64,000 bases of DNA from an uncultured Gemmatimonadales bacterium (GTDB taxonomy: Bacteria > Gemmatimonadota > Gemmatimonadetes > Gemmatimonadales > GWC2-71-9), in NCBI GenBank assembly GCA_963739455.1, contig CAVUAK010000001.1:1888001-1952000 (forward strand), given 5' to 3'. The notes under the pieces are model-generated. The model was not told the DNA's origin. It was given only the letters and a program-made list of their open reading frames with translations, and ran no database searches. Both the position numbers and the translations under genes were made by a program. Positions 1 through 64,000 of the stretch are shown here, piece after piece. The stretch's first letter is position 1, and every line of letters begins with the position of its first letter.

Positions 1-3000
1 CGGTTCCCCTGGGCGGCGAGCCCGGTGTCAACGACGCGACGCTCTCGTCGTCAGGAGCCGTCGTGTGATGCGTATAGTCGATCGATTCGTAGAAGCCATA
101 CGACCCCTCGGCTCCCTCGCGAGCAAGGCGGCGGAAATTCTGCGCGGCACGGGTGGGATCCACCATTGCGGCGAGCGCCGTGGCGTAGGGTGCCACGACC
201 AGTTCATCACCCAGGCCGCGCTTCAACCCGAGGCCAGGAACGCCGAAGGCCTTGTACTGGTAGTTGCCGTGGCGATCGACTGCGTTGAAGCCCGACTCCG
301 ATATGCCCCAGGGCACACCGCGAAGCCGTCCATACTCGATTTGCCGGCGCACGGCGCTCCGGCATGACTGGTCCAGGAGAGTCTCGGGATAGCTCCGCAT
401 CACCAGCTGCGGCATCAGGTACTCGAAGAGGGTGGCACTCCACGACAGCAGCGTGGAGGCCCCATCCACGCTGGTCAGCAGTCGCCCCAGGTGGAACCAG
501 TGGCTGTCGGGCACATCACCCTTGGCGACCGCGACGAAGCTCGCGAGACGAGCCTCGGACGCGAGCAGGTCATAGAAGGACGGATCAAGGCGGCCCGGAC
601 CCTCGGCGTCCGCGAGACGGAAGCCGATCGCGAAGATCTGCCGCTGACGATCATGAAGGAAGCGGAAGTTCATGCCGTCCAGGAACGCCTGTGCGCGCGC
701 CGCCAGCGCCGCGAGGCGCTTCCCGGCGTCGGCGGACGGCGCCGGCGCCGTCAGGCCGGCGGCGAGAGCCCGCGCCCAGTAGACCGCCTCTATCCGGTCG
801 GGTTCCGGTGGCTCGTCCGACGAGAAGACGTCGATCGCTTCCTCCAGTTCCGGGAGGAACCCGCGCGCCCGCTCGAGCTTCTCCGCCGGATCCTCGGCGC
901 CCTCGACCGTGTTGCGGAGCGCCGTCAGCACGGCAACGAGGAGCGCCCGGTCCGAGGGCGACGTGCCGCGTGACCCCGAGAGCTGGCTCATGGAGCGGAG
1001 CGCCACCTCTGCCGTGTCGAGCAGCCCGCCACAGACCACCGAGGGCGCCTGGGCGTTCGCAGCCAGGTGGTGAAGGCCTTCGGCGGCGGCGATGAGCGCG
1101 CCAGCAAGATTGCCGCTGTCGACCGTCGACACGTACCGCGGCGCGAGCGGAGCCAGCGTGCTGGTGTCGTACCAGTTGAGCAGGTGGCCTTCGTGTCGCT
1201 CCAGCCCTTCCATCGTTCCCAGGAGCGCCTCGAGCTTCTCGAGCAGTTCCGCGGTGCCGATGTAGCCGAGGTCGTGGGCGGCCAGTGTGGACAGCAGCCC
1301 CATCGCGATGTTGGTGGGCGACGTCCGATGGGCCACAACCGGCGCGGGCACCTCCTGGAAATTATCGGGCGGGAGGCCGTGATCGGTGGCGCCCATGAAC
1401 GCCTCGAAGTAGCGCCAGGTCTTTCGGGCGACGATGCGCAGCAGGAGGCGGTCCTCGTCGCCCAGTCGCTGGCGAGCGGCTCGCACCGGCCGACTCAGCC
1501 ACGCCGCCACGATGGGGGCCACGATCCACAACGCCAGGATGGGCGCCGCGACCGGGAGTGCGCTGGGCCGCGCGCCGCCAATCAGTACGAGGACCACCAG
1601 GGCAATCAGCGGGCTCGCCGCCATCTCGCCGATGAAGAGCAGCACGTCGCTCCTGGGGCTGAGGCCCGCGGCGCGGGCTGCCGCCGCTGCCGCCGTCTCC
1701 CATTCGAGCAGCCGCCGCTGGGTGAATGCGAGTCGCATCAGCGTCAACGCGATGGCATGCACCATCTCGTAGGCGTGATACGCCAGGAAGGTCAGGTGCA
1801 GGATCACCTGCGCGGCGGCGGCCTGAATGTCCTCCCGCAGGATCCGGAGGAAGACCCGGAGCGGCTGCTGCGGATCGCGCCCGGCAAGGAAGCGCAGGAT
1901 GTGGGGATAGAGCGGGAAGGCGATGCTGCCGATGATCGCTGCGGTCCACACCCATGGCTTGCCCGGAAGCACCAGCCAGCCCGCGATCAGTGCCACCAGG
2001 GTGCCAGGTGCCACCAGCGTGCGCCGGAGGTTGTCGAAGATCTTCCAGCGCGAGATGAGTGGAAGCGTGTTGCGCTCGAGGCCCCGGCGCGTGGGGACTA
2101 CCGGGAACAGCCAGAAGAGGATCTGCCAGTCGCCACGAGCCCAGCGGTGCTGCCGGCGCGCATGCGTGAGCACGCTGGCCGGATAGTCATCCACTACCTC
2201 GACATCGGTGACGAGGGCAGGCCGCGCGTGCAGCCCCTCGAAGAGGTCGTGCGAAAGGAGCGCGTTCTCGGGCACGCGCCCCTCGAGTGCCGCCACGAAC
2301 GCGTCGACATCATACAGGCCCTTGCCGGCGAAGATGCCCTCGCTGAAGAGGTCCTGGTACGTGTCAGAGACAGCGGTGGTGTAGGGATCGACACCGGTGT
2401 GACCGGAGTAGACACGGGCGAACAGTGACCCGGCAGCGCTCGCCATCGTGACGCTCACGCGCGGCTGCAGGATGCCATATCCCTCGGTGACACGCCGGAG
2501 TCGCTGGTCGAAGTGCGGGCGATTGAGCGGGTGGGCAATGATGCCGATGAGCTGTCGCGCCGCGTTGCGGGGCAGGCGGGTGTCGCTGTCGAGCGTGATG
2601 ACGTAGCGAACGCCGGCGAGGAGCTCGGCGTCGCCGACATGCACCGTAAAGCTGGTATCGCGGGCGCCGCGGAGGAGCCGGTTGAACTCCTCGAGCTTGC
2701 CCCGCTTCCGTTCCCATCCGATCCAGGAGCCCTCGCCGGCGTTCCACTGTCGCACGCGGTGGAAGAGGTGAAAGGTGCCGCGGCGCGACGGGTCGGTGCG
2801 CGCATTGAGGCCCTCGACCCCTGCGGATGCCGCCGCGAGGATCGTGTCGTCGCCCGGCATCGTGGCCGCCGTCGCATCGACGAAATCGCTGAGAATGGCG
2901 AAGTGGACGTTGGGGTCGCTGTTGCCGAGCGCAAGGACCTCCAGGTGTTCCAGGAGCTCTGCGACACCGTCGACGCTCGTCAGCAGCGTCGGTATGACGA

Positions 3001-4438
3001 CCATCGTCCGGTGCTGTGCGGGGACGCCGTTCAGGAAGTCGACGCGGGGCAGGCGGCGGGGCGGCGACAGCCGTGCAGCGATGCGCTGCACCGTGGCTAT
3101 GGCGAGTTCCGACGCTGGAAGCAGCAACAGCAGGGTGACAACGCCCTGCCACCAGGGGTCGCCCCCCGCCCACCACGCGTAGGTGACGGCAAGCCCGAGG
3201 AGTACTGCAGTGAGCAGGGCAATCGAGCCCAGATAGACGGCCGTCGCCCGAGCGAAGAGGAATCGATGAAGCCGCCCGCCGACCGTCGGCTGGAAGGAAA
3301 CGTCAGTTTCGAGGTCAGGGCGCCCCTTGCCGATCAGGTGGTAGCCGACGTGGGCGGCGCGATCCTCGGCCGACTTCCGTTCCGCCACCTCGCGCGCGCT
3401 CTCGACGCTTCGCAGCGCCACGCGCAACTGGGCCTCACCACTCGGCTCCGCCAGCTCCTCCACTGCCTGCCGGTACCGGTCGCGGCTCTGGAAATCCATG
3501 CTCCCGTAGACCGCCGCCGGATCACGCTGCAGCACCTGCTCCACCAGGCTGACATTCTCGAAGAACAGGCTCCAGTCCAGCGATGCACAGAAACGGAGGC
3601 TGGTGATGGCATTGCCGACGGACACCTGGGCCATCGCCAGCCACTGGTGCTCGGTGCGGATCGCGTCCTCTGCCGTCATGCCCTGCGCGGCCAGCCGCTC
3701 CTCCACCTCGGCGCGAACCGGCGATACCAGCGGCCCGTACTCGCGCATGCGCTGCAGCAGCCGCACTACGTAGGCGGTCTCCAGCAGTCGCGGCAATGGG
3801 CCTGCCGTGCCGACGCCGACGATGTGGTCGAGGTACCGGTCCGCCTCCCGGCGCGACGCACGCCCTTCCATCGTCTCTTCGGCGAGCCGGCGCAGGTTTT
3901 CGATCAGGGCGAGCTTGAGCATGCTGGGCCATGCCCAGAGCTCGCCGATGGTGAGTGGAGCCACCGTCTGGTAGGCCGACATGAATCGCAGCAGCTGGCC
4001 CCGGTCGAGGCGCCCGTCGGTGTGGCGCACCACCTCCAGGGCCATCGCGTAGATCCGGGCCATCCCGGACATCTCACGTGGCGCCAGCTTCGGCAACTCG
4101 CGGTAGTAGCGCCGCGGCAGGTCGTGCTGTACGCCGCGGGTCTCGGATTCGATGAGGTGAAAGTTGTCGAGGAGCCACTCGGCGGCAGGAGAGAGGAACT
4201 CGCCGCGGTGGACGTCATCTGCGAGGATCCGGTAGGCCTCACGCAGCACCCGCGCGTTCTCGTCCACCCGGGCGAAGAACTGCTGGCCGGTGTCGTCGCG
4301 GGCCCGAGCGAGCGTGAAGCTCGCGGCGAGGCCGCGCGCGCGCTCCTCGAGACGCTCGACGCTCAGCAGCTCGGCGCGGAGGGGGCTTTCAGCACGGCGG
4401 CGCTGTCGCGGACCGAAAAGGCGACGCAACAGACTCAC
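1..4438 (-). CDS. ndvB: Cyclic beta-1,2-glucan synthase (NdvB/Cgs family; GT84 plus glucoamylase-like region), partial, 3' end runs off the window
   Basis: Not in the ORF track because its stop lies outside the window. Manual translation from GTG 4438 gives MSLLRRLFG...PAAEWLLDNFHLIE, EGIFAGKGLYDVDAF...LLSHDLFEG, SPTNIAMGLLS, GHLLNWYDT, YVSTVDSGNL, SWSATLFEYLMP, WGISES and YGFYESIDY, all characteristic of Cgs/NdvB. Antisense shadow ORFs keep one frame throughout. Confidence 0.9.
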   Translation of the reverse strand, partial: MSLLRRLFGPRQRRRAESPLRAELLSVERLEERARGLAASFTLARARDDTGQQFFARVDENARVLREAYRILADDVHRGEFLSPAAEWLLDNFHLIESETRGVQHDLPRRYYRELPKLAPREMSGMARIYAMALEVVRHTDGRLDRGQLLRFMSAYQTVAPLTIGELWAWPSMLKLALIENLRRLAEETMEGRASRREADRYLDHIVGVGTAGPLPRLLETAYVVRLLQRMREYGPLVSPVRAEVEERLAAQGMTAEDAIRTEHQWLAMAQVSVGNAITSLRFCASLDWSLFFENVSLVEQVLQRDPAAVYGSMDFQSRDRYRQAVEELAEPSGEAQLRVALRSVESAREVAERKSAEDRAAHVGYHLIGKGRPDLETDVSFQPTVGGRLHRFLFARATAVYLGSIALLTAVLLGLAVTYAWWAGGDPWWQGVVTLLLLLPASELAIATVQRIAARLSPPRRLPRVDFLNGVPAQHRTMVVIPTLLTSVDGVAELLEHLEVLALGNSDPNVHFAILSDFVDATAATMPGDDTILAAASAGVEGLNARTDPSRRGTFHLFHRVRQWNAGEGSWIGWERKRGKLEEFNRLLRGARDTSFTVHVGDAELLAGVRYVITLDSDTRLPRNAARQLIGIIAHPLNRPHFDQRLRRVTEGYGILQPRVSVTMASAAGSLFARVYSGHTGVDPYTTAVSDTYQDLFSEGIFAGKGLYDVDAFVAALEGRVPENALLSHDLFEGLHARPALVTDVEVVDDYPASVLTHARRQHRWARGDWQILFWLFPVVPTRRGLERNTLPLISRWKIFDNLRRTLVAPGTLVALIAGWLVLPGKPWVWTAAIIGSIAFPLYPHILRFLAGRDPQQPLRVFLRILREDIQAAAAQVILHLTFLAYHAYEMVHAIALTLMRLAFTQRRLLEWETAAAAAARAAGLSPRSDVLLFIGEMAASPLIALVVLVLIGGARPSALPVAAPILALWIVAPIVAAWLSRPVRAARQRLGDEDRLLLRIVARKTWRYFEAFMGATDHGLPPDNFQEVPAPVVAHRTSPTNIAMGLLSTLAAHDLGYIGTAELLEKLEALLGTMEGLERHEGHLLNWYDTSTLAPLAPRYVSTVDSGNLAGALIAAAEGLHHLAANAQAPSVVCGGLLDTAEVALRSMSQLSGSRGTSPSDRALLVAVLTALRNTVEGAEDPAEKLERARGFLPELEEAIDVFSSDEPPEPDRIEAVYWARALAAGLTAPAPSADAGKRLAALAARAQAFLDGMNFRFLHDRQRQIFAIGFRLADAEGPGRLDPSFYDLLASEARLASFVAVAKGDVPDSHWFHLGRLLTSVDGASTLLSWSATLFEYLMPQLVMRSYPETLLDQSCRSAVRRQIEYGRLRGVPWGISESGFNAVDRHGNYQYKAFGVPGLGLKRGLGDELVVAPYATALAAMVDPTRAAQNFRRLAREGAEGSYGFYESIDYTHHTTAPDDESVASLTPGSPPRGT

Positions 4439-4624
4439 CTTGAGCCCGTGCGCCTGAGCAGCGACGCTACGTCACGACCGGAAGGGGGAAGTACGCATTT
4501 CACTCATTTGATACACCGCGCCAGGGACCATGCTCCGCGCCCGACATGCACTTGGCTCCAAACGACGCTACGGTGTCGCGACACTACTGCACTTTGGCGC
4601 GCCCTGGCCTGAGCCGCACGCGGT

Positions 4625-5245
4625 CTAGAGGCCATAGCGGAGCCCTACTAACAGCTCGCGCGTCCAGGTGTTGGTTTGCACAAACAGGCCGACCTCGTCC
4701 AGGCTTGCCTGGTCGAACGGGCTCCCTGCAACGCCTACGCTGCCGGAGGTGAACAGGGCAAACCGCCGTGAAATGGGGGCCACCAGGGTGATGGCGGCAG
4801 CGGCTCCAATTCTTGCCAGCGTGCTATTGACCGCTCGGCCACTCCAGATTTGCAGCATGGGGCCCAGTCCGACCTGCAGGGTTGCTTCCGTTCCGATCCG
4901 CGCGATCTCATAGTTCACCAGCAGTCGAAGGTCGTAGAGAGTGAAGGCGGGATTCAGTCCCACCCAGGCTCCATCGCCGTCCGCATTCAGGGCGGCCTTG
5001 GCATATGAGGCATCGAGCGCCACGGCCACACGCCCGAACGAACGGACGGCACCCAGGTGGAACCGCGTCGTGGCCCCCGGCTTGTACTGGGTGATCTCGC
5101 TGAGATCATCGGTGGCGCGGGAGGCGCCGCCAAACCCGGCGGCGCCTCCCGCGACAAAGATCGACCAGGGACTTTGCGCTACGGCCGGCGAGCATGTGAT
5201 ACCGAACAGCAGAACCATGAGCGTGAGCCATCGCGCGATCTGCAT
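4625..5245 (-). CDS. Putative small outer-membrane beta-barrel protein
   Basis: Signal peptide (AVA-Q), amphipathic beta-strand pattern, C-terminal beta-signal-like LLVGLRYGL; GGAGG RBS upstream. Confidence 0.65.
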   Translation of the reverse strand: MQIARWLTLMVLLFGITCSPAVAQSPWSIFVAGGAAGFGGASRATDDLSEITQYKPGATTRFHLGAVRSFGRVAVALDASYAKAALNADGDGAWVGLNPAFTLYDLRLLVNYEIARIGTEATLQVGLGPMLQIWSGRAVNSTLARIGAAAAITLVAPISRRFALFTSGSVGVAGSPFDQASLDEVGLFVQTNTWTRELLVGLRYGL

Positions 5246-5280
5246 GGGACCTCCTGGTTACCTGCGTTGCAATCCATTCG

Positions 5281-6507
5281 TCACTTCATGTCGAGTTGAA
5301 TCCAGCCATTGGCACCCAACTGGTCATTCAGCATGGTCCAATTGGTGCCGGCGTGATAGCGGCCCGTCACGGCGTCGGCGACGATGATACCGATGATGTC
5401 GTCGCCACTCGTGATGAAGCTGTAGATCGCCGCGAGAAGCTTGAAGAGGGAGGCGGCGGCTTCAATTTTCCCGTCGGTTCCCTTGGCACTCTTCAATTGA
5501 CCCGTGAAGGCCCCCGCTGCCGCGAGGAGCTTGCCCGCCCGGTCGGAGTTGGTCTTGATCTGGCACGCCGTGTCGTCATCCTCGTAGGCCATGATTGTGA
5601 ACGGGACACCCTTGTGGGCAACCGCCATCGCGTCAATCTGTGCCTTGGAGAACAGCAGCTGGCTACCGGTCCACACCTGGGAGTTGGTGTCCCATGCGTA
5701 CCCGAATGGTGCATGCTCGCCGATACATTGGAACGTGATGAGGTTGTCCTTGTCCCCCTTCGATGCCGGCCCCATGATGTGAATCTCATACTCGGGGTCG
5801 CCCTTCAACCAACCCTCAAATGACCCGGTGAATTCGACCCGGCTCATGTAAAGGCCAGGAGTAGGTGGAACCACGTAACCACCTGTGCCACCACCAATTT
5901 CGCCGCATGTAGCTTCCGTGCACTTGGCCGCGGCAATCCCTCGCGGGGCATCGAAATCCAGCTCCGCCGGCTCCACCGCCAGGACGGGGGTCGAGGGCGG
6001 GGTAGCGGCGCTCAGGACGATACGACGCCCGGCCAGGTCATAGGCGACTGGTGCGTCGCCGTCGCGCTCGGCGGTAGCCACCAGGACGTTCTCGTCGCCA
6101 GTCCAGGCGGTCCGGTGGCCCGGAACAGGGAAGTACATCTCCAGCGTGCCCGCCCGGGTCACCTCACCATCCACGTCGGCCTCCACCTCACCATCACCGG
6201 CGGCAAGCACGCGGAGGCCGCGGCCGCCATTCTCCTTCAGGTAGCGCTGGAACTGCACCTTGCCCTCGGGAAAGGTCGAACGATCGAGCGCGGCCTTGAC
6301 GTCGGCGCGGAACCCGGGATCCCGTAGCGCCCGCGCGGTGCGTCGTGCGAGGCGCTCGAGCCGCGCCTGTCCGGGGCGATTGCCGAGGGCCGCCGGGTCG
6401 ACAGCAGGGGCTGACTCCTCCGGCGCCGTGGGCGCCGAGGGTCGATCGGAACAGGCGGCGAGGCCGGCGGCGATCATGAGCGCCGGCCACAGGCGATTGA
6501 ACTGCAT
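5281..6507 (-). CDS. Uncharacterised lipoprotein (possibly DUF3103-like)
   Basis: Start reassigned to ATG 6507 (MQFNRLW) after GGAGGTG. Lipobox GLAAC. Motifs EGWLKGDPEYEIH, YEDDD and SGDDIIG loosely recall DUF3103 proteins (unverified). Confidence 0.7.
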   Translation of the reverse strand: MQFNRLWPALMIAAGLAACSDRPSAPTAPEESAPAVDPAALGNRPGQARLERLARRTARALRDPGFRADVKAALDRSTFPEGKVQFQRYLKENGGRGLRVLAAGDGEVEADVDGEVTRAGTLEMYFPVPGHRTAWTGDENVLVATAERDGDAPVAYDLAGRRIVLSAATPPSTPVLAVEPAELDFDAPRGIAAAKCTEATCGEIGGGTGGYVVPPTPGLYMSRVEFTGSFEGWLKGDPEYEIHIMGPASKGDKDNLITFQCIGEHAPFGYAWDTNSQVWTGSQLLFSKAQIDAMAVAHKGVPFTIMAYEDDDTACQIKTNSDRAGKLLAAAGAFTGQLKSAKGTDGKIEAAASLFKLLAAIYSFITSGDDIIGIIVADAVTGRYHAGTNWTMLNDQLGANGWIQLDMK

Positions 6508-6610
6508 AGGCACCTCCAGGAAGTGGGCCTGCGTCGGCATGACGCAGGCGCGCACACAGTGCGGGATGGGCACGAGCCCACCGGCATCGGGGAAGTGCGG
6601 TCAGGAACGG

Positions 6611-6633
6611 AAAAACCGCCGGGGAGGCGGTTT
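6611..6633 (-). terminator. Rho-independent terminator after the ABC permease gene
   Basis: Minus strand reads AAACCGCC-TCCCC-GGCGGTTTTT, a GC hairpin plus U tract about 30 nt after the stop. Confidence 0.6.
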
Positions 6634-6660
6634 GGGGTGCGACGGGAACGTCCGGCGGCA

Positions 6661-8382
6661 CTACGCGTCGATCTCGCGGATCCGCTTGAGCCCGATGCGC
6701 AGCGCGATCAGGGTGCTCGCGAGGCACAGCACCGCGGACGCCGCGAAGAAGAGTGCCATCGACAGGTCGATCTCCAGCGGGACCCCGGCCTGGTTGGCCC
6801 GCACGAACTGCAGGACAGGCCGCGCCTCGAGCGCGATGACCACGCCCAGCAGGCACACACTCGCCATCATGTACACCAATCCGCCGAAGCTCGTCGGGAT
6901 CTGGGCGGCGTTCTCGGTGTCGAACTGCGGAAAAAGGGTACCGAAGCACAGCGCGAGGGCACTCGTCGCCAGCGTGTAGAGCGTGATGGTCCCGATGCTC
7001 ACGGCCATCATGAACGGCGATGCCTGCAGCAGCACGTTGGTGACGCCGGTGATGATCAGTGCCAGGACCAGCAGCGGAATCGTGCCCGTCCAGTACTTGC
7101 TCCACATCAGCGCCTCGAGGTCGAGCGGACTCGAACAGAGCAGCCACAACTGCTTGCCCTCGAGCGACACCGACGGGAACACGAAGCGTGCTGCGATGGC
7201 GGCGAGGACGAACCCGGCGAGGGCCAGGTTCAGGAAGACCACCATCGTCACCAGCAGCACCGACACGCGCTCACCGGTGAAGAGCGGCAGCGCGCGGATG
7301 TTGAAGATGTAGACCAGGAGGAGCACGGCGAGCAGGATGAGCTGGCTCCACTGCGTCGTATCGCGGAAGAACAGCAGCACGTCCTTCACGATGAATTCGC
7401 GCTTGGCCACCGGCAGGCCGCGCAGGACCCTGGATGCGAAGCGCGGCCAGTGCTTGCCCCGCACATACTGCTCGGCGCCTTCCTGCGCCTTGGTGAAACC
7501 GTTCCGGTAGAGCCGCTTGTGCGCCAGGGCGCCGAGCACGACGAACACCCCGGCCGTGCTCCATAGCAGCACGATCGGCAGCGGATCTGCGACCCGGTTG
7601 AGCCAGTTCATGATGATGTCCGCCGTCCACTCGGTCGGCAGGAACGGGCTTGTCGGGCTCTGCAGCGCGCCCAGGAAGTCCACCAGGTTCCTGAATCCCT
7701 CGGGACGCGCCAGTCGCTCCGGCTGCAGCACGCGAAGCGTGACCACCACGATCGCCATGGCGCCAATGGCAACGAGGCTCAGCAGGTCGCGGGTGCGGCG
7801 GGCAGGAAAGACATTCACGAGCACCAGCGTGATCACCGCCCCGATGACGCCGGGCAGCAGCAGGAAGGGCACGAACGCACCGAGCGCCACCAGCCAGAAC
7901 CATGGCCCACCGTCGTACACGATGCCGTAGGCGGTGAAGATCGGGATCGCCAGCAGCGCCACCATCCATGATGAGTGCGCCACCGTCTCGCCCAGCTTTG
8001 CCAGGTAGAGCCGCAGCCAGTCGATCGGGGCTGCTATGAGCATGTCGAGGTCCTTCGCGAGGAAGAACGTCGAGAGTGCGGTGACCAGGTTGGACAGCAG
8101 GAGGATCGACGCAAAGGCGAGCAGGATGACGCCGAGCATCTTCTGCGGCAGGAAGCTGCCGATTTCCGGCGCGCTCCGGGCATACAGCAGAACCCGGTAC
8201 GCCACCGTGAACACTGCGGACCAGAACCCGGCCGCCACCAGCGCGAGCAGGAGCAGCTTGACCGGCGTCCCCGAACGCTCCTCGCGCGCGCGCGCGAGTG
8301 CGGTGCGCCACTTCGGCAGCAGCACCGTGCGGACCCCCGGATCGGGGACCGGTGCCACGAGGACTTCAGCGGTCGAGGACAT
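6661..8382 (-). CDS. Putative ABC-2 type exporter permease subunit (large, polytopic)
   Basis: Many TM segments, FPSVSLEGKQLWLL motif of this permease family; overlaps the ATPase gene. Start set at ATG 8382 (MSSTAE). Confidence 0.85.
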   Translation of the reverse strand: MSSTAEVLVAPVPDPGVRTVLLPKWRTALARAREERSGTPVKLLLLALVAAGFWSAVFTVAYRVLLYARSAPEIGSFLPQKMLGVILLAFASILLLSNLVTALSTFFLAKDLDMLIAAPIDWLRLYLAKLGETVAHSSWMVALLAIPIFTAYGIVYDGGPWFWLVALGAFVPFLLLPGVIGAVITLVLVNVFPARRTRDLLSLVAIGAMAIVVVTLRVLQPERLARPEGFRNLVDFLGALQSPTSPFLPTEWTADIIMNWLNRVADPLPIVLLWSTAGVFVVLGALAHKRLYRNGFTKAQEGAEQYVRGKHWPRFASRVLRGLPVAKREFIVKDVLLFFRDTTQWSQLILLAVLLLVYIFNIRALPLFTGERVSVLLVTMVVFLNLALAGFVLAAIAARFVFPSVSLEGKQLWLLCSSPLDLEALMWSKYWTGTIPLLVLALIITGVTNVLLQASPFMMAVSIGTITLYTLATSALALCFGTLFPQFDTENAAQIPTSFGGLVYMMASVCLLGVVIALEARPVLQFVRANQAGVPLEIDLSMALFFAASAVLCLASTLIALRIGLKRIREIDA

Positions 8383-9124
8383 GACCCAGTTCAAGCGTGG
8401 AGACGCCACCGGTCAGCCGAAGGAAGAGATCCTCGAGGCTCGCGTCGCCTGCGGCAAACTGGTGCCGCAGCTCGGCCATCGTGCCGCACGCGACGATCTT
8501 GCCGCCCTGGATGATCCCGATGCGATCGCACATGTCCTCGGCCACCTCGAGCGTGTGCGTGCTCATGAGGATCGTACCGCCGCGCTGGGTGAATTCCTTG
8601 AAGAGGTCCTTCAGCAGGCGCGCGCTCTTCGGGTCGAGGCCGACCATCGGTTCGTCGACGACGATCACCTCGGGCTGGTGTATCAGCGCGCTCGAGATGA
8701 TCAGCTTCTGCCGCATGCCATGGCTGTACGACTCGGTGAGCTCGTCCTTCCACGGCGCGAGGTCGAAAAGCCTGAGCAGCTCATCCATGCGCCGCTCGAT
8801 GACCGGGCCTTCCTGCCCGTACAGTGCCGCAACGAACCGCAGGAACTCGGCGCCGGTCAGCTTGTCGTACACAAACGGGCGATCGGGGATGAAACCCATC
8901 CGCGTCTTCGCCTTGCGAGGCTTCCGTTCCAGGTCGTCCCCACCGATCTCGACCACGCCGCTCGTCGGCTTGAGGATGCCCGCGATCATCCGGAGCGTCG
9001 TCGTCTTCCCGGCGCCGTTGGGGCCGAGAAAACCGAACAGTTCGCCAGATGGCACCTCGAGATCGATGCCATCGACGGCCGTGAAACTGCCGTACCGCTT
9101 GGTCAGGTTCGTGAGACGTATCAT
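8366..9124 (-). CDS. ABC transporter ATP-binding protein
   Basis: Walker A GPNGAGKTT, signature YSHGMRQK, Walker B IVVDEP, H-loop STH. Confidence 0.95.
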   Translation of the reverse strand: MIRLTNLTKRYGSFTAVDGIDLEVPSGELFGFLGPNGAGKTTTLRMIAGILKPTSGVVEIGGDDLERKPRKAKTRMGFIPDRPFVYDKLTGAEFLRFVAALYGQEGPVIERRMDELLRLFDLAPWKDELTESYSHGMRQKLIISSALIHQPEVIVVDEPMVGLDPKSARLLKDLFKEFTQRGGTILMSTHTLEVAEDMCDRIGIIQGGKIVACGTMAELRHQFAAGDASLEDLFLRLTGGVSTLELGHVLDR

Positions 9125-10635
9125 CGAGTCTTCAGCCGAGTCAGCCGTTCGGGTGCGAGCGACGCAGTGAGCGGCACGAGGTAGAGTGGGTCCGCCGGGG
9201 CGTCGGCGATCAATCTGACGTATCCCGCCCCGGCAGGGAACGTGCCGAAGGTGGGGTCGGCCGGAACCCAGCCTCCCAGCTTCACTTCCGCCCAGGCGTG
9301 GCGGGCCCAGCCGCGCTCCTGTGCCACGATCCCCGCAACAGGTCGCGCCTCCAGGCCCACGCTGCGGGCCAGTGCCACGAACAGGATGGCCCGATCGGAT
9401 ATATCACCCTTCCGGGTCCGGAGTGCACGGCGACTGTTGGGGATCGCCGGATTCGGCGCCGACTTCACTTCCGTCGCCACCCACGCCGCGAGGCGTTCCA
9501 CCCGCCGTCGCTGGTCCGGCTCTCCTGCGATGATCTGCTCCGCCTGAATGCGCACCGCGTGGTCGTTGCCCGGCACCAGCGCCTCGATGGTTCCGGCCGT
9601 GCCGATGCTGCGGCCGGTGGTGGCGGTGTCGAGCGCGGTGAAGAGGGTGTCGGTGGAGAGCCACTGACTGCCGCCGGACAGGTCGGCCCGGGCCCAACCG
9701 GCGGTGTCCTGCTGCACCCGCGCGAGTCGCACAAGCATGGATTGCATGCCGGGTGGCCTCGACGTGAGCATCGCACTGGCAGGACTTTGCGCCTCACCGC
9801 GCGCGCCATTGGCGAACGCCTGACGATAGGCATTCGTGGCGATCTCGAAGGGCTGGCGCTCGGCGACGAGGCCCGGCAGCAGTTCACCCATCACCGGGAG
9901 CCCGTCCTCGTCCACCCAGAGCGTCACCGGAGGACCGTCGCCCTGGCGGCGGATCTGCCAGGCTCGCAGCGTGTCATACCGGTTCGATTCCCAGAGTCCG
10001 GTGGCGGGGTTGATGGCCGCGCTGTCAGGCACCACCAGCGTGGAATCGGAGAGCACCGCAACGTCCACCTGGACCAGCGCGCGACGTAGTGGATCGAGCA
10101 GCTCAAGCTTGCGCAGCATGCCGGTCCTCGGCGACCGGGTTGCCACCACCAGAAGCGGCAGTGAGGAAGGTGGCGCGGCAATGCCCTGTCGCGCTCCAAC
10201 CGTGTCCGCCCGGCCCGCGCGACCTTCGGGGCCCGCCTGCCAGCTGATCGCGGAATCACCCAGCCGAGTCGCGCGGATCTCGGTGCGCTCGCCCGATTGG
10301 CTTCGCGACACCACGACGCCGAGAAGCCCGAGACTGCGATCGAAAGTTGTGCGCGTGCGCTGGACGACGCGAAGGACGGTGTCGGCATCGGGAAGCCGAA
10401 GGTCGATCTGCTCCGTCACGTCGATCGTGGAGAGGGTGGTGTCGAGCGTGAGCGACGCGAAGCCCACGGTGCTCCCGGCAACACTGAGTGTGTAGTAGGC
10501 GGCGGTGGGTGAGATCCTGGCGATGACCGGCACCGCGCGCCGGCTGGCACTTGGGAACCAGGTGCGCTGCGCAAGCCATGCGAGCGACCCGATCCAGGCC
10601 ACGAAGATGATGATCCCGACCGTCCGCCGATTCAG
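9121..10635 (-). CDS. Membrane-anchored transglutaminase-like domain protein
   Basis: C-terminal GDISDRAILFVALAR...HAWAEV...WVPADPT. N-terminal TM. Probable start at CTG 10635 (the track starts at GTG 10602). Confidence 0.8.
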   Translation of the reverse strand: MNRRTVGIIIFVAWIGSLAWLAQRTWFPSASRRAVPVIARISPTAAYYTLSVAGSTVGFASLTLDTTLSTIDVTEQIDLRLPDADTVLRVVQRTRTTFDRSLGLLGVVVSRSQSGERTEIRATRLGDSAISWQAGPEGRAGRADTVGARQGIAAPPSSLPLLVVATRSPRTGMLRKLELLDPLRRALVQVDVAVLSDSTLVVPDSAAINPATGLWESNRYDTLRAWQIRRQGDGPPVTLWVDEDGLPVMGELLPGLVAERQPFEIATNAYRQAFANGARGEAQSPASAMLTSRPPGMQSMLVRLARVQQDTAGWARADLSGGSQWLSTDTLFTALDTATTGRSIGTAGTIEALVPGNDHAVRIQAEQIIAGEPDQRRRVERLAAWVATEVKSAPNPAIPNSRRALRTRKGDISDRAILFVALARSVGLEARPVAGIVAQERGWARHAWAEVKLGGWVPADPTFGTFPAGAGYVRLIADAPADPLYLVPLTASLAPERLTRLKTR

Positions 10636-11135
10636 GAGCGGTACTTCCTGATCGCGGCGTCCACGGTCGTGCGCTCTTCCTCACTGTCGACGACGATGCG
10701 GAGGGTGTGGGGCGCGCCGGTTGCCCCCTCCTTGCCTGGAAAGCTCTCGCCGAGCAGTTCGGCGGCGTCCTCAATGGAGAGTCGCCCGGGCCCCACACCA
10801 ATCAGTGGCGCGGCGATCCGTTCCAGTTGCCAGGCGGCTGCCTGCTGCCACGCGGTGCGGAGCGCCCGGCGTATGACGTCGAGGCCCCCCGATCCGTCAG
10901 CATCCTGGAGAACGAGGTGCACGACCAGGGGCGCGGAGAGATCCCCACCGCCCGTCACCACCACGGCCCCGGCGCCGAGCGGCGACTGCACCTGGCAGAG
11001 CGTAGCAAAGCGAGCCCCGGCCTGGAGGTCGAGGCGCTTCATCGCCGGGGTGAGTGGAGCGAGGGTATCGTCGGCCGGTCGGAGGACGGCATCAGCCTCC
11101 ACGAAGGCGAGGTCGTCGACCACCACCTCGATCAT
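10632..11135 (-). CDS. Macro domain protein (divergent)
   Basis: MIEVVVDDLAFVEADAVLRPA, GAVVVTGGGDLSAPLVVHLV and IAAPLIGVG match the macrodomain fold pattern. Confidence 0.8.
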   Translation of the reverse strand: MIEVVVDDLAFVEADAVLRPADDTLAPLTPAMKRLDLQAGARFATLCQVQSPLGAGAVVVTGGGDLSAPLVVHLVLQDADGSGGLDVIRRALRTAWQQAAAWQLERIAAPLIGVGPGRLSIEDAAELLGESFPGKEGATGAPHTLRIVVDSEEERTTVDAAIRKYRS

Positions 11136-11929
11136 GGCGCGCTGAGTTCCTTGCTGCGCCGGTACATTGGCATCGCTTCGTCCGGACGTCCCATCCGGTC
11201 GAGCACCCGGCCCATCAGGTAGAAGACACGATCGTTCCGGTCATCCAGCTCGGCCGACTTCCGCAGTGCCTCCAGGGCGGCCGGCAGGTTGCCTGCCTGG
11301 TTCCGCGCTTCGCCAACGTAGAGCCAGGTCTCAGCGTCATCGGGGCGCTGTTCCACCCTGCGCATGAGGATCTGGCCGGCTTCGGCGGCGAGTCCCTTTC
11401 GCAGGAGCACCAGCCCCAGTTCCATCAGGGCATCAGGGTTGGATGGACTGGCCTTGAGCACGCGACGCACATCGGTCTCTGCCTCGGCGAGATCCTTACG
11501 CCGCCGGCGGACACCGGCGCGGGCCAGGAGCACTTCGGGGTTGTCCGGATGAAGCTTGAGTGCGGCTGCCAGCGCGTCGAGCGCGCCGGGGACATCCTGC
11601 TGTGACTCGAGCAGTGCAGCGAGGCCGAGGGCGCCGCCGACGTGGGCCGGGTCGAGGGCGAGGAGTTCACGGAACAGGGCGTCCGCTTCTGAGGCGCGGG
11701 CCTGCTCCACCGCCTCGAGGGCGCGCTGGTAGACGCGGGCTGGATCGATCGGTTCGCTGCTGGGCGCCTCGACCCGGGCATCGGGTGTGGCGCTCGCGGC
11801 GAAGGGACGGAGCGGAAAGCTGGCATCGGGCTGGCGCGGAAGCGGGTCCGCTTCGAGGCCTTCCGTGCCGAAGAATTCGTCGATGGCGTGTTCGCGACCA
11901 CTGCTGCGGCTGTGACGGGTCCGGCGCAT
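11132..11929 (-). CDS. Tetratricopeptide repeat protein
   Basis: Several TPR-like 34-aa helical repeats ending in DP/NP turns. Confidence 0.85.
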   Translation of the reverse strand: MRRTRHSRSSGREHAIDEFFGTEGLEADPLPRQPDASFPLRPFAASATPDARVEAPSSEPIDPARVYQRALEAVEQARASEADALFRELLALDPAHVGGALGLAALLESQQDVPGALDALAAALKLHPDNPEVLLARAGVRRRRKDLAEAETDVRRVLKASPSNPDALMELGLVLLRKGLAAEAGQILMRRVEQRPDDAETWLYVGEARNQAGNLPAALEALRKSAELDDRNDRVFYLMGRVLDRMGRPDEAMPMYRRSKELSAP

Positions 11930-11982
11930 GCGCTGATACGTGCTCCAACTGCTGGGTAGGTACTCTCCGGAATCTTAGCCGC

Positions 11983-12011
11983 TTGAAGCGGTTGCCGGGT
12001 TCGGGTAGCTT
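11983..12011 (+). promoter_or_regulatory. Candidate sigma70 promoter of uvrA
   Basis: TTGAAG-17 nt-TAGCTT, ending 9 nt before the ATG. Confidence 0.5.
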
Positions 12012-12020
12012 TCGGGGCTT

Positions 12021-14874
<2,854 letters not shown>

Positions 14875-14934
14875 GGCGCCCAGCGTTAGCCTTCCGCCGT
14901 TGTGGTTCCGTTTCCAACCCTTACAGCCCAGCCC

Positions 14935-17196
14935 GTGACCCGATTCCAGCGCATCCTCTACGCCGCCTGCACGTTGGCCCTCGTCTCCGCGCCGCTCGCC
15001 GCGCAGACAGACCCGTCACTGCTCAGTGTCCGGAGCATCTACGCATCGCCCGACTTTGCCGGCGAGCGCTTCGGCCCGACTCGCTGGCTGGAGAACGGCG
15101 CCGCATACACCACGCTCGAGAAGTCGGAGCAGGGCAAGGGCCGCGACATCGTTCGGTACGCCACCGAGTCGGCGGCGCGGACGGTGCTGGTGCCGGCGGC
15201 AGCGATCACGGCACCCGGAGACACGGCGGCCCTCGATATCGAGGACTACAGCTGGTCCCCTGATGGCACCAAGCTGCTGATCTTCACCAACTCGCAGCCG
15301 GTGTGGCGGCAGAACAACCGGGGTGACTACTGGGTGCTCGACCGCACCTCCGGGAGCCTGCGGAAGCTGGGAGGGCCCGAGGCCAAGCCGTCGACCCTCC
15401 TCTTCGCCAAGTTCTCGCCTGACGGCGGCCGCATCGGCTATGTGCGCGAGAACAACATCTACGTCGAGAACCTCACCACCGGCGCGATCACGCAGGTGAC
15501 GACGGACGGCGCGAAGATGGTCATCAACGGCACCTTTGACTGGGTGTACGAAGAGGAACTCGACCTGCGCGACGGCTGGCGCTGGAGTCCCGATGGCCAG
15601 CGGATCGCCTACTGGCAGTTGAATACTGATGGTGTGCTGAGCTTTGACATCATCAATGACACCGATTCACTCTACTCCTTCGTGACGCCGGTGCAGTACC
15701 CCAAGGCCGGTGAGACCAACTCCGCGGCGCGCGTGGGGGTGGTGGGCGCGGCAGGCGGCACCACGGTGTGGCTGCCGTTCGAGGGCGATCCACGCGAGCA
15801 CTACCCGGCCCGCATGGAGTGGGCGGACAACTCGAGCGAGCTTGTCGTGCAGCGCCTCAATCGCCTGCAGAACACGCTCGAGTTGTTCCTCGCCGACGCG
15901 TCCACCGGCCAGCTGCGCACCATCCTCACGGAGCGCGACAGTACCTGGGTGAACCTGGTGAACGACCTGACCTGGCTGAACAAGGGGCAGAGCTTCACCT
16001 GGCTCAGTGAGCGGGACGGCTGGAATCACCTGTACCTCGTGTCGCGTAACGGACAGTCGGTCAAGCTGCTCACGCCCGGCGCCTTCGATGTGCTCGACGT
16101 CGTCACCATCGATGACAAGGGTGGCTGGGCCTACTACATGGCGTCACCCGACAACCCGACGCAGCGCTACCTGTGGCGCGTGCGGCTCGACGGCAAGGGC
16201 AAGGCCGAGCAGGTGACGCCGGCTTCTCTCGCGGGCGTAAACATCTACAACATCTCGCCGGACGTGGCGCACGCGTGGCATACGTACTCCAACATGCGCA
16301 CGCCGCCCACGATCGACCTGGTCCGTCTCCCGGCTCATGTGTCGGTGCGGACTGTGGTGACCAACGAGAAGCTGAAGGCCAAGGTGGCGGCCTTGAAGCG
16401 CGGAACCCTCGAGTTCGTGAAGGTGCCGATCGACAGCGGCATCGTGCTCAACGGATACATCATGAAGCCGGCCGACTTCGACCCGTCGAAGAAGTATCCC
16501 ATCCTGTTCCAGGTATACGGGGGCCCTGGCTCGCAGACCGTGGTCGATTCCTGGCAGGGTGCCCAGTACCTGTGGCATACGATGCTCACGCAGCAGGGTT
16601 ACCTCGTCGCAAGCGTCGACAACCGTGGCACTGGTGCGCGTGGGAAGGCGTGGCGCGACGTGATCTACGGCCAGCTCGGTGTAGTCGAAACGAAGGACCA
16701 GGCTGCGGCCGCGAGGGCGGTGGGACGCTGGAGTTACGTGGACTCCACCCGCATCGGCATCTGGGGCTGGAGTTATGGCGGCTTCATGAGCCTCAATGCC
16801 CTCTTCCAGCACCCTGAGGTGTATCGCACCGCAGTGGCGGTAGCGCCGGTGACGCACTGGAAGTATTACGACAACATCTATACGGAGCGGTACAACGGGC
16901 TCCCGAAGGACAACCAGAAGGGCTACGACGCCGGATCACCGCTCTCCTATGTGGACGGCCTGAAGGGCAACCTGCTGGTGATCCATGGCAGCGGTGACGA
17001 CAACGTGCACTACCAGAACACCGAGTCGCTGGTCAACAAGCTTGTCTCGGCGAACAAGCAGTTCTCCATGATGGAGTATCCCAACCGGAATCACGGGATC
17101 TTCGGCGGCAACACGCGACAGCACCTGTTCGACCTCATGACCCGGTACCTGCAGGAGAACCTGATGGCCCCAACGGCGAAGAACTACACCTTCTGA
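14935..17196 (+). CDS. Dipeptidyl-peptidase IV-like S9B serine peptidase, secreted
   Basis: Signal peptide, DPPIV N-terminal propeller (DWVYEEE), catalytic GWSYGG, DDNVH and NHGI. Start uncertain (14902 or 14935). Confidence 0.95.
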   Translation: MTRFQRILYAACTLALVSAPLAAQTDPSLLSVRSIYASPDFAGERFGPTRWLENGAAYTTLEKSEQGKGRDIVRYATESAARTVLVPAAAITAPGDTAALDIEDYSWSPDGTKLLIFTNSQPVWRQNNRGDYWVLDRTSGSLRKLGGPEAKPSTLLFAKFSPDGGRIGYVRENNIYVENLTTGAITQVTTDGAKMVINGTFDWVYEEELDLRDGWRWSPDGQRIAYWQLNTDGVLSFDIINDTDSLYSFVTPVQYPKAGETNSAARVGVVGAAGGTTVWLPFEGDPREHYPARMEWADNSSELVVQRLNRLQNTLELFLADASTGQLRTILTERDSTWVNLVNDLTWLNKGQSFTWLSERDGWNHLYLVSRNGQSVKLLTPGAFDVLDVVTIDDKGGWAYYMASPDNPTQRYLWRVRLDGKGKAEQVTPASLAGVNIYNISPDVAHAWHTYSNMRTPPTIDLVRLPAHVSVRTVVTNEKLKAKVAALKRGTLEFVKVPIDSGIVLNGYIMKPADFDPSKKYPILFQVYGGPGSQTVVDSWQGAQYLWHTMLTQQGYLVASVDNRGTGARGKAWRDVIYGQLGVVETKDQAAAARAVGRWSYVDSTRIGIWGWSYGGFMSLNALFQHPEVYRTAVAVAPVTHWKYYDNIYTERYNGLPKDNQKGYDAGSPLSYVDGLKGNLLVIHGSGDDNVHYQNTESLVNKLVSANKQFSMMEYPNRNHGIFGGNTRQHLFDLMTRYLQENLMAPTAKNYTF

Positions 17197-17210
17197 CCAG
17201 GGGGAGTCTC

Positions 17211-17426
17211 GTGCAGTACCAGGAGATCCTCGCAGTCCTGTCCTACGCCGGAGACCACGGTCATGCGGTGCGGGTAACGACCGACGGTGCCGCCGAGGTG
17301 GTTGGGGTGCCCACCAGCGTCGACGACCACATCACGGCCCATGAGGTCTATCTCCGGCCTGCCGGGGCCGAGGATACCGAAATCTCAATCTCCCTCAGCG
17401 CCATACGGGCGGTCCAGCTGTTGTAG
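17211..17426 (+). CDS. Small hypothetical protein (71 aa, possible Sm/SH3-like beta fold)
   Basis: GGGGGAG RBS before GTG, coding-like codon usage, fills the gap between the peptidase and the array. Confidence 0.65.
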   Translation: MQYQEILAVLSYAGDHGHAVRVTTDGAAEVVGVPTSVDDHITAHEVYLRPAGAEDTEISISLSAIRAVQLL

Positions 17427-17444
17427 CTTTCGCATGTAGCGAAC

Positions 17445-17471
17445 TGAAACATTTGAAACATGCCCCACGTA
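17445..17471 (+). promoter_or_regulatory. Candidate ECF-sigma (SigW/SigM-like) promoter for the paralog array
   Basis: TGAAAC-17 nt-CGTA in an AT-richer spacer; second TGAAAC at 17454. Confidence 0.45.
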
Positions 17472-17536
17472 TCGTGGGGGCGGACAGGACAGGTCGACCT
17501 GCCCGCGACCCGGACGCACCAGCTCAAGGCGGAACG

Positions 17537-17794
17537 ATGGAAGGCATTCTCGCCATCATCTTCATTTTCGGCGGCGGCACGATGTTCCTGCTTGCCACCA
17601 GTCCGATAGGCAAGGCCATCGCCGAGCGCATCCGGAATGCCGGACCTGCGGCGGGCGCCGACCCGGAACTGCTTGCGGACGTGGACGCCCTGCGGCACGA
17701 TGTCGCGGAACTGGCGGAGCGCCTGGACTTTGCGGAGCGCCTGCTCGCGTCGAAGCGGGAGAACATCGAGCAGCTTCCCGGGGGACAGGGTTAG
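17537..17794 (+). CDS. PspB-like membrane/coiled-coil protein, array copy 1
   Basis: MEGILAIIFIFGGG TM, SPIGKAIAERI, ELAERLDFAERLL. Confidence 0.85.
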   Translation: MEGILAIIFIFGGGTMFLLATSPIGKAIAERIRNAGPAAGADPELLADVDALRHDVAELAERLDFAERLLASKRENIEQLPGGQG

Positions 17795-17800
17795 GTCGTC

Positions 17801-18085
17801 ATGGAAGACATCGTCAAGTTCGGTCTGGTCGTCGCGATGCTGCTGGCCGTCGGGACGTTTACGCTGTTCATGATCCCGGTTTTCCTCCGGAACTACCGCA
17901 AGGCTGGTATGGTGGGGCGGGAACCCGGCGAGGAGCTCGATGCGCTGCGCGCGGAAGTCGACGACCTGCGGGCCCTGGCTCCCCGCATGGCCGAGCTGGA
18001 GGAGCGCCTCGATTTCGCCGAGCGGATGTTGACGCAGCAGCGCGAGGGCGCGCACCTGACGGGAGGGCCCGATGCCGCCAGGTGA
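17801..18085 (+). CDS. PspB-like membrane/coiled-coil protein, array copy 2
   Basis: N-terminal TM, ELEERLDFAERML. Confidence 0.85.
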   Translation: MEDIVKFGLVVAMLLAVGTFTLFMIPVFLRNYRKAGMVGREPGEELDALRAEVDDLRALAPRMAELEERLDFAERMLTQQREGAHLTGGPDAAR

Positions 18086-18086
18086 C

Positions 18087-18353
18087 ATGGCGCCGGTCTT
18101 CATCACGAGCCTCATTATCGTGGCTGCGGCGGCGGTACTGATCCTCCGCGGACCGCTCGGGAGGGCGCTGGCTCGGCGCCTGGAGGGTACCGCCGGTCGC
18201 GACGAGAGTGCCGCCGCGGGCCTGGCGGATCGTGTGGCCGAGCTCGAGCAGCGAGATAACCGGTTGGTCGAACTGGAAGAGCGCCTGGACTTTGCGGAGC
18301 GATTGCTCGCCCAGCGCGACCTCGATCGCCTGCCGCGTGGGAGGGACCACTGA
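18087..18353 (+). CDS. PspB-like membrane/coiled-coil protein, array copy 3
   Basis: TM, GPLGRALARRLEG, ELEERLDFAERLL. Start 18072 or 18087. Confidence 0.85.
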   Translation: MAPVFITSLIIVAAAAVLILRGPLGRALARRLEGTAGRDESAAAGLADRVAELEQRDNRLVELEERLDFAERLLAQRDLDRLPRGRDH

Positions 18354-18718
18354 TGTTCCAGACACCACTGCCGGCGCCGCCGGCGCCACCCATGCCGGAG
18401 GCGGTAATCGTGTCGGCCGGTGGCGGCGGTCCGACGCTCTTCGAGGCGGTCTCGATTTGCGTCGTCGCGATTTCGTTCGCATTCGTCGCGTACAAGCTGC
18501 TGATGCCGCTCGTCCGCGCCTTTGCGGCCCGGATCGAGGGTCGCGGGACCAACCCGGCGCTGGAGCAGCGGGTGAACGAATTGCAGCAGCAGCTCGCCGA
18601 CGCCGACGTATTGCAGCACCGGGTCGCGGAACTGGAGGAGCGCCTCGACTTTGCCGAGAGGCTGCTCTCCCAGCGTGAGGAACCGTCACGGTTGCCTGCG
18701 GAAGGCGGGCGGCCATGA
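18353..18718 (+). CDS. PspB-like membrane/coiled-coil protein, array copy 4
   Basis: Pro-rich N-terminus, TM, PLVRAFAARIEG, ELEERLDFAERLL; TGATG overlap with copy 3. Confidence 0.85.
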   Translation: MFQTPLPAPPAPPMPEAVIVSAGGGGPTLFEAVSICVVAISFAFVAYKLLMPLVRAFAARIEGRGTNPALEQRVNELQQQLADADVLQHRVAELEERLDFAERLLSQREEPSRLPAEGGRP

Positions 18719-19098
18719 CGCTCTTCCTGCAGGGAACAACGGTGACGGTGCAGGTACCGCCAATTCCGCCAATCCCGCCGATTCCGCCGATCCCTCCCAT
18801 CCCGGAGATTCAGGTGCTGCCGCCGTGGATGATGATGCCGCCCCAGATGATCGCGCTGATCACGATCGCGGCGGTCGCGGGAGTGGCGCTGGTGCTCTAT
18901 CCCATCGCCAAGGCGCTGGCCCGGCGTCTCGAGGGAAGAAACGCGAGCCCGGAGTTGATGCAGCAGATCGACGAATTGCGTGATCGGGTCCACGATCTCG
19001 AGTCGTCGCAGCATCGCGTGGCGGAACTGGAGGAACGGCTCGACTTCACGGAACGGCTCCTGGCGCAGCGGCGCGACCTCGAACTGCCAAGGAACTGA
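18715..19098 (+). CDS. PspB-like membrane/coiled-coil protein, array copy 5
   Basis: PPI-repeat N-terminus, TM, PIAKALARRLEG, ELEERLDFTERLL; ATGA overlap with copy 4. Confidence 0.85.
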   Translation: MTLFLQGTTVTVQVPPIPPIPPIPPIPPIPEIQVLPPWMMMPPQMIALITIAAVAGVALVLYPIAKALARRLEGRNASPELMQQIDELRDRVHDLESSQHRVAELEERLDFTERLLAQRRDLELPRN

Positions 19099-19101
19099 CC
19101 C

Positions 19102-19377
19102 ATGACTGAAGCCGGCGAGTTCGCGTCCATGCTGGCACTCGGTGCCGGGCTCCTGGGTGCCACGCTGGGGCCGATCGGTCAGGCCTGGGGGCGTCGAATC
19201 GAGGCGAAGATTGCGGGTGGCGGACCCCACTCCGAGGAACTGTCGCAGCGCGTTGCCGACCTCGAGGCATGTGCGCAGCGCGTGGCGGAGCTGGAAGAGC
19301 GAGTGGACTTCGCCGAGCGCATGCTGTCCCAGCAACGTGATGCCGAGCAATTGCCGGCGGGAGGGAAGGACACGTGA
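19102..19377 (+). CDS. PspB-like membrane/coiled-coil protein, array copy 6
   Basis: TM, GPIGQAWGRRIEA, ELEERVDFAERML. Confidence 0.85.
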   Translation: MTEAGEFASMLALGAGLLGATLGPIGQAWGRRIEAKIAGGGPHSEELSQRVADLEACAQRVAELEERVDFAERMLSQQRDAEQLPAGGKDT

Positions 19378-19711
19378 GCGGACGGATCGACAACCGGTAC
19401 CTCATCGTGGCCACGATCCTCGGCCTGGCTGCCATCGGCGCCTTACCATGATGGCGATGACAGATGGGCGAGGACTTCGCCGTCCCGGCCTCATCGCCCT
19501 CGGCGTGGTCGGGGCCGTGATCTTCAAGGGACCGGTGGGGAAGGCGCTCGGGCGTCGCCTCGAGCATGGCGCGCCCGCCGAGCCGTCGCCGGAGTTCGTG
19601 GCGGAGCTGGACGAGATGCGGAGCAGGGTGATGGAGCTGGAAGAGCGCCTGGACTTCACCGAGCGCATGCTCAGCAAGGCGCGTGAACCCGAGCGGATTG
19701 ATGTGCGCTGA
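19374..19711 (+). CDS. PspB-like membrane/coiled-coil protein, array copy 7 (frameshift near 19443)
   Basis: GTGA overlap start gives MSGRIDNRYLIVATILGLAAIGA; another frame continues GLIALGVVGAVIFKGPVGKALGRRLE...ELEERLDFTERML. Confidence 0.75.
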
Positions 19712-19746
19712 AAAATCCCGGGGAAACCGTCATTAGATTCATTGCA

Positions 19747-19761
19747 TGGCACGGGTAGTGC
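19747..19761 (+). promoter_or_regulatory. Candidate sigma54 (-24/-12) promoter upstream of the chaperone-pspA pair
   Basis: TGGCACG-GGTA-GTGC versus consensus TGGCACG-N4-TTGC. The predicted start would fall within the RBS, so this is uncertain. Confidence 0.3.
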
Positions 19762-19782
19762 CGGCTACAGGGAGGCTCGGAC

Positions 19783-20179
19783 ATGGTGACGCGCGAGGAC
19801 ATTCAGAATTGGCTGGAGCGGCTCGATGCGGGCACGCTCGAGGTGCGCGAGGTGGAGCCGGGGTTGTGGATCGCCCGTTCGCCCGGACGGCGCCGAGGTC
19901 GTGGTGAACTTCGCGACGCCGGTGGTGATCCTCCGCGTGCGCGTCATGGAACTGCCCAAGGCAGAGCCCGGTCGCAGTGAACTCTTCCGGCAGCTGCTGG
20001 AATTCAATGCACGCGACCTGGTGCACGGCTCGTACGGGCTCGAGGGTGATCACGTGGTGCTGACCGACACGCTCGAGCTGGAAAACCTCGACTACAACGA
20101 GTTCGAAGCCAGCTTCGACTCGATTACGCTGGCGCTCGCCTCGCATTACTCGGCGCTCGCGCCCTACAAGGAGGCCTGA
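19783..20179 (+). CDS. CesT/YbjN-family (type III chaperone-like) protein; frameshift near 19883
   Basis: GGAGG RBS. MVTREDIQNWLERL...PGLWIARS joins PDGAEVVVNF...LFRQLLEFNARDLVHGSYGL...DTLELENLDYNEF once one extra C is removed. Confidence 0.8.
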
Positions 20180-20185
20180 GTCGCA

Positions 20186-20968
20186 ATGGGGATCTGGGAT
20201 CGCTTCTCCACCATGTTCCGGTCGAACCTCAACGACCTGATCAGCCGGGCCGAGAATCCTGAGAAGATGCTGAACCAGCTGATCGTCGACATGAAGACGC
20301 AGCTGGGGAAGGCCAAGCAGCAGGTGGCCTCGGCCATTGCCGACGAGAAGAAGCTCCAGGCCGACGCCGAGGCGCTGCGGAAGCAGGCCGAGGACTGGGA
20401 GCGGCGCGCCATGCTGGCGGTGCAGGAAGGGAAGGACGACCTCGCCAAGCAGGCGCTCATGCGCTACAACGAGGCGCTTCAGGGTGCCCAACAGCTGCAC
20501 GACACCTGGCTCAAGCACCGGGCCGAGACGGAGAAGCTCAAGCTGTCGCTGCGCCAGCTGAACGACAAGATCGAGGAGGCGAAGCGCAAGAAGAACATCC
20601 TGCTCGCTCGAGCCAAGCGCGCCGAGGCGCAGCAGCGCATCCAGGAAACGATGTCGGGCATGTCCGACAAGGGCGCCTTCGAGTCGTTCGAGCGGATGGC
20701 CGAGAAGATCGAGGCGCAGGAACGGAAGGCCATCGCATCCGCCGAGCTGCAGGAGGAGTTCGAGGGCGACTCGCTCATCAAGCAGTTCGAGGTGCTGGAG
20801 TACCACGGCAGCGCCGACCAGGCGCTGCTCGAGCTCAAGCGGAAGATGGGCGTGCTCCCGCCGGCTTCGGGTGAGAAGGCGAAACAGCTTGGTCGCGGCG
20901 CTGGCGACGTACACGATGCAGAGCTGGTGGATGACACCGGCCAGGCGGACGGCACCACGCACGGGTAG
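20186..20968 (+). CDS. pspA: PspA/IM30 (bacterial ESCRT-III) family protein
   Basis: MGIWDRFSTMFRSNLNDLISRAENPEKMLNQLI, WERRAMLAV..GKDDLAKQAL, FERMAEKIE; long coiled coil. Confidence 0.95.
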   Translation: MGIWDRFSTMFRSNLNDLISRAENPEKMLNQLIVDMKTQLGKAKQQVASAIADEKKLQADAEALRKQAEDWERRAMLAVQEGKDDLAKQALMRYNEALQGAQQLHDTWLKHRAETEKLKLSLRQLNDKIEEAKRKKNILLARAKRAEAQQRIQETMSGMSDKGAFESFERMAEKIEAQERKAIASAELQEEFEGDSLIKQFEVLEYHGSADQALLELKRKMGVLPPASGEKAKQLGRGAGDVHDAELVDDTGQADGTTHG

Positions 20969-20972
20969 CCTT

Positions 20973-21108
20973 GGGTCGTGGGTCGTGGGTCGTGAGGGGC
21001 TTCCATCGGGAGCCCCTCATTGCTTGGCAGGACTCGAGCGTTCAGCGATATTGCCGACCCTCGACTTGTTATTGACGACCACGACTCACGACCCACGACT
21101 CACGACCC
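20973..21108. repeat. Inverted arrays of a 7-bp tandem repeat flanking a hairpin
   Basis: (GGGTCGT)3 at 20973-20993, hairpin TGAGGGGCT...AGCCCCTCA, then about five ACGAC(C/T)C units at 21075-21108. Confidence 0.85.
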
Positions 21109-21109
21109 C

Positions 21110-22186
21110 ATGGCACAGCCACGCTTCCTCATTGTCGCCGACGGAGACTTCGGGCCCATGACCTCGAAGACCGCAAACTCGGTGATCCGGTACCGCCCGC
21201 AGCAGGTCGTTGGTGTGCTCGACCGGCAGTTCGCCGGCCGCACCTCGCAGGACGTGCTGGGGTTTGGCGGCGGCATTCCCGTGGTCGCCTCCATGAAGGA
21301 CGGGCTCGCCCTGAAGCCGACGGCGATCCTGATCGGCATCGCCCCATCAGGGGGGCGGTTGCCGGAGGAATGGAAAGCCTGGCTGGGTGAGGCGCTCGAT
21401 GCCGGGTGTGAACTCTGGAGCGGGCTCCACACCTTTCTCGGTGACGATCCGGTGCTCGCCGCGAAGTCGAAGGCGAAGGGGGTCGCGATTCACGATGTGC
21501 GCCGCCCGCCCGCACACCTCCAGGTCGCGGGAGGTCTCGCGAAGGACGTCGAGGCGTACGTGGTGCTTACGGTCGGCACGGACTGCAATGTTGGCAAGAT
21601 GACGGCGCAGCTGCAGCTGGTGGACAAGCTCAACGCGCGGGGAGTGAAGACCCGGTTCGTGGCGACGGGCCAGACCGGCATCTTCATCGAGGGCTGGGGC
21701 ATTGCGGTGGATGCCGTGATCGCCGACTTCATTGCTGGTGCCGCCGAGCAGATCACGGTGCAGGGGGCAAAGGACACGGACATCGTGCTGGTCGAGGGGC
21801 AGGGGAGCATCAACCACCCCGGCTACAGCGGCGTGACGCTCGGCCTGCTGCACGGCTCCTGCCCCGATGCAATGATCCTCTGCCACCAGGCGACGCGCGA
21901 CTACATCGGCGACTACCGGCAGGCGGCGTGGCTCAAGATTCCCCCGCTCAGCGAGTACGTGAAGCTGTACGAGCAGATCGGCTCGGCGGTGCACCCGACC
22001 AAGGTGGTCGGCATCGCGCTCAACACCTACGACATGGACGATGTCGCGGCTCGTCGTGCCTGCGATGCTGCCCAGGCGGAGACGGGCCTGCCATGCACCG
22101 ACCCGGTGCGGTTCGACCCGGCGCCGCTCATCGACGGACTGCTCCAGGATCGCCAGCGCTACCTCGCCCGTCGCCGGGCCGGATGA
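21110..22186 (+). CDS. DUF1611 domain P-loop protein (DgcN-like)
   Basis: SKTANSVIRY, IGIAPSGGRLP, VGTDCNVGKM, ATGQTG, VEGQGS.HP.YSGVTLGLLHG. Confidence 0.9.
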   Translation: MAQPRFLIVADGDFGPMTSKTANSVIRYRPQQVVGVLDRQFAGRTSQDVLGFGGGIPVVASMKDGLALKPTAILIGIAPSGGRLPEEWKAWLGEALDAGCELWSGLHTFLGDDPVLAAKSKAKGVAIHDVRRPPAHLQVAGGLAKDVEAYVVLTVGTDCNVGKMTAQLQLVDKLNARGVKTRFVATGQTGIFIEGWGIAVDAVIADFIAGAAEQITVQGAKDTDIVLVEGQGSINHPGYSGVTLGLLHGSCPDAMILCHQATRDYIGDYRQAAWLKIPPLSEYVKLYEQIGSAVHPTKVVGIALNTYDMDDVAARRACDAAQAETGLPCTDPVRFDPAPLIDGLLQDRQRYLARRRAG

Positions 22187-22213
22187 CCCCTGCCCCTGCT
22201 GAGGGCTGACCGA

Positions 22214-23137
22214 GTGCTGCTTCTCGACATGCCCGAGTTCATCAACCGGATCGCCTCCCTGCTGCGGGTGGATCCGGAAGTAGTTGTGCGCCGCCTGCTG
22301 ACGCTGGTGATCATCTGGGCACTGGCGTGGCTCGGTGACCTGCTGGTCCGGCTCCTGGCGCGCCGCATCGAGCGCGCCGTGGACGACGGCGACGATAGCA
22401 CCATGACCATGCAGGAGAAGCAGGGACGCACCGTGGCGCAGCTGCTCCGGAGCGTGGGCCGGCTGCTGATCGTGGCCCTGGCGCTGCTGATGACGCTCAA
22501 CCAGTTCATCAACATTGCGCCGATCCTGGCCGGCGCCGGTATCCTCGGCCTGGCCTTCTCCTTCGGTGCCCAGAGCCTGGTGAAGGACGTGATCACCGGC
22601 TTCTTCATGCTGGTCGAGAACTCGATCTCGGTGGGTGACACCGTGGAGATCGCGGGCAAGACCGGAACGGTGGAGCGCGTGACGCTGCGCGTGGTGCGCC
22701 TGCGCGATGTCGACGGGACACTGCACATCATCCCGAACGGCCAGATCACGACGGTGAGCAACCAGACCCGCGGCTGGTCGCGCGCGGTGGTTGACGTCAC
22801 GGTGGCCTACGAATCCGACCTGGACCGCGCACTCGGCGTGTTCCGGGAGGAGGCCGCCCGGTTCGCCGCGGACCCCGGCTGGTCGCGCCTGCTGGATGGG
22901 CCGCCCGAGGTACTGGGTGTACAGCAACTCGCGGAACGAGGGGTGACACTGCGCACGCTGCTGCGGACCCATCCAGGGAAGCAGTGGGAAGTGGCGCGCG
23001 CGTTCCGGCTGCGCATACTCGAACGCCTGGGACGCGAGCGCATCGCCATCGCGGCACTGCCCAGCGTGTCGGCCATGGGTGGCGGCGCCATCCGCAGCGA
23101 GGCAGTTACCCCGGGCACGATGGGGAGCGACGCATGA
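22214..23137 (+). CDS. Small-conductance mechanosensitive channel (MscS/YbiO-like)
   Basis: AGAGILGLAFSFGAQSLVKDVITGFF, GTLHIIPNG. Confidence 0.92.
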   Translation: MLLLDMPEFINRIASLLRVDPEVVVRRLLTLVIIWALAWLGDLLVRLLARRIERAVDDGDDSTMTMQEKQGRTVAQLLRSVGRLLIVALALLMTLNQFINIAPILAGAGILGLAFSFGAQSLVKDVITGFFMLVENSISVGDTVEIAGKTGTVERVTLRVVRLRDVDGTLHIIPNGQITTVSNQTRGWSRAVVDVTVAYESDLDRALGVFREEAARFAADPGWSRLLDGPPEVLGVQQLAERGVTLRTLLRTHPGKQWEVARAFRLRILERLGRERIAIAALPSVSAMGGGAIRSEAVTPGTMGSDA

Positions 23138-24625
23138 CGCTGCACCTGTTCAATACGATGACCCGGCGGGTCGAGCCCTTCGCGCCGATCGCGCCACCGC
23201 GCGTCTCGCTCTACACCTGTGGACCCACGGTGTGGAGCTACGCGCATATCGGGAACTTCCGCACCTTTCTCTTCGAGGACCTGCTCCGGCGCTGGCTCGA
23301 GGCCAGCGGGTACGAAGTGTTCCAGGTCATGAACCTGACCGACGTGGACGACCGGATCATCTCGGAGGCGGGGAAGGCGGACACCGACATCGACAGCTTT
23401 GTGGCGCCGTTCATCAAGGCGTTCAACGAGGATCGCGAATGGCTTCGCATTCGCGCTCCGCACGCGCAGCCACGGGCGACGGGCTTCGTGCCGGCCATGG
23501 TGCGCCTGGTCGAGGGGCTGCTCGAGAAGGGCGTCGCGTACAAGGGCGAGGACGGGTCGGTCTACTTCTCGATCGAGCGATTCCCGGCATACGGCCGGCT
23601 CTCACAGCTGGACAAGCGCGAGTTGCGCACCGGCGCAAGCGGCCGGGTGGCGAGCGATGAGTACGCCAAGGAAGATGCGCGTGACTTCGCCCTCTGGAAG
23701 GCGGCGCAGCCGGCGGACGAAGCCGTGGGCGCCGCGTGGGATGCGCCGTTCGGTCGCGGGCGTCCCGGCTGGCACCTCGAGTGCTCGGCGATGGCGCTGG
23801 ACCTCGTGGGCGAGCGGTTCGGCACCGATGTGCTCGACATTCACGCCGGGGGCGTCGACCTGATCTTCCCGCACCATGAAGACGAGATCGCGCAGAGCTG
23901 CGCCTATACCGGCCAGCCGGACTTCGCGCGGTTCTGGCTGCACGGGGAATTCCTGAACATTCGCGGCACCAAGATGTCGAAGCGGTTCGGGAACCTCACC
24001 ACGCCGCGCGACTTGAAGACCGATGGTGTCGATGCCGGAGCCGTGCGGTTGCTCGTCTTCCAGACGCATTACCGGCAGAAGCTCGACTTGACCGACGACG
24101 CGCTCGATGCGGCGCGCGAAGGGGCCCGCCGGCTGGGCGAGTTCGGCGACCGTCTTGCCCGCGCGCCGATGGGGGCTGGATCCGCCGCGGAAACGGACGC
24201 CGCCGCCGCACTGCGGGCGCTGGTGACCGAGGCCATGAACGACGACCTGAATGCCCCGCGAGCGGTGGCGGCGCTGTTCGACTTCGTGCGGGAGGGGAAC
24301 CGCCTGCTGGATGGGTCGAAGAGTGCGGGGCCGGAGCTCCGTGCGGTCTGGGCCTGGGCGGCTGAGGTCCTCGATGTCGCGGCGGGCCCGGCCAAGGTCC
24401 TCAACATTGGATTACAGGGCATGGAGTTGAACGTCGAGCAGGGAGACGCAGCCGTTGTTGAGTTAGGATCAGAAGAGTGGGCGGGGGTACTGGCCAGCGA
24501 ACGGGTAGAGGCCGAGAAAGGCTCGTAACTTCAAGCGCTCAGATGAGATACGTGACTGACTCAAGGCAAATGGCTGGGAGATTCGTGACACCAAGGATGG
24601 CCCTCAGGTGGTCCGGATCGGCTAG
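23134..24625 (+). CDS. cysS: Cysteine--tRNA ligase; C-terminus disrupted by a frameshift (~24515) and an in-frame TGA (24557)
   Basis: YTCGPTV, HIGN, DFALWK, GRPGWHLECS, KMSKR. Anticodon-domain residues ARNFKRSDEIRD*LKANGWEIRDTKDG continue in another frame to TAG 24625. Confidence 0.95.
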
Positions 24626-24646
24626 GAGCCAGGCCGGCCGGAACCG

Positions 24647-24678
24647 TCAAGTCCTCAAGTCCTCACGCCCTCAAGTCC
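24647..24678. repeat. Imperfect 8-bp tandem repeat (TCAAGTCC)x4
   Basis: tcaagtcc tcaagtcc tcacgccc tcaagtcc. Confidence 0.8.
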
Positions 24679-24721
24679 GCCATACGGCGCAGGCTGGCTA
24701 TCCCCGCTCCGCCATCGCCAG

Positions 24722-24750
24722 TTGACCTATGCTCCAGCGCCGTTTATTCT
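24722..24750 (+). promoter_or_regulatory. sigma70 promoter of the tRNA-rpmG-secE operon
   Basis: TTGACC-17 nt-TATTCT upstream of tRNA-Thr. Confidence 0.7.
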
Positions 24751-24785
24751 AAGGGTCTGTTTCTTTTGGCCCCGGCGCAATTTGC

Positions 24786-24858
24786 GCTGACGTAGCTCAA
24801 TTGGCAGAGCACCGGTTTTGTAAACCGGCGGTTGTGGGTTCGATTCCCACCGTCAGCT
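24786..24858 (+). tRNA. tRNA-Thr(UGU)
   Basis: GCTGACG/CGTCAGC acceptor stem, anticodon loop TT-TGT-AA, GGTTCGATT T loop; no encoded CCA. Confidence 0.97.
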
Positions 24859-24923
24859 TGGAGAGCGGGGCCTCGTCGTGTGTGTCGCGTGAAAAGCGTG
24901 TCGCGGCGAAGTTGCCGACGGCC

Positions 24924-25008
24924 GGTGGGGTGGCCGAGTGGCTAATGGCAGCAGACTGTAAATCTGCCGGGCTAACGCTCTACGTAGGTTCGAATCCTAC
25001 CCCCACCA
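24924..25008 (+). tRNA. tRNA-Tyr(GUA)
   Basis: GGTGGGG/CCCCACC stem, CT-GTA-AA loop, long variable arm. Confidence 0.97.
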
Positions 25009-25057
25009 CTGGTAGGGCGGAACAAAGCAGGCTCGCAGGGCGAAGGACCGGGAGTGC

Positions 25058-25130
25058 GCGGGTGTAGCTCAGTTGGTAGAGCATCAGCCTTCCAAGCTGA
25101 GGGTCGCGGGTTCGAGTCCCGTCGCCCGCT
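25058..25130 (+). tRNA. tRNA-Gly(UCC)
   Basis: GCGGGTG/CGCCCGC stem, CT-TCC-AA loop. Confidence 0.97.
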
Positions 25131-25155
25131 TGACCGGCTCAGTTGGAGAGACATC

Positions 25156-25228
25156 GCTCGCGTAGCTCAGTTGGTAGAGCACATCCTTGGTAAGGATGAG
25201 GTCACCGGTTCAATCCCGGTCGCGAGCT
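25156..25228 (+). tRNA. tRNA-Thr(GGU)
   Basis: GCTCGCG/CGCGAGC stem, TT-GGT-AA loop. Confidence 0.97.
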
Positions 25229-25268
25229 CTGGGTCGAACAGTACGATCGGAACCATAGGAAGAACGCC

Positions 25269-25418
25269 ATGCGCGACAAGGTGATTCTCGAGTGCACCGA
25301 GTGCCGCAACCGCAACTTCTTCCAGACGAAGAACAAGCGGAAGCACCCGGAGCGCGTTGAACAGCGGAAGTACTGCCCCTCGTGCAACGGTCATAAGGCG
25401 CACAAGGAGTCGAAGTAA
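25269..25418 (+). CDS. rpmG: 50S ribosomal protein L33 (Zn-ribbon form)
   Basis: Below the ORF-track cutoff: MRDKVILECTECRNRNFFQTKNKRKHPERVEQRKYCPSCNGHKAHKESK. Confidence 0.97.
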   Translation: MRDKVILECTECRNRNFFQTKNKRKHPERVEQRKYCPSCNGHKAHKESK

Positions 25419-25420
25419 GC

Positions 25421-25657
25421 ATGGACGCAGTCCAGCAGGCGCCGGTCCGCGAACCCGGCAAGTTTGCGCAGGTCCGGGAGTTCATGGAAGCGGTCCAGGC
25501 CGAGATGAAGAAGGTCACCTGGCCTTCCAAGCCGGAGCTGATCAAGGCGACACGCATGATCGTGATCGTGTCCATGGTGCTCGGCGTGCTGATCGGCCTG
25601 CTCGACTGGATGCTGCAGAAGATCCTGGTCGACGGCGTCGCCGCGCTGGCGCGGTAA
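25421..25657 (+). CDS. secE: Preprotein translocase subunit SecE
   Basis: EMKKVTWPS motif plus a single TM. Confidence 0.95.
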   Translation: MDAVQQAPVREPGKFAQVREFMEAVQAEMKKVTWPSKPELIKATRMIVIVSMVLGVLIGLLDWMLQKILVDGVAALAR

Positions 25658-25661
25658 CCGG

Positions 25662-26205
25662 ATGGAATACCGCTGGTACGCCATCCAGACGACTGCGGGC
25701 CATGAGAACAAGGTGCGTAGCCTGATCCAGAAGCGGATCGAGGACGACCCGCGGCCGGCGGAAGAGAAGCTGATCCGCCAGGCACTGGTGCCGACGCAGG
25801 ACGTGATCGAGATCAAGAACGGCAAGAAGGTCACGGTCGAGCGGAAGCTGTTTCCCGGGCTACGTGCTGGTCGACATGCAGATGGGGCAGGAAGCGCTGC
25901 ACGTCGTGAACAGCATCCAGGGCGTGATCAAGTTCGTGGGCTCGGGCAAGCTGCCGCAGCCGCTCCGCCAGGATGAAGTCAACCGCCTGCTGGGCGTGGT
26001 CGAGGCGGTGAGCGACTCGGGCGCGAAGGAAGAGATCCCGTTCCTCATCGGCCAGGTGGTCGAGATCACCGAGGGACCGTTCTCCGACTTCTCCGGCACC
26101 GTCGAAGAGGTGCTGTCCGAGAAGGGGAAGGTGAAGGTGTCGGTGAGCCTGTTCGGCCGGCCGACGAGCGTGGAGATGGACTACCTGCAGTTGAGGGGTC
26201 ACTAG
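25662..26205 (+). CDS. nusG: Transcription factor NusG; frameshift near 25853
   Basis: WYAIQTTAGHENKV...RKLFPG joins YVLVDM...KOW domain GPFSDFSG...LFGRPTSVE. Confidence 0.95.
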
Positions 26206-26247
26206 GACCCTGCAGTCTTGAAGTACCCCGCCACCGCACGGGGCTAA

Positions 26248-26279
26248 TCCTGCGGGAGATCGGCAACGATCGCAAAGGA
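26248..26279 (+). promoter_or_regulatory. Probable L1-binding (kink-turn-like) leader upstream of rplK
   Basis: TCCT...AGGA outer stem, GGA/GCAA asymmetric internal loop and GATCG-GCAA-CGATC hairpin just before the rplK start. Confidence 0.5.
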
Positions 26280-26285
26280 CAGTGA

Positions 26286-26711
26286 ATGGCGAAGAAGATC
26301 CAGGCAGTCGTGAAGCTTCAGTGTCCCGCAGGGGCCGCCAATCCGGCGCCGCCTGTAGGCACGGCCTTGGGTCCGCACGGCGTGAACATCATGGAGTTCT
26401 GCAAGCAGTTCAACGCCCGGACGCAGGGACAGGCGGGAATGGTGATCCCGGTTGTGGTCACCATCTTCTCGGACCGCACCTTCACCTTCATCACCAAGAC
26501 GCCCCCGGCGCCGAACCTCCTGTTGAAGGAGGCCGGCCTCGAGAAGGGCAGTGCCCAGCCGAACCGCCAGAAGGTCGGCAAGGTGACGAAGGCGCAGGTC
26601 AGGAAGATCGCTGAAATCAAGATGGCCGACTTGAACGCGTCCGACCTCGACAGCGCCATGCGCATGGTCGCGGGCACGGCGCGCTCGATGGGCGTGGAGG
26701 TCATCGACTGA
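26286..26711 (+). CDS. rplK: 50S ribosomal protein L11
   Basis: [24 protein letters not shown]. Confidence 0.99.
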
Positions 26712-27400
26712 TGGCGACCGCCGGCAAGAAGTTCCGCGCCGCGGAAGCCAACGTCGACCGCAACAAGACGTACACCATCCCGGACGCCGCGACCCTGGTC
26801 AAGAAGGCCAGCTTCGCCAAGTTCGACGAGACGGTGGACATCGCGGTCAACCTCGGCGTCGATCCGCGGCATGCCGACCAGGTGGTGCGCGGCACGGTGG
26901 TATTGCCGCACGGCACCGGCAAGTCGGTTCGGGTACTCGTCATCGCCCAGGGCGACCGGGCGAAGGATGCGGAAGCGGCAGGCGCCGATTTCGTCGGCCT
27001 CGAGTACATCCAGAAGATGAAGGAAGGCTGGCTCGAGTGTGACGTGATCGTCGCCACGCCCGATGTCATGGGCCAGCTGGGCGCGCTGGGCCGGATCCTC
27101 GGTCCCCGCGGCCTGATGCCGAACCCGAAGGCCGGTACGGTCACGCTCGATGTCGCGAAGGCGACGCGCGAGATCAAGGCCGGCAAGATCGAGTTCCGGG
27201 TCGACAAGACCGGCAACGTCCACGCCCCGATCGGCAAGGTGTCGTTCGCGGCCGACAAGCTGGCGGAGAACGCGCAGGCGTTCATGGACACCATCCTGCG
27301 CGCGAAGCCCTCGGCTGCCAAGGGGACGTATGTCCGCTCGGCCACACTGTCGAGCACCATGGGCCCGGGCGTGAAGCTCGAGACGGCGGGGTATCGATGA
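26711..27400 (+). CDS. rplA: 50S ribosomal protein L1
   Basis: [24 protein letters not shown]. Confidence 0.99.
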
Positions 27401-27906
27401 GCAGCGGCAAGGATACGCGGCAGGCAGCCGTCGACAAGCTGACCGACCAGGTGAAGGCGGCACAGACGCTCTTCGTCACCGACTTCAGCGGTCTCAGCGT
27501 GCTTCGCATGACCGAGTTCCGCCGTCGCCTCCGGGCGACCGGCGCCAAGTACGTGGTGGTGAAGAACACGCTCGCGCAGCGGGCACTCGCCGCCAACAAG
27601 ATCAGTGCCTTCGATCCGCACCTCACCGGCCCGATCGGCCTGGTGCTGGCGGGCGCCGATCCGCTGCCGTCCGCCAAGGTGGTGGGCGATTTCGCGAAGG
27701 AATTCCAGAAGCCGACCGTCAAGATCGGCCTCATCGAGGGTAAGCCCGTTGAACCCAGCTACGTCAAGCGACTCGGCGAACTGCCGCCGCGCGACGTCCT
27801 GCTGGCCCAGTTCGCTGGATGCCTCAATGGCGTCCTCTACCAGGTGGTTGCTACGCTCGAGGCGTTCCGCGACCAGCGTTTGGCTTCTAACAGTACGGAG
27901 AATTAG
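27397..27906 (+). CDS. rplJ: 50S ribosomal protein L10
   Basis: [17 protein letters not shown]; position in the operon. Confidence 0.95.
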
Positions 27907-27909
27907 CAC

Positions 27910-28293
27910 ATGTCGACCTCAACGCTGAGCAACGAAGCAATCATCGACGCCATTGGCGCCAAGTCCGTGGTGGAGCTGGCGGACCTGATCGATGCGTTCA
28001 AGACCAAGTTCAACGTCACCGTGTCGGCGGCTGCGGCCCCGGCGGCGGGCGGCGCGGGCGCGGCGGCAGCCGTGGAAGAGAAGACGGAGTTCGCGGTCGT
28101 CCTCAAGGAGGGCGGCGCCAAGAAGATCCAGGTCATCAAGGTGGTCCGCGAGATCACCAGCCTGGGCCTGAAGGAAGCGAAGGATGCGGTCGACAACACG
28201 CCAAGCACGCTGAAGGAAGGCCTGACCAAGGCCGAGGCGGAAGAAATCAAGAAGAAGCTCGAGGACCAGGGCGCGACCGTCGAGCTGAAGTAG
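27910..28293 (+). CDS. rplL: 50S ribosomal protein L7/L12
   Basis: Ala-rich hinge, [26 protein letters not shown]. Confidence 0.99.
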
Positions 28294-28483
28294 CGCGAAG
28301 CGCGGTCCCGACGTCCGGCCGTGTCTGCGGCCGGACGAGGGATTCGGCGACTTCAACCTATTTCAGTGAGACGGCGCATGCGCGAAGCGAAGTTCAGTAC
28401 CTGAATCTGCTGTGCCCCAGGACCCCCCGCCCCCGGCGGGGGTTCGGTGCTGGGGCCCATTGTGTTGTGCCTGAGCGAGCCCT

Positions 28484-32921
<4,438 letters not shown>

Positions 32922-32933
32922 GAAGAGGCACCC

Positions 32934-37487
<4,554 letters not shown>

Positions 37488-37504
37488 CAGCTGAAGCAAC
37501 AAAC

Positions 37505-37544
37505 GAAAGGCGCCCGGGAGTGATCCCGGGCGCCTTTCTGTTTC
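37505..37544. terminator. Bidirectional intrinsic terminator between rpoC and the convergent peptidase gene
   Basis: GAAAGGCGCCCGGGA-GTGA-TCCCGGGCGCCTTTC, a 15-bp perfect stem with A-rich and T-rich flanks. Confidence 0.9.
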
Positions 37545-37563
37545 TCGGGGAGGGCGATCCTCG

Positions 37564-39474
37564 TCAGCGCTCGATAACCTGGGTCGTCCTGCCGCGGTGA
37601 TCCGTGACGATGATCGGCGTGCGGGCCGGCAGCTCGTGCAGCTTCTGGCCCGCCGCTGTCGCACCAGCACGCAGGGCCGCAGATACCGAGGGCACGGTGT
37701 AGGGGTCGCTCGGGACGTCGTTGACCACGTAGCCGAAGTCGCGCAGCGACGCGCTGGTGATCGCGCTGAGCGGATTGGAAGTCGGGTTCAGGAAGCCGGT
37801 CATCAGCTCGTTGCCCATGACGGACTCGCTCCAGTGGCCGTCGCGGGTGCCATCATTGCAGGTCCCGTCTCCTTCCACTGGCGTGATCGGGTCATCGTAG
37901 ACCCCGCCAGGAACCAGTGCCGCCAGGAACGCCTGCTGCGACGACGGGCCGTCGAACGAGGGGGTGGTCGATGCGGGGCACTTGCCGATCAGGAGGCCCT
38001 TTTCGTCCCACAGTGTACCAAACCCGAAGACGTGCGCCATCTCGTGCAGGATGACCGCGTCCAGCCCATTCCCGATCAGTCCATCGATGTTGGCGTCATC
38101 GAAGATCATGCAACCGGCAAACGGCAGGTAGTTGTCGCGCGTGTACACCGGAGTGGCCAGGCCGAGGATGTTCAGGCCAGAGTTTCCATCGATCGGACGC
38201 ACATAGATGTAGATGTTGATGTCCCGGATCGTCGTGTTGCTGACCAGCGGAATGCATGGAATGACGCCGACGCCGGGAAGGCCCGTGTTAATGCTATCGG
38301 GCCCGACCTTGTCAGCGCCCGAGAGGGTGACCGGGGTCAACCCGCCGATAATGATGGACTCCCAGCGTGCCTTGGCTGCGTCAAAGGCCGCCTGCACCTC
38401 AGGCTTCAGCGCCGGGGCACCCGGGGGCACGATGAGGTTGATCCTGAAGTTCGAGGCCGGCACCGCGGAGGCTGTCGCTGAAAAGGTTACCGGAGCTGCG
38501 GCACCCGCGGAAACATTGACCGACTGGGCTCCTGCAGCCCCGAATCGCCAATAGGGAATGGCCGCCTGTCCGTTGAGGCCAGTGGTCGCGCCGGTTGGGA
38601 CGCTTCCGCCACCGGTGACGGCGTACGTCACGGGAACACCCTCGGTGGGCTGGCCGAACTGGTTGAGCACCGACACCGTGACCTTCTGGCCGGCAAAGTT
38701 GCCGGCGTATCCAGTCTGGTTGTCACCCTCGACCTTGGTCACTGCCGAGATGACCAGTGGCTCAGCGGTGGCGCTGAAGGTGACTGGGGCAATCGAGGTG
38801 TTCTGGACGGTCGCAGTCAGTGTGTTCGTTGTGGCGGTGCCCAGGCGCCAGCCTCCGACCGTGGCAACGCCCGCGGCCGCGCCACTGGCGCTCGTGGTCT
38901 GCACCGGGCCCGACACACTGCCTCCGCCGGAACCCACCGAGAAGACCACGCGAGCCCCGGGTACCGGGTATTGGCCATCCGTGACCGTGACGGAGGGTGC
39001 CACTGGCACGGTACTCTGCTGCACCCAGGTCTGGCCGTCGCCCGCCCGGATGGATATGGCAGAGGGGGGGCCGGTGATTGCGGTGGCCTGGAAATTCACC
39101 GAAATGTTTCCTGCCGTGGCCTTGAGGGTGTTGATCCCTGGCGTGGGCCCTAGAACCCACCCGCCCACCGTCGCGATGCCCTGCGCGGTAGTCGTGACGG
39201 TAGCACCGTTGACGGTGCCGCCTCCGGCTGCGGCGCTGAACGTGACCGCGACACCTCCCATCGGGCCGGAGGCGTTGGTCACGACGACCGACGGCGGCGT
39301 CGGCACCCCAGTGCCGTACTTCACGAACTGACCGTTGCCTGCGCTGATCGCGATCGAGGTCGGCTGGGGGCCGCCACTGGGACCTCCGCTGTCGCCGCTA
39401 CACGCTGCGCCGAGGAGTGCCGATGCAATCGCCACGAGGCTGGATAGCTGGCGGAGGGGAAATCGAGAAGCCAT
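37564..39474 (-). CDS. Lipoprotein with about 3 Ig-like (Big_1-type) repeats and a C-terminal leishmanolysin-like (M8) zinc metallopeptidase
   Basis: Lipobox LGAAC; repeats GNGQ/GDGQ/GDNQ...VTF..GGGxV..T...GxAT...WxLG; HEMAHVFGFG, GHWSESVMGNELMTG, PLSAITSASLRDFGY. Confidence 0.88.
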   Translation of the reverse strand: MASRFPLRQLSSLVAIASALLGAACSGDSGGPSGGPQPTSIAISAGNGQFVKYGTGVPTPPSVVVTNASGPMGGVAVTFSAAAGGGTVNGATVTTTAQGIATVGGWVLGPTPGINTLKATAGNISVNFQATAITGPPSAISIRAGDGQTWVQQSTVPVAPSVTVTDGQYPVPGARVVFSVGSGGGSVSGPVQTTSASGAAAGVATVGGWRLGTATTNTLTATVQNTSIAPVTFSATAEPLVISAVTKVEGDNQTGYAGNFAGQKVTVSVLNQFGQPTEGVPVTYAVTGGGSVPTGATTGLNGQAAIPYWRFGAAGAQSVNVSAGAAAPVTFSATASAVPASNFRINLIVPPGAPALKPEVQAAFDAAKARWESIIIGGLTPVTLSGADKVGPDSINTGLPGVGVIPCIPLVSNTTIRDINIYIYVRPIDGNSGLNILGLATPVYTRDNYLPFAGCMIFDDANIDGLIGNGLDAVILHEMAHVFGFGTLWDEKGLLIGKCPASTTPSFDGPSSQQAFLAALVPGGVYDDPITPVEGDGTCNDGTRDGHWSESVMGNELMTGFLNPTSNPLSAITSASLRDFGYVVNDVPSDPYTVPSVSAALRAGATAAGQKLHELPARTPIIVTDHRGRTTQVIER

Positions 39475-39648
39475 TCACGTCTCCAGGGGGGTACTGAGTG
39501 GCCCGAACGAATGCCGAACCACAAAAAGAACGTTGCTCATGCGTCCAAAGAAGGCCCAACGAACCGTTACGCGCAAACAAGGACGACGCACGGCGTGGCG
39601 GACGCACGCCGGTGGGAGTCAGGGCGGGGTCGAAACTGGCTCTGCGTC

Positions 39649-39677
39649 TTGACCTACGGCCCCTGACCCTCTACTTT
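39649..39677 (+). promoter_or_regulatory. sigma70 promoter of the str operon
   Basis: TTGACC-17 nt-TACTTT followed by a GC-rich discriminator. Confidence 0.7.
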
Positions 39678-39741
39678 CTGCGGTCTGCGCCAAAAATGGG
39701 CGCGCGGGATCGTGGAATACGGGAGCTCTTGCACCAAGCAC

Positions 39742-40137
39742 ATGCCGACCATCAATCAACTCGTCCGGCACGGCCGGAAAAGCGTTCCGCGCATCGACAA
39801 GGCGCCTGCGCTCGACAGCAATCCTTTCCGTCGCGGTGTCTGCACTCGTGTGTACACCACTACGCCGAAGAAGCCGAACTCGGCTCTCCGGAAGGTTGCG
39901 AAGGTCCGTCTCACGAACGGGTTCGAGGTGATTGCGTACATCCCGGGCGAAGGCCACAACCTTCAGGAGCATTCAATCGTGCTCATCCGTGGTGGCCGCG
40001 TGAAGGATCTTCCCGGCGTGCGTTATCACATCGTGCGTGGCTCGCTCGACTCGGCCGGCGTTGCCGACCGCCGTCGCAGCCGCTCGAAGTACGGCGCCAA
40101 GCGTCCGAAGGCTGCAGCCGCCGGAGGTAAGAAGTGA
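39742..40137 (+). CDS. rpsL: 30S ribosomal protein S12
   Basis: [27 protein letters not shown]. Confidence 0.99.
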
Positions 40138-40604
40138 GCCGCCGCACTCGTGCCGTCCGCCGTCCGGTTCCGCCGGATCCGCGCTACGACAGCCAGACGG
40201 TGTCGAAGTTCGTCAACGCGCTCATGTACGACGGCAAGAAGGGCCTGGCCGAGGGCGTGTTCTACAAGGCGATGGACCTGATCGAAGAGCGTACCGGCCA
40301 GCCGGGTGTCGCCGTGTTCAAGCAGGCCGTGAACAACGCGAAGCCGATGGTCGAGGTGAAGAGCCGTCGTGTTGGTGGCGCTTCGCTGCAGGTTCCGATC
40401 GAGGTGCGTCCGGATCGTCGCGCGGCGCTGGCCATGCGCTGGCTGATCCAGTTTTCCCGCGCCCGCAGCGAGAAGACGATCTATGAGCGTCTCGCCGCCG
40501 AGCTGATCCTTGCCTCGAAGGGCGAGGGGAACACGATCAAGAAGAAGGAAGACACGCACCGGATGGCTGAGGCCAACCGCGCGTTTGCCCACTATCGCTG
40601 GTAG
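40134..40604 (+). CDS. rpsG: 30S ribosomal protein S7
   Basis: [22 protein letters not shown]. Confidence 0.99.
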
Positions 40605-40822
40605 CAGTCGCAGGCAGTAGTAGACATCGGGTTACGTGACTGAGGGGCATCTGCCCCCGCCACCTCTGGCCTTCCGAAAACGCATGGGACCTCGAATGGT
40701 CCTCGTCCAGGGCGGTTGCCCGGATGTGTGCGGAGCGATACCACCGGGTTTCCCGGGTCGGTCGCCCCGCTTTTGGCTTGGTGGAGGCGCCAACGGCGCC
40801 GGGAAACAGGTTCAAGAAAGTT

Positions 40823-42931
<2,109 letters not shown>

Positions 42932-42972
42932 GTCACGCAGGGCAACCTGGACAGGGATACGGAGCAGAGATC

Positions 42973-44175
<1,203 letters not shown>

Positions 44176-44231
44176 CGAACCGGCACGCCGCGCCCATCGG
44201 GGCGCGGCCTCTGCCACTGATCGAGGAACGA

Positions 44232-44540
44232 ATGGCACAACGCATCCGCATCCGCCTCAAGGCGTTCGACCACGTGGTGCTGGACCAGGCCGCGGCGGAC
44301 ATCGTGCGCACGGCGGAAAAGACGGGAGCCCAGGTTTCGGGGCCGATCCCGCTGCCGGTCAAGACCGAGCGGTGGACGGTGCTCCGCAGCCCGCACGTCG
44401 ACAAGAAGAGCCGGGAGCAGTTCGAGCTGCGCACGCACAAGCGCCTGCTCGACATCCACGACTCGCGGCCGCAGACCATGGACGCGCTCACCAAGCTCGA
44501 CCTGCCGGCCGGTGTCGACGTCGAGATCAAGGTCGAATAG
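44232..44540 (+). CDS. rpsJ: 30S ribosomal protein S10
   Basis: [14 protein letters not shown]. Confidence 0.99.
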
Positions 44541-44543
44541 CCC

Positions 44544-45167
44544 ATGACCAACGGACTTATCGGCCGGAAGCTCGGGATGACCCGGGTCTTCACGGAGAAC
44601 GGCGACGCCGTTCCGGTCACGGTCATCGAGGCGGGCCCCTGCCACGTGCTGCAGGTGCGCACGGGCGCGGTGCAGCTCGGCTTCGGCGCGCGCAAGGAAA
44701 GCCGCGCCTCCAAGGCGGCACTGGGTCATGCGAAGGCGGCCGGCCTCACCGCCGCGCCGGCCATCATCCGCGAGTTCGAGATCGCGGGCGACGCACCAGC
44801 GGCTGGCGTTGAGGTCAAGGTGGATATTTTCGCCGCCGGCGAGCTCGTGAAGGTGACGGGCACGTCGAAGGGTCGCGGGTTCCAGGGCGTCGTGCATCGG
44901 CACGGCTTCCATGGCGGACCGGCGACGCACGGCAACACGCGGCACCGGAAGCCGGGCTCGATCAGCCCGGGTACCGACCCGTCGCGCGTCATCAAGGGCA
45001 AGAAGATGCCGGGCCATCACGGCGCGGTGAAGCATACGGAGCTGGGCCTGACGGTGGTCAAGATCGACGCCGACCGGAACCTCCTGTTCGTGAAGGGGGC
45101 CGTTCCGGGCGCCCGCAACGGGATCGTCACCGTACGGAAGCAGGGAGGAGCGAGCCGCCATGTTTGA
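44544..45167 (+). CDS. rplC: 50S ribosomal protein L3
   Basis: [15 protein letters not shown]. Confidence 0.99.
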
Positions 45168-45990
45168 GGCTCCCCATTACTCACCCGCCGGCGCGAAGCG
45201 CGCGGGAGCGTTCACGCTTCCCGAGCCGCTGTTCGATGGCACGGTGAACGAGCCGGTCTTGCACCAGACGGTCAAGGCCTACCTGAACAACCAGCGGCAG
45301 GGAACGTCGGCCACGAAGACGCGCAGCTTCGTCTCGGGCGGCAACCAGAAGCCGTGGAAGCAGAAGGGCACCGGCCGCGCCCGGCAGGGTTCCATCCGCG
45401 CGCCGCACTGGCGCGGCGGTGGCATCGTGTTCGGCCCGCAGCCGCGCGACTACCACACGGAAGTCCCGCGCAAGGTGAAGCAGCTCGCCCGGAAGTCCGC
45501 GTTCAATGCGCGGGCACGTGAGGGCCGGCTGCACATCGTGGAGAAGGTGACGTTCGCGGCCCCGAAGACGAAGCAGCTCGCGGAGCTGCTCGGCAACCTG
45601 GGTCTCGAGGGCGTGAAGGTCCTGGTGCTGACCAACGGCGCCAACCGGAACGCGTGGCTGTCCAGCCGCAACCTGCCGACCGTGCATGTCATGCCGTACG
45701 CCGAGGTCTCGGCCTACGACGTGATCTGGAGCGACGCGCTGGTGGTGGAAGAGGGTGCCATCACGGGTGTCGAGCCCGAGATCGCGCCGGAGCCGGAGCA
45801 GAAGGCGAGCAAGGCGCGGGCGACCGCGAAGGCCGTCAAGGCGAAGGCCGTGAAGGCGGAGAAGGCCGTGGCCAAGGCGACCAAGAAGACCGCGAAGAAG
45901 GCGGCCAAGGCCCCGGCCACCAAGAAGGCGGCGAAGAAGGCCGCCGCGAAGCCGGCGAAGAAGTCGGCGCCGAAGAAGAAGGGGAAGTGA
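45160..45990 (+). CDS. rplD: 50S ribosomal protein L4 with a Lys/Ala-rich C-terminal tail
   Basis: KPWKQKGTGRARQGS, then an AKKA-type tail. Confidence 0.99.
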   Translation: MFEAPHYSPAGAKRAGAFTLPEPLFDGTVNEPVLHQTVKAYLNNQRQGTSATKTRSFVSGGNQKPWKQKGTGRARQGSIRAPHWRGGGIVFGPQPRDYHTEVPRKVKQLARKSAFNARAREGRLHIVEKVTFAAPKTKQLAELLGNLGLEGVKVLVLTNGANRNAWLSSRNLPTVHVMPYAEVSAYDVIWSDALVVEEGAITGVEPEIAPEPEQKASKARATAKAVKAKAVKAEKAVAKATKKTAKKAAKAPATKKAAKKAAAKPAKKSAPKKKGK

Positions 45991-45992
45991 GC

Positions 45993-46283
45993 ATGTCACT
46001 CGACCTGCGACAGGTAATCGTGAAGCCGCTGGTGACGGAGAAGAGTTCCGCCGTCTACCAGCTGCAGAAGGCCTATACGTTCGAGGTGCACCCGGCATCG
46101 TCGAAGCACCAGATCCGGGAAGCGCTCGAGAAGCTGTTCGACGTGAACGTGACTGCCGTCCGGACCATGCAGATGCGCCGGAACGAAGTCACGCGTGGCA
46201 AGACGCGCGGCACCACGGCGCGCTGGAAGAAGGCCATCGTGACGTTGCGCGACGGCCAGACCCTGCCGGTCTTCGAGGGGTAA
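45993..46283 (+). CDS. rplW: 50S ribosomal protein L23
   Basis: KPLVTEKS, WKKAIVTL; start ATG 45993. Confidence 0.97.
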   Translation: MSLDLRQVIVKPLVTEKSSAVYQLQKAYTFEVHPASSKHQIREALEKLFDVNVTAVRTMQMRRNEVTRGKTRGTTARWKKAIVTLRDGQTLPVFEG

Positions 46284-47123
46284 ATGAGCATTCGTCAATT
46301 CCGGCCGATGACGGCCGGCACGCGCTTCCGCTCGGTCTCGGGTTTCGACGAGATCACCCGGGGCACGCCGGAGAAGTCGCTGCTCGAGCCGAAGAAGCAG
46401 TCGGGCGGGCGCAATAACACCGGCCATGTCACGTCGCGCTACAAGGGCGGCGGGCACAAGAAGATGTACCGCGTCATCGACTTCAAGCGGAACAAGTTCG
46501 GTGTGCCGGGCAAGATCACCGAGATCGAGTACGACCCGAACCGCAGCGCGCGCATTGCGCTCGTGGTGTACGCGGACGGCGAGAAGCGCTACATCCTGCA
46601 CCCGAAGGGGCTGGAAGTCGGCGCGACGATCATGAGCGGTCCGGGGTCCGATGCCCGGCTGGGCAACGCCCTGCCGCTGGCCGAGATGCCGCTGGGCACC
46701 ACGGTGCACAACATCGAGCTCAAGATCGGCAAGGGTGGGCAGATGGCCCGCAGTGCCGGTGCCAGTGTCCAGGTGGTGGCCAAGGAAGGCGACTACGTCA
46801 CGCTGCGGCTCCGGTCGAGCGAGATGCGCCTGGTGCACGGTCGCTGCCTCGCCACGATCGGTGAAGTGGGCAACGCCGAGCACGAGCTCATCTCGATCGG
46901 CAAGGCCGGCAAGAACCGCTGGCTGGGCAAGCGGTCGAAGGTGCGCGGCGTGGCCAAGAACCCGGTGGACCATCCGCTGGGCGGCGGTGAAGGCAAGACC
47001 TCAGGCGGACGCCCACCGGTGTCGCCGTGGGGCAAGCCGGAAGGACGCAAGACCCGGAAGCGCAAGAAGGCGTCGAACCAGTTCATCGCCCGCGGCCGCA
47101 AGCGCGGTCGGGCGACCAAGTAA
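46284..47123 (+). CDS. rplB: 50S ribosomal protein L2
   Basis: [24 protein letters not shown]. Confidence 0.99.
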
Positions 47124-47135
47124 GGGCGGACCGCG

Positions 47136-47426
47136 ATGTCGCGTAGCGTCAAGAAGGGACCGTTCGTCCAGGAGGCCCTGCTCCTCAAGGTGCAGATCCT
47201 CAACTCGAAGAACGAGAAGAAGGTCGTCAAGACCTGGAGCCGGGCAAGCACGATCCTGCCCGAGTTCGTCGGACACACGTTCGCCGTGCACAACGGGAAC
47301 AAGTTCGTCCCGGTGTACGTCACCGAGAACATGGTGGGCCACAAGCTGGGCGAGTTCGCCCCGACGCGGCTCTTCCGCGGTCACAGCGGCAAGCTGGTGG
47401 CTGACAAGAAGGCGAAGGCGGAATAG
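47136..47426 (+). CDS. rpsS: 30S ribosomal protein S19
   Basis: [21 protein letters not shown]. Confidence 0.99.
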
Positions 47427-47428
47427 TC

Positions 47429-47788
47429 ATGAGCGGACATGCGATCCAGCGGTTGGTCCGGCAGTCGCCGCGCAAGATGCGGCTGGTCGTCGACCTGATC
47501 CGTGGCAAGGACGTGAACGAGGCGTACGCCATCTTGCAGTTCAACAAGAAGCTCGCGGCGAAGCAGATCGCGAAGACGCTCAAGTCGGCGGTGTCGAACG
47601 CGGAGCAGGCGGCACAGCGGGCGAACGAGTCGTTCGACGTCGATTCGCTCGTGGTCGCCAAGGCGATCGTCAACATGGGGCAGCCGCTCAAGCGGTTCAC
47701 GGCTGCGGCGCAGGGCCGGGCCACACCGATCCGGAAGCGGACCAGCCACGTGGAAATCCACGTCGGGCCGCGCAAGGAGAAGAACTAA
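47429..47788 (+). CDS. rplV: 50S ribosomal protein L22
   Basis: SPRKMRLVVDLIRG, RKRTSH. Confidence 0.98.
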   Translation: MSGHAIQRLVRQSPRKMRLVVDLIRGKDVNEAYAILQFNKKLAAKQIAKTLKSAVSNAEQAAQRANESFDVDSLVVAKAIVNMGQPLKRFTAAAQGRATPIRKRTSHVEIHVGPRKEKN

Positions 47789-48448
47789 ATGGGCCAGAAG
47801 ACTCATCCGACCGGGCTCCGGCTCGGTATCGTCAAGAACTGGTCGTCGCGCTGGTACGCGAACAAGGACATGCCCGCCCTCCTCAAGGAGGACGAGCTGA
47901 TCCGCAAGTACCTGAAGCAGCGGCTGGGCCATGCGGCGATTGCCGCCGTGGACATCGAGCGCCGTCCAGGCAAGGTCACCGTCACCGTGCACACCGGCCG
48001 TCCGGGCGTGGTGATCGGCAAGCGCGGCGCCGAGGTGGACAAGCTTCGCGACGAGCTGGCACAGCTCACCGGCAAGGAAGCGGCGATCAACGTCGAGGAG
48101 ATCAAGCGGCCCGAGTTGTCGGCGCAGCTTGTGGCCGAGAACATCGCGCACCAGCTGGAGCAGCGCATCTCGTTCCGCCGCGCCATGAAGCGCGCGGTGC
48201 AGAGCTCGATGCGCATGGGCGCCCAGGGTATCCGCGTCCGCACGTCCGGCCGCCTCGGCGGCGCCGAGATCGCGCGCACCGAGGGGTACCGCGAGGGCCG
48301 CGTGCCGCTCCACACCCTGCGCGCCGATGTCGACTACGCGACGGCAACCGCCAAGACGACGTACGGCACCATCGGGGTCAAGGTCTGGATCTTCAAGGGT
48401 GAGGTCGTCGAGGACGTGACGGGCCGCACCTACAGCACGGGAGCCTGA
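47789..48448 (+). CDS. rpsC: 30S ribosomal protein S3
   Basis: [18 protein letters not shown]. Confidence 0.99.
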
Positions 48449-48452
48449 TCCA

Positions 48453-48866
48453 ATGCTGGCGCCAAAGCGGGTCAAGTTCCGCAAGCAGTTCAAGGGCCGC
48501 ACGAAGGGACATGCGACCCGGGGCAACACGGTGGCACATGGGGAGTTCGCCATCATGAGCCTGGAGCCGGGCTGGATCACCAACCGGCAGATCGAGGCGT
48601 CGCGCGTGGCGATGACGCGTGAGATGAAGCGTGGCGGGCGGGTGTGGATCCGGATCTTCCCGGACAAGCCCATCACCAAGAAGCCGGCCGAGACCCGCAT
48701 GGGTAAGGGCAAGGGCAACCCGGAGGGCTGGGTCGCCGTGATCAAGCCGGGCCGGGTGCTGTTCGAGATCGAGGGCGTGACCGAGGAACTGGCGAGGAAG
48801 TCGCTGGCGCTCGCCTCCGCCAAGCTGCCCGTGAAGACGCGCTTCGTGAAGCGCGAGGAGATCTAG
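48453..48866 (+). CDS. rplP: 50S ribosomal protein L16
   Basis: RMGKGKG. Confidence 0.99.
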
Positions 48867-48869
48867 GTC

Positions 48870-49064
48870 ATGAAGGCGAATGCAGTGCGTGAGCTCTCGA
48901 ACGAGGAGCTCCAGCAGAAGCTCGGCGAACTGAAGGACGAGCGGTTCCGTCTCCGGTTCCGGTCGGCCACCGAGTCGATCGAAAACCCGGTCCGGTTCCG
49001 GACGATCCGTCGCGACATCGCGCGGATCCTCACCACGCTCCGCGCTCGCGCGGGGCAGGCGTAA
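48870..49064 (+). CDS. rpmC: 50S ribosomal protein L29
   Basis: RRDIARILT; position in the operon. Confidence 0.97.
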   Translation: MKANAVRELSNEELQQKLGELKDERFRLRFRSATESIENPVRFRTIRRDIARILTTLRARAGQA

Positions 49065-49073
49065 GGAGCAGCG

Positions 49074-49355
49074 GTGGCGACGACAGCGACGGCCTCGACT
49101 GAGGCGACCCGCCGGCGGCGGAAGACGCGCCAGGGTCTGGTGTCCAGCGACAAGATGACGAAGACGGTCACGGTGGTCCTGACGCGGCAGTATGCCCATG
49201 CGGCCTACGGCAAGCAGATGACGCGGACCAAGAAGGTGAAGGCGCGCAACGATATGGGTGCCCAGACGGGCGATACCGTGCGCATCATGGAGACGCGGCC
49301 GCTGGCGAAGACGGTCTGCTGGCGCGTCGTCGAGATCGTCTTGAAGGCGAAGTAG
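49074..49355 (+). CDS. rpsQ: 30S ribosomal protein S17
   Basis: SDKMTKTVTV, ETRPLAKT. Confidence 0.97.
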   Translation: MATTATASTEATRRRRKTRQGLVSSDKMTKTVTVVLTRQYAHAAYGKQMTRTKKVKARNDMGAQTGDTVRIMETRPLAKTVCWRVVEIVLKAK

Positions 49356-49367
49356 GGGAGCACTGCA

Positions 49368-49736
49368 ATGATTCAGCAGGAAACGATCCTCCGGATCGCC
49401 GACAACTCGGGCGCGCGCAAGGCGCTGGTCATCCGTGTACTGGGCGGCAGCAAGCGCCGGTACGCCGGGCTGGGCGATCGCGTGGTGGTGGCCATCAAGG
49501 ACGCCATCCCGACCGGGCAGGTAAAGAAGGGCGACGTCGCCAAGGCCGTGATCGTGCGCACCCGGAAGGAGACCCGCCGCAAGGATGGGTCGTACATCCG
49601 GTTCGACGAGAACGCCGCGGTGCTGATCGATGACAAGGGCGAGCCCCGGGCCACCCGTATTTTCGGGCCGGTGGCGCGCGAGCTTCGCGAGAAGCGCTAC
49701 ATGAAGATCGTGTCGCTGGCACCGGAGGTACTCTGA
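49368..49736 (+). CDS. rplN: 50S ribosomal protein L14
   Basis: [17 protein letters not shown]. Confidence 0.99.
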
Positions 49737-49737
49737 C

Positions 49738-50118
49738 ATGAAGCCGCTCGTCCACAAGAAGAACAAGCGGATCCGCCATGCGCCACCGGTGCGGGTGAAG
49801 CTGCACGTCACGAAGGGTGACATGGTGCAGGTCATCAGCGGTGACGACAAGGGCAAGCGCGGCCAGATCATCCAGGTGTACCCGAAGACGGGTCGCGTGG
49901 TGGTCCGGGGCGTCGCCATGATCAAGAAGCACCAGCGCGCGACACAGACCGCCGAGGGCGGGATCATCGAGCGCGAAGCGGCGATCCATCACTCGAAGGT
50001 GATGCTGATCGATCCCAAGACCGACGCGCCGACGCGCATTCGCCGCCGGCGGGACGCCGATGGCACCGTCGAGCGGGTGGGCGTGAAGTCGGGCCAGTCG
50101 ATTGCGAGGAGCCGGTAA
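49738..50118 (+). CDS. rplX: 50S ribosomal protein L24
   Basis: [24 protein letters not shown]. Confidence 0.98.
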
Positions 50119-50121
50119 GCC

Positions 50122-50811
50122 ATGGCGGAACAGAAGACGAAGGCCCCGAAGGGTGGAGACAAGGGCCAGGGACAGGGCGCGAAGGCCAAGGGTCGCGGCG
50201 AGAAGGTCTCGACGCTGCCGGTGGACCCGTCGCCCAAGGTAGCGGTCGGCAAGCCGCGGCTGCAGGCGTTCTACGAGGGCACGGTGCGCCCGCGCCTCGC
50301 GAAGTCGTTTGCGCTGACGAACCCGCACCAGGTGCCGAAGATCACCAAGATCGTGCTGAACGTCGGCATGGGTGACGCGGGCAAGAACCCGAAGCAGCTC
50401 GATGCAGCGGTCGAGGAGCTTGCGGCGGTCACGGGCCAGAAGCCGGTGATCACCAAGGCCAAGAAGTCGATCGCCAACTTCGGGCTGCGCGAGGGCATGC
50501 CGGTGGGCTGCTCGGTGACGCTCCGCGGCGCCCGGATGTACGAGTTCCTCGACCGGTTCATCTCGATCGCGGTGCCGCGCATGCGCGACTTCCGCGGCCT
50601 GCCGAACCGGAGCTTTGACGGCCGCGGGAACTACACCTTCGGCATCAAGGAACAGATGGTGTTCCCCGAGATCGACTACGACAAGGTCGAGAAGATCCAC
50701 GGGATGGACATCACGATCGTGACCACGGCCGGCCGCGATGACCTCGCGCTGGCGTTGCTGCGGGAGTTTGGCTGGCCGTTCCGCGGTGAGACGCCGCAGC
50801 GCGCGGCATAG
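50122..50811 (+). CDS. rplE: 50S ribosomal protein L5 (N-terminal extension)
   Basis: [16 protein letters not shown]. Confidence 0.99.
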
Positions 50812-50821
50812 GGGAGAGTAA

Positions 50822-51007
50822 ATGGCGAAGACCTGTTGGATCGAGCGGGCCAAGCGTACGCCCAAGTTCAAGGTGCGCGCAGTGCGTCGGTGCCAGCGTT
50901 GCGGGCGCTCACGTGCTGTGCTGCGCAAGTTCGGCCTGTGCCGTATCTGTTTCCGAGACCTTGCACTCCAGGGAATGATCCCGGGCGTGCGCAAGGCGAG
51001 CTGGTAG
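50822..51007 (+). CDS. rpsZ: 30S ribosomal protein S14 type Z (Zn-binding, 61 aa)
   Basis: RCQRCGR...[12 protein letters not shown]. Confidence 0.98.
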
Positions 51008-51021
51008 GGAGATCGAGGACC

Positions 51022-51417
51022 ATGAGCCTGACAGATCCCGTCGCCGACATGCTGACCCGCATCCGTAATGCGTGTCATGCTGGACATCGGCGCGTGGACG
51101 TGCCTGTGAGCAAGTTCAAGACTGAGCTTGCCCGCATCCTGCGCGACAATCACTACATCGGCGACTTCAAGGTCCTCGATGATGGCGCGGCCGGCGTGCT
51201 CCGGCTGTACCTCAAGTACCACAATGAGCTGCCGGTCATCCGCGAGCTGCGCCGGATGTCGACACCGGGCCTCCGGCGCTACGTGAAGTGCCGCGAGATC
51301 CCCCGCGTGAAGAACGGTCTCGGCATGGCGATCGTCTCCACCCCGAAGGGGCTGATGAGCGACCGCGAGGCTCGCACCGCCAACCTGGGCGGCGAACTCG
51401 TCGCCCTGATCTGGTAA
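51022..51417 (+). CDS. rpsH: 30S ribosomal protein S8
   Basis: [18 protein letters not shown]; start ATG 51022. Confidence 0.99.
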
Positions 51418-51427
51418 GGGGACCGAC

Positions 51428-51967
51428 ATGTCGCGTATCGGCAGGCGGCCGGTCACCATTCCGGCAGGCGTCACGCTGACGGTGGCCGGGTCCACCGTCA
51501 CGGTGAAGGGCCCCAAGGGCGAGCTCAAGCGCACCCTGAGCCCGGAACTCGGCTACAAGCTCGAGGGCTCCGAGTTCACGGTGTCACGCCCGAGCGAGGC
51601 GGAGAAGCACAAGGCGCTGCATGGCCTCAGCCGCACGCTGGTCGCCAACATGGTCGAGGGCGTGACCAAGGGCTACCAGAAGGTGCTCGAGATCCAGGGC
51701 GTCGGGTACAAGGCCGAGATGAAGCCGTTCGGGGTCAACCTGATCGTCGGCTACTCCCATCAGGTGCCGTTCAAGGCGCCCGAGGGGATCAAGATCACGG
51801 TCGAGAACAACACGGTGGTGAAGATCGAGGGCGCCGACAAGGAAAAGGTGGGCCAGGTGGCCGCCGAGATCCGGTTGGTGCGCAAGCCGGAGCCGTACAA
51901 GGGCAAGGGCATCCGGTACCAGGGTGAGCAGGTCCGCCGCAAGGCTGGCAAGACGGGAGCGAAGTAA
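51428..51967 (+). CDS. rplF: 50S ribosomal protein L6
   Basis: [16 protein letters not shown]. Confidence 0.99.
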
Positions 51968-52339
51968 ATGCGCGCCATTCATTCTCCGAAGACGCGGAAT
52001 GACCGCCGCTACCGCCGGCACCTCCGGGTGCGGACGCGGGTGGCCGGCACGGCCGAGCGGCCGCGCCTCGTGGTGTTCCGCTCGTTGAAGCACATCTACG
52101 CGCAGCTCGTGAACGACGACCAGGGCGTGACGCTCCTGGGCGTCAGCGACGCGAGCGAGGGCGTGGACAGCACCACCGCGGGCAAGGTGAACCGGGCCAA
52201 GGCCACGGGAAAGCTGCTCGCCGAGAAGGCAAAGGCTGCCGGCGTCACCAAGGTCGTGTTCGACCGCGCCGGGTACCGGTATCATGGACGCGTGCAGGCG
52301 GTTGCCGAGGGCGCGCGCGAAGGCGGACTGGAGTTCTAA
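51968..52339 (+). CDS. rplR: 50S ribosomal protein L18
   Basis: [21 protein letters not shown]. Confidence 0.99.
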
Positions 52340-53022
52340 TGGCAGACGAACAGGGGTCGGGGGCTGCGGCTCCCGCAGCGACGGAAACGACTGAGCGTCC
52401 CGCGGGCGAGCAGCGCCAGCAGCGGGGCGGTGGTGGCGGCGGCGGTGGCCGGGGCCGGGACAATCGGGGCGGTGGTGGCGGTGGCCGTGGCGGTCGTGGC
52501 CGCGATCGCGAGCGTGAGCGCGACGGCAACGAGCTGGTCGAGAACGTGGTGGCGATCAACCGCGTGGCCAAGGTCGTGAAGGGTGGCCGCCGGTTCTCGT
52601 TCAACGCCCTCGTGGCGGTGGGCGATGGCCGTGGCCGGGTCGGGTTCGCGACCGGCAAGGCCAACGAAGTGTCCGAGGCGGTCCGCAAGGCGGTCGAGGC
52701 GGCCAAGCGCAGCATGGTCGAGGTGCCGCGCACGGGGTCCACGATCCCGCACGAGGTGATCGGTCATCACGGCGCGGGTGAGGTGCTCCTCAAGCCGGCC
52801 GCGACCGGTACTGGCGTCATTGCCGGTGGTGCCGTGCGGTCGGTGCTCGAGTGCGCCGGCATCACCGACATCCTGACCAAGAGCCTGGGCTCGAGCAACG
52901 CCCACAACATGGTGCGGGCCACGATGGACGGCCTTCGCCAGCTCGTGTCGGTGCGCCAGGTGGCCAGCGAGCGCGGCATCGAAGTCGACCAGCTCGCGTA
53001 CAAGCCGCGGCAGGGAGCGTAA
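52339..53022 (+). CDS. rpsE: 30S ribosomal protein S5 (Gly/Arg-rich N-terminal extension)
   Basis: [22 protein letters not shown]. Confidence 0.99.
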
Positions 53023-53025
53023 ATC

Positions 53026-53286
53026 ATGGGTCGTAATCCGGCAGTCGGCCGTCAGGGCCCGGCGTATCATGCGGCCACGATTCCGTCGGAGCAGGACGCT
53101 GCGCGCCTCACGGTGAAGCAGATCCGCTCGACGATCGGGCATGCGGAGACGATGGCGCGCACGCTGCGCGCGCTCGGCCTCCGGCATCATCAGCAGACCA
53201 TTGAGGTGTCGAACACGGCTTCCGTGCGCGGCATGCTCTTCAAGGTGCGTCACCTCGTCGAGGTGACGCCGGTGGAGAAGAACTGA
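53026..53286 (+). CDS. rpmD: 50S ribosomal protein L30 (N-terminal extension)
   Basis: KQIRSTIG, TLRALGL, RGMLFKVRHLV. Confidence 0.95.
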   Translation: MGRNPAVGRQGPAYHAATIPSEQDAARLTVKQIRSTIGHAETMARTLRALGLRHHQQTIEVSNTASVRGMLFKVRHLVEVTPVEKN

Positions 53287-53741
53287 TGGCGGACGAGATC
53301 AAGCACCTCTCGCTCTCCAACCTGAAGCCGGCACGGGGCTCGACCCAGTCGCGCAAGCGCATTGGTCGTGGCGTCGGCTCCGGCATCGGCAAGACGTCGG
53401 GCAAGGGTCACAAGGGTCACAAGGCCCGTACGGGTGGCTCGACCAACCCCGGCTTCGAGGGCGGCCAGACGCCGCTGTACCGCCGGTTGCCGAAGCGCGG
53501 GTTCACCAACCCGTTCAAGGTGACGGCACAGCCGGTCAACCTGCGCAAGCTGAAGAAGCTCGCCGGCCAGGATGTCACGCCCGAGACGCTGTTCGCGGCC
53601 GGGCTGATCTCCAAGCAGGGCGTGCCCGCCAAGCTGCTCGCCGCCGGTGAGGCCGATCGTGCCTACACCGTGCGCGGCGTGCAGGTGTCGGCGTCGGCCA
53701 AGACCAAGATCGAGGCGGCAGGCGGCCGGGTCGAGGCCTAA
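53286..53741 (+). CDS. rplO: 50S ribosomal protein L15
   Basis: GRGVGSG.GKTSGKGHKG, GFEGGQTPL. Confidence 0.99.
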   Translation: MADEIKHLSLSNLKPARGSTQSRKRIGRGVGSGIGKTSGKGHKGHKARTGGSTNPGFEGGQTPLYRRLPKRGFTNPFKVTAQPVNLRKLKKLAGQDVTPETLFAAGLISKQGVPAKLLAAGEADRAYTVRGVQVSASAKTKIEAAGGRVEA

Positions 53742-55056
53742 GTGACTGCACCCAAGGTCCCGGGGCTCGCCATCGACGGCGAGCTTCGCCGGAAGCTCCT
53801 CTTCACGGCGCTCGCCCTCCTGATCTATCGCGTCGGCGCCCATATCGCGGCGCCGGGCGTGAACGTGCAGGCGCTCGCCGACTTCATCCGCAACTCGGGC
53901 GCGGCCGGCTTCTTCGGCCTCTACGACATGCTGGGCGGCGGCCTTTCCCGGGCCACCGTCTTCGCGCTCGGCGTCATGCCGTACATCTCCGCCTCCATCA
54001 TCTTCCAGCTGGCGGGCGGTGTCGTGCCGTCGATCGGCAAGATGCAGAAGGACGAGGAGGGCCGGAAGCGCCTGACGCAGTGGACCCGCTACACCACGGT
54101 CCTCATCGCGCTGACGCAGGCCTACACCTTCGCGCTCTTCACCGAGTCGATTCCCGGCGCATTCGCGAACCCCGGGTTCGCGTCGCGCATGATCATGGTC
54201 GTGACGCTCACGGCCGGCGCCATCTTCGTCATGTGGCTGGGCGAGCAGATCACGGAGCGTGGCATCGGCAACGGGCAGAGCCTGCTGATCACGTTCTCGA
54301 TCCTCGAGCGCCTCTGGCCCGCGACCATCCAGCTTGCCAGCTTCGTGAAGGGCGGGGTGGTGTCGCCGATCGGCGTGCTGTTCTACTTCGCCGTCACGGT
54401 GGCGGTCATCGCGGCGGTGGTGGCCATGACGATCGCGTCGCGCCGCATCCCGGTGCAGATCCCCCGGAAGGTCATGGGGCGTGGTCGCATCCGTGAGGGG
54501 CAGAAGACGTTCATCCCGATCCGGATCATCACGGCCGGCGTCATGCCGATCATCTTCGCCCAGACGATCATCATCGTGCCGGGCACGATCGCGAACTTCC
54601 TCAAGATCCCGGCGCTCTCGGACATGGCGGCGTTCTTCGCCCCCGGGACGGCGGCGTACAACATCGTGTTCGCCCTGATGATCGTGTTGTTCAGCTACTT
54701 CTACACCTCGATCATCTTCAACTCGGTCGACCTCTCCGAGAACCTGAAGAAGCAGGGCGCGTTCGTGCCCGGGCGTTCGTCCCGGTGCGGCCACGGCAGA
54801 CTACATCGACGCCGTCCTGGCCCGCGTGACGCTCCCGGGCTCGCTCTTCCTGGCCCTGATCGCGATCCTGCCGATGGTGGTGTCGCGGAAGCTCGGCATC
54901 CAGTCACAGTTCGGCGGCACCTCGGTGCTGATCGTGGTGGGCGTGCTGCTCGATACGATCGCCCAGGTCGACCAGCACCGCACGCTGCGCAAGTACGACA
55001 GCTTCATGAAGACCGGTCGCGTCAAGTTCCGGGGACGGCAGCAGCGGTTCATGTAG
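53742..55056 (+). CDS. secY: Preprotein translocase subunit SecY; frameshift near 54772
   Basis: ALGVMPYISASII, WLGEQITERGIGNG, AGVMPIIFA; the C-terminal FGGTSVLIVVGV is in ORF 54826..55056. Confidence 0.98.
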
Positions 55057-55077
55057 GCGACGGAGTCATCAGTGGAC

Positions 55078-55138
55078 AGTCGTGAGTCGTGAGTGTGCGG
55101 AGCGAAGGCCTCTGACGACTCACGACTCACAGCTTTTT
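55078..55138 (+). terminator. Terminator-like hairpin built from (AGTCGTG)n/(CACGACT)n heptamer repeats between secY and adk
   Basis: AGTCGTGAGTCGTGAG...ACGACTCACGACTCAC followed by AGCTTTTT. Confidence 0.55.
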
Positions 55139-55155
55139 CGGGGATGGGACAATCC

Positions 55156-55719
55156 ATGGACATACTGCTGATGGGGCCACCGGGGGCAGGCAAGGGCACG
55201 CAGGGCGCCCTTCTCGCCGAGGCACTCGGGCTCCCGAAGTTTGCGACGGGCGACCTGCTCCGCGATGCGGTGAAGCGGGGCACGCCGGTCGGGCTCAAGG
55301 CCAAGGCAGCCATGGAAGCCGGTCACCTGGTGAGCGATGAGATCATCATGGGAGTCATTCGCGATGAACTGGCGAAGCCGGAAGCCGCAAATGGCGTCAT
55401 TTTCGATGGCGTGGTGCGCACCATTCCGCAGGCGGAGGGAATGGAGCGGCTCCTCGCCGAGCGGAATCGGTCAATGGACCATGTGCTGTTCTTCGAGGTG
55501 ACCGACGAGGAGATCCTCGGTCGGCTCGTGAAGCGGCTGGAAATCGAGAAGCGGGCCGACGACGATCCCGCGGCCGTGGCCATCCGCCTCAAGGCATACC
55601 GCGACCAGACGGCTCCCGTCCTGGCCTTCTATGAGGCAAAGGGAATCGTGCGCCGCGTACCGGCGATCGGCGCGATCGACGGGATCGCCTCCCGGGTCCG
55701 GGCGGCCATCGGGCGGTAG
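55156..55719 (+). CDS. adk: Adenylate kinase (short-LID type)
   Basis: GPPGAGKGTQ, TGDLLRD, RADDD with no long LID. Confidence 0.97.
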   Translation: MDILLMGPPGAGKGTQGALLAEALGLPKFATGDLLRDAVKRGTPVGLKAKAAMEAGHLVSDEIIMGVIRDELAKPEAANGVIFDGVVRTIPQAEGMERLLAERNRSMDHVLFFEVTDEEILGRLVKRLEIEKRADDDPAAVAIRLKAYRDQTAPVLAFYEAKGIVRRVPAIGAIDGIASRVRAAIGR

Positions 55720-55723
55720 CAGA

Positions 55724-56480
55724 ATGATCACGCTCAAGTCCTCCAAGGAAATCGACGTGATGTCCCGGGCGGGCGACGTCGTCGCCCGGACCCTGGCCAT
55801 GCTGCGCGACATGGTGCGCCCGGGGCTCACCACCGAGGACCTCGACGCGGAGGCGGAGAAGTTCATCCGCAGCCACAAGGGCGCCAAGCCGTCCTTCAAG
55901 GGGCTGTACGGCTTCCCCAAGACCCTGTGTGTGTCCATTGACGAGGAAATCGTCCACGGCATCCCGTCCACCAAGCGGGTGCTCGCCGAGGGCAGCATCA
56001 TCAGCATCGACTGCGGCGTCTATCTGGAGGGGCTGCACGCCGATTCCGCCACGACCGTGGCGGTGGGCGCCATTTCGGCCGAAGCGCAACGGTTGATGGA
56101 CGTGACGCAGGAAAGCCTCGCCGCGGGGATACGTGAAGCCGTGGTGGGGAACCACATCGGCGACATCGGGCATGCGGTCCAGCAGGTGGCCGAGGGTGCA
56201 GGATACGGCGTGGTGCGGGAGCTGGTGGGGCACGGGATCGGCACGCGCTTCCACGAGGAGCCGCAGGTGCCGAACTACGGGCCGCCGAAGCGCCGTGAGC
56301 GGCTGGTGGCCGGCATGACCATCGCCATCGAGCCGATGATCACCGCCGGCGCGCCCGCAGACGAAGACACTGGCTGACAAGTGGACGGTGGTTACCGCCG
56401 ATGGGTCGTTGGCAGCACACTTCGAGCACACGGTGGCGATCACCAAGGAAGGACCGCGGATCCTCACCCGCGCGGCGTAG
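55724..56480 (+). CDS. map: Methionine aminopeptidase type I; frameshift near 56357
   Basis: IVHGIP, GHGIG.RFHEEP, IAIEPM; continues [17 protein letters not shown] to TAG 56480. Confidence 0.97.
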
Positions 56481-57069
56481 CACCCCGCTTCATCGCCGCC
56501 TCGGCGGCAGCGCGAACAGTCGCAGCAGCCCCATCCTCCCCAAGATTCCGAAGGTCTGCTTCCACGTTGCCGAGCGCCGCCTGGGACGCAGCGGAGGCAA
56601 GGTGCCGCGCGGTTGCGAGATCTGCGCCCAGGGCAGGGCCTACCTCATTCTCCAATTCCCGCGCGAGTTCGCTCACCTCGGCACAATGCTCCATGAGGGC
56701 CACCTGCAACCGCGCCGCCGCGAGTTCGGCGTCGTGCAGCGGCACCGATGGCACTGTGCCTGCCGCTGCACGCCGGGCCGCCATGACCGCGGCATAGGCG
56801 CGGTCATCGGCCTCACCGATCGCCAGCATCAGGGGACGAAGGGCCGCCGCCCGTGCGGCGATCATCTCCGCCACGGGGTGGAGCGCGGCGCGCTTCGGCG
56901 ACCGCAGTACGATGCGGCCGATCTTCTCCACCAGTGCCGCAGCGAAGGCACCGGCGATCGATGCCACGCGTCCGCCGGCCGGCAGCGGCTGGGGCGAGGC
57001 CACCGCCTCGAGCCAGCGTCCGAGAGACAGCTGCTCGTCCCAGCGTTCGCGAGGAGGGGTGTCGCTCAT
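56464..57069 (-). CDS. Formiminotransferase-cyclodeaminase C-terminal-like (cyclodeaminase/cyclohydrolase family) protein
   Basis: [50 protein letters not shown] resemble FTCD_C. Confidence 0.75.
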
Positions 57070-57090
57070 GCGGCCCCAGGCGCGGCGCGT

Positions 57091-57870
57091 CTATGCACAG
57101 ATGCCTCGAAGCCAGGCGTGCATGGCCGGGTTGCCCGCGATGGCCGACGTGTGCCGCAGCATGTCGTGGCTTCCCTCGTAATCGGTGACAACGCCGCCCG
57201 CCTCGCGCACGAGAGGTACCCGGCTGCCATGTCCCACGGCGCGAGGCGCTGCTCCCAGAAGCCGTCGAAGCGACCAGCCGCTACCCACGCGAGGTCGATG
57301 GCTGCGGCACCTGGCCGGCGGATGCCGCTCGTCGCTGCGGCCACGCGGATGAACTGCCGCTGGTACTCATCCATACGGCTGACGTCCTTGAAGGGAAACC
57401 CGGTGCCGATGAGCGCGAACTCCGGCGCCTCGATGCTGGAGACGGACAGCTGCTTCCCGGCGAGCGACGCACCCTCGCCTCGCACCGCCTCGAACTGCTC
57501 GTGGCCCGGCACGTCGAGCACGATGGCAGCCTCGAGCACGCCATCCACGGCCGCGGCGATCGATACTGCCCAGACCGGCACCCCGTGCAGGAAGTTGGTG
57601 GTGCCATCGAGTGGGTCGACGATCCAGACGAGACCGTCGCGCACCAGCTCGGGACTCAACTCCTCGCCCACGATGCGCCCGTGCGGTGTCGCCTTGCTCA
57701 GCACCTCCGTGATGAGCACTTCCGACGTCTGGTCCACTTCGGTGACGAAGTCTCGCTGGTCCTTGACCTGCCAGCCCGCGGGGCCGGCAGGCCGGGTCAC
57801 GCTGCGGAGGTACTCGGCTGCCCGGGCTGGCCGCGAGCCTGGCGGCGTGCAGTAAGTCAAATGATGACAA
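57091..57870 (-). CDS. suhB: Inositol monophosphatase family protein; frameshifts near 57825 and 57215
   Basis: DFVTEVD, GEE, WIVDPLDGTTNFLHG, RRPGAAAIDLAWVAAG, PWDMAAG, EAGGVVTD. Confidence 0.9.
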
Positions 57871-57910
57871 GGTCTTGCGACGCTCCGTGAGCTTTGGTTA
57901 CGTTACCAGC

Positions 57911-58922
<1,012 letters not shown>

Positions 58923-58926
<4 letters not shown>

Positions 58927-60035
58927 CCATGACGACGACGAAGGCAGAAGGCGCAATGGAGCGGATCATCCGGGCGGCAGTCGAGCGCGGGGCATCCGAC
59001 CTGCACATCAAGGCCGGTGACGTCTTCCGTGCCCGCATCGACGGCAAGCTCGTCCCGCTCACGAAGCAGCGACTCACGCCCGACCAGACCCGGGCGATTG
59101 CACTCAAGTTGCTGACCACCGATGAGGACCGCGCCCGCCTGGAATCGCTGCGCGACTACGACTGCTCCTGGGGCATGCCGGGTGTCGGCCGGTTCCGGGT
59201 GAACATCCTCCGGCAGCGCTCCTCCATCATGATCGTGATGCGGGTCATTCCGTTCGCGGTGCCGACGCTCGCGTCGCTCAACCTGCCGCCGCTGCTGGGG
59301 AAGCTGGTGGAGTCGGAGCGTGGCCTCCTGATCGTGGCGGGCATCAGCGGGGGCGGGAAGTCGTCGACGATGGCGGCGCTGGTGCACCACATCAACCAGA
59401 CGCAGCAGAAGCACGTTGTCACGGTGGAGAACCCCATCGAGTTCCTGCATCGCGACCTCACCTGTTCGGTGACTCAGCGTGAGGTGGGGGTCGACACCGG
59501 CACCTACGCGGCGGGGCTGCGCGCCGCGCTGCGGCAGGACCCTGATGTCGTGGTGATCGGCGAGCTGGTGGACGCGGAGACGGTTGCCACCGCCATCAAG
59601 GCGGCCGAGAGCGGCTTCCTGGTCATCACCTCGATGCCGACACCCGACGTGGCGACCACGGTCGAGCGCATCGTGTCCATGCTGCCCAAGGACGAGCGCG
59701 AGATCGGTCGCGTCCGTCTCGCCGAGTGCCTGCGCGGCGTCGTGGCGCAGCAACTGCTCCCGCGGAACGATGAACCGGGCAAGATCGTGGCTTGCGAGGT
59801 GCTTCTCAGCACGCCGGAGGTGCGGGCGGCGCTGCGGGACACGGCGCGGAACGAGGACCTCAAGGGTCTCATGACCGATGGTGCCGCTGTCGGCATGCAG
59901 AGCTTCGAGCAGGACCTGGCGGCGCTGGTTGCCGCTGGTCGCATCACTGCCGAGGCGGCGCGGGCGGCGACTCTTCCCAGCGCCACGCCACCACCGGCTG
60001 GTGTGCCGGAGCGGCGCAAGCGGTCCAAGGCATAG
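58923..60035 (+). CDS. PilT/PilU-family ATPase (degenerate motifs)
   Basis: ASDLHIKAG, GRFRVN, Walker A GISGGGKSST, QREVG.DT, ALRQDPDV, GMQSFEQ. Confidence 0.9.
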
Positions 60036-60038
60036 CCG

Positions 60039-61150
60039 GTGACGCCGCGCGGCGCGCGGGCGCTCGTTACCAGTCTCATCGCCCACGGCCGCGAGGCAGG
60101 AACTCGTGACGCCGCATCTGCCCGCCCGCAGTGTCGCTCAGTTTCTCACTGAAATCGGCTACAATGTTCAGGAACACAGCCTTCCACTTCAATGCGGGCG
60201 TGTATCGCGCGCTGCCGATTTCGGGCGCGCTGCTCGCCGCGACTTCCCTGATCCAGATCCCGCTGCTACTCCGCCCGGCGCCAGCCTGGGCGCCGGTGAT
60301 TTCCCTGCTGCTGCTCGCGGCGCTGGTGGCCATGACCACCCTTGTCGTCCTGCGCGGCGACGGTGGACCGGACTATGCTCGCACGGATGCCAACCTCATC
60401 GCCAGCCGCGCGGGTCCCGGCGTTCGGTGCTGGCTGGTGGCGCACTGGATACCAAGGCGCAGGCTCAGTCGATGGCGGGGCGCCTGTGGACCGTATGGGT
60501 CACGGCAATCGCGCTGGGGGGCCTGACGTCCGTCGCAGTCGTGCGACTGCTTGGCGGCGCAGTGCCGGTGCCGCTGACCATGACGTCGGCCGCATTCGGG
60601 CTGCTGGGCGGGCTCCTGCTCACCGGCGGACGCCTGTCGGGCTCGTCCCCCGGTGCTCGCGACAACGGGTCAGGACTTGCTGGCGGTGCTCAGGGCGGCC
60701 GAGCTCAGCCACGACGCGTCGATCGGCGTGATCATCACTGGCGCGGAAGAGTTCGGGCTGGCCGGCGCTCGCGCCCTGGCGCGTGAGCACCCATCGCTCT
60801 TCACGCACGCGACCGTCGTGAACGTGGACACGATCGACGATGCGGGCACCCTGTTCGTGGTAGCCCACGACAGACAGGGCGGCGCCCTGGCTCACCGGGT
60901 CCTCGAACGGCTAGCCGGACTCGCCCCCGTAAGCCGGGAGCGCCGCCTCCCGATCGGCATCCTGGTGGACGGCGTCCCCCTGTCCGTGGTGGCCCGCGAG
61001 AGCGGTCACCGTGGGGCGCCTCAACTGGGCTACCCTGAAGCGGCTGCATACCCCCGGGGATGACGCCAATGGGTACCAGCTGGCGACTGCGGAACAGGTG
61101 GGGGAACGGCTGGCTCTGCCCGATTTGACCCGCTGCTGCCCGGCCACTAG
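60039..61150 (+). CDS. Membrane-associated M28-family peptidase; several frameshifts, boundaries approximate
   Basis: Fragments across frames: [46 protein letters not shown], with TM segments between. Confidence 0.75.
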
Positions 61151-61153
61151 TTT
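61125..61153 (+). promoter_or_regulatory. sigma70 promoter candidate for purA
   Basis: TTGACC-17 nt-TAGTTT; same -35 as the tRNA and rpsL promoters. Confidence 0.55.
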
Positions 61154-61170
61154 CCGCCAAAGGATTCAGC

Positions 61171-61195
61171 AGCCCCGCGAGGGGCTTTTTTGTTG
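61171..61195 (+). terminator. Intrinsic terminator-like hairpin immediately before purA
   Basis: AGCCCC-GCGA-GGGGCT followed by TTTTTGTTG. Confidence 0.7.
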
Positions 61196-61212
61196 CCATA
61201 AGGGGAAATGCC

Positions 61213-62498
61213 ATGTTCGACGCCGGCACCCGATGTGTCGTCGTAGTGGGAGCACAGTGGGGCGATGAGGGGAAGGGCAAGCTGGTCGACGTGCTCGCTG
61301 AGCGCGCCGACTTCGTGGTGCGCTACCAGGGCGGCGCCAACGCGGGTCACACCGTCGTCATCGGCAGTGACCTGTATGTGCTGCACCAGATCCCCTCGGG
61401 CATCCTCCATTCCCGTGCCACCTGCATCATCGGCAACGGCGTGGTGCTCGACGCCGAGCAGCTGTTCGTCGAACTGGACGACCTCACGAAGCGCAGCGCG
61501 ATCGCGAGCGGGCGGCTGCTGGTGTCCGACCGTGCGCACCTGGTGCTGCCCCTGCACAAGCAGCTGGACGTCGCCAGCGAGCGGAAGCAGAACATCGGCA
61601 CCACGGGGCGCGGCATCGGGCCCTGCTACGAGGACAAGGTGGGCCGTCGCGGCCTCCGAGTGGGCGAACCTCCGGAACCTCGAGAAGACCGCCGAGCTCC
61701 TGGCGGCGCGGGTCGACCGCGCCAATCACCAGTTGCACGAGATGGGCTGCACCGAGCGCGCGTCGCTCGACGAACATGTCGCGCTGATGGAGCGGCTGGC
61801 GCCGCGACTCCTGTCGCACGCAACCGATACCGGGCTGATCGTCGATCGCGCTGTGCGCCAGGGCAAGAGCGTGCTGCTCGAGGGTGCGCAGGGCGCGCTG
61901 CTCGATGTCGACCACGGCACCTATCCCGTACGTCACGTCGTCCAACACCACCGCTGGCGGTGCGGCGGTCGGCGCCGGCATCGGCCCGACGGCGATTCAC
62001 GGCGTGCTGGGCGTGGTGAAGGCGTACACCACGCGCGTCGGGCAATGGTCCGCTTCCCACGGAGGCGGAGCAGGCGGCGTCGGAGCAGCTGCGCACGCTG
62101 GGCGGCGAGTTCGGCGCCACCACCGGGCGTCCCCGTCGCTGCGGCTGGTTCGACGCGAGCGTGGTGCAGTACTCGGCACGGGTGAATGGCCTCACCGGGC
62201 TCGCCATCACCAAGCTCGACGTGCTCGACACCTTCAGCGAGGTGCCGGTCGGCACCGGTTACGACCTGGGCGGCGAGACCGTGCGAGGGCATGCCGGCCG
62301 ACGTCGAGGCGCTCGAGCGGGTGAAGCCGGTGTACCAGGTGCTGCCCGGCTGGAAGCGCTCGACTGGCGATGCGCGGAAGCTCACCGACCTGCCGTCCGC
62401 CGGCTCGCGCGTACCTCGACCGGATCGAGGAGTTGTCCGGCGTGCCCATCCGCTACGTGAGCGTCGGGACCCGCCGTGACCAGATCATCGAGGTCTGA
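61213..62498 (+). CDS. purA: Adenylosuccinate synthetase; about 5 frameshifts
   Basis: [66 protein letters not shown] across frames; stop TGA 62498. Confidence 0.97.
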
Positions 62499-63473
62499 TA
62501 CCCAGCTCCTCGTTGTCGGGGCCGGGCCCACCGGACTGTCGGTGGGCATTGCGGCGTCGAAGGCGGGGATCAGCTGCATACTGCTCGACCGCGCCACCGT
62601 GGTCAGCGCGATCGAGAAATATCCGCTCGGCATGACGTTCTTCTCCACGCCGGAGAAGATAGAAATCGGCGACATCCCCCTCGTCACCACCTCTGAAAAG
62701 CCAACGCGTCGCGATGGATTGATCTACTATCGCCGCGTCGCCGAGCACTATCATCTCGACGTACGCGTGCGCGAGACGGTAACTGCCATCACCCGCGAGG
62801 CCGATGGCACGTTCGTCGTTTCGGTGCGTCGCCCGCACGACTGAGGTCACCTATCGTGTGGATGCTGTCGTGATCGCCACCGGCTACTACGACCAGCCGA
62901 ATGCGCTAGGCGTGCCGGGCGAGGACCTGCCCCACGTGAGCCACTACTTCGTGGAGGGTCATCGCCACTGGCGCCAGAAGGTGGTGATCGTCGGCGGCGG
63001 CAACTCGGCGGTAGACGCGGCGCTCGAGAGCTGGCGCGCCGGCGCAGAGGTGACGATGATCCTTCGCGGCGACGGGCTGCACCCGACGGTGAAGGCCTGG
63101 GTGCTGCCCGGATATCACCAATCGGCTCACGGAAGGCAGCATCAAGGTCCGCTACCGTTCGCGGGTGCGTGCCATCACCGCGACGCATGTCAGCATTGCG
63201 AATGATCGTGGTGTCACCGAGGAGATTCCCGCCGACCGGGTCCTCCTGATGACCGGCTACCGCCCCGACCTCGGGCTGCTGCGCAGCCTGGGGGTGCCGA
63301 TCGACACCGAGTCGGGGGTGCCCGCGCACGACGAGGGCACGATGGCGACGCCGGTGCCGGGCCTGTACGTCGCCGGCGTCATCGCCGGTGGATACGATGA
63401 CAACCGACTCTTCATCGAGAACACCCGGCATCATGGAGAGCTGATCGTCGCCGATCTCCTTCGGCGAGGGTAG
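62476..63473 (+). CDS. YpdA-family (putative bacillithiol-system) FAD/NADPH oxidoreductase; frameshifts near 62840 and 63110
   Basis: VGAGPTG, YPLGMTFFSTPEKIEIG, KPTRRDGLIYY, ATGYYDQPN, HVSHYF, GGGNSAVDAALE, FIENTRHHG. Confidence 0.88.
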
Positions 63474-63479
63474 CACGCA

Positions 63480-64000
63480 GTGAGCGAGATCAGCCGGCGC
63501 GACATGCTTGCCGGGATGACCGGCCTTGCTGCCACCCTCACTCTTGGCTCCACAAGAATGCCTGCGATCGCGCCCGACTTCCCCCGCAAGTCCGATTTCC
63601 TGATCCCCGACGGCCTCACCTACATCAACTCGGCGTACACCCATCCGATGCCGAAGGCAGGTGTGGAGGCGCTGAGGGCGTATGCGCTGAGCCGTGCCAC
63701 ACCGACCGTCGACCTCTTTGACACGTCGGCGGCGGTGAAGCGGGTGAAGGCGGAGTTCGCGGCGCTGATCAACGCCACGCCCGAAGAGCTCGCGTTCATC
63801 CCCAACACCAGCACCGGCGAAAACCTTGTGGTGCGCGGGCTCGGTATCCCGGGCACCGGCGGCAACGTGGTGACGGATGCGCTGCACTTCGATGGTGCGA
63901 TCCTCCACCTGCAGGCGCTCCAGTCCCAGGGCCTGGAACTCCGGATGGCGATGCCGACGGCCGACGGTCGCATTGAACTGGCCGATCTCGACCGGCTGAT
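63480..64000 (+). CDS. Class V PLP-dependent aminotransferase-family enzyme with a Tat signal, partial
   Basis: Manual translation: MSEISRRDMLAG..., DFLIPDGLTYINSAYTHPMP, FAALINATPEELAFIPNTSTG, NVVTDALHF; runs off the window. Confidence 0.85.
   Translation, partial: MSEISRRDMLAGMTGLAATLTLGSTRMPAIAPDFPRKSDFLIPDGLTYINSAYTHPMPKAGVEALRAYALSRATPTVDLFDTSAAVKRVKAEFAALINATPEELAFIPNTSTGENLVVRGLGIPGTGGNVVTDALHFDGAILHLQALQSQGLELRMAMPTADGRIELADLDRL

Follow-up and report, generated by a model that had tools for sequence, protein, structure and literature searches.

A tandem array of small membrane proteins in the pspA operon of Gemmatimonadales: a probable lineage-specific set of membrane partners for PspA

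A seven-gene array upstream of cesT and pspA

The window analyzed here is a stretch of 64 000 nucleotides from the genome of an uncultured Gemmatimonadales bacterium. Its open reading frames include seven paralogs arranged in tandem on the plus strand, located between a stress-type promoter and the genes cesT and pspA. The features of the locus are as follows.

17445..17471, + strand: predicted ECF (SigW-type) promoter, TGAAAC-N17-CGTA, 65 nt before copy 1
17537..17794, + strand: copy 1, 85 aa; near-universal subtype (in 59/65 arrays)
17801..18085, + strand: copy 2, 94 aa; without the basic-helix consensus
18072..18353, + strand: copy 3, 93 aa; the copy that was modelled
18353..18718, + strand: copy 4, 121 aa; proline-rich N-terminus
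18715..19098, + strand: copy 5, 127 aa; N-terminus with PPI repeats
19102..19377, + strand: copy 6, 91 aa
19374..19711, + strand: copy 7, ~112 aa in relatives; three single-base indels in the window assembly
19734..19762, + strand: TAGATT hexamer (possible internal -10) and short GGCAC/GTGCC inverted repeat, in the gap between array and cesT
19783..20179, + strand: CesT/Tir-like chaperone gene, cesT (PF22550); extra base near 19885 in the window assembly
20186..20968, + strand: pspA (PF04012, bacterial ESCRT-III family), by Pfam match

An initial annotation, made from the DNA letters, had described seven consecutive, tightly spaced or overlapping frames, and the intergenic distances from copy 1 to copy 7 (+6, -14, -1, -4, +3, and -4 nt) agree with this. 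Its account of the proteins also held: each copy has a hydrophobic helix (mean Kyte-Doolittle 1.6-2.7 in a 19-aa window), the basic helix P-h-x-[KRQ]-A-h-x-x-R is missing from copy 2 only, and the C-terminal box EL(E/A)ER(L/V)DF(A/T)ER(L/M)L is common to all seven. Codon comparison confirmed that the box is encoded by codons that vary synonymously from copy to copy. Identity of the paralogs to copy 1 is 30-38%. Across 330 copies of the family, lysine and arginine are richer after the membrane helix than before it in 286, and a strict RhxxhE heptad occurs in 192; some subtypes have two membrane helices. The model of copy 3 has a helix at residues 7-26 followed by a long helix at 28-81 (mean pLDDT 90.5, pTM 0.49).

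In 13 of 14 ortholog pairs dN/dS was 0.08-0.24 (the remaining pair was excluded for framing), indicating purifying selection. Because of these values, and because the layout recurs in 58/60 loci, the array is not a product of chance. Neutral or selfish tandem expansion, leaving single copies without function, could account for a copy number that ranges from 2 to 13 per array, but it is hardly credible and largely refuted by the selection data; furthermore, the subtypes and their order are common to different genera, and reading frames and overlaps have been kept.

Copy 7 had been called as an 87-aa protein with one helix, a call that does not stand, as it is intact in all three close relatives aligned, at ~112 aa and with a longer hydrophobic N-terminus. 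Compared with these, the window carries three single-base indels, near 19442, 19461, and 19484, and its cesT has one additional base near 19885 that is absent from 5/5 close relatives. The uvrA and nusG genes of the window are broken in the same manner, so the indels in copy 7 and cesT are probably read errors.

The annotated neighbors of the array were confirmed by Pfam matches above cut-off: cesT matched PF22550 (CesT_Tir_1) at 88 bits (cut-off 27) and pspA matched PF04012 at 166.5 bits (cut-off 33.9), with PspA falling below the proteobacterial equivalog cut-off of TIGR02977 (129 vs 243 bits). Only 6 nt separate cesT from pspA directly downstream, the arrangement that defines the CesT/Tir-PspA dyad, already published (Ravi et al. 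2024, PMC11237479). The two-gene core of that dyad is identical to that of the window. Its three published groups add band-7/AAA+/YqiJ, spermidine-synthase, or ATP-grasp genes, and for none of them does section 19 of that paper describe an array of paralogous small coiled-coil membrane proteins. The initial annotation had treated CesT as a coupled partner, but it is not an obligate one: of the 58 arrays that have pspA, 33 carry cesT in the gap before pspA, and in the other 25 a search limited to that gap gave no cesT match. CesT/Tir domains serve in contacts between proteins (PMC11237479, section 19), and with those 33 loci this could suggest CesT as an obligate receptor of the box, bridging the copies to PspA. 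Such a bridge is very unlikely, since the 25 arrays still keep the box, and a sister family has cesT-pspA without an array there.

Distribution of the family and its association with pspA

Members of the family were present in 71/71 genomes of the same Gemmatimonadales family, and the family comprises 4502 representatives at 50% identity. Synteny of homologs with pspA had been named in the initial annotation as a check on its reading; pspA was found directly downstream of the array in 58 of 60 best-hit loci, the two exceptions being one solo copy and one contig end. In a second set of 80 loci, partly overlapping the first, pspA was present in 67, the other 13 were ended by a contig end, and there were none with room yet no pspA. 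The genomes are related, so counts of loci and genomes are not independent. In other orders a single divergent copy stands before cesT-pspA in 4/8 loci, and for this reason the association of the family with pspA looks old.

The highly divergent N-termini noted at the outset prove to be stable, divergent subtypes. The best N-terminal match of a copy lies in another genome for 351 of 362 copies, and subtypes and subtype order are common to different genera. In a quick tree, in which 46 of the 90 inner branches are open, the copies do not cluster by genome.

Members of the family are found away from pspA as well. The sister family has a homologous variant in 25/26 genomes (hhalign probability 97%); there, none of 21 pspA loci had a copy within 1.5 kb upstream, and the promoter motif was found at only 8/30 such loci. 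The window genome itself has seven solo copies located away from pspA, beside unrelated genes, and none of the seven has the promoter motif within 300 nt. One solo copy is fused to a TM2 domain and one sits behind a PadR gene. Longer fused forms are represented by three matches among 8000 scored candidates of 234-2000 aa; two of the three were inspected and resemble frameshifted read-throughs, which is weak evidence either way. A regulator was considered in the 1.6-kb stretch upstream of many arrays and rejected; judged from their translations, the frames there resemble what we take to be two serine dehydratase subunits.

A predicted ECF promoter and a candidate sigma factor

The promoter search used the SigW-type consensus TGAAAC (-35) / CGTA (-10) as given in PMC5758882. 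In 43/58 arrays the motif is no more than 200 nt away from the first copy, against 1.7% of 7170 background windows, and in 21 of 25 loci that have no array it precedes cesT-pspA. It was found in 1/64 gaps between array and cesT/pspA, and in control regions at 1/57, 1/28, 0/12, and 0/11. Ten arrays are located behind uvrA and have the motif solely within the uvrA coding sequence; four arrays have no motif within 450 nt. A SigW-like sigma gene is encoded elsewhere in the genome and is followed by an anti-sigma gene, with the motif positioned directly after the sigma gene and before the anti-sigma gene in 29/30 cases and before the sigma gene in 0/29. All 40 genomes searched retain this pair, even those in which no array accompanies pspA. 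Among 19 matches in the genome the candidate sigma is the most SigW-like, and the families it matches best are SigW models, though at scores below cut-off (146 vs 209 bits and 136 vs 243 bits); it is thus predicted to work like SigW and is not a member of the SigW equivalog. Because the motif heads the arrays, the cesT-pspA loci lacking an array, and the anti-sigma gene, the predicted position of the array is within an ECF-driven pspA operon, on the output rather than the signalling side.

These findings bear on the suggestion in the initial annotation that the copies are sensors. As signal sensors they would register membrane damage and report it back to transcription, for instance through the anti-sigma or its protease, in the way that PspBC act via PspF. 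Their diverse N-termini and membrane helices, a weak likeness to PspB, and the solo copy behind the PadR gene would suit this role, but sensing of the signalling type is decidedly unlikely because induction appears to run through the SigW-like sigma and its anti-sigma, a pair retained whether or not the array is at pspA. The initial annotation had correctly reported no pspC or pspF at the locus, and this extends across the 84%-complete window genome, in which PF04024 (PspC) was not found and none of 13 NtrC-type matches, none of them at the locus, was above the TIGR02974 cut-off for PspF. Among 60 genomes of the same family PspC occurs in only 11, in ten of them above cut-off.

Other signals within the operon were also considered. 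Of the 38 gaps that exceed 40 nt, 24 contain the pattern TA[CG][AG]TT, a raw count without a background rate. A sigma-54 site before cesT was rejected as a conserved promoter, with the pattern in 2/89 regions before cesT/pspA; the sigma-54-like sequence in the window reads as a short inverted repeat. Terminators on the plus strand within the operon were not above chance (1 found vs 2.0 expected).

Likeness to PspB and the proposed role of the array

No Pfam or NCBIfam family matches the array proteins above cut-off, and the PspB cut-offs (PF06667 / TIGR02976) were reached by 0/7 copies. When 107 members were searched, PF06667 gave a best E of 6e-4 with 6/107 at E<0.05, and TIGR02976 a best E of 7e-6 with 27/107; TIGR02976 was above cut-off in 0/80 genomes. 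Weak matches to it were found in 42/50 genomes of the array family, 6/26 of the sister family, and 1/14 controls, and of the 30 best weak loci 22 are family members. The initial description of the copies as PspB-like stands in one respect, that weak best matches are reciprocal: the family profile has pspB as its top match on the E. coli K-12 chromosome (E 0.049; next 0.50), and the top match of PF06667 in the window genome is a family member (E 0.032). Formal membership of PspB fails in that the curated cut-offs were missed, and PspB lacks the F-x-E-R-L-L box in alignment. In favor of remote homology, segment shuffles reached the PspB score in 2/1000 cases, and the nearest named Atlas clusters carry PF06667 at 0.78-0.79, as leads only. 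Part of the likeness appears generic. Heptad-preserving shuffles reached the PspB score in 25/1000 cases, T2SS GspM matched 19/107 members vs 27 for PspB, and the KcsA C-terminal bundle scored higher than E. coli PspB (20.1 vs 16.6 bits). The hhalign probability of the family against PspB was 60%. The 120 matches listed by a search for diverse PspB sequences were all enterobacterial and nearly alike (82-100% identical), and so yielded no deep PspB profile for comparison. The copy 3 model had no Foldseek match at E<=0.001, and VIA-align returned nothing beyond long helices of a generic kind (best Z 5.9, rmsd 7-10). No copy matched SPFH, TPM, or LiaI families, and a likeness to the PspC C-terminus was rejected (hhalign probability 0.7%, 7.6 bits).

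Systems of this kind are known. Like PspB, the family members are small, combine a membrane helix at the N-terminus with a helical portion in the cytoplasm, and are encoded with pspA; unlike PspB in alignment, they have the invariant F-x-E-R-L-L box and the basic juxtamembrane helix. PspB duplicates are known in pspABC operons (PMC11237479, section 17). Compared with pspFABC, the array places 2-13 copies upstream of pspA, lacks pspC and pspF at its locus, and has an ECF rather than a sigma-54 promoter. The B. subtilis pspA-ydjGHI operon is under sigma-W control, and formation of PspA membrane foci there needs YdjG/H (PMC8581546); in a further example, LiaH is recruited by LiaI (PMC7619361). 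The window resembles B. subtilis in having pspA behind a TGAAAC/CGTA-type promoter along with membrane proteins, which in B. subtilis anchor PspA (PMC8581546, PMC5758882, PMC7619361). The nine genes of the window operon differ in giving no Pfam match to SPFH (YdjI) or YdjG/H, and, unlike in B. subtilis or LiaI-LiaH, the putative anchors form one expanded paralog family in a Gram-negative host. The partner family and its expansion are undescribed in the literature searched. Neither PMC11237479 nor PMC9239133 contains the string ‘Gemmatimon’ in its main text or in the supplements searched, but their web app, large tables, and OpARA data could include this context.

Related bacteria keep the same layout of promoter, array, and pspA, so the copies probably serve PspA as membrane partners specific to this lineage. 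Gene order (promoter-array-cesT-pspA), overlapping stop/start junctions, selection, and the conserved motif together point to an envelope-stress operon. We slightly favor a role for the copies as oligomeric membrane anchors or effectors that would bind PspA. Stress would remove the membrane anti-sigma, and the released sigma would induce all nine genes. Each copy would span the inner membrane and, following the positive-inside pattern, keep its C-terminus on the cytoplasmic side, and its basic amphipathic helix would lie on the inner leaflet. The copies may then zip through RhxxhE-type heptads into short parallel coiled coils, probably trimers, for which the invariant F-x-E-R-L-L box would provide a common contact surface. 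As distant PspB-like anchors or co-effectors they would direct PspA to sites of membrane damage, a task that falls elsewhere to PspBC, LiaI, or YdjGH, and would carry no signal to transcription. Stable subtypes with differing N-termini and membrane helices may let the array deal with more kinds of lesion or membrane complex.

A smaller but real possibility is that the copies protect without PspA, as self-oligomers that plug, shield, or chaperone damaged membrane or misassembled complexes and share the promoter through a stress regulon. Yersinia PspBC protect membranes and prevent secretin toxicity without PspA (PMC3467454), and the unlinked variant of the sister family and the seven solo copies, one with a TM2 fusion, fit this reading. 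The anchor role is preferred in that the array stays between promoter and pspA in 58/60 loci despite loss of cesT and changed flanks, and single copies precede cesT-pspA in other orders. A doubtful extension of the anchor role is that combinatorial hetero-trimers form a modular adaptor layer, with subtype-specific recognition of lesions, lipids, or stalled complexes and one box nucleating PspA polymers. If true, expansion of one small family into its 4502 clusters would have given bacteria an equivalent of the varied adaptors that act upstream of eukaryotic ESCRT-III.

How the bacterial ESCRT-III protein PspA is targeted to damaged membrane is open beyond three model systems. In this respect, the locus places a large, unnamed family inside the pspA operon of a common group of uncultured Gemmatimonadales, and would give a Gram-negative phylum a Psp system that lacks PspF and PspC and answers to an ECF sigma. 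It comes with candidates for the sigma factor and the promoter and with a single invariant box, and its genes are short enough for tests in E. coli or in vitro of whether a short common helix nucleates PspA while paralogs aim at different lesions.

A genome-wide scan for the promoter gave 72 raw matches. Because unrelated genes, and four without a family, are among the 11 downstream proteins scanned, a wider regulon is only suggested; the same 11 include an M48 peptidase, an outer membrane efflux protein, an AcrB-type pump, and DUF4342.

Gene content and synteny of the array

The initial annotation had described seven tandem ORFs with a shared C-terminal box in varying synonymous codons, followed by a CesT gene and pspA; this array is real and is present in the sequence as described. 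Identity to copy 1 is 30-38% for copies 2-7; the box common to all seven is EL(E/A)ER(L/V)DF(A/T)ER(L/M)L, with synonymous codon differences among copies. Every copy has a hydrophobic helix followed by a basic helix, the latter missing in copy 2, as had also been claimed. The genes downstream match PF22550 (CesT_Tir_1) and PF04012 (PspA/IM30), each above cut-off.

Features of the array and its flanks (window positions)
17445-17471, + strand: ECF/sigma-W-type promoter motif TGAAAC-N17-CGTA, a pattern match upstream of copy 1
17537-19711, + strand: seven-ORF array, head to tail, with gaps of +6, -14, -1, -4, +3 and -4 nt
19734-19739, + strand: TAGATT-like hexamer, found in 24/38 longer gaps before cesT or pspA (raw count, without background rate)

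Copy 7 starts at 19374 and carries three single-base indels relative to all three aligned relatives, and cesT has one additional base relative to five of five. These are probably read errors, because two genes in the window that we take from their translations to be uvrA (12021-14874) and nusG (25662-26205) are likewise each broken across two frames; the source assembly seems to carry single-base errors of this kind. Comparison of array copies with orthologs in two fetched regions, L110 and L111, gave dN/dS values of 0.08-0.24 in 13 of 14 pairs, with the misframed pair left out and copy 7 compared only downstream of its indels. A 71-aa ORF without a Pfam match (17211-17426) lies outside the promoter; many relatives also have it ahead of the array. 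Elsewhere in the window, TPR, Macro-domain and transglutaminase-like proteins are encoded consecutively (9121-11929, - strand).

Conserved synteny with pspA, a check proposed in the initial annotation, was found in the Gemmatimonadales family that includes the source genome (the array family). Among best-hit regions from 60 of its 71 sampled genomes, an array of 2-13 copies lies directly before pspA in 58, with a cesT match in between in 33 of the 58; of the remaining two regions, one holds a solo copy and one runs into a contig end. In a second, partly overlapping set of 80 loci, pspA is present in 67, 13 are cut short, and none has room for pspA but lacks it. A pspA-side survey covered 30 loci outside the array family (21 from a sister family of the same order, eight from other orders, one from a third family of the same order), and an array was found only in the last. 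One weak, divergent copy precedes cesT in four of the eight loci from other orders (one from an unpublished genome, G097), and no copy occurs within the 1.5 kb covered upstream of the 21 sister-family pspA genes. In many relatives (L005-L054) what we take to be a serine-dehydratase-like gene pair precedes the array or cesT-pspA; in the window it is absent from this position.

Promoter motif and associated sigma factor

The promoter motif before copy 1 had gone unnoticed in the initial annotation. In Bacillus subtilis the sigma-W elements are described as TGAAAC and CGTA (PMC5758882), and pspA-ydjGHI is reported to be driven by sigma-W (PMC8581546). The pattern GA[AC]AC-N16-18-CGT[AC] was counted at distances of up to 200 nt from the first copy, and is found before 43 of 58 arrays. 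It lies at 214 nt in one further array, solely within uvrA coding sequence in ten (left uncounted), and is absent within 450 nt in four. The background is 119/7170 sequence windows, and four control gene sets gave 1/57, 1/28, 0/12 and 0/11. Just one of the 64 gaps that separate an array from cesT/pspA contains the pattern, but it lies immediately upstream of cesT in 21 of 25 array-less loci; the array therefore lies between the promoter and cesT-pspA. The motif is present at 8/30 loci of the sister-family variant and at none of the seven solos (members outside the array) of the source genome. The spacer contains a second TGAAAC (TGAAACATTTGAAAC, 17445-17459), with a comparable element in many array promoters; it may serve as an additional binding site or influence which sigma is chosen. 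The TAGATT-like hexamer is perhaps an internal housekeeping promoter for basal cesT-pspA expression.

The best SigW-like sigma factor of the source genome (contig C1, 379.8-380.4 kb) scores below SigW cut-offs, and an ortholog is present in all 40 genomes searched. The motif follows the sigma gene in 29 of 30 loci and precedes it in 0 of 29. The gene behind it has a weak anti-sigma match (E 1e-5) and, in most cases, a His/Cys zinc motif visible by eye. With the motif between sigma and anti-sigma genes (L102:5760-9165; C1 379.8-383.2 kb), feedback induction would be limited to the inhibitor and two more genes that lack Pfam matches. The reported absence of pspC and pspF from the locus extends to the source genome (84% complete), where neither PspC nor an above-cut-off PspF was found; PspC is found in 11/60 same-family genomes.

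Relation to PspB and distribution of the family

The protein family shares the build of PspB and may, judging by profile comparisons, be a distant relative. Searched against the whole E. coli K-12 chromosome, the family profile places pspB first (E 0.049; runner-up E 0.50), and the top PF06667 match in the source genome is a family member (E 0.032), with weak matches also in three control genomes besides E. coli. Weak TIGR02976 matches occur in 42/50 array-family, 6/26 sister-family and 1/14 control genomes; in the array family 35/71 match places fall within the array regions retrieved, and members of the protein family account for 22 of the 30 best loci. GspM matches 19/107 members versus 27/107 for PspB, the KcsA C-terminal bundle scores above PspB, the PspB score is equalled by 25/1000 heptad-preserving shuffles, and the alignment stops short of the family's own box. 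None of the 107 diverse members reaches the cut-off of any family model. The label PspB-like holds for the build and the weak reciprocal likeness, and formal PspB membership fails by curated tests.

The profile detects 4502 representatives (50% identity level, E<=0.001). Within a sample of 151 phylum genomes, all 71 of the same family have 4-20 matches each, a tally that takes in the unpublished genome G057. The best 80 loci comprise 79 from Gemmatimonadales, Gemmatimonadaceae, Gemmatimonas or Gemmatimonadota MAGs and one from a Chloroflexota bin (1.9-kb contig). The sister family has its own homologous variant (hhalign 97%, E 4e-11) with a different box in 25/26 genomes (3-11 matches), so that by homology the family spans the whole order. 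The source genome has 14 members, seven in the array and seven solos, one of which (L002:5345-5716; C1 about 2,574,350) is fused to a preceding TM2 domain (PF05154, E 6e-20); L245 has a comparable fusion. Another solo lies behind a PadR gene (L100:4601-5341) and a more divergent one between a bshC-like gene and murJ (L101:3522-6939).

The sister-family variants are solos or small clusters apart from pspA, so the tight pspA link is not universal. Together with the solos, they speak for the main rival explanation, that the copies protect the membrane independently of PspA, for which Yersinia PspBC offers a precedent (PMC3467454); we regard this as a real but distinctly less probable alternative to partnership with PspA. 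In two sister-family regions (L254:1213-3120 and L260), as many as six variant copies form arrays without linkage to pspA; some of these copies seem to have two helical repeats.

Earlier work has already described the CesT/Tir-PspA dyad and the duplication of pspB within pspABC operons (PMC11237479). In the sections of that paper and the passages of PMC9239133 that the comparison covered, neither a paralog array nor Gemmatimonadota is mentioned, and a literature search found no published description of the family. The earlier reading as a Psp/ESCRT-III envelope-stress system is partly supported: we read the locus as an ECF-driven Psp/ESCRT-III operon, of a known kind, whose probable membrane partners form an expanded, unnamed, PspB-like family.

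Proposed role of the copies and their subtypes

In the predicted structure, a long helix comes after the membrane helix. Lys/Arg are richer after the membrane helix than before it in 286/330 copies, and the C-terminus is predicted to be inside. A strict RhxxhE motif, reported to favour parallel trimers (PMC5940361), lies within the last 45 residues of 192/330 copies (raw count, without background rate). Starting from the observed operon anatomy, selection, promoter motif and its sigma/anti-sigma linkage, we propose that stress would release the sigma factor and induce every operon gene, and that at the inner membrane the copies would assemble into short oligomers, homomeric or heteromeric, offering the invariant box to PspA in a manner comparable to the anchoring of PspA homologs by YdjG/H and LiaI. 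Sigma-induced oligomeric partners presenting the box to PspA are somewhat favoured as the role of the copies. Signalling sensors are a poorer fit and unlikely, and a bridge through CesT marginally more so.

The array is an old, selected and diversified set with continuing gain and loss; its neutral expansion fits poorly and is very improbable. Best N-terminal matches lie in another genome for 351/362 copies from 65 arrays, a count inflated by five arrays from close relatives of the window. The copy-1 subtype, one of the recurrent classes split by N-terminus, occurs in 59/65 arrays, and subtype order is largely conserved within genera. That the subtypes act as combinatorial adaptors for PspA is doubtful. 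In a quick tree of 93 copies, with 46/90 inner branches lacking resolution, each of the seven copies in the window is paired with its L110 ortholog, and there is no clustering by genome of origin.
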